DNA of 32,000 nucleotides from assembly GCA_963704755.1 (NCBI GenBank), contig OY969938.1, forward strand, positions 1,800,001-1,832,000, written 5' to 3'. A program made the translations under genes and the position numbers. The stretch's first letter is position 1. Every line of letters begins with the position of its first letter. The notes below the pieces were generated by a model. That model was not told the origin of the DNA, did no database searches, and worked only from the letters and a program-made list of their open reading frames with translations. Origin of the DNA: an uncultured Chloroflexia bacterium (GTDB lineage: Bacteria; Chloroflexota; Anaerolineae; Anaerolineales; Anaerolineaceae). Positions 1 to 32,000 of this stretch are shown one piece after another.

Positions 1-240
1 GTAGCCCATGCGCTTTGGCTGCCGCGCCCCAACCTGAAGACCGCGGCGACGGCCTGGATCTACGCCGGCGGGGCTCACCACACGAGCTTCAGCTACGCAG
101 TTACGGCCGAGCATCTACGCGATTTTGCCGAGATTGCCGGGATGGAATACCTGCAAATCGACGAGAACACCTGCGTGGATGAATTCAAGAAAGAATTACG
201 CTGGAATGATCTGTATTACCATATGGCCAACGGGCTCTAA
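1..240 (+). CDS. araA: L-arabinose isomerase, C-terminal fragment (5-prime part lies outside the window)
   Basis: Frame 1 is open from base 1 to TAA at 238-240. The translation ...YAGGAHHTSFSYAVTAEHLRDFAEIAGMEYLQIDENTCVDEFKKELRWNDLYY matches the conserved AraA C-terminus (GGAHHT...LRWN..YY) as I recall it from E. coli AraA. Confidence 0.75.
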   Translation, partial: VAHALWLPRPNLKTAATAWIYAGGAHHTSFSYAVTAEHLRDFAEIAGMEYLQIDENTCVDEFKKELRWNDLYYHMANGL

Positions 241-260
241 TCGCCGGGCCAAATCTGTGC

Positions 261-1385
261 TCATTCCGTCTTGCCATTCTTCTTAATTACCACAGCCGTA
301 AAATCGTCCTGTTGAACGGCATCCCCGGTAAAGGCCTGTAACGACTGCCACAATTCCTGGCAGATTTCTCCCGCCGATCTCTCGCGCAGGCGCACCAGTT
401 GTTCCACGATGCGCTCGCCGCCAAAGGAATGCCCGTCTCCATGGATCAACTCGGTCAGGCAGTCGCTGAAGAGCAGCATTACCCCGCCCTCCTCCAGTGT
501 GATCCGGTTTTCGTCCAGCACCAGGTCATCGAACACCCCCAGGGCCGCCCCAGGGCCGGGTTTTACCGCCAGCGGCCGGCCGTCGCCGCCCAGCAAGACC
601 GGCGCGGGGTGCCCGGCGCGGGCGTAGTCGAACGTCCCGCTGGGGCCATCCAGAATGCCGAAAAACAGGGTCACGAACATGTCCGCAGCATTCATATTCA
701 CCAGGTAGCGATTGACCCGTTCCAGCACCTCCCGCGGGCTGCAATCGGGGTCGGCCTCGGCATGGATCAGGCTGAAGGTCAGCGCCATGAACAAGGCCGC
801 CGGCACGCCTTTATCGGACACGTCTCCCAAAATAATCGCCGTGCGGCCGCGGCCGAAATCGAGAAACTCGTAAAAATCTCCGCCCACGGCGCGGGCCGGC
901 TCCATCAAAGCCCCCAGGTCGTAACCGGGCAGGCTTGGCGCCGATTCGGGCAGCATGCTACGCTGGATCTGCCGGGCAAAATCCAGCTCGATTTCCATTT
1001 TGCGCAGCAAATCGCGCTGCCGGTCACGCAGGCGCTTCTTTTCCAGGCTGGCATCGATGCGCGCTTTGAGCAGCACCTGGTCCACCGGCTTGGTCAGGTA
1101 ATCCTCGGCCCCCATCTGGATGCACTTGACCACGCTGTCCATTTCTTCCAGCGCCGAGGTGATGATCACGGGCGTATCGCGCAGCCGCGGGTCGGCCAGC
1201 ACCTGCTCGAGCACGCTGTAGCCGTTCATTTCGGGCATCTCGATATCCAGCAGCATCAATTCCACCGGGCAGGAGCGCAGCAGTTCCAGCGCCTGCCGGC
1301 CATTTTCGGCATACATCACCCGGTGGCCCTGCAATTCCAGGTAGCGGCCCAGCAAAAGCCGGTTGGTCTTGACGTCATCGACCAC
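261..1385 (-). CDS. Response regulator with receiver domain fused to a PP2C/SpoIIE (RsbU-type) serine phosphatase domain
   Basis: 374-aa ORF. Receiver motifs: LMLLDIEMPEMNG, IITSA, TKP. A coiled linker follows, then PP2C/SpoIIE-type motifs: GGDFYEF, ILGDVSDKGVPAALFM, DDFTAVVIK. The start is uncertain: the ORF track uses GTG at 1385, but the receiver beta-1 residues LLVVDD are encoded in-frame just upstream. Confidence 0.85.
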   Translation of the reverse strand: MVDDVKTNRLLLGRYLELQGHRVMYAENGRQALELLRSCPVELMLLDIEMPEMNGYSVLEQVLADPRLRDTPVIITSALEEMDSVVKCIQMGAEDYLTKPVDQVLLKARIDASLEKKRLRDRQRDLLRKMEIELDFARQIQRSMLPESAPSLPGYDLGALMEPARAVGGDFYEFLDFGRGRTAIILGDVSDKGVPAALFMALTFSLIHAEADPDCSPREVLERVNRYLVNMNAADMFVTLFFGILDGPSGTFDYARAGHPAPVLLGGDGRPLAVKPGPGAALGVFDDLVLDENRITLEEGGVMLLFSDCLTELIHGDGHSFGGERIVEQLVRLRERSAGEICQELWQSLQAFTGDAVQQDDFTAVVIKKNGKTE

Positions 1386-1408
1386 CAGCAGGCTGCCCCC
1401 GTTCAGAT

Positions 1409-1751
1409 TCAGGCATGGCTCAGCTTCAGCAGCGCGTCCTGGATCAGGTCGTATTCAGAGGATAAGTCCGCGGCCTTCTGCGCAATACCGGCCAGGCGGC
1501 CTTCTTTTCCCAGGGTCTCGATCTCCTGGGCCAGGCTGCCCAGGTGCAGGGCGCCGAAATTGTTGCTGGAGGATTTGATCGCGTGGGCGGCCCGGCGGAC
1601 GCCGTCGGCGTCATTGGCGGCCACGGCCTGCTGCAACTGCGCGATCAGCGCGGGCGTTTCCTCGCGGTAGGTATCCACCAATTCGATCACAAAATCAAGC
1701 CCGACCTCCTGTTTAAGTTCTTCGAACACCACCCGATCGATCAGGTTGTTT

Positions 1752-1759
<8 letters not shown>
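1409..1759 (-). CDS. Histidine phosphotransfer (Hpt) domain protein
   Basis: 116-aa ORF carrying the canonical Hpt motif [12 protein letters not shown]. Its ATG (1757-1759) overlaps the TGA of the upstream kinase (1752-1754) in an ATGCTTGA arrangement, indicating translational coupling. Confidence 0.85.
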
Positions 1760-7355
<5,596 letters not shown>

Positions 7356-7467
7356 CCATCAAAAAATAATACAAATACGATAAACGTAGTTTACTATGCG
7401 CCGCTTGAAACTGCAATGGGAATATTCGAAAACAGCAGGGTGTTCCTAAATGATCGGGGAGCGAGGG

Positions 7468-7510
7468 TTGATCGGTCCTGGCAAACTCCCCTCTTGACAG
7501 GACCGATCAA
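7468..7510. promoter_or_regulatory. Perfect 13-bp inverted repeat overlapping the -35 hexamer (candidate operator)
   Basis: TTGATCGGTCCTG (7468-7480) and CAGGACCGATCAA (7498-7510) are exact reverse complements. A third TGATCGG copy is at 7450-7456. Confidence 0.4.
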
Positions 7511-7522
7511 TAACTGTATTAT
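7494..7522 (+). promoter_or_regulatory. Candidate sigma-70-type promoter for the TetR/ABC operon
   Basis: TTGACA (7494-7499), a 17-nt spacer, then TATTAT (7517-7522). It sits about 95 nt upstream of the tetR ATG in an AT-rich divergent intergenic region. Confidence 0.45.
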
Positions 7523-7532
7523 TCACTCGATT

Positions 7533-7550
7533 TCCGAGTAATCACTCGGA
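7533..7550. promoter_or_regulatory. Palindrome downstream of the -10 (candidate TetR operator)
   Basis: TCCGAGT-aatc-ACTCGGA is a perfect 7-bp inverted repeat. A further ACTCGA half-site is at 7525-7530. It lies between the predicted -10 and the tetR start. Confidence 0.4.
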
Positions 7551-7617
7551 ATACAAGCAATCATTCTATTATCAAGTAAATACTCTTGTTTTATTGCCTG
7601 CCTTGAAAGGAGGACTG

Positions 7618-8280
7618 ATGTGCGCAAAATCGGATATTGCTGAGCGTGTCAACCGGCGTGAACGGCGTTTCCAGCGCCAGCGCAAGGAGATCATGGACGC
7701 AGCCGCGCGCCTTTTTGCTGAAAAAGGCTACGCCGCGACCTCCACCAAAGACATTGCCGAAGCCGCCGACCTGGGCGAGAGTACCCTGTATGGCTATTTT
7801 GCCAGCAAGCATGAAATTCTGCGCGCGATTTTATTGGACCTGATCGAGAAAGTGGATGCCTACCTTCAAAATGTCATGCCGGTGAAAAACCGTGCTGAGA
7901 TCATGGAAATGACCGACGGCCTGGCCGAAATCCTCCTGGAAAACTCCGTTTATCTGCGCGCCTTCGTGAGTGAAGTCATGGTCAACGATCAGGCCCTGGA
8001 CGAGTTCGTCATTCGCAGGTTCAAGGACTTTACTTTGCACATCCGCGAGTTAATCGAGCAGCGCAACCGCCGGGCCGATTTCGCTCAAATCGACCCGGTG
8101 GTCGGCAGCCGGGTGATGATCAGCAGCTTTGTCATGGCCTTCCTGCCCTACCTGCGCGGTATAGAACCCAGTCCAACCCCGGACAAACGCCGTGAGATCG
8201 CCGAGGCCGTGGTTAACATCCTCATGGACGGGGTTGCTGCCCGCCATAAACCCCAGAGTACACCTGGAGAAACGGAATGA
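7618..8280 (+). CDS. TetR/AcrR family transcriptional regulator
   Basis: N-terminal HTH AATSTKDIAEAADLGESTLYGYFASKHEIL. ATG at 7618 is preceded by AAAGGAGGA (7606-7614). The ORF track extends to TTG at 7594, which I consider less likely. The stop overlaps the next start (ATGA at 8277-8280). Confidence 0.9.
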   Translation: MCAKSDIAERVNRRERRFQRQRKEIMDAAARLFAEKGYAATSTKDIAEAADLGESTLYGYFASKHEILRAILLDLIEKVDAYLQNVMPVKNRAEIMEMTDGLAEILLENSVYLRAFVSEVMVNDQALDEFVIRRFKDFTLHIRELIEQRNRRADFAQIDPVVGSRVMISSFVMAFLPYLRGIEPSPTPDKRREIAEAVVNILMDGVAARHKPQSTPGETE

Positions 8281-9404
8281 TTCAACGTATTCTCGCGATT
8301 GTTCAAAAGGAGCTGACCCAGGTCCTGCGTGACCGGATCACCCTTATCGTGATGCTGACGGTGCCGCTCGTGCAGTTAATCCTGTTCGGGTACGCCATCA
8401 GCACCAACGTGCAGCATATTCCCATGGTCGTAGCCGACGAAAGCATGGATTCGTCCAGCCGCGACTACATCAGCGCCATGGTCAACTCAAGCTATTTCGA
8501 TATCGAAGAAACCGCTCTGGATGAAAATGGCGTGATGAACGCCATCGAAGCCGGCCGGGCGCAGGTCGGGCTGGTCATACCCCCCAACTTTCGCGCGGAT
8601 GTCCGGCGCGGAGACGCCCAGACGATGGTGCTGATCGATGGCTCGGATTTCTTCACCGCCCAATCGGCCTATGGCGCCGCCAACGCCATCGGCCAGGCCT
8701 TTGCTCTGCAAGTGATCACCCAGGACGTTTCCCAAATGTCCGCGGGCGCCATGACCTTGCCCTCCATCGACGCGCACACCCGCATCCTGTTCAACCCGGA
8801 TATCAAGGACCTCTGGTTCATCATCCCCGGTATGCTGGCCATGCTGATCCAGGTACAGACCATCACCCTGACCGCCATGGCGGTGGTGCGTGAACGGGAA
8901 GTCGGGACGATCGAACAGATCCTGGTCACGCCCATCCGGCCAATCGAGCTGATGATCGGCAAGACGGTGCCCTACATGTTCATTGCCCTCTTCAACATGG
9001 CTACCATCCTGGTGTTGGGCATGTTCTGGTTCGGTGTGCCCTTCCAGGGATCCCTGCTGCTGTTCATCGGGCTGATCTTCCTGTATATCATCTGCGGCCT
9101 GGGGCTTGGGCTGTTGATCTCGACCGTTTCGCAGAACCAGCGCCAGGCGCAGCAGTTGGTCGGCCTGGTGATGATGATGGCGATGATTTTGGGTGGTTTC
9201 TATTTCCCGCGCGACGCCATGCCGCTGGTCATCAAATGGATCGGTGACCTGTTCCCGCTGACGTACTTCGTCCCCATCTCACGGGGCATTATGACCCGTG
9301 GGGTGGGCCTGGCCCCCCTGGTTGGCAGCGTGGCAGCGTTGGTCATTTACCTGGTCGTGGTATTGGCACTCACATCGCGCAGTTTCCGGGAGAAGCTGGA
9401 ATGA
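8277..9404 (+). CDS. ABC-2 type transporter permease (YbhS/YhhJ-like)
   Basis: 375-aa ORF. N-terminal LRDRITLIVML anchor helix, a large extracytoplasmic loop, then a C-terminal bundle of hydrophobic helices. ATGA start/stop overlaps occur on both sides. Confidence 0.85.
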   Translation: MIQRILAIVQKELTQVLRDRITLIVMLTVPLVQLILFGYAISTNVQHIPMVVADESMDSSSRDYISAMVNSSYFDIEETALDENGVMNAIEAGRAQVGLVIPPNFRADVRRGDAQTMVLIDGSDFFTAQSAYGAANAIGQAFALQVITQDVSQMSAGAMTLPSIDAHTRILFNPDIKDLWFIIPGMLAMLIQVQTITLTAMAVVREREVGTIEQILVTPIRPIELMIGKTVPYMFIALFNMATILVLGMFWFGVPFQGSLLLFIGLIFLYIICGLGLGLLISTVSQNQRQAQQLVGLVMMMAMILGGFYFPRDAMPLVIKWIGDLFPLTYFVPISRGIMTRGVGLAPLVGSVAALVIYLVVVLALTSRSFREKLE

Positions 9405-10558
9405 AGAATAGCAAAAGCTGGCAGCGCCTGCGAGCGCTGCTTTACAAGGAATTTGTACAACTGCTGCGCGACCGGCGCACGCTGCTCATGCTGATTTTTA
9501 TGCCATTAGTCGAGCTGGTGCTGATGGCCTACGCGGTCAACCTCTCGGTGACCAACCTGCCCACGGCGGTATTGGATCAAAGCCTGGATTCCCGCAGCCA
9601 GGATTTCATCGGCGCCCTGGTCAACAGCGGCAATTTCCAGATCGTCGAGACCGTCTCCAGCCAGGACCAAATGATGCAGGATATCACCGCCGGTAAGGTC
9701 AAAGCCGGGGTGGTCATTCCCCCCAACTTTAGTGAAGATGTCGCTCGTGGAAACGGCAACGTGCTGATCCTGCTGGATGGCTCCGACCAGTTCAGCGTCG
9801 AATCCGGCTACAGCGCCGCCGTGGCCATTACCCAAAAATATTCGCTCGACCTGACCGCCGAAAAAATCAACCAGGCCGGCAGCGCCCTGGCAGGCACACC
9901 CATCACGGGCAACCTGCCGGTGGTCACCTCCACGCGCATCCTCTACAACCCGAACATGGACAGCATGGTCTTCATCCTGCCGGCTTTGATCGCCATGATC
10001 ATGCAGATGCTCACCATGAACCATTCCGCCATGGTGGTGGTGCGCGAGCGCGAGACCGGCGTCTCCGAACAGTTGCTGGCCACTCCCGCCCGCCCGCTGG
10101 AGTTAATCATCGCCAAGTTGATGCCCGGGTTGGTTCTGGTGGCCCTGGATTTGTTCGCCGTCATGGGTATCGGCATCGCCTGGTTCAAAGTCTCCTTCCG
10201 GGGTAACTTCCTGCTGTTCGCCGGGCTCTCGGTGCTCTTCATCCTGTCCTGCATGGCCCTGGGCCTGTTGATCTCGGCCGTGGCGCGCACCCAGCGCCAG
10301 GCGCAGCAAATCAACGGGTTGATCAGTCTGCCCATGATGCTCCTGACCGGCTTTCTCTACCCGCGCGCAACCATGCCCATGTGGACCAAGGCCATCGGGG
10401 ACCTGTTCCCTCTGACCTACTTCATCCGCATCATCCGCGGCATCTTTACCAAGGGTGTCGGGCTTTCCTTCGTCTGGACTGATGCAGTTTACCTGAGCTT
10501 TTACGCCGTACTGGTGCTGATCCTGGCGGCACTCCTGACCAAAAAGAGGTTGGATTGA
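9401..10558 (+). CDS. ABC-2 type transporter permease, paralogue of the preceding gene (YbhR-like)
   Basis: 385-aa ORF with the same architecture and shared motifs (LRDRRTLLML..., VVRERE.G..EQ, GDLFPLTYF). Clearly paralogous to 8277-9404. Confidence 0.85.
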   Translation: MKNSKSWQRLRALLYKEFVQLLRDRRTLLMLIFMPLVELVLMAYAVNLSVTNLPTAVLDQSLDSRSQDFIGALVNSGNFQIVETVSSQDQMMQDITAGKVKAGVVIPPNFSEDVARGNGNVLILLDGSDQFSVESGYSAAVAITQKYSLDLTAEKINQAGSALAGTPITGNLPVVTSTRILYNPNMDSMVFILPALIAMIMQMLTMNHSAMVVVRERETGVSEQLLATPARPLELIIAKLMPGLVLVALDLFAVMGIGIAWFKVSFRGNFLLFAGLSVLFILSCMALGLLISAVARTQRQAQQINGLISLPMMLLTGFLYPRATMPMWTKAIGDLFPLTYFIRIIRGIFTKGVGLSFVWTDAVYLSFYAVLVLILAALLTKKRLD

Positions 10559-10559
10559 T

Positions 10560-11511
10560 ATGGAACGAGATATCGTTATCACTGCCACCGACCTTGTAAA
10601 ACAATTCAAAGTTCGCGGCAAGACCATTCAGGCCCTGGACCACATCAGCCTGAACGTGGGCCGGGGTGAGACCTTCGGCCTGATCGGCCCGGATGGCGCC
10701 GGCAAGACCACCGCCGTGCGCGTCATCCTGGGCCTGCTGCGCCGGACCGGGGGGGCCAGCAGCATCCTGGGCTACGACTCGATGCGGGACCTGTATTCGA
10801 TCCGCGAGCGCACCGGCTACATCGCCCAGCAGTTCACCCTGCCGGGGGATCTGACGGTGCTGGAAAACATGCGTTTCTTTGCCAACCTGCACGGCATCCC
10901 GGCGGAAGAACAAGACCGTATCGTTCCGGAACTGCTAAGTTTTGCCGGGCTGAGTGAATTTACCGGCCGGGCGGCCGGGCAACTCTCCGGCGGGATGAAA
11001 AAGAAACTGGCCCTGGCGTGCAGCCTGGTCCACAGCCCCGAGGTGGTCATGCTGGATGAGCCCACCCTGGGAGTGGACCCGGTCTCGCGGCGTGAGTTCT
11101 GGAACCTGCTGGGGAACCTGCGCGCCGAGCGCGGCCTGACCATCTTTGTCTGCACACCCTATATGGACGAGGCCGAGCGCTGCAACCGGGTGGGCCTGAT
11201 CTTCCAGGGTCACCTGATCAGCTCGGATACCCCGGCCCGCATCAAGCAGATGGTGCCGGGCAAACTGCTCGAGTTCATCCCTACCCGCTTCGTTCCCACC
11301 CGTGACCTGGTCACCGGGTTGGACGGGGTCCTGGAGGTGCAGACCTACGGCTCGACCCTGCACCTGTTCGTCGATGACATCCCCGCCCGCCAGCCGCAGA
11401 TCGAAGCCGCCATGAGTGCGCAGGGCCTGGCCTGGACGGGGATGCGTACCATCGAGCCGCGCATGGAAGAGGCATTTATCAGCCTGATCCGTCGCGAGGA
11501 GGCCAAAAGCC

Positions 11512-11519
<8 letters not shown>
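10560..11519 (+). CDS. ABC transporter ATP-binding protein
   Basis: Walker A GPDGAGKTT, signature LSGGMKKKLALA, Walker B VVMLDEPT. Confidence 0.9.
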
Positions 11520-12537
<1,018 letters not shown>

Positions 12538-12593
12538 CATCTCAGGCTTTGCCTGACCAAAAAATGTGACAACTCAGCCATCGCAGGAGAACT

Positions 12594-12649
12594 GGGTGTT
12601 TTTATAATTTTTCGCATGAACTCGCATGCAAAAAATTATAAAAACACCC
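12594..12649. repeat. Long AT-rich-stem palindrome H1 (GGGTGTTTTTA...TAAAAACACCC)
   Basis: 19-bp outer stem (12594-12612 with 12631-12649), a one-base mismatch, then a 5-bp GC inner stem GCATG/CATGC with a 6-nt loop. Lies in the 171-nt gap between the second ATPase gene and the HlyD-type gene. Confidence 0.8.
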
Positions 12650-12708
12650 TGCCTGTCTGAACCTGCCTGAGGCTGATAACAAATAATTGTGGAATAAAGG
12701 AGCACAAC

Positions 12709-14055
12709 ATGAAACGAAAGTTCTTTACCCCTGCCCTTGTTCTCATCCTGTCGATGAGTGTGGTACTGAGCGCCTGCTCCGGCTTAGGCCTTTCGCAGCA
12801 GAGCGATACAATGCAGGCTTCCGGGACCATTTCGGTCACGACCATCGAGGTTGCGCCCGAAGTGAGCGGCAAGATCGCGGAAATCAAAGCCGATAAAGGC
12901 GACTCGGTCAAAGCCGGCGATGTGTTGGTCGTATTAGACCAGCAAGTCCAGCAGGCTCAGCTCGACCAGGCCAATGCGGCCCTTCAGGTGGCCCAGGCCA
13001 ACCTGGATGTTGCCCAGGAAAAGCAGAACAACGCCCAGGTCCAGTATGACCTGGCCAGCCAATCCGCCCGCCAGGCGGACAAATCGGCTCACTCTGCGCA
13101 GTGGAGCGCCAGCCAGTCCAGCCAGATCGAACTGCCGGCCTGGTACTTCGAGAAAGACGAGCAAATCAACGCCCTGCAATCGGTAGTCGCTGGCGCCCAG
13201 AGCGACCTGCAATCCGAACAGACCAACCTGGAAAATGAGCAGAAAGACGCCAGCAACAGCGACTTCATTTCGGCCGAAAAGCACCTGGCCGAAGCCCAGG
13301 CGGCCTACACCATCGCCCTGCAAACTCACGACGAAGCCCAATCCGCCAGCAGCACCGGCTACCTGCTCGATTCAGCCCAAAAGACACTCGACTCGGCCAA
13401 AGCCGACCTCGACTCGGCCCAGAAGTTATATGACCAGATGCTCTCCACCGACGCCGCCGACCGGATCCAGGAAGCCCGCGCCCGGGTAGCCGTGGCCCAG
13501 GAACGCCTGAACAATGCCCAGGATGCCCTCGATGCGTTGATGACCGGCGACAACTCACTTCAGCTCCAGTCCGCCCAGAGCAACCTGAACATGGCCAAAA
13601 CTGGTGTGACCCAGGCCCAGGCCGCCCTGGCCCAGGCTCAGGACGCCGCCAAACTGGCCCAGATCCAGCTCAATAAGACCAACGTGGTCGCACCCACTTC
13701 CGGCATCGTGCTCTCCCGCCCGATGAACCCGGGTGAGATCGCCGCCGCCGGTGCGGACGTAATCGAAATCGGCTCGCTCGACACCGTCACGTTGACCGTC
13801 TATATCCCCGAAAACGAATACGGCCACATCCAGTTGGGCCAGAAGGCCAGCGTCAGCGTGGATTCCTTCCCCGGCCGGACCTTCGATGGCAGTGTGACCT
13901 ACATCGCCAACGAAGCCGAATACACCCCGCGCAATGTGCAAACCGTCGCCAGCCGCAGCACAACCGTCTACCGGGTGGAAATCAGCCTGCCCAATTCGGA
14001 TTTGAGCCTCAAACCGGGCATGCCTGCCGACGCAACGTTTAGCATCGGCCAGTAA
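12709..14055 (+). CDS. HlyD-family periplasmic adaptor (membrane fusion protein), probable lipoprotein
   Basis: 448-aa ORF. AAGGAG lies 7 nt upstream of the ATG. Signal peptide with lipobox LSAC. A lipoyl-like half (GDSVKAGDVLVVLD), then a long Q/A-rich coiled coil, then a beta-barrel region (VVAPTSGIVLSR..., YTPRNVQT...VYRVEI). Confidence 0.85.
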   Translation: MKRKFFTPALVLILSMSVVLSACSGLGLSQQSDTMQASGTISVTTIEVAPEVSGKIAEIKADKGDSVKAGDVLVVLDQQVQQAQLDQANAALQVAQANLDVAQEKQNNAQVQYDLASQSARQADKSAHSAQWSASQSSQIELPAWYFEKDEQINALQSVVAGAQSDLQSEQTNLENEQKDASNSDFISAEKHLAEAQAAYTIALQTHDEAQSASSTGYLLDSAQKTLDSAKADLDSAQKLYDQMLSTDAADRIQEARARVAVAQERLNNAQDALDALMTGDNSLQLQSAQSNLNMAKTGVTQAQAALAQAQDAAKLAQIQLNKTNVVAPTSGIVLSRPMNPGEIAAAGADVIEIGSLDTVTLTVYIPENEYGHIQLGQKASVSVDSFPGRTFDGSVTYIANEAEYTPRNVQTVASRSTTVYRVEISLPNSDLSLKPGMPADATFSIGQ

Positions 14056-14086
14056 AGCTGCGGTTAGCGGATAGCGGTTAGCTTTC

Positions 14087-14272
14087 GTAGGTTGGGTTGC
14101 GGGCTCATTCATGGCATGGGTTCATTCGCCGAAGTGTTTATCGCATAAGGCATTGCCCGCAACCCAACACCGGCAATACCCAAGCACAATGTTGGGTTAC
14201 GGGCAGAGCCCGAAATGGCACACAATCCAACAAAATTGCCGGCGTTCCAAATGAGCCCGCAACCCAACCTAC
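14087..14272 (+). repeat. A-element copy 1 (186 bp, 22-bp terminal inverted repeats)
   Basis: GTAGGTTGGGTTGCGGGCTCAT at 14087-14108 is the exact reverse complement of ATGAGCCCGCAACCCAACCTAC at 14251-14272. Followed by AGGC. Confidence 0.9.
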
Positions 14273-14276
14273 AGGC

Positions 14277-14436
14277 TGGCATGGGTTCTTTCGCCGAAGC
14301 GTTTATCGCATAAGGCATGGCCCGTAACCCAACACCCGCAATACCCAAGCACAAGGTTGGGTTACGGGCAGAGCCTGAAATGGCACACAATCCAACAAAT
14401 TGCCGACGTTCTGAATGAGCCCGCAACCCAACCTAC
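14277..14436 (+). repeat. A-element copy 2, 5-prime truncated (lacks the left inverted repeat)
   Basis: Starts at TGGCATGGG, which corresponds to position 26 of copy 1. Ends with ATGAGCCCGCAACCCAACCTAC (14415-14436) followed by AGGC. Confidence 0.85.
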
Positions 14437-14440
14437 AGGC

Positions 14441-14547
14441 CGATATTCAACCGAATGCCGGCAGGGTTGAGCCCCACGCAGGTAGGGCTTCGTGTATTTG
14501 TTGCCGCGACCTCGGTCGCCGCCACAGACGGTTAGCTTTTAGCTTTC
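14441..14547 (+). repeat. B-element copy 1 (~107 bp companion repeat)
   Basis: CGATATTCAACCGAATGCCGG...GGTTAGCTTTTAGCTTTC; near-identical to 14737-14850 and 15417-15523. Confidence 0.85.
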
Positions 14548-14732
14548 GTAGGTTGGGTTGCGGGCTCTATCGCAACATTGGTTTTTGGGCAAAACATATA
14601 ACGCACCCAGGCGTGGCCCGCAACCCAACACCCGCAATCCTCAAGCACAATGTTGGGTTACGGGCAGAGCCTGAAATGGCACACAATCCAACAAATTGCC
14701 GGCGTTCCAAATGAGCCCGCAACCCAACCTAC
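14548..14732 (+). repeat. A-element copy 3 (variant left-internal segment)
   Basis: Same termini as the other copies, but the ~45 nt after the left repeat (TATCGCAACATTGGTTTTTGGGCAAAACATATAACGCACCCAGGCG) are unrelated to them. Confidence 0.85.
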
Positions 14733-14736
14733 AGGC

Positions 14737-14850
14737 CGATATTCAACCGAATGCCGGCGGGGTTGAGCCCCACGCAGGTGGGGCTTCGTGTATTTGTTGC
14801 CGCGACCTCGGTCGCCGCCACAGGCGGTTAGCTTATAGCTTTTAGCTTTC
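14737..14850 (+). repeat. B-element copy 2
   Basis: Contains hairpin AGCCCCAC-gcag-GTGGGGCT (14766-14785) followed by a T-rich tract, and hairpin GCGAC-ctcg-GTCGC (14802-14815). Confidence 0.85.
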
Positions 14851-15035
14851 GTAGGTTGGGTTGCGGGCTTTTTCCTGGCATGGGTTCTTTCGCCGAAGCG
14901 TTTATCGCATAAGGCATGGCCTGTAACCCAACACCGGCAATCCCCAAGCACAACGTTGGGTTACGGGCAGAGCCTGAAATGGCACACAATCCAACAAATT
15001 GCCGGCGTTCTGAACGAGCCCGCAACCCAACCTAC
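14851..15035 (+). repeat. A-element copy 4
   Basis: GTAGGTTGGGTTGCGGGC... to ...GAGCCCGCAACCCAACCTAC. Followed by AGGC, then directly by the duplicated HlyD 3-prime segment. Confidence 0.85.
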
Positions 15036-15038
15036 AGG

Positions 15039-15195
15039 CTACATCGCCAACGAAGCCGAATACACCCCGCGCAATGTGCAAACCGTCGCCAGCCGCAGCA
15101 CCACCGTCTACCGGGTGGAAATCAGCCTGCCCAATTCGGATTTGAGCCTCAAACCGGGTATGCCCGCCGACGCAACGTTTAGCATCGGCCAGTAA
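15039..15195 (+). pseudogene. Duplicated 3-prime fragment (last 52 codons plus stop) of the HlyD-family gene
   Basis: 15039-15195 equals 13899-14055 with three substitutions (15102, 15159, 15165), all at third codon positions and synonymous. There is no upstream HlyD sequence. The 79-aa ORF 14956-15195 merely reads in from the repeat. Confidence 0.8.
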
Positions 15196-15226
15196 AGCTG
15201 CGGTTAGCGGATAGCGGTTAGCTTTC

Positions 15227-15412
15227 GTAGGTTGGGTTGCGGGCTCATTCATGGCATGGGTTCATTCGCCGAAGCGTTTATCGCATAAGGCATTGCCCGC
15301 AACCCAACACCGGCAATACCCAAGCACAATGTTGGGTTACGGGCAGAGCCCGAAATGGCACACAATCCAACAAAATTGCCGGCGTTCCAAATGAGCCCGC
15401 AACCCAACCTAC
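15227..15412 (+). repeat. A-element copy 5 (duplicate of copy 1)
   Basis: Identical to 14087-14272 except one base (15275 C versus 14135 T). Confidence 0.9.
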
Positions 15413-15416
15413 AGGC

Positions 15417-15523
15417 CGATATTCAACCGAATGCCGGCAGGGTTGAGCCCCACGCAGGTGGGGCTTCGTGTATTTGTTGCCGCGACCTCGGTCGCCGCCA
15501 CAGGCGGTTAGCTTATAGCTTTC
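15417..15523 (+). repeat. B-element copy 3
   Basis: Near-identical to B copies 1 and 2. Confidence 0.85.
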
Positions 15524-15708
15524 GTAGGTTGGGTTGCGGGCTCATTCATAGCATGGGTTCATTCGCCGAAGCGTTTATCGCATAAGGCATTGCCCGCAAC
15601 CCAACACCGGCAATACCCAAGCACAATGTTGGGTTACGGGCAGAGCCTGAAATGGCACACAATCCAACAAATTGCCGGCGTTCCAAATGAGCCCGCAACC
15701 CAACCTAC
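15524..15708 (+). repeat. A-element copy 6
   Basis: Full-length copy with both 22-bp terminal inverted repeats, followed by AGGC. Ends 20 nt before the stop of the convergent VOC gene. Confidence 0.9.
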
Positions 15709-15728
15709 AGGCTCCACTCACCCACCAA

Positions 15729-16124
15729 TTACCCGTTAAGCTGGTATATCTGAATCAGGTTACCGCAGGTATCATCCAGGATGGCGGCTGTGGTGATGCC
15801 CATGTTGGTGGGCTCCATGCTGAATTCCACGCCCAGCTTTTTAAGCCGTTCGTATTCCGCCTGGACGTCATCCACCAGAAAAGCGGTGTAAGGAATCCCG
15901 TCCCGGACCAGGTCTTCCTTGAGGGCCTTCATAGCCGGGTAGCCGGCGTTAGGCTCCAGGAGCAGCTCGGTACCATCCGGGGCTTCGGGCGAGACGACCG
16001 TGATCCAACGGGCGCCCTGCCCCAGGGGAATATCCCGTTTCTTGATAAAACCCAATATTTCGGTATAAAAATTCAATGCTTTGTCGTAGTCATCGATGGG
16101 GATACTGGCAAGAGAAATCTTCAT
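15729..16124 (-). CDS. VOC (glyoxalase/bleomycin-resistance/dioxygenase) family protein
   Basis: 131-aa ORF with a typical small VOC pattern: D..KALNFYTEILGF at the N-terminus, and the second half EYERLKKLGVEF...P......AILDD.CGNLIQIYQ. Confidence 0.8.
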   Translation of the reverse strand: MKISLASIPIDDYDKALNFYTEILGFIKKRDIPLGQGARWITVVSPEAPDGTELLLEPNAGYPAMKALKEDLVRDGIPYTAFLVDDVQAEYERLKKLGVEFSMEPTNMGITTAAILDDTCGNLIQIYQLNG

Positions 16125-16210
16125 CGGTTTTTTCCTTTCAACAGCATTCGGTTAGCGCTACGGCAATCGAGTTGAGGCTATCTGCCAACATACGTTTATT
16201 ATAGTGGCGC

Positions 16211-16239
16211 TTTACAAGTGGCACCAGCGTGCGTACAAT
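16211..16239 (+). promoter_or_regulatory. Candidate sigma-70-type promoter for the NTPase gene
   Basis: TTTACA (16211-16216), a 17-nt spacer, then TACAAT (16234-16239). About 50 nt upstream of the ATG at 16288. Confidence 0.4.
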
Positions 16240-16287
16240 CAAGAGTGAATCAATCCGGATTCGAATTCGCACAACGGATACGGGAAC

Positions 16288-18393
16288 ATGCCGTCGAGAG
16301 TGGCTGATCGTATCACGCAGGCGCGGCAGCGCCTCTTTGTAGGAAGAAACAGCGAGCAGGGCCTTTTTTTGTCTGCGCTGGGGGCTGATGAATTGCCCTT
16401 TCAGGTTTTACACATTTTTGGACCAGGGGGTATTGGCAAAACCACGCTCCTGCACGAGTATGCCCGCATCGCCAGAGAACACACATTACGGGTGGCCGCG
16501 GTAGACGGCAGAAACATCGAGCCGGTGCCCGAAAATTTTCTGAATGCCCTGCGAGCTGCCCTGGGGCTCGCCGCAGGTGCATCCGCGCTGCAATACCTCG
16601 CGGAAAACCTCCAACGCCAGGTCATCCTGATCGACACTTACGAATTGCTGGCGCCGCTCGACGCCTGGTTGTACGAGTCATTCTTCCTTGAACTGCCCGA
16701 TAACACTTTGATTGTACTCGCCAGCCGCAACCCGCCTTCCAATACGGCCCGCGCGGATGCCGGCTGGCAGACCCTGATCCGTTCGGTCTCTTTGCGCAAC
16801 CTCAACCCGCAGGAGAGCCGCAAGTTTCTATCCAACCGCCACGTGCCGGCCAACCAACACCAGGCCGTCCTGAATTTTACCCACGGGCAGCCCCTGGCCC
16901 TCTCGCTGGTGGCCGACATGTTCGCCCAGCGCCAGGACTGGAACTTTCAAGCGCAGGCGGCACCCGACGTGGTCAAGATACTGCTGGAAAGGTTCGTACA
17001 AAAGGTCCCCGGCCCGGCCCACCGCGCCGCGCTGGAAGCCTGCGCGCTTGTACGGGTGACCACCAAATCGCTGTTGGCCGAAATGCTCAAATTGCCCGAC
17101 CCCGCTGGCGATACCGCCCAGGGTGCCCACGAGCTGTTCGAATGGCTGCGCGGGCTGTCCTTCATCGAGGCGGGTGAGCAGGGTATTTATCCTCACGACC
17201 TGGCGCGCGAAGCCCTGGTCGCCGACCTGCACTGGCGCAACCCGGATTGGTACAAAGAGCTGCACAACCGGGCGCGCATCTATTACGTTGCCCATCTGCA
17301 ATCCAGCTCATTGCAAGATCAGCAGCGCATCCTTTTCGATTACATATTTCTCCATCGCGATAACCCGATCATGCGCGCGATGTTCGAATGGCAGGCCAGC
17401 GGGATCTGGGCGGATGGGCTGCGGGCCGGCGAACGGGACATCCTGCTCGAGATGATCGCCGCCCACGAAGGCGCCTCGTCGGCGCAACTGGCCGCCCACT
17501 GGCTCGACCGGCAGCCAGAGGGTGTCAGCGTCTATCGCGACGAACGCGGCAATGTGATCGGCATCTTCTTCATCGTCGAGCTGCAGCGCGCCACCCCGGC
17601 CGAGATCGAAGCCGACCCGGCTACCCGGGCGGCCTGGAATTACCTGAAACAACGCGCCCCATTGCGCCCGGGCGAGGTGGCGGCCCATTATCGTTTTTGG
17701 ATGGCGCGCGATAGCTATCAAGCCGTATCGGCCGTGCAAACTCAAATCTTCTTGAGCACCGTGCGCTACCAGATCGCCACAGCCGGGCTGGCCTTTCATT
17801 TCCTGCCCTGCGCCGACCCGGATTTCTGGTCGGCCGCGTTGACCTACGGTGATTTAACCCGCCTGCCGGAAACAGATTACAGCATCGGCGAGAGGACATA
17901 CGGCGTGTTCGCCCACGACTGGCGCTCCCGCCCACCCCTGGCCTGGCTGGCCCTGCTGGCCGAGCGAGAGGTCGGCGAAACACCCTCCACCGCAAACGCC
18001 GAACCGCTGATCGTTTTGAGTCGCAACGAATTTGACGCGGCGGTTCGCGATGCGTTGCTGCACTTTATGCAAAATGATCTGCTTGCCAATAACCCCCTGC
18101 TCCGCTCGCGCCTGGTGATGGACCGCGTGAGTGCGCCGGGGAGCCAAAGTGAACGGGTGGATGCGCTGAAGCAAGCCCTCCGGGAAGTGGTCGAATCGCT
18201 GAACAAAATCCCGCGGGACGCCAAACTATACCGCGCGCTGTATTATTTCTATTTGCATCCTGCCGGTTCGCAGGAACAGGCCTCCGAAGCGGCCGACGTG
18301 CCCTTCAGCACTTTCCGCCGGCATCTCAAGGCCGGGCTGACCCGGGTGGTCACTGGGCTCTGGCAAAAGGAGATCGGCGCGGGCGGGCAATAA
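16288..18393 (+). CDS. Large P-loop NTPase (AAA/STAND-like) with an unassigned central region and a C-terminal helix-turn-helix
   Basis: 701-aa ORF. Walker A GPGGIGKTTLL, Walker B-like VILIDTYE. The C-terminal ~70 aa (LYRALYYFYLHP..SQEQASEAADVPFSTFRRHLKAGLTRV) resemble a sigma-70 region-4/LuxR-type HTH. I cannot assign the middle ~350 aa. Confidence 0.7.
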   Translation: MPSRVADRITQARQRLFVGRNSEQGLFLSALGADELPFQVLHIFGPGGIGKTTLLHEYARIAREHTLRVAAVDGRNIEPVPENFLNALRAALGLAAGASALQYLAENLQRQVILIDTYELLAPLDAWLYESFFLELPDNTLIVLASRNPPSNTARADAGWQTLIRSVSLRNLNPQESRKFLSNRHVPANQHQAVLNFTHGQPLALSLVADMFAQRQDWNFQAQAAPDVVKILLERFVQKVPGPAHRAALEACALVRVTTKSLLAEMLKLPDPAGDTAQGAHELFEWLRGLSFIEAGEQGIYPHDLAREALVADLHWRNPDWYKELHNRARIYYVAHLQSSSLQDQQRILFDYIFLHRDNPIMRAMFEWQASGIWADGLRAGERDILLEMIAAHEGASSAQLAAHWLDRQPEGVSVYRDERGNVIGIFFIVELQRATPAEIEADPATRAAWNYLKQRAPLRPGEVAAHYRFWMARDSYQAVSAVQTQIFLSTVRYQIATAGLAFHFLPCADPDFWSAALTYGDLTRLPETDYSIGERTYGVFAHDWRSRPPLAWLALLAEREVGETPSTANAEPLIVLSRNEFDAAVRDALLHFMQNDLLANNPLLRSRLVMDRVSAPGSQSERVDALKQALREVVESLNKIPRDAKLYRALYYFYLHPAGSQEQASEAADVPFSTFRRHLKAGLTRVVTGLWQKEIGAGGQ

Positions 18394-18446
18394 AATGAGC
18401 AAAAAGTGAGCGCTTTTTGGTCTGGTGCTCACTTCCCCAATTTGCT

Positions 18447-18482
18447 AAACTGCGATTGTCGAATAGGACAACCGCAGTTTTT
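18447..18482 (+). terminator. Probable intrinsic terminator after the NTPase gene
   Basis: AAACTGCG...CGCAGTTT outer stem with inner TTGTC/GACAA, running into TTTTT (18478-18482). Confidence 0.5.
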
Positions 18483-18565
18483 ACTGTTCAGCCAAACAGG
18501 TAAGAACCCCGAATTTTATGTAAAGGCCTGAGCAATTACCCGCAGGTTTATTTTTGGAGAGGTTC

Positions 18566-18994
18566 ATGGTCAATAGCCCCATTAAGACACTCACCGAATG
18601 GTCACGAGATTGGCTGGCTGCCTGGAATGCGCACAATGTCGAGCAGGTCGTTTCGTATTGTGCGCCGGTTTACGAGGGCAACGATGTCGCTCAGGCCAGT
18701 TCACATCACGGCCCGGATGGGATGCGGCAGTACACCCAGTCCTATTTTCAGGCTTTTCCCGACCTCGAGCTGGTTGAGGAAGATACGCTGGAACAGGGCA
18801 ACCGCTTGGCGCTGTCCTGGCTGTCACGCGGGACACATCAAGGAATCCTGATGAATATTCCGCCAACCGGCTGCCCGACCAGCGTGCGGGGAGTTTCTAT
18901 CTTGACCATCGAGGGTGGCTTGCTGCTGCGGGCCCTGTACCTGTGGGACGTCGCCGGACTGCTGCGCGAGATTGGGCTGCTGCCCGATTTATAG
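18566..18994 (+). CDS. SnoaL-like / ester cyclase (NTF2-fold) protein
   Basis: WLAAWNAHNVEQVVSYCAPVYEGND...FQAFPDLELVEED......LALSWLSRGTHQG......PPTG......GVSILTIEGG is the typical ester-cyclase pattern. ATG at 18566 follows GGAGAGG; the ORF-track start TTG at 18554 is less likely. Confidence 0.8.
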   Translation: MVNSPIKTLTEWSRDWLAAWNAHNVEQVVSYCAPVYEGNDVAQASSHHGPDGMRQYTQSYFQAFPDLELVEEDTLEQGNRLALSWLSRGTHQGILMNIPPTGCPTSVRGVSILTIEGGLLLRALYLWDVAGLLREIGLLPDL

Positions 18995-19149
18995 GCCGGG
19001 CGGGCTTTAAGGGAAAGGAGGCGGTTTTTCCGGAGATTTAAACAGACTATCCAACGATTTTCCAGGCCTTATTCAATTCGCCAAAGGATAAGGGAGTTTA
19101 CAGGCAATCGATTTGAGAAACTGAAACTATTTCCAGGAGGTTTTGATTG

Positions 19150-19593
19150 ATGAGTAACATTGATTTGGTTAAATCCACACTTGCAGCCTTTGAGGCCGGC
19201 GATTCGGCCAAAGCAGCCAGTTTTCTGGCAGACGAAATGGTCTTTTCCGGACCGGTTCCCCAGCCTATCGGCAAGAATGAATATGTTGGCTTACAAGGCG
19301 CGCTGATCGCCGCCATGCCGGATTGGAAATTCAACCTGAGCGACCTGCAGGAAGAAGGCGATCGGGTCACGGCTAAAATACGTATCAGCGGCACCCACAC
19401 CCGGCCCCTTTCGCTCCCGGTCATGGGAATCCAGTCCTTGCCGCCCACGGGCAAGCACGTCCAGATGCCCTACGAGCCCATTACCGTCACCATCCAGAAC
19501 GGCAAGGCGACCCTCATCGAGGCCGAATCCGTCCCCGGCGGGGGTGTGCCCGGGCTGCTGGCCCAATTGGGTGTGGCCGTACCTCATTCATAG
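19150..19593 (+). CDS. SnoaL-like / ester cyclase (NTF2-fold) protein, second copy
   Basis: AAFEAGDSAKAASFLADEMVFSGP...AMPDWKFNLSDLQEEGDRVTAKIRISGTHT...LPPTGK. ATG at 19150 lies 10 nt after CAGGAGG. Confidence 0.75.
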   Translation: MSNIDLVKSTLAAFEAGDSAKAASFLADEMVFSGPVPQPIGKNEYVGLQGALIAAMPDWKFNLSDLQEEGDRVTAKIRISGTHTRPLSLPVMGIQSLPPTGKHVQMPYEPITVTIQNGKATLIEAESVPGGGVPGLLAQLGVAVPHS

Positions 19594-19634
19594 CGCCCGG
19601 CCGCCAGATCCTGCGCCTGGGATAAAGGGAACGT

Positions 19635-19656
19635 CCGGGGGATCTCGGTCCCCCGG
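19635..19656 (+). terminator. GC-rich hairpin after the second SnoaL-like gene (weak terminator candidate)
   Basis: CCGGGGGA-tctcgg-TCCCCCGG followed by GCTTTCC. The T-tract is short. Confidence 0.3.
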
Positions 19657-19709
19657 GCTTTCCTGGCAGTGGCTGAATATTAGCCTATGCGCAAACTTTG
19701 GAGGAAGAT

Positions 19710-20306
19710 ATGCAAGCAAAACCTTATGCTCGTTTTTCGGGGTACAGTGCCATCCTTGCCGGGATCCTCGTATTCATTTACTCCATCGCCTTCGTCCTGC
19801 TGCAAAATCAACTGCTTTATTCGCTGGCCCAACTATTCGGGGGAGTGCTGGCCTTGTTCGTGGCCATCGCCCTTTATGACCGGCTAAAGGAAACCGGTGA
19901 GGCCTTTGCCCTGGCTGCCCTGGTGTTGAGCGTCATTGGCGCGGCCGGTTCGGCCCTGCATGGCGGCTACGACCTGGCCAATGCCATTAATCCGCCGGCT
20001 GCCAGCGCCGCAGCCCTGGCGTCCCTGCCCAGTCCCATCGACCCGCGCGGGCTGCTCACCTTTGGCATGGCCGGGTTAGGGCTGTACCTTTTCGCCCGGC
20101 TGATGACCCAGGGAAATAAGTTTCCCAAATCGCTTGGCACGCTTGCTTACATTCTGGCGCTTTTACTGCTGCTCACCTACCTGGCCCAACTCATCATCCT
20201 GGCTGCGACCAGCCCGCTGGTGTTGGTCCCGGCCGCGCTGACCGGCTTTATCGCCAACCCGGTTTTCAACATCTGGCTTGGCAGCACCCTACTGAAATCG
20301 AAATAG
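19710..20306 (+). CDS. Integral membrane protein of unknown function
   Basis: Multiple long hydrophobic segments (ILAGILVFIYSIAFVLL, LAQLFGGVLALFVAIALY, ALAALVLSVIGAAG, and others). ATG at 19710 follows GGAGGA; the ORF-track start TTG at 19698 is less likely. Confidence 0.6.
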   Translation: MQAKPYARFSGYSAILAGILVFIYSIAFVLLQNQLLYSLAQLFGGVLALFVAIALYDRLKETGEAFALAALVLSVIGAAGSALHGGYDLANAINPPAASAAALASLPSPIDPRGLLTFGMAGLGLYLFARLMTQGNKFPKSLGTLAYILALLLLLTYLAQLIILAATSPLVLVPAALTGFIANPVFNIWLGSTLLKSK

Positions 20307-20349
20307 TCGCCCTTGACAATGATGACCTTTAAATAGAGGAAATTTATCC

Positions 20350-20643
20350 ATGAATAGCCATACCTTGCAATTATTCGCCGGCTTTGCATCCAGCGCCATT
20401 TTTATCGTCAGCAATTTCCCCATGATCATCAAAGCGATCAAAACCAAGGACCTCAGTTCCTACAGCCTCGGCCATCTAACCCTGGGCACCCTGGGGAACG
20501 CCGTGTACTGGCTTTACGTAATCAGCCTGCCGCTCGGGCCGGTCTGGTTCCTGCAGGCCTTCTTTTCAACCGCCAGCGCATTGATGCTGTTCTTCTATTT
20601 GCGCTACGAGAAGCGGACTACTAAGCGCAGGCCGGCCTCGTGA
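20350..20643 (+). CDS. PQ-loop / SemiSWEET-like three-helix membrane protein
   Basis: 97 aa with three hydrophobic helices. FPMIIKAIKTKDLSSYSL matches the bacterial SemiSWEET PQ-loop pattern (PQ.IK..KT+S...+SL as I recall it), with Q replaced by M. Confidence 0.6.
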   Translation: MNSHTLQLFAGFASSAIFIVSNFPMIIKAIKTKDLSSYSLGHLTLGTLGNAVYWLYVISLPLGPVWFLQAFFSTASALMLFFYLRYEKRTTKRRPAS

Positions 20644-20713
20644 TCCGGTCTGGTTCTCCGCTTGAAGTGAATTCAGACAGCATGGGTATCTCCCGTAGAT
20701 AGATTTATATGTT

Positions 20714-20778
20714 AGACGAGGGTGTTATTTGCTTTTTTGTGGACGAAGCACAAAAAAAAACAAATAACACCTTCGTCT
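20714..20778. repeat. Long imperfect palindrome H2 (same family as H1 and H3)
   Basis: AGACGAGGGTGTTATTTG (20714-20731) pairs with CAAATAACACCTTCGTCT (20761-20778) with one G-T pair. An internal loop follows, then a 9-bp inner stem TTTTTTGTG/CACAAAAAA and a 7-nt loop. Confidence 0.75.
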
Positions 20779-20844
20779 TCTAAACCTGCCTGAGCAATAA
20801 CTTAACCAGTATAATGACCTGGAAATCCTTCTTTCGAGACCGCG

Positions 20845-21336
20845 ATGCCAGACGCTTCAACCTTCCCCCAACCCGATCTTTCCACCTGGATCCGCGTGAC
20901 CGGGCGTATCGTCCCCGGGCACAAGATTGCTTCGGGCCAGGCGCTCAATGGGCCTTACCCGGCCGGCTCACTGGCCATGCAGAAGCCGTTCTTCCACCGG
21001 TTGGGCCTGGACCTGGACGGCTTTTACGAAGGCACCTTGAATATTTCGATCGCGCCGCTGGTGTTTGCCCTGGCCCACCCGCGCTTTACTTTCCCGCTGG
21101 TGGCCTGGACAACCCTGCACCCGCCGGAGACGTTTTCTTTCTCGCCTTGCGCCGTCCGCTTTGGGGGACAAACCTATGCGGGTTGGGTATATTACCCTCA
21201 CCCGGAAACCAAGAAGGCTCACTTTCAAGATCCTGCAATGATCGAGATCATCAGCGCATTTATCAGCGGCATTCAAGAGGGCGACACCATTGAGGTTTTT
21301 CTCGATCCGCGCGAAATCGATCTTAGCAAAAAATAA
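20845..21336 (+). CDS. DUF120-like protein (resembles archaeal CTP-dependent riboflavin kinase fold)
   Basis: 163-aa ORF. G.IV.G....ASG, then FYEGTLNISI (compare the YEGTLNLKL core of M. jannaschii RibK as I recall it), and a C-terminal IEIIS....I.EGDTIEV. A TATAAT at 20810-20815 fits this start. The overlapping ORF 20814-21293 has an Arg/Pro/Gly-rich, non-protein-like composition. Confidence 0.5.
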   Translation: MPDASTFPQPDLSTWIRVTGRIVPGHKIASGQALNGPYPAGSLAMQKPFFHRLGLDLDGFYEGTLNISIAPLVFALAHPRFTFPLVAWTTLHPPETFSFSPCAVRFGGQTYAGWVYYPHPETKKAHFQDPAMIEIISAFISGIQEGDTIEVFLDPREIDLSKK

Positions 21337-21363
21337 TTTAACTCTTAAACTGCCGTAAAAAAG

Positions 21364-21418
21364 GGGTGTTTTTACAGTTGTTCGCGTGCTTCGCACGCGA
21401 ACAACTGTAAAAACACCC
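21364..21418. repeat. Perfect 26-bp-stem palindrome H3 (GGGTGTTTTTA...TAAAAACACCC)
   Basis: 21364-21389 pairs perfectly with 21393-21418 around a 3-nt loop TTC. The first and last 11 nt are identical to those of H1. Confidence 0.85.
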
Positions 21419-21426
21419 TTAACCGT

Positions 21427-21472
21427 CCAGGTGGGTCTTTCCCCCCTTTTTTTGCGGGAAATACCCACCTGG
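21427..21472. other. Second hairpin immediately downstream of H3
   Basis: CCAGGTGGGT (21427-21436) is the exact reverse complement of ACCCACCTGG (21463-21472). Inner pair TTTCCC/GGGAAA flanks a C/T-rich loop. Confidence 0.6.
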
Positions 21473-21598
21473 AATGAAGGGATTCTACGGATAGTTAATC
21501 ACTGGCCGGAAAAGTATGCTGGAAACAACTTTGGTCAAGGCTTCAGGCCTTCCAAAATATTTCGCCAGAAGAAGTAAGAAGTCAAAAGGAGATAGGAT

Positions 21599-22780
21599 AT
21601 GCAAATCAAAAAATTGCTACCGGCACTTATGGTAGTGTTCACCCTCGCACTGGCCGCTTGTAGTACACCGGCCGCCACCTCAACCTCCATCGGTGGGGGA
21701 ACCTTACCAGCCTCGACAAGCGTGGGGACCATGGAAAGCACTCTGCCTGAAACGACCACGGTCGGCACCGAACCCTCCATGACAGGTACGGTAGGCACAC
21801 CCTCTGGGACAGAAGTACTTCCTCCAACCGGTTCCACCGACCCGGGCAGAGTATCGAATATGCTTCAATTCGGAGTCTACAACCAGAACAACGAACAGAT
21901 CGGCAACGTCGATGATCTGGTCGTGGACTTCAACCTGGCCAGCTTAAGCTACGTGATCGTCAAGAACACCAGTGGCGCTCTCATCCCGGTTCCTTGGGAT
22001 GCGCTCACCCTGGTAACCGGCGGAGCTGAAACTCAAACCACGAATGGTTCGGCCAACACCTTTGTTCTGAACGTGGATCAAAGCGTATTCGATGGTGCGC
22101 CAACAATCGATTTGAGCATCTTCCCACAATTCGGCGCAGAAGCCGGCAATTGGGACTCGGATATCAGCGCTTATTGGCAAAGTAACATGAGCGGCACCGG
22201 AACGACCACCCCGGAGACAACTCCAATGTCCACGGAGATGTCGACGGAAGCTCCTACCGAGATGTCAACCGGAGCCTCGACTGAAATGCCGACCGAGATG
22301 CCAACTGAGATGGCTACGTTACCGGCAACTGAAGCGGCTACCATGCCTTCCTCGACCGAAGTAGCCACCATGCCCTCGTCCACTGAAGTGGGCACCATGC
22401 CCGCCAGTACCGGTACGGGCGCACCCGCCCAAACTGGCCTCGTCGGTGTGGCTCTAGCCTCGCAATTGATCGGGCAAAGCATCCAACTCCCGGGTGCAAA
22501 CCTGACCCTTTCGGTTAGCGATATCATCGTAGATGTCCAGACGGGCGCGATCCAGTACCTGGTGATCTCCCTCACCGTCGGTGGTGGCACTGCCAGCCTG
22601 GTTCCGGTCCCGTTGAAAGACTTCAGTTGGGACACTTCTACCTCCAGCCTGTCGCTGTCGCTTAGCGCCTCCGACCTGCAATCAGCGCCCAGCTTTAGCC
22701 CAGACGCGTTCCCGAATACGCAACAACCCGGTTGGGATTCAAGTTTCGGTTCCTACTGGTCGAGCTTGCCCACCTCGTGA
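21599..22780 (+). CDS. Lipoprotein with two PRC-barrel-like domains and Thr/Glu/Met/Pro-rich low-complexity linkers
   Basis: AAAAGGAG RBS. Signal peptide with lipobox LAAC. PRC-barrel-like segments FGVYNQNNEQIGNVDDLVVDF...YVIV and LIGQSIQL...VSDIIVDVQTGAIQYLVISL. Central repeats TEMSTEAPTEMSTGASTEMPTEMPTEMA... and ATMPSSTEV x2. Confidence 0.7.
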   Translation: MQIKKLLPALMVVFTLALAACSTPAATSTSIGGGTLPASTSVGTMESTLPETTTVGTEPSMTGTVGTPSGTEVLPPTGSTDPGRVSNMLQFGVYNQNNEQIGNVDDLVVDFNLASLSYVIVKNTSGALIPVPWDALTLVTGGAETQTTNGSANTFVLNVDQSVFDGAPTIDLSIFPQFGAEAGNWDSDISAYWQSNMSGTGTTTPETTPMSTEMSTEAPTEMSTGASTEMPTEMPTEMATLPATEAATMPSSTEVATMPSSTEVGTMPASTGTGAPAQTGLVGVALASQLIGQSIQLPGANLTLSVSDIIVDVQTGAIQYLVISLTVGGGTASLVPVPLKDFSWDTSTSSLSLSLSASDLQSAPSFSPDAFPNTQQPGWDSSFGSYWSSLPTS

Positions 22781-22821
22781 GCGAAATAACTTCGCGGGGC
22801 AGTCCATAAGCCCCTAATCGA

Positions 22822-22860
22822 AGCCCTCCTGGATGAAAAATTCCAGGAGGGCTTTTTTTC
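22822..22860 (+). terminator. Canonical rho-independent terminator
   Basis: AGCCCTCCTGGA (22822-22833), an 8-nt loop, TCCAGGAGGGCT (22842-22853), then seven T (22853-22859). Confidence 0.85.
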
Positions 22861-22917
22861 GCAAATAATGCAGAACATTTTTTGCCGCTTTGGCGCAAAA
22901 AATTATCACCCCCTGGA

Positions 22918-23592
22918 TTAACTCTCTATCGGGGCGGCGGTGATGAAAAACAGCCCCCAGTCCAAACGGCCATCCCCTTCCAGGCAGGTTTGCAAGATCA
23001 GGTGCGGATCGCCGTGATAATACAATCCAAAAACTTCGGCGGCGGTCAGCTTTTCTTGTGTCTCAAGGTCGATAAAATCGCTGTTCAGGTCGCCGGGATC
23101 CAGCTTTTGGTATCGGTGGACACTGGAAATCTTGTAGTCGCGGGTAGAGTTATCGCCGTAAGTCACCTGGATGACCTGGCCCACGCTCAGGTCGTAAAAT
23201 TTCTTCCCGGCCAGATAGTCATGCGCCAGCAAGCCGGTCACGCCATTTTGGCTGGCTAGCTGGAATTGGGTAACCAGATCGCGTTTATTGGAGACGTAAA
23301 TCGCATCATCCTGCGGCTGCTGGACGACCGGCAAACTGAATGCACCCGGTACATCGATCCACATAGCGGTTTGTACCGCCACAACCTGGGGGCCGGGAGC
23401 AACCCATTGATGCACACTTGCGTCGATCTTGCGTGCCGCGTGGGTGCCCAACGCCCGGGTGGGACTCTTCCCAGAAGGCTGTATGCTTTCTTTATTAAGT
23501 TGATAACTGGCTGCAGCGGGTGCGACCAAAAACGAGAAAAATGCCAGGATAAGCAGCGATAGCGAGCTTTTATAGGATGGTGCAATCTGCAT
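22918..23592 (-). CDS. Sortase-like transpeptidase-fold protein with N-terminal membrane anchor or signal
   Basis: 224-aa ORF. The N-terminal hydrophobic segment is LSLLILAFFSFLVAPAAA. The sortase-like order of motifs is LLAHDYLAGKKFYDL..GQVIQV....R.YKI (His region), then LILQTC (TLxTC-type Cys), then a downstream Arg (GRLDWGLFFITA). Judged by eye only. Confidence 0.5.
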   Translation of the reverse strand: MQIAPSYKSSLSLLILAFFSFLVAPAAASYQLNKESIQPSGKSPTRALGTHAARKIDASVHQWVAPGPQVVAVQTAMWIDVPGAFSLPVVQQPQDDAIYVSNKRDLVTQFQLASQNGVTGLLAHDYLAGKKFYDLSVGQVIQVTYGDNSTRDYKISSVHRYQKLDPGDLNSDFIDLETQEKLTAAEVFGLYYHGDPHLILQTCLEGDGRLDWGLFFITAAPIES

Positions 23593-24024
23593 CGACGATT
23601 ATTCTTTTCTTTCTAGTAATCATTCAAGCCCACAGTAAAGAACTTCTTAAATTGGGTATCCCTACTCATCGGGCGAGGCAGTTACTCTTTCTATTGAAAA
23701 ACGAATCAAGAGCTATAGGACCAGAGATATTTTAGCAATTGAGCAGCGCGAGTCCCACAACGCAAACCATACGGTTTACCTCCGATTTACCATCGCAAAA
23801 CCGATGACAGACCAAAAAAGTATTTATTTCTTCACAAGCCGCTGTTTGGATCTCCAGAATTAGGTTTATAACAAAGGTGATCACTCTGCAGGGCGGCTAT
23901 TCAAATAAACTGGCCTATTTCTGGCCCAAAATATGGTAAATTATGATAACAACTTGGGGTCGTTTGCCAGTTACAATTTGATTTCCTGTTTTCGGCACAC
24001 CGCAAGAGATGGAAAGGTTTTCCT

Positions 24025-25419
24025 ATGGCGACCAGAGAACCGCTAAAAACGTATCAGCTCAAGATAACGTTAGATTCGATCAAGCCACTCATCTGGCGGC
24101 GCATTCTGGTCACTGAGAAAATTACTCTGTTTGACCTGCACGAATTGATCCAGGCCTCCTTTGGCTGGATGGACTATCACCTACACGAATACAAAATTCG
24201 CAACACATCCTATGGCGATCCGCAAGACGACGAAAGCGGACTGCATCCCATCCTCAACGAGACCCGCTACTCCCTTAAAAAGCTCCAACTGGCCGAAGGC
24301 GACCGGTTTACCTATGTTTATGACTTTGGGGACGATTGGTACCATACCATAGAAGTCGAAAAGATCGCTCCACGTGAAAAAAATCAGCGCTTACCCGTCT
24401 GCCTGGCCGGTAAGCGCGCCTGCCCGCCTGAGGATGTGGGCGGCTTTATAGGGTATGAAATGTTTCTCAAAGCAATCCAAGACCCTGAAAATCCGGAGCG
24501 TGAAGCCTACCTGGAATGGGTTGGCGGGGCATTTGATCCGGACGAATTTGACCTGCAAATTATCAACGATATGATCGAGCAAATTCACCAACACACCGGT
24601 TTTGACGCTCCCGACGATGACGATTTGCTGCGAGAAAAAACCCGCTCGGTAATTAACGACCCGGGTCGCCTGGGCATCCTCCAGACCAGTGAAAACCGGG
24701 CCGCGGCCGAAGCGCTGCCCCTGCGAAAAGATGTGATTGCGCTGATTACTTACATACGCGACCATAAAGTCACCGGCACCCAGTCCACCGGCAACTTCCC
24801 TCGTAAAGCCATTTACGCCATCGCCCCTTTGTTGAACAACCCGCCAGTTCTGGACAATGTTTTTAACGAGGTTGTGATCAGTTTCACCAACGAATATGAG
24901 GTCTGGCCGGTCTTTTTTTTGCACGTCCTGTGCGAAGTGAGCGGCCTGATCCGTGGCGGGCGCAGCCGTCTATGGCGTTTGACCGAAAACGGCCAGGAGT
25001 TCCTGGCCGCCTCGCCTGTGACCCAGGTCTGGACACTGCTGGTTTTCTGGTGGTTCCGGGTCAACTGGCTCATCGCTTCACCGTACAACCTCTTCGGTGA
25101 AAATATGCCCGAAAACTTTATTTCGGATCTGCTGGCATTGCTGCAGGAAATCAAACCGGGCATGCAGGTTAAAATCGACCCGTTTGTCAACCGGCTAAAA
25201 AACAACACCGGTTGGGAACAATCCCAGTCCAGGGCATATTACTCCGCTGAGCAATACAAAGATGTGATCGAAGACATTGTCATTAACCCCTTAGAAAGTT
25301 TCGGCATACTGGAAATCCAATGCCGGCAGCAAATAAAATTCGGCCACACATTCGATTTGATAAGCAGTTTCCAAATCACCCCCTTTGGCCAGGCGTTAAT
25401 CCAGGCTTTGGTGCCCTAA
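24025..25419 (+). CDS. Plasmid pRiA4b ORF-3 family (MM3350-like domain) protein with a long uncharacterised C-terminal region
   Basis: The N-terminal ~130 aa carry the family hallmark YQLKITLDSIKPLIWRRILV....TLFDLHELIQASFGWMDYHLHEY....YVYDFGDDWYHTIEVEKI. The remaining ~330 aa are unassigned. Confidence 0.85.
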   Translation: MATREPLKTYQLKITLDSIKPLIWRRILVTEKITLFDLHELIQASFGWMDYHLHEYKIRNTSYGDPQDDESGLHPILNETRYSLKKLQLAEGDRFTYVYDFGDDWYHTIEVEKIAPREKNQRLPVCLAGKRACPPEDVGGFIGYEMFLKAIQDPENPEREAYLEWVGGAFDPDEFDLQIINDMIEQIHQHTGFDAPDDDDLLREKTRSVINDPGRLGILQTSENRAAAEALPLRKDVIALITYIRDHKVTGTQSTGNFPRKAIYAIAPLLNNPPVLDNVFNEVVISFTNEYEVWPVFFLHVLCEVSGLIRGGRSRLWRLTENGQEFLAASPVTQVWTLLVFWWFRVNWLIASPYNLFGENMPENFISDLLALLQEIKPGMQVKIDPFVNRLKNNTGWEQSQSRAYYSAEQYKDVIEDIVINPLESFGILEIQCRQQIKFGHTFDLISSFQITPFGQALIQALVP

Positions 25420-25491
25420 ATTTTTTCGTATTCCTCCCACAGGTGTAACGGCGCAACCGGATGAGTAAAAACCGAATTATCTTCGGGCGGT

Positions 25492-25523
25492 AAAAAGGAC
25501 CGTCAAATTTACCAGTCCTTTTT
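25492..25523 (+). terminator. Probable intrinsic terminator after the pRiA4b ORF-3 family gene
   Basis: AAAAAGGAC (25492-25500) pairs with GTCCTTTTT (25515-25523), running into TTTTTCC. Confidence 0.45.
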
Positions 25524-25648
25524 CCGTGTATCTATTATCAGAAAGGCACGTAAAATTCATCCCACACAAAGGTTTCCCGATTAAAATTTACGAAAACGAT
25601 CTCTCTTCCTTAGGTTGGTATCCAAATTGCACCGCAATACTTCATCCA

Positions 25649-27787
25649 ATGAGGCCGAATTTGAAAAAGATTATCCAGATCTTCAGTCTGGTTTTACTTC
25701 TGGCTATTTCAACATCTCCTGTTTCTGCCGCGGTCACGCAACAGCAGATTTCTGGAAATGAAACCTTATATTTGCCGGTTATCTCGGTCGAGATCCCGCC
25801 GCCCGTCTCGATTGGGCCTTTCGGGGGCAGTATCGTCTGTATCAGTTACCAGCCCCTGGTCCAGGGCCTGGTCTTTGCCGGGACGTGGGGCAGCGGCGTG
25901 TACAAGAGCACGGACGGCGGGGTCCATTGGATGTCGATCAGCGCCGGGCTGGATAACCTGTACATCAATTCAATGGCGACGGACCCATCCAACGCCAACG
26001 TGGTGTACGCCGGCACATACACCAAGGGAATTTACAAGTCGGTGAATGGGGGCTTGTCATGGACGGCCATCAACAGCGGAATCTACGATACGGCCATCGT
26101 GTACACCATCGCCGTGGATCCGCATGACTCCAATAAGTTATATGTTGGCACCCGCCCTGATAAGGATGCCTCACCCTGGGGAAGCATCGCATACCGCAGC
26201 ACGAACGGGGGCGCCAGTTGGTCGGCCATGCTGAGCAATGTCGGCGGCAGCAGCGCCCAGGACTGGATCTATTCCATCGCGGTCAACCAGGTCGATTCGA
26301 ACCGGGTTTTAGCCGCCAGCCACGAACACGGCCCCTATCTCAGCACGGATTATGGCCAGACCTGGCAATCGGTAGCCGGCAGCATAGACGGCTCGGGCCG
26401 GGCCGTGGTCTTCGACCCGCGCTTTGGTTCACCGTTTACCGCTTTTTATGGCGTCTGGCACCTCAATGGGGTCTATAAGACCAGTAACAGTGCGGCCAAC
26501 TGGTCTCAATATTCCAACGGGCTGGGCGACGCCAAAATTTACAGCATGGGGCTGTCTATCTCCAAAACCAACCCCAACGTGTTGTACGCCGCCTCATTCT
26601 ACAGCACCTACGGGTTATATAAAACCAATAATGCGGCCTCTAACTGGTCACCGGCCGGCTTCAAAGGCATGGACATTTATAGCGTGGCGATCAGCCCCCA
26701 AACAACGGACGAGGTGCTGGTCGGCTCGGTCGGTAAAGGCCTGTATCGCTCCACCGACGGCGGCCAAAACTGGACCTCGGAAAACCAGAACGTCAGCAAT
26801 ACCGACGTGACGGCTGTCCTATCCCACGCTGGCTCCCCGGGCGAGCTGGTTGCATCCGTACCCGGGCAGGGTGTTTTGCACACCACCGACACAGGCGCTA
26901 CCTGGGACACCGCCAACAGTGGGCTGGGCGATCTACAGGTCAACAATCTGACCTCCGATCCGTCTGACCCGGATATTCTCTACGCCCTGACGGCCAGCGA
27001 TGGGCTCTACTCGGCCACCTGGTCTGGCGGGCTAAGCTGGACCCTGGTCTCGGCGGCCTATACCGCTTCGACCTCCTCCGTGCAGGTCAACGCCGTGCCG
27101 GATTTGTTCGCCCCGGTCCAGGACCCGGCCATGGAACCCAACCCGAATCCCGAAACCCAGGCCGTTCCACCTGTTTCAGCCGCGCTGTTGACGATGAACT
27201 TTGCCCCATCCGACAGTTCCGTCGTCTATCTGGACGGGGTCAGCACCGGCATCTATAAATCCACCGATGGCGGCCAGCAGTGGAGCCAGGCCGGGCTGGA
27301 CGGGCAGACGGTCCAATCCCTGGTGGTCGATCCGGATGATCCAGACCGGGTTTATGCGGCTACCAACGCCTCCGGCGCCTCCGTTCAGGCCAGCAATGAC
27401 GGTGGCGCGACCTGGTCTTCCAGCGGGCTGAGTGGAGTAACCGTCTCGGCCCTGGCCATGTCCCCTCTGAACACCCGAACCCTATACGCTGCCACAACCG
27501 ATGGGATTTACCGGTTAGACCGCGATTCAGACACCTGGTCTCCTTCCGGCCTGAATGGCCAGATCGTCACCGCCCTGGGCCTTTCCCCGACGCGCCCGTC
27601 CTTCCTGTTGGCCGGCACCCAGAACGGCTTATACCAGAGCAATGACGGCGGCCAGACCTGGTCGGTTTACTCCACTGAACTTAGCAGCGTTACCGTCCGG
27701 TCCATTGTTTTCGACACGGCCCAACCCGGGACCGTTTACATCTGCACGACCACACAGGGTATCATCAAAATTGGGGTATATTCATAG
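25649..27787 (+). CDS. Secreted BNR/Asp-box repeat beta-propeller protein (Ycf48/sialidase-like repeats)
   Basis: About a dozen S/T-x-D/N-x-G-x-x-W Asp-boxes (YKSTDGGVHW, YKSVNGGLSW, YRSTNGGASW, LSTDYGQTW, YRSTDGGQNW, HTTDTGATW, YKSTDGGQQW, ASNDGGATW, YQSNDGGQTW and others). ATG at 25649 gives a signal peptide MRPNLKKIIQIFSLVLLLAISTSPVSA. The ORF-track GTG at 25526 would add 41 non-signal residues. Confidence 0.8.
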   Translation: MRPNLKKIIQIFSLVLLLAISTSPVSAAVTQQQISGNETLYLPVISVEIPPPVSIGPFGGSIVCISYQPLVQGLVFAGTWGSGVYKSTDGGVHWMSISAGLDNLYINSMATDPSNANVVYAGTYTKGIYKSVNGGLSWTAINSGIYDTAIVYTIAVDPHDSNKLYVGTRPDKDASPWGSIAYRSTNGGASWSAMLSNVGGSSAQDWIYSIAVNQVDSNRVLAASHEHGPYLSTDYGQTWQSVAGSIDGSGRAVVFDPRFGSPFTAFYGVWHLNGVYKTSNSAANWSQYSNGLGDAKIYSMGLSISKTNPNVLYAASFYSTYGLYKTNNAASNWSPAGFKGMDIYSVAISPQTTDEVLVGSVGKGLYRSTDGGQNWTSENQNVSNTDVTAVLSHAGSPGELVASVPGQGVLHTTDTGATWDTANSGLGDLQVNNLTSDPSDPDILYALTASDGLYSATWSGGLSWTLVSAAYTASTSSVQVNAVPDLFAPVQDPAMEPNPNPETQAVPPVSAALLTMNFAPSDSSVVYLDGVSTGIYKSTDGGQQWSQAGLDGQTVQSLVVDPDDPDRVYAATNASGASVQASNDGGATWSSSGLSGVTVSALAMSPLNTRTLYAATTDGIYRLDRDSDTWSPSGLNGQIVTALGLSPTRPSFLLAGTQNGLYQSNDGGQTWSVYSTELSSVTVRSIVFDTAQPGTVYICTTTQGIIKIGVYS

Positions 27788-27834
27788 ATTCCTTTCGAAC
27801 CATTGATGCCGGGCGTTTCCCAAAAGAAAAGTTT

Positions 27835-27875
27835 TGCTGTATTTTGATGGAGCTTCACTCCATCAAAATACAGCA
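27835..27875. repeat. Perfect 18-bp-stem palindrome H4
   Basis: TGCTGTATTTTGATGGAG (27835-27852), a 5-nt loop CTTCA, then CTCCATCAAAATACAGCA (27858-27875). Confidence 0.8.
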
Positions 27876-27954
27876 ATTAATATCTTCAAACAGGTTGAAA
27901 TCCTTTCCGTCTGATACAATTTATTAAAACAGAAGCAAACTGGAGAGGAATACC

Positions 27955-28752
27955 ATGTCCATTTCACTCTTTCAAGTCGATTCATTCACCGATCAGGCCT
28001 TTGGCGGCAACCCGGCCGGGGTATGCCTGCTGGATGAGGTGCATCCGGATGCCTGGATGGCCGGCGTGGCCCGTGAGATGAACCTGTCCGAGACTGCTTT
28101 TTTGCTGCCGGAAGGCGAAGGATACCGCCTGCGCTGGTTCACCCCCAAGGTTGAAGTGACCTTATGTGGCCACGCGACCCTGGCCAGCGCACACATTTTG
28201 TGGGAGCAAGGCATTCTGGCCCCGGACGCCGGAGCGACATTTGAGACGCTTTCCGGCCGCCTGCGTGCCCACCGCCTCGATGGCGGTTGGATCGCCCTGG
28301 ATTTCCCCACCCGTCCGGTCGAGCCGGTGACCGCGCCGGAAGGGCTGCTGAAAATGCTGGGGATCAATTCCCCGGTTTTCGTTGGCCGTTACAAGGAAGA
28401 TTACCTGATCGAGCTGGCCGAGGAAAACCAGGTGCGCGATGCCCAACCTGACTTCCAGGGATTATTGAAAGTAAAGACGCGCGGTGTGGTCCTTACAGCC
28501 GCTTCTTCCACCCCACAGTTTGATTTTGTCTCGCGCTTTTTCGCCCCGGCCGTGGGTGTCAATGAAGACCCGGTGACCGGGTCGGCCCATTGCGCGCTAA
28601 CCCCCTACTGGTCGGCCAAACTCGGCAAGCCGGTCCTCGACGCCTACCAGGCCTCCGAACGCGGCGGCGTCCTGCGCGTCCGCGCACTGGGTGAGCGGGT
28701 TTCTATCGAAGGCCAGGCTACGACGATATTTGAGGCTAAATTACTTATTTGA
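27955..28752 (+). CDS. PhzF-family (phenazine biosynthesis-like) isomerase/epimerase-fold protein
   Basis: FQVDSFTDQAFGGNPAGVC...EMNLSETAFL......LRWFTP..EV.LCGHATLASAH is the PhzF-family hallmark. GGAGAGG lies 7 nt upstream of the ATG. A possible extended -10 TGATACAAT is at 27912-27920. Confidence 0.9.
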   Translation: MSISLFQVDSFTDQAFGGNPAGVCLLDEVHPDAWMAGVAREMNLSETAFLLPEGEGYRLRWFTPKVEVTLCGHATLASAHILWEQGILAPDAGATFETLSGRLRAHRLDGGWIALDFPTRPVEPVTAPEGLLKMLGINSPVFVGRYKEDYLIELAEENQVRDAQPDFQGLLKVKTRGVVLTAASSTPQFDFVSRFFAPAVGVNEDPVTGSAHCALTPYWSAKLGKPVLDAYQASERGGVLRVRALGERVSIEGQATTIFEAKLLI

Positions 28753-28821
28753 GCCTAATTTTCCGCGCTGACGCGCCTCTTTACAAAAATAACGCCTCGT
28801 AGCCTCCCAGAAATTCGCTAA

Positions 28822-28953
28822 CGTGCTCGCTAATTGCGCCGTCCGCAGACTGCCGCCGAGAAAATTATTTGGAGCGATTTGCGTAACCGGCAAATCGAGG
28901 GCAAGAAATTCCGCCGCCAGCACCCGATTGGGCCATATATCGTCGATTTTTAC
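28822..28953 (+). pseudogene. DUF559 (Vsr-like endonuclease domain) gene remnant: N-terminal part only, with in-frame stops
   Basis: The frame reads RAR*LRRPQTAAEKIIWSDLRNRQIEGKKFRRQHPIGPYIVDFY. This is the conserved DUF559 N-terminus (AR.LR...T.AE..LW..LRNRQ..G.KFRRQHPIGPYIVDF). TAA stops occur at 28819-28821 and 28831-28833. Similarity ends at 28953, one base before the stop of the convergent dnaC-like gene. Confidence 0.65.
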
Positions 28954-30375
28954 TTAACTCTTCTTCGTCCCGCGTTTACTCGGACTGGCCGGCGGGATGG
29001 CCATATAGGGCGGCGCCGTAATTGCATAGATATTGCAGATGCGCTTATCCAGCATCCGGCTGCGGATGCGCGGGTCGATTTCGCTCATTTCCTGCGGTGT
29101 CGTGATCACCGTAGGCAGCTTGGCGTTATAACGGTAATTAAGCAATTGGAATAGCTTTTCGCGCGCCCATGGGGTGGCGCTCTGCGTGCCCAGGTCGTCC
29201 AAAATCAACAAGGGCGCCGTGCGGACTTCCTCGAAACGCCGGTCGTAAGGCACGGTGCTGTTCGGCGAAAAGGTCGCGCGCAAATAATCCAGCAGCTCGG
29301 GCACCCCCACAAAGATCGGCAATTCCCCCATCGCTTTGCGGTAGTTGCCAATCGCGGCCGCCAGGTGCGTCTTGCCGGTAAAATAATCGCCGATGAAGAC
29401 CAGCCAGCCTTGAGGCGTTTCGGCAAATTGAGCGGCTGCGTTGAAGGCCTTTTGCAGGCTCTGCTGCTCCTCCCGCGGGATGCGCTCATATTCGCGCATC
29501 GAGAAAGAAGCCAGCGTGCGATCACTCAACTGGGCCAGGGACGAGACCGCCGAGGCGTTATCGTCGTTGACCGGCGAGCGATAATCCGGGGCATTGATCT
29601 CCACCTGGTGGCATAGGTCGGGGTCCTGCAAACGTGAAGATATCCGCCCATCGATCTCCCCCATCGACAGGTTGGTGGTCACCACCAGCGGCAGATGATT
29701 GGTATAACGGTAGTTGATGATCTGGTACAGTTTTTCCCCCGCCCAGGCGGTGGCGTTTTGAGTGCCCAGGTCATCCAGTACCAGCAGGCGGATGTCACGG
29801 ATCTCGTCCAGGCGCTCCTCGAAGGTCATATCGCTGCCGGAGAACGAACTGCGCAGCCAATCCAGTAAATCGGGCACGGTCAAAAACAGCGTCGGTACCC
29901 CCAGATCCACCGCAAAATTGGCGATTGCCGCCGCCAAATGGGTTTTACCGCTGCCGTACGGGCCGGTCATCATCAGCCAGCCTTCCAAATGTTGGGCAAA
30001 CTGGTTGGCCTGGTTGTAGGCAAATTGCAGCGAATGGACCTGCTGATCTCCCAGCCCCAGCCTGCCCTGGACGTTAAACGTATCAAAAGTCATCTCGCGG
30101 AAAGCATTCAGGTTGCTCAAGCGGTACAGGCGCGTGCGCTCAGTACGCATTACTTCGCGTTGCCGGCAGGAACAGATTTCCACCTTGCCAAAATCCGGGT
30201 CGCCAATCGGCAGTTCGCGGCGGATAAAGCCGACGCCGTGACAGATCGGGCAGTTTGGGTCGCCGGGCAATCCCGCGACAGGGGTAGGCGGTTCAGTGTT
30301 CGATGAACTCGCCGTATTCTCCCTGGACATACCGGCGGCGATCTTTTTGAGACTTTCCTCGATTGGCTTCGTCAT
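28954..30375 (-). CDS. Helicase-loader-like protein with an N-terminal zinc ribbon and two tandem DnaC/DnaI/IstB-type AAA+ modules
   Basis: 473-aa ORF with GGAG 8 nt upstream of the ATG. Cys cluster CPICHG...EICSC. Module 1: GPYGSGKTHLAAAI, LLVLDDLGTQ, VVTTN, RISSRL. Module 2: GDYFTGKTHLAAAI, LLILDDLGTQ, VITTP, RIRSRM. The two modules align over ~170 aa. Confidence 0.8.
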   Translation of the reverse strand: MTKPIEESLKKIAAGMSRENTASSSNTEPPTPVAGLPGDPNCPICHGVGFIRRELPIGDPDFGKVEICSCRQREVMRTERTRLYRLSNLNAFREMTFDTFNVQGRLGLGDQQVHSLQFAYNQANQFAQHLEGWLMMTGPYGSGKTHLAAAIANFAVDLGVPTLFLTVPDLLDWLRSSFSGSDMTFEERLDEIRDIRLLVLDDLGTQNATAWAGEKLYQIINYRYTNHLPLVVTTNLSMGEIDGRISSRLQDPDLCHQVEINAPDYRSPVNDDNASAVSSLAQLSDRTLASFSMREYERIPREEQQSLQKAFNAAAQFAETPQGWLVFIGDYFTGKTHLAAAIGNYRKAMGELPIFVGVPELLDYLRATFSPNSTVPYDRRFEEVRTAPLLILDDLGTQSATPWAREKLFQLLNYRYNAKLPTVITTPQEMSEIDPRIRSRMLDKRICNIYAITAPPYMAIPPASPSKRGTKKS

Positions 30376-30997
30376 GCTCTTTCTCCAGGCGAGACTTTAA
30401 TATTGCTTCTACATAGCGCCACCGGCGCACGTTGCTCTCCACGGCCGCGCGAATGGCCGCTTCGATCCAGTCCATGGGGTAAGTCAACTCGGCTTCCCGC
30501 AAGGATTCGGCGATCATGGGCGTCAACGGGCCGATGTTTTGTTCGTACAAACGGTAGATATTCGGCCGCTCAACCTCCAGGTTCAAGGTGGAACGGTCGA
30601 TTTGTTCGGGAAACCATTGGCGGTCCTTCAAAGCAGCGACGGCCGCCCGGCCCCGCGGTGAATTGAGAAAATACAGGTCATCCTGCGGCCCGCCCTCGGC
30701 CAGGCTGACCTTGAGCAGCGTACCGCGTTGGACGGTGCGCTCCATCCCATCGCGCAGGCGATCCAGCGCCTGTTCGGGGTCGCGGCTAAGGCTTTCCATC
30801 AGAACCCGGTCACTCGAAAAATCGGCCAGGCGCAGGTAGCGGAACTCCCCTTCCAGGCGATCCAGCGCCCAGAAGGCGTACAGGGTAACCTTGAGCTCGC
30901 CCAGGTGATCGATTTCAGGCAGCAGCTCGCTAAAAAATTCGACCGGCAGCGGGGTCAGGTGCGTCTTGCCGGCCGGGAACCCGCTAAATCTACTCAT
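30293..30997 (-). CDS. DnaD-domain (replisome organiser / DnaB_2-like) protein
   Basis: 234-aa ORF with GGGGGA 6 nt upstream of the ATG. C-terminal DnaD-domain pattern IYRLYEQNIGPLTPMIAESL.EAE..YP.DWIEAAIRAAVESNVRRWRYVEAIL. Starts 11 nt after the dnaB stop. Confidence 0.7.
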   Translation of the reverse strand: MSRFSGFPAGKTHLTPLPVEFFSELLPEIDHLGELKVTLYAFWALDRLEGEFRYLRLADFSSDRVLMESLSRDPEQALDRLRDGMERTVQRGTLLKVSLAEGGPQDDLYFLNSPRGRAAVAALKDRQWFPEQIDRSTLNLEVERPNIYRLYEQNIGPLTPMIAESLREAELTYPMDWIEAAIRAAVESNVRRWRYVEAILKSRLEKEHDEANRGKSQKDRRRYVQGEYGEFIEH

Positions 30998-31008
30998 ATC
31001 TAATCCCC

Positions 31009-32000
31009 CTATCCATGCGATTCGACCTGGAAGGCCGGGGCAGCGTTTTCGAAGCGGGCTAGCCGGTCCAGGAAGACCAGCTCGATCCCCGGGTGGGTCG
31101 GACCATTCCGGTGCTTTGCCACGATAATTTCGGCAATATTCTTGCGCGGATTATCCTTCTCGAGCGCATCCGGCCGGTTGATGAACATGACGATGTCTGC
31201 GTCCTGCTCCAGCGAGCCTGATTCGCGCAGGTCCGAGAGGACCGGACGCTTGTCCGCGCGCTGCTCGACTGCACGTGAAAGCTGGGCAGCCGCGAGTACC
31301 GGCACGTTCAGCTCGCGGGCCAGGACCTTCAGGTTACGGGAAATATAAGATACCTCCTGGACGCGGTTATCGTTACGGGTATCCCCCGACATAAGCTGCA
31401 AATAGTCCACAATGACCAGGTCCAGGCTGTACTCCAGGTGCAGCCGGCGGCACTTGGTGCGCAACTGCAAAGGCGTGATGGCCGGGGTATCATCCAGCCA
31501 GATGTGGGTATCGCTCAATACTTCGATGGCGTGGGTGAACAGCGGCCACTCGTCGTCGCCCAGCTTGCCGGTCCGCAGATGCTGGGTATCGATGCCGGTC
31601 TCCTGAGCGATCAGGCGCTGGACGAGCTGTTCGGCCGACATTTCCAGCGAAAAGATCGCCACGTGTTTTTTGTGGCGCTGGGCGGCATTTTTGGCCACGG
31701 AGAGCAGAAAACCGGTTTTACCCATACCCGGCCGCCCGGCGATAATCAGCAGGTCTGATTTTTGCAAACCACCCAGCAGGGTATCCAGGTCCTTCAACCC
31801 GGTGGGCACCCCAAAAATATCCTCGTCGCGCTTGGAAAGTTCATCGATCCGGTCGAAGTAATCACTCAAAACCGTTTGGATCGATTGCAAATCGTGCTGT
31901 GCACGGCGCTCGCTGAGGCTGAAAACCGATTTTTCGGCTTCGTCGATGATGGTATCCACGCTGCGCTGCTGGTCGAAGGCCAGCTTGGCCATCTCGTTGG
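31009..32000 (-). CDS. dnaB: Replicative DNA helicase DnaB, C-terminal RecA-like domain (N-terminus outside the window)
   Basis: Walker A GRPGMGKTGF, Walker B LVIVDYLQLM, then SRNLKVLARELNVPVLAAAQLSRAVE and LRESGSLEQDADIVMF. The frame stays open to the window edge, so the Met at 31992 is internal. Confidence 0.9.
   Translation of the reverse strand, partial: NEMAKLAFDQQRSVDTIIDEAEKSVFSLSERRAQHDLQSIQTVLSDYFDRIDELSKRDEDIFGVPTGLKDLDTLLGGLQKSDLLIIAGRPGMGKTGFLLSVAKNAAQRHKKHVAIFSLEMSAEQLVQRLIAQETGIDTQHLRTGKLGDDEWPLFTHAIEVLSDTHIWLDDTPAITPLQLRTKCRRLHLEYSLDLVIVDYLQLMSGDTRNDNRVQEVSYISRNLKVLARELNVPVLAAAQLSRAVEQRADKRPVLSDLRESGSLEQDADIVMFINRPDALEKDNPRKNIAEIIVAKHRNGPTHPGIELVFLDRLARFENAAPAFQVESHG

Follow-up and report, generated by a model that had tools for sequence, protein, structure and literature searches.

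The DNA analysed here, a stretch of 32,000 nt that is called the window in the following, holds an operon with the gene order TetR, two ABC-2 permeases, two ATPases and HlyD. The closing HlyD-family gene is convergent with a glyoxalase/VOC gene, and Pfam confirmed both neighbours as they had been named in an earlier sequence-only reading. The 1.67-kb gap between the two is filled by a repeat array, and a unique flank of 16 nt lies between the terminal AGGC, which ends at 15712, and the VOC stop codon. The GC skew on the plus strand is negative throughout the window. The features of the locus are the following, where a vertical stroke in a motif marks a junction.

12709-14055, plus strand: HlyD-family periplasmic adaptor gene (Pfam HlyD_D23 and HlyD_3), donor of the duplicated gene tail
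13896-13903, plus strand: donor left breakpoint GACC|TACA; the copied segment starts at 13900
13900-14276, plus strand: donor segment, 377 nt, consisting of gene tail (156 nt), linker, A1 and AGGC; 99% identical to 15040-15416
14056-14086, plus strand: gene-proximal linker, AGCT plus a TAGC-heptad tract (GGTTAGC GGATAGC GGTTAGC TTTC), which aligns with the 3' end of B
14087-14272, plus strand: A1, full, 186 nt, with four 14-mers (+,-,+,-) and GTAG...CTAC termini
14277-14436, plus strand: A2, 5'-truncated, identical with insert 2 without its AGGC
14277-14440, plus strand: insert 2, 164 nt, A2 plus AGGC, directly after the AGGC of A1
14441-14547, plus strand: B1, 86 nt of unique sequence followed by the TAGC tract, with a terminator-like hairpin (one mismatch) at about 14469-14490
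14548-14732, plus strand: A3, with unrelated sequence of the same length in place of the left inter-arm segment at 14566-14615
14737-14850, plus strand: B2, three TAGC heptads, with CGTGTATTTG after the terminator-like hairpin at 14765-14786
14851-15035, plus strand: A4, inner-left arm GCCTGTAACCCAAC, with a T-A pair to the inner-right arm
15040-15416, plus strand: insert 1, 377 nt, consisting of gene tail 15040-15195 (with stop codon), linker 15196-15226, A5 and AGGC
15227-15412, plus strand: A5, within insert 1
15417-15523, plus strand: B3, with a terminator-like hairpin at 15445-15466
15524-15712, plus strand: A6 plus the terminal AGGC, A6 itself being 15524-15708
15729-16124, minus strand: glyoxalase/VOC gene (Pfam Glyoxalase, E = 1e-21), convergent with the HlyD-type gene

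That the repeat array exists at these coordinates is confirmed, and it is far beyond chance. The 14-nt core gave 23 matches in the array, all of them within 14087-15708 and in strictly alternating orientation, as compared to an expected 0.6, and the count was not reached by any of 100 shuffles. The total for the window is 24, the extra one being a 2-mismatch match at 17413-17426 inside a gene. The linkers between the alternating arms measure 50, 22, 49-50 and 111-118 nt. Six copies of element A and three of element B are present where the sequence-only reading had placed them, and A2, which it had called 5'-truncated, begins at A position 26. That reading had missed the inner inverted pair in A, the unrelated segment in A3, and the TAGC tract common to B and the linker.

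Element A is 185-186 nt long and is built as a nested double hairpin with GTAG and CTAC termini; the left ends start with GTAG (5/5) and the right ends finish with CTAC (6/6). The full copies do start with the 18-mer head GTAGGTTGGGTTGCGGGC and finish with its reverse complement as claimed, but the terminal pairing in copies 1, 5 and 6, which had been put at 22 bp, extends without a mismatch over 23 nt. Each A further encloses a second pair of the same arm in inverted orientation, giving four 14-mers per A at a fixed spacing of 50, 22 and 49-50 nt. The possibility that the two halves of A are reverse-complement copies of each other was rejected, as the arms alone match and the inter-arm segments are at shuffle level. 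Every copy is followed by AGGC and the full copies are preceded by GCTTTC, as had been noted, the preceding sequence being in fact TAGCTTTC.

A can fold in two ways, as a nested 185-nt hairpin (-91.7 kcal/mol) or as side-by-side hairpins (-69.1 kcal/mol), and the nested form has a z of about -9 with DNA and RNA parameters alike. In the inner stem of A2 and A4 a single C->T has replaced a C.A mismatch by a T-A pair. The replaced segment of A3 creates a local REP-like hairpin (14557-14576, 6 bp with an 8-nt loop) adjoining the tag, and among the A copies such a hairpin next to the tag is present only in A3.

The 3' end of B is the same TAGC-heptad tract as in the gene-proximal linker, with a variable number of units, and the tract of the linker is the left extension found before every GTAGG head. 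The terminator-like hairpins of B sit on the strand of the operon. With two precise inserts taken away, the array is a regular backbone, linker-A-(B-A)x3, with a tandem period of 296-303 nt.

Insert 1 shows that the gap does not consist of two repeat types only, as had been thought. The 187 nt at 15040-15226 are neither A nor B, and copy the final 156 nt of the HlyD-type gene together with the linker at 99% identity. The duplication extends over 378 nt, 13899-14276 corresponding to 15039-15416 with 4 mismatches, and three of the four mismatches between insert 1 and its donor are in the gene tail, all synonymous. We considered these three differences as a sign of selection or of strain mixing, but they do not discriminate, because there are only three sites and selection filters mutations in a functional copy. 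The left segment of insert 2 is identical to A4 (0/43 differences), and an A4-like copy was inferred to be its donor; the corresponding site in A4 reads TTCC|TGGC. Both inserts lie directly behind the AGGC that ends an A copy, A4 for insert 1 and A1 for insert 2, and when 15040-15416 or 14277-14440 was deleted in silico the canonical ...CCTACAGGC|CGATATTC junction from A to B was again exact. Four different sequences follow the right end ...CCTACAGGC, and the left end is always TAGCTTTC|GTAGG.

The breakpoint in the gene has the context GTGACC|TACATCG. The GACCTACA at this breakpoint is the sole occurrence in the 30 kb outside the array, and GACC|TACA has ACCTACA in common with the 3' end of A; CTAC is found four times in the 1347-nt HlyD gene. 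On the donor side the left cuts read C|T for both inserts, with a background CT dinucleotide frequency of 0.053, and the right junctions are AGGC|T in 2/3 contexts, the backbone junction from A to B being AGGC|CGAT, that is C|C. Microhomology at the insert junctions is at most 1 nt. Target-site duplications are absent, the flanks being GCTTTC to the left of full copies and AGGC to the right of every copy. The internal junctions are of the kind that a RAYT-type enzyme would leave by cutting at C|T, judging from the enzymes described so far, with junction statistics that are thin and partly post hoc since there are two insertion events only.

The same operon is kept in two relatives (L037 and L038). 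The gap after it is ordinary in relatives, about 100-380 nt, and the array is therefore a lineage-specific gain; neither the array nor GTAG-headed inverted repeats were found at the orthologous loci of the two nearest relatives. No transposase, integrase, Y1/HUH gene or reverse transcriptase is encoded in the 32-kb window, and the ORFs of the array matched no Pfam family, which agrees with the earlier statement that protein-like ORFs, transposases and integrases are missing.

Outside the window, no second locus of the 18-mer was found beyond chance-level single matches in 596 Gb of genomes or in the metagenome and viral collections. Exact single matches were seen in 16 genome contigs (about 17 estimated by chance), 19 metagenome contigs and 1 viral contig. 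Three of the matches (L010, L009 and L001), tried as further elements, proved to be ordinary coding sequence after BLAST extension and reading, and the match extends beyond the head in L002 and L035 only. Distant blastn searches of plasmid and phage collections gave no match to the element. Six-frame translation of the B+A unit against 5.8 billion proteins gave no match at E <= 10, which is weak evidence because the array's own ORFs were likewise not returned. In Rfam 15 nothing reached the gathering score; at E <= 1 there were two miRNA-precursor models, far below threshold, and no group II intron or retron RNA was matched. As no second locus was found in the collections, the repeat family may be confined to this locus.

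On balance we lean towards a cluster of REP/BIME type, whose GTAG-tagged palindromic elements were brought together by local amplification and by cleavage and strand transfer of the HUH/Y1 (RAYT-like) kind. Unit A would be a head-to-head dimer whose two ends each consist of a GTAG tag and a 14-nt arm, and which also contains the inner inverted arm pair. We infer that a single-strand enzyme of the RAYT (TnpA_REP) type would bind the GTAG-tagged hairpin on unwound DNA and cut at C|T sites 5' or 3' of it, after which the ends would be joined by strand transfer. Y1 enzymes work on the template of the lagging strand, and the negative GC skew of the window predicts which strand would be active. The order of events that we propose starts from an ancestral HlyD-VOC spacer of about 100 nt, which contained the terminator hairpin of the operon and would now be the unique part of B. 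Two elements, each consisting of TAGC tract, A and AGGC, may then have settled at both edges of the spacer, and the tandem reiteration of the B-A unit would have carried the terminator-bearing spacer along. Lastly, two segments that agree in their 3' end (...CCTAC AGGC) but vary at the 5' end would have been placed immediately behind the AGGC of A copies already there, one of them a 5'-truncated A and the other starting from GACC|TACA inside the HlyD gene and bringing the gene tail with it. The result would probably be very stable hairpins and repeated terminators at the 3' ends of both convergent transcripts.

Several points speak against this reading. The cleavage specificity that we assume is extrapolated from proteobacterial enzymes, the backbone junction from A to B is C|C and not C|T, the 32-kb window has no Y1/HUH gene, no second locus was found in the collections searched, the junction statistics come from two insertion events, and 14-nt arms placed 50 nt apart are beyond the published range for REPs.

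It is possible, if doubtful, that the array is an orphan local palindromic satellite, where one hairpin arose once and grew by slippage, template switching and unequal crossing-over, without a dedicated enzyme or a dispersed family. Long palindromes provoke replication errors, the backbone is a simple tandem repeat with a 296-303 nt period, there is no transposase nearby in the 32-kb window, and no further copy was found in the window or in public collections. The inserts fit this poorly, their junctions having microhomology of at most 1 nt. A crossover in the shared ACCTACA would yield ...AACCTACATCG, without the AGGC that is observed, and the breakpoint in the gene, on its single GACCTACA, is left unexplained. 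A5 is identical to A1 across the entire right 122 nt, so a tandem duplication followed by deletion would need its crossover confined to the last ~24 nt. Furthermore, the unrelated segment of equal length in A3 and the relationship to Contendobacter (see below) point to other members of the family.

The gene-tail duplication, and perhaps A2, could be an artefact of long-read metagenome assembly, in which strain variants were mis-joined or a repeat collapsed or expanded, but this seems improbable to us. The source appears to be a single 4.87-Mb contig from a lineage of uncultured type, and the gene-tail copies differ at three synonymous sites only, as two strain alleles would; differences of this kind are equally expected from mutations in a functional copy. 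A random mis-join would not start and stop at element boundaries as both inserts do, nor would it excise cleanly, and an array of 1.7 kb is short relative to long reads.

A cluster of MITEs, mobilised by a DDE transposase acting in trans on the 23-bp terminal inverted repeats, is very unlikely. The inverted repeats are perfect and the size of 185 nt is MITE-like, as the sequence-only reading had suggested, but the lack of target-site duplications contradicts this, the flanks being GCTTTC and AGGC with no direct duplication. The two later inserts are precisely placed even without a left inverted repeat. An IS with such ends was not found in the window, and the plasmid and phage collections were negative.

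We find it just as hard to believe that the array is primarily a functional RNA or DNA element, be it a 3'-UTR stabiliser or terminator array, an array of structured ncRNAs, or 23 protein-binding sites. The folds are very stable, the hairpins in B are terminator-like and on the operon's strand, and the C->T change in A2 and A4 gives the inner stem a T-A pair in place of a C.A mismatch. The spacing is kept in A3 despite the replaced sequence, and binding sites would explain the rigid 50/22/50. Against this, Rfam scores were below threshold throughout, with generic long-hairpin matches only, the copies are too alike for a covariation test, a simple gap of about 100 nt suffices in relatives, and function alone would not account for the junction pattern. 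Copying by reverse transcription, in which transcripts ending just after an A hairpin give cDNA of variable length that is inserted beside an existing AGGC, would explain why the inserts agree in their 3' end and vary at the 5' end, but we give it hardly any credence, as random 5' truncation fails to explain the CTAC and C|T breakpoints and neither a reverse transcriptase in the window nor a group II intron or retron RNA match was found.

To our knowledge, the model of C|T cutting and strand transfer is based on in-vitro work with a few proteobacterial enzymes, the dissemination step of REPs has so far been seen only in vitro, and REP/RAYT systems are barely documented in Chloroflexota. If the REP/BIME reading is true, the locus is a small natural record of REP spread, where segments with fixed hairpin-proximal ends were pasted behind an existing element and one of them, cut at a CTAC-containing site in a gene, carried the 3' end of the gene along. 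The in vivo spread and amplification of REP/BIME sequences have been described as poorly understood (PMC8266576). Should the genome have neither a RAYT nor another copy, the array would be a self-contained palindromic satellite of local interest only. In the array, GTAG-tagged elements have arms with 50 nt between them, which means that REP searches with the usual definition would miss such elements.

Integron attC sites have the form RYYYAAC...GTTRRRY with the junction G|TTRRRY, and the cassettes usually contain ORFs, often together with an intI gene. An attC array without integrase (CALIN) was rejected; the arm does contain GTTGGGT and ACCCAAC, yet all junctions are AGGC|N, the segments between sites are 22-50 nt without ORFs, and the window has no integrase. 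The array is similar to IS200/IS605 elements and PATEs in its subterminal hairpins, the lack of target-site duplication, the insertion 3' of AGGC and the logic of single-strand peel-and-paste. It differs from them in that its ends are mutual inverted copies, with no tnpA or tnpB present and no dispersed copies found.

In arrangement the array resembles the BIME-2/REP clusters of E. coli (PMC3333891, PMC8266576), which also have GTAG-tagged alternating arms, few fixed linker classes and tandem reiteration, are extragenic at the 3' ends of genes, have C|T-compatible junctions, and keep a mismatch in one stem. The strict +,-,+,- order of the 23 arms, with few linker types, is that of a BIME. TnpA_REP needs GTAG and cuts single-stranded DNA at C|T, including GACC^TACA and GGCC^TACA, on either side of the REP (5' or 3'), and in vitro it assembles tandem BIMEs by strand transfer (PMC3333891); the GTAG guides the selection of CT or CA sites (PMC8266576). 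The donor cut GACC|TACA is identical to the E. coli cleavage site reported in PMC3333891, the left cuts GACC|TACA and TTCC|TGGC are without target duplication as with a RAYT, and the backbone junction is C|C. Contrary to BIME-2, where hairpins are 20-40 nt, the arms of the array pair across 50 nt in a unit of 185 nt, and the array is known at one locus in a host that belongs to Chloroflexota and not to Enterobacteria.

In Di Nocera et al. 2013 (PMC3733652), GTAG REPs are defined by a stem of 5-13 bp, a loop of 2-20 nt and a unit of 20-40 bp, they form head-to-head dimers with the GTAG outside and spacers of 20-100 nt, in clusters reiterated with flanking DNA, and families comprise tens to thousands of units per genome. 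The resemblance to REP, BIME and REPIN elements that had been proposed for this array is sound for the GTAG tag, the inverted pairs, the fixed linkers and the convergent position, and fails for the size of a REP, the arms being 14 nt and 50 nt apart. The tag is at the end of the unit and outside its own stem, and the dimers have the GTAG outside and a 22-nt spacer, with B-A units and a gene tail carried along. That paper describes GTAG-23 of Chloroflexi as forming large blocks at few loci (in T. roseum, 87 of some 97 units are clustered), and as short stem-loops inserted in small CCGSSCC...GGSSCGG palindromes. Compared by this description only, GTAG-23 (Thermomicrobium roseum, Roseiflexus castenholzii) shares with the array the phylum, the GTAG tag and blocks at few loci, and differs from it in its short stem-loops inserted in small palindromes.

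REPINs of Pseudomonas fluorescens are REP doublets of about 100 nt, mobilised by a RAYT whose gene is usually single-copy and has the REP at its flanks, and present in tens to hundreds of copies that are dispersed mostly as single units (PMC3116915, PMC3337134). Element A has in common with them two inverted REP-type sequences with a short spacer, here 22 nt, which fold into one long non-coding hairpin, but it is seen only as one tandem cluster.

The only public sequence where the 18-mer head is found together with an upstream TAGC tract is that of Ca. Contendobacter odensis (L002 and L035), with an identical GTAGGTTGGGTTGCGGGC and a TAGC-heptad tract before it, similar to ours in L035 as well. 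The flank score is 12, as compared to a null of 5.9 +/- 1.1 with a maximum of 9. A second unit there has the sequence GTCGGTTGGGTTGC, and the same contig holds a nested REPIN-like dimer. Unlike in the array, the arm pairs locally, with a 13-bp stem and a 5-nt loop or a 10-bp stem and an 8-nt loop, and so makes a canonical small REP; the host is gammaproteobacterial and the downstream sequence unrelated. A tentative further step would be to regard the array as a Chloroflexota member of a GTAG-REP lineage common with Ca. Contendobacter, from the head sequence to the TAGC tract, and evolved to the 185-nt nested form. If true, this would imply either a transfer of REP-RAYT across phyla or a strong convergence imposed by the enzyme, and in the two clean inserts RAYT-type C|T cleavage and strand transfer would have left their traces in vivo, with a host gene fragment transduced in one case.

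The gap between the two convergent genes holds six copies of element A (A1-A6) and three of its companion element B (B1-B3), arranged as follows:

12709-14055, + strand, HlyD-family adaptor gene, last gene of a TetR / ABC-2 / ATPase operon, left flank of the array
14087-14272, A1
14277-14436, A2 (5'-truncated)
14441-14547, B1
14548-14732, A3
14737-14850, B2
14851-15035, A4
15227-15412, A5
15417-15523, B3
15524-15708, A6
15729-16124, - strand, glyoxalase/VOC gene, right flank of the array

Direct reading of 13900-15900, a repeat finder, Tandem Repeats Finder and alignments bear out the copies listed by the sequence-only reading, together with its inverted A ends (full copies open with GTAGGTTGGGTTGCGGGC and close with the reverse complement) and its constant flanks, TAGCTTTC before each full copy and AGGC after every copy. 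The terminal pairing in A1, A5 and A6 is perfect as claimed, and according to the repeat finder it covers 23 nt rather than 22. The gap is not built from A and B only, as had been proposed: positions 15040-15226 duplicate the final 156 nt of the HlyD-type gene with its stop codon, followed by the 31-nt linker. Each A has four arms, outer-left, inner-left, inner-right and outer-right, as compared to the two noted before, at a rigid spacing of 50/22/49-50 nt, and folds into a nested hairpin (z = -9 with both DNA and RNA parameters). The 14-nt core GTTGGGTTGCGGGC, allowing up to 2 mismatches, matches 23 times in the array in strict +,-,+,- order, a count reached by 0 of 100 shuffles (0.6 expected); the window has one further match, with 2 mismatches, within a gene at 17413-17426. 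Comparison of the inter-arm segments of A with each other showed no relationship.

The gene-tail copy sits in a 378-nt duplication (13899-14276 and 15039-15416) with 4 mismatches. All three mismatches in the gene tail are synonymous third-position changes; this was not counted as evidence of selection on the copy, since selection filters the mutations of the functional copy in any case. When 15040-15416 (377 nt) was removed in silico, A4 and B3 met exactly at the canonical junction ...CCTACAGGC|CGATATTC, and removal of the A2 segment 14277-14440 restored the same junction just as exactly. The array is thus a regular backbone, linker-A1-(B-A)x3, with two later and precisely placed inserts. Both have a fixed A 3' end and a variable 5' end, and both lie directly after the AGGC of an existing A. 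Four different sequences follow the right end ...CCTAC AGGC: A position 26 (at the A2 junction), the beginning of B (in three cases), HlyD-type gene codon 398 and the unique flank before the VOC gene.

The donor of the first insert is 13900-14276, and its left boundary falls within the gene at gtGACC|TACAtcg. Outside the array, the remaining 30 kb hold the boundary sequence GACCTACA once and CCTACA five times, and the 1347-nt HlyD-type gene holds CTAC four times; the chance of a random breakpoint at this site is a few per thousand. The left segment of the second insert is identical to that of A4 (0/43 differences), and the boundary point reads TTCC|TGGC in A4 and TTCA|TGGC in A1, A5 and A6. 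Both left boundaries therefore read C|T in the likely donors, as compared to a background CT frequency of 0.053. The junction footprints come from two events and the cross-phylum similarity of the A head from one external locus, and both merit a specialist's look.

The 32-kb window encodes no transposase or integrase, in agreement with the sequence-only reading of the array, nor any HUH protein. That the array is an orphan palindromic satellite, independent of any enzyme, is possible but doubtful. An assembly artefact seems improbable, and a DDE-mobilised MITE cluster or an array that is primarily functional RNA or protein-binding is, in either case, a little more improbable still. Copying mediated by reverse transcription has hardly any likelihood. 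Plain microhomology slippage fits less well, as the shared heptamer ACCTACA predicts ...AACCTACATCG, whereas the observed junction is ...AACCTACAGGC|TACATCG. A tandem duplication followed by deletion would require the crossover to fall in the final ~24 nt of A, since A5 equals A1 over the right 122 nt, where A4 has 9 differences.

The unique 86-nt part of B contains a terminator-like hairpin and a T-rich tail on the strand of the operon. Adding the 4 nt that follow the HlyD stop and the 16 nt that precede the VOC stop gives ~106 nt. This matches the gap of ~100 nt, with a plain hairpin, that follows the same operon in a relative (L037), and we infer that B represents the ancestral spacer and was captured and reiterated with A. 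The ~380-nt gap after this operon in another relative (L038) has no repeats. The array was gained specifically in this lineage. The HlyD protein has 100% identity to P0001, which lies on a 4,871,623-bp contig. The next relatives of the HlyD protein, at most 60% identical, include proteins labelled by their sources Longilinea, Anaerolineales or Chloroflexi; the window DNA itself is Chloroflexota.

The linker before A1 aligns with the 3' end of B as the same tract, 7-nt NNWTAGC units (n=2 or 3) followed by TTTC, which behaves like a small hypervariable microsatellite. Such tracts, at 14527-14547, 14823-14850, 15503-15523 and 14062-14086 and with 2, 3, 2 and 3 units, precede each GTAGG head, and the units vary (GGTTAGC, GGATAGC, TTATAGC, TTTTAGC). 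The left inter-arm segment of A3 has the length found in the other copies and an unrelated sequence (29/50 identical, z = 1.2 against shuffles); the remainder of A3 differs from those copies at only 3-8 of ~121 positions. The replaced segment forms a small local hairpin (z = -3.8; stem 6 bp, loop 8 nt) beside the GTAG tag, and this is the canonical REP shape. It was also possible to observe an open + frame across A4 (14839-15195), in frame with the duplicated gene tail (...NEPATQPTG-YIANEAEY...SIGQ, then stop). One frame of A lacks stops in all copies, which is within chance for six frames of ~62 codons each; the open frames gave no Pfam match and no homologue in any frame.

Other features of the window include a second, unrelated hairpin-repeat family of near-perfect AT-rich palindromes (~56 nt, GGGTGTT...AACACCC), two of which (the copies followed by 12650-12670 and 20780-20800) share AACCTGCCTGA on their 3' side, and a 27-nt tandem repeat (22340-22402, 2.3 copies, 83% matches) within a PRC-barrel-domain gene (21599-22780):

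261-1385, - strand, response-regulator/SpoIIE phosphatase, adjoining the next gene
1752-7355, - strand, hybrid histidine kinase, 1867 aa, six GAF and two receiver domains
12594-12649, palindrome, just upstream of the HlyD-type gene
20714-20778, palindrome
21364-21418, palindrome
28954-30375, - strand, 473-aa protein with IstB_IS21-like and DnaA-type AAA domains, more likely a helicase loader than an IS21 remnant
30293-30997, - strand, DnaB_2/DnaD-like protein
31009-31992, - strand, DnaB helicase, like the two preceding genes part of the replication-gene cluster 28954-31992

The terminal 18-mer gave 16, 19 and 1 single matches in genome, metagenome and viral collections, never more than one per locus; by our estimate 596 Gb of genome sequence would yield ~17 by chance. 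The matches inspected in context lie in ordinary coding sequence, with the exception of Ca. Contendobacter odensis (L002, at the end of a 1.2-kb contig) and its metagenomic twin (L035). At these loci the 18-mer supplies the tag and left arm of a small, canonical REP hairpin, and a TAGC-heptad tract like that of the window lies in front of it. The other 34 matches give a null flank score of 5.9 +/- 1.1 (maximum 9) and have 0-1 TAGC in the flank, as compared to a score of 12 and 4 TAGC here. A second unit, GTCGGTTGGGTTGC..., lies on the same contig, as does a nested REPIN-like dimer with the outer/inner arm logic of element A in miniature. This dimer (L002 484-570, also at the ends of L035) is compact (87 nt, z = -7.9), reads GTAGGGCGGGTTAG...CTAACCCGCCCTAC and contains an inner inverted pair, and the contig ends at such repeats. 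The strongest indication that A has a REP-type head comes from the Contendobacter loci. Plasmid and phage collections had no match to the array, nor did Rfam at its gathering score, and a search of proteins in all six frames, meant to catch spurious ORFs lying over further copies, was equally negative.

On balance we lean towards an origin of the array by a RAYT (TnpA_REP)-type HUH/Y1 single-strand enzyme, which could have made the observed junctions; we infer which enzyme acted, in what order the events took place and any effect at the RNA level. GC skew is negative on the + strand over 1-32000, with the cumulative skew steadily down, which bears on the choice of lagging-strand template for a single-strand enzyme. 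The likeness to REP/BIME elements drawn earlier holds in most organisational respects, and the array works like a GTAG-REP/BIME cluster, but A falls outside the canonical REP size definition since its arms are 50 nt apart. E. coli TnpA_REP requires the GTAG tag, cleaves DNA only when it is single-stranded, at C|T on either the 5' or the 3' side of the REP, with GACC^TACA and GGCC^TACA among the listed sites, and its strand transfer "can assemble tandem BIME copies" (Ton-Hoang et al., PMC3333891); GTAG guides the choice of CT or CA sites (Corneloup et al., PMC8266576). Five features of the array agree with what HUH/Y1 enzymes of the RAYT type do in vitro: its hairpins carry GTAG/CTAC tags, target-site duplications are absent, the hairpin-proximal end is fixed, the distal ends vary and fall at C|T (one within CTAC), and insertion is directly 3' of a short constant sequence.
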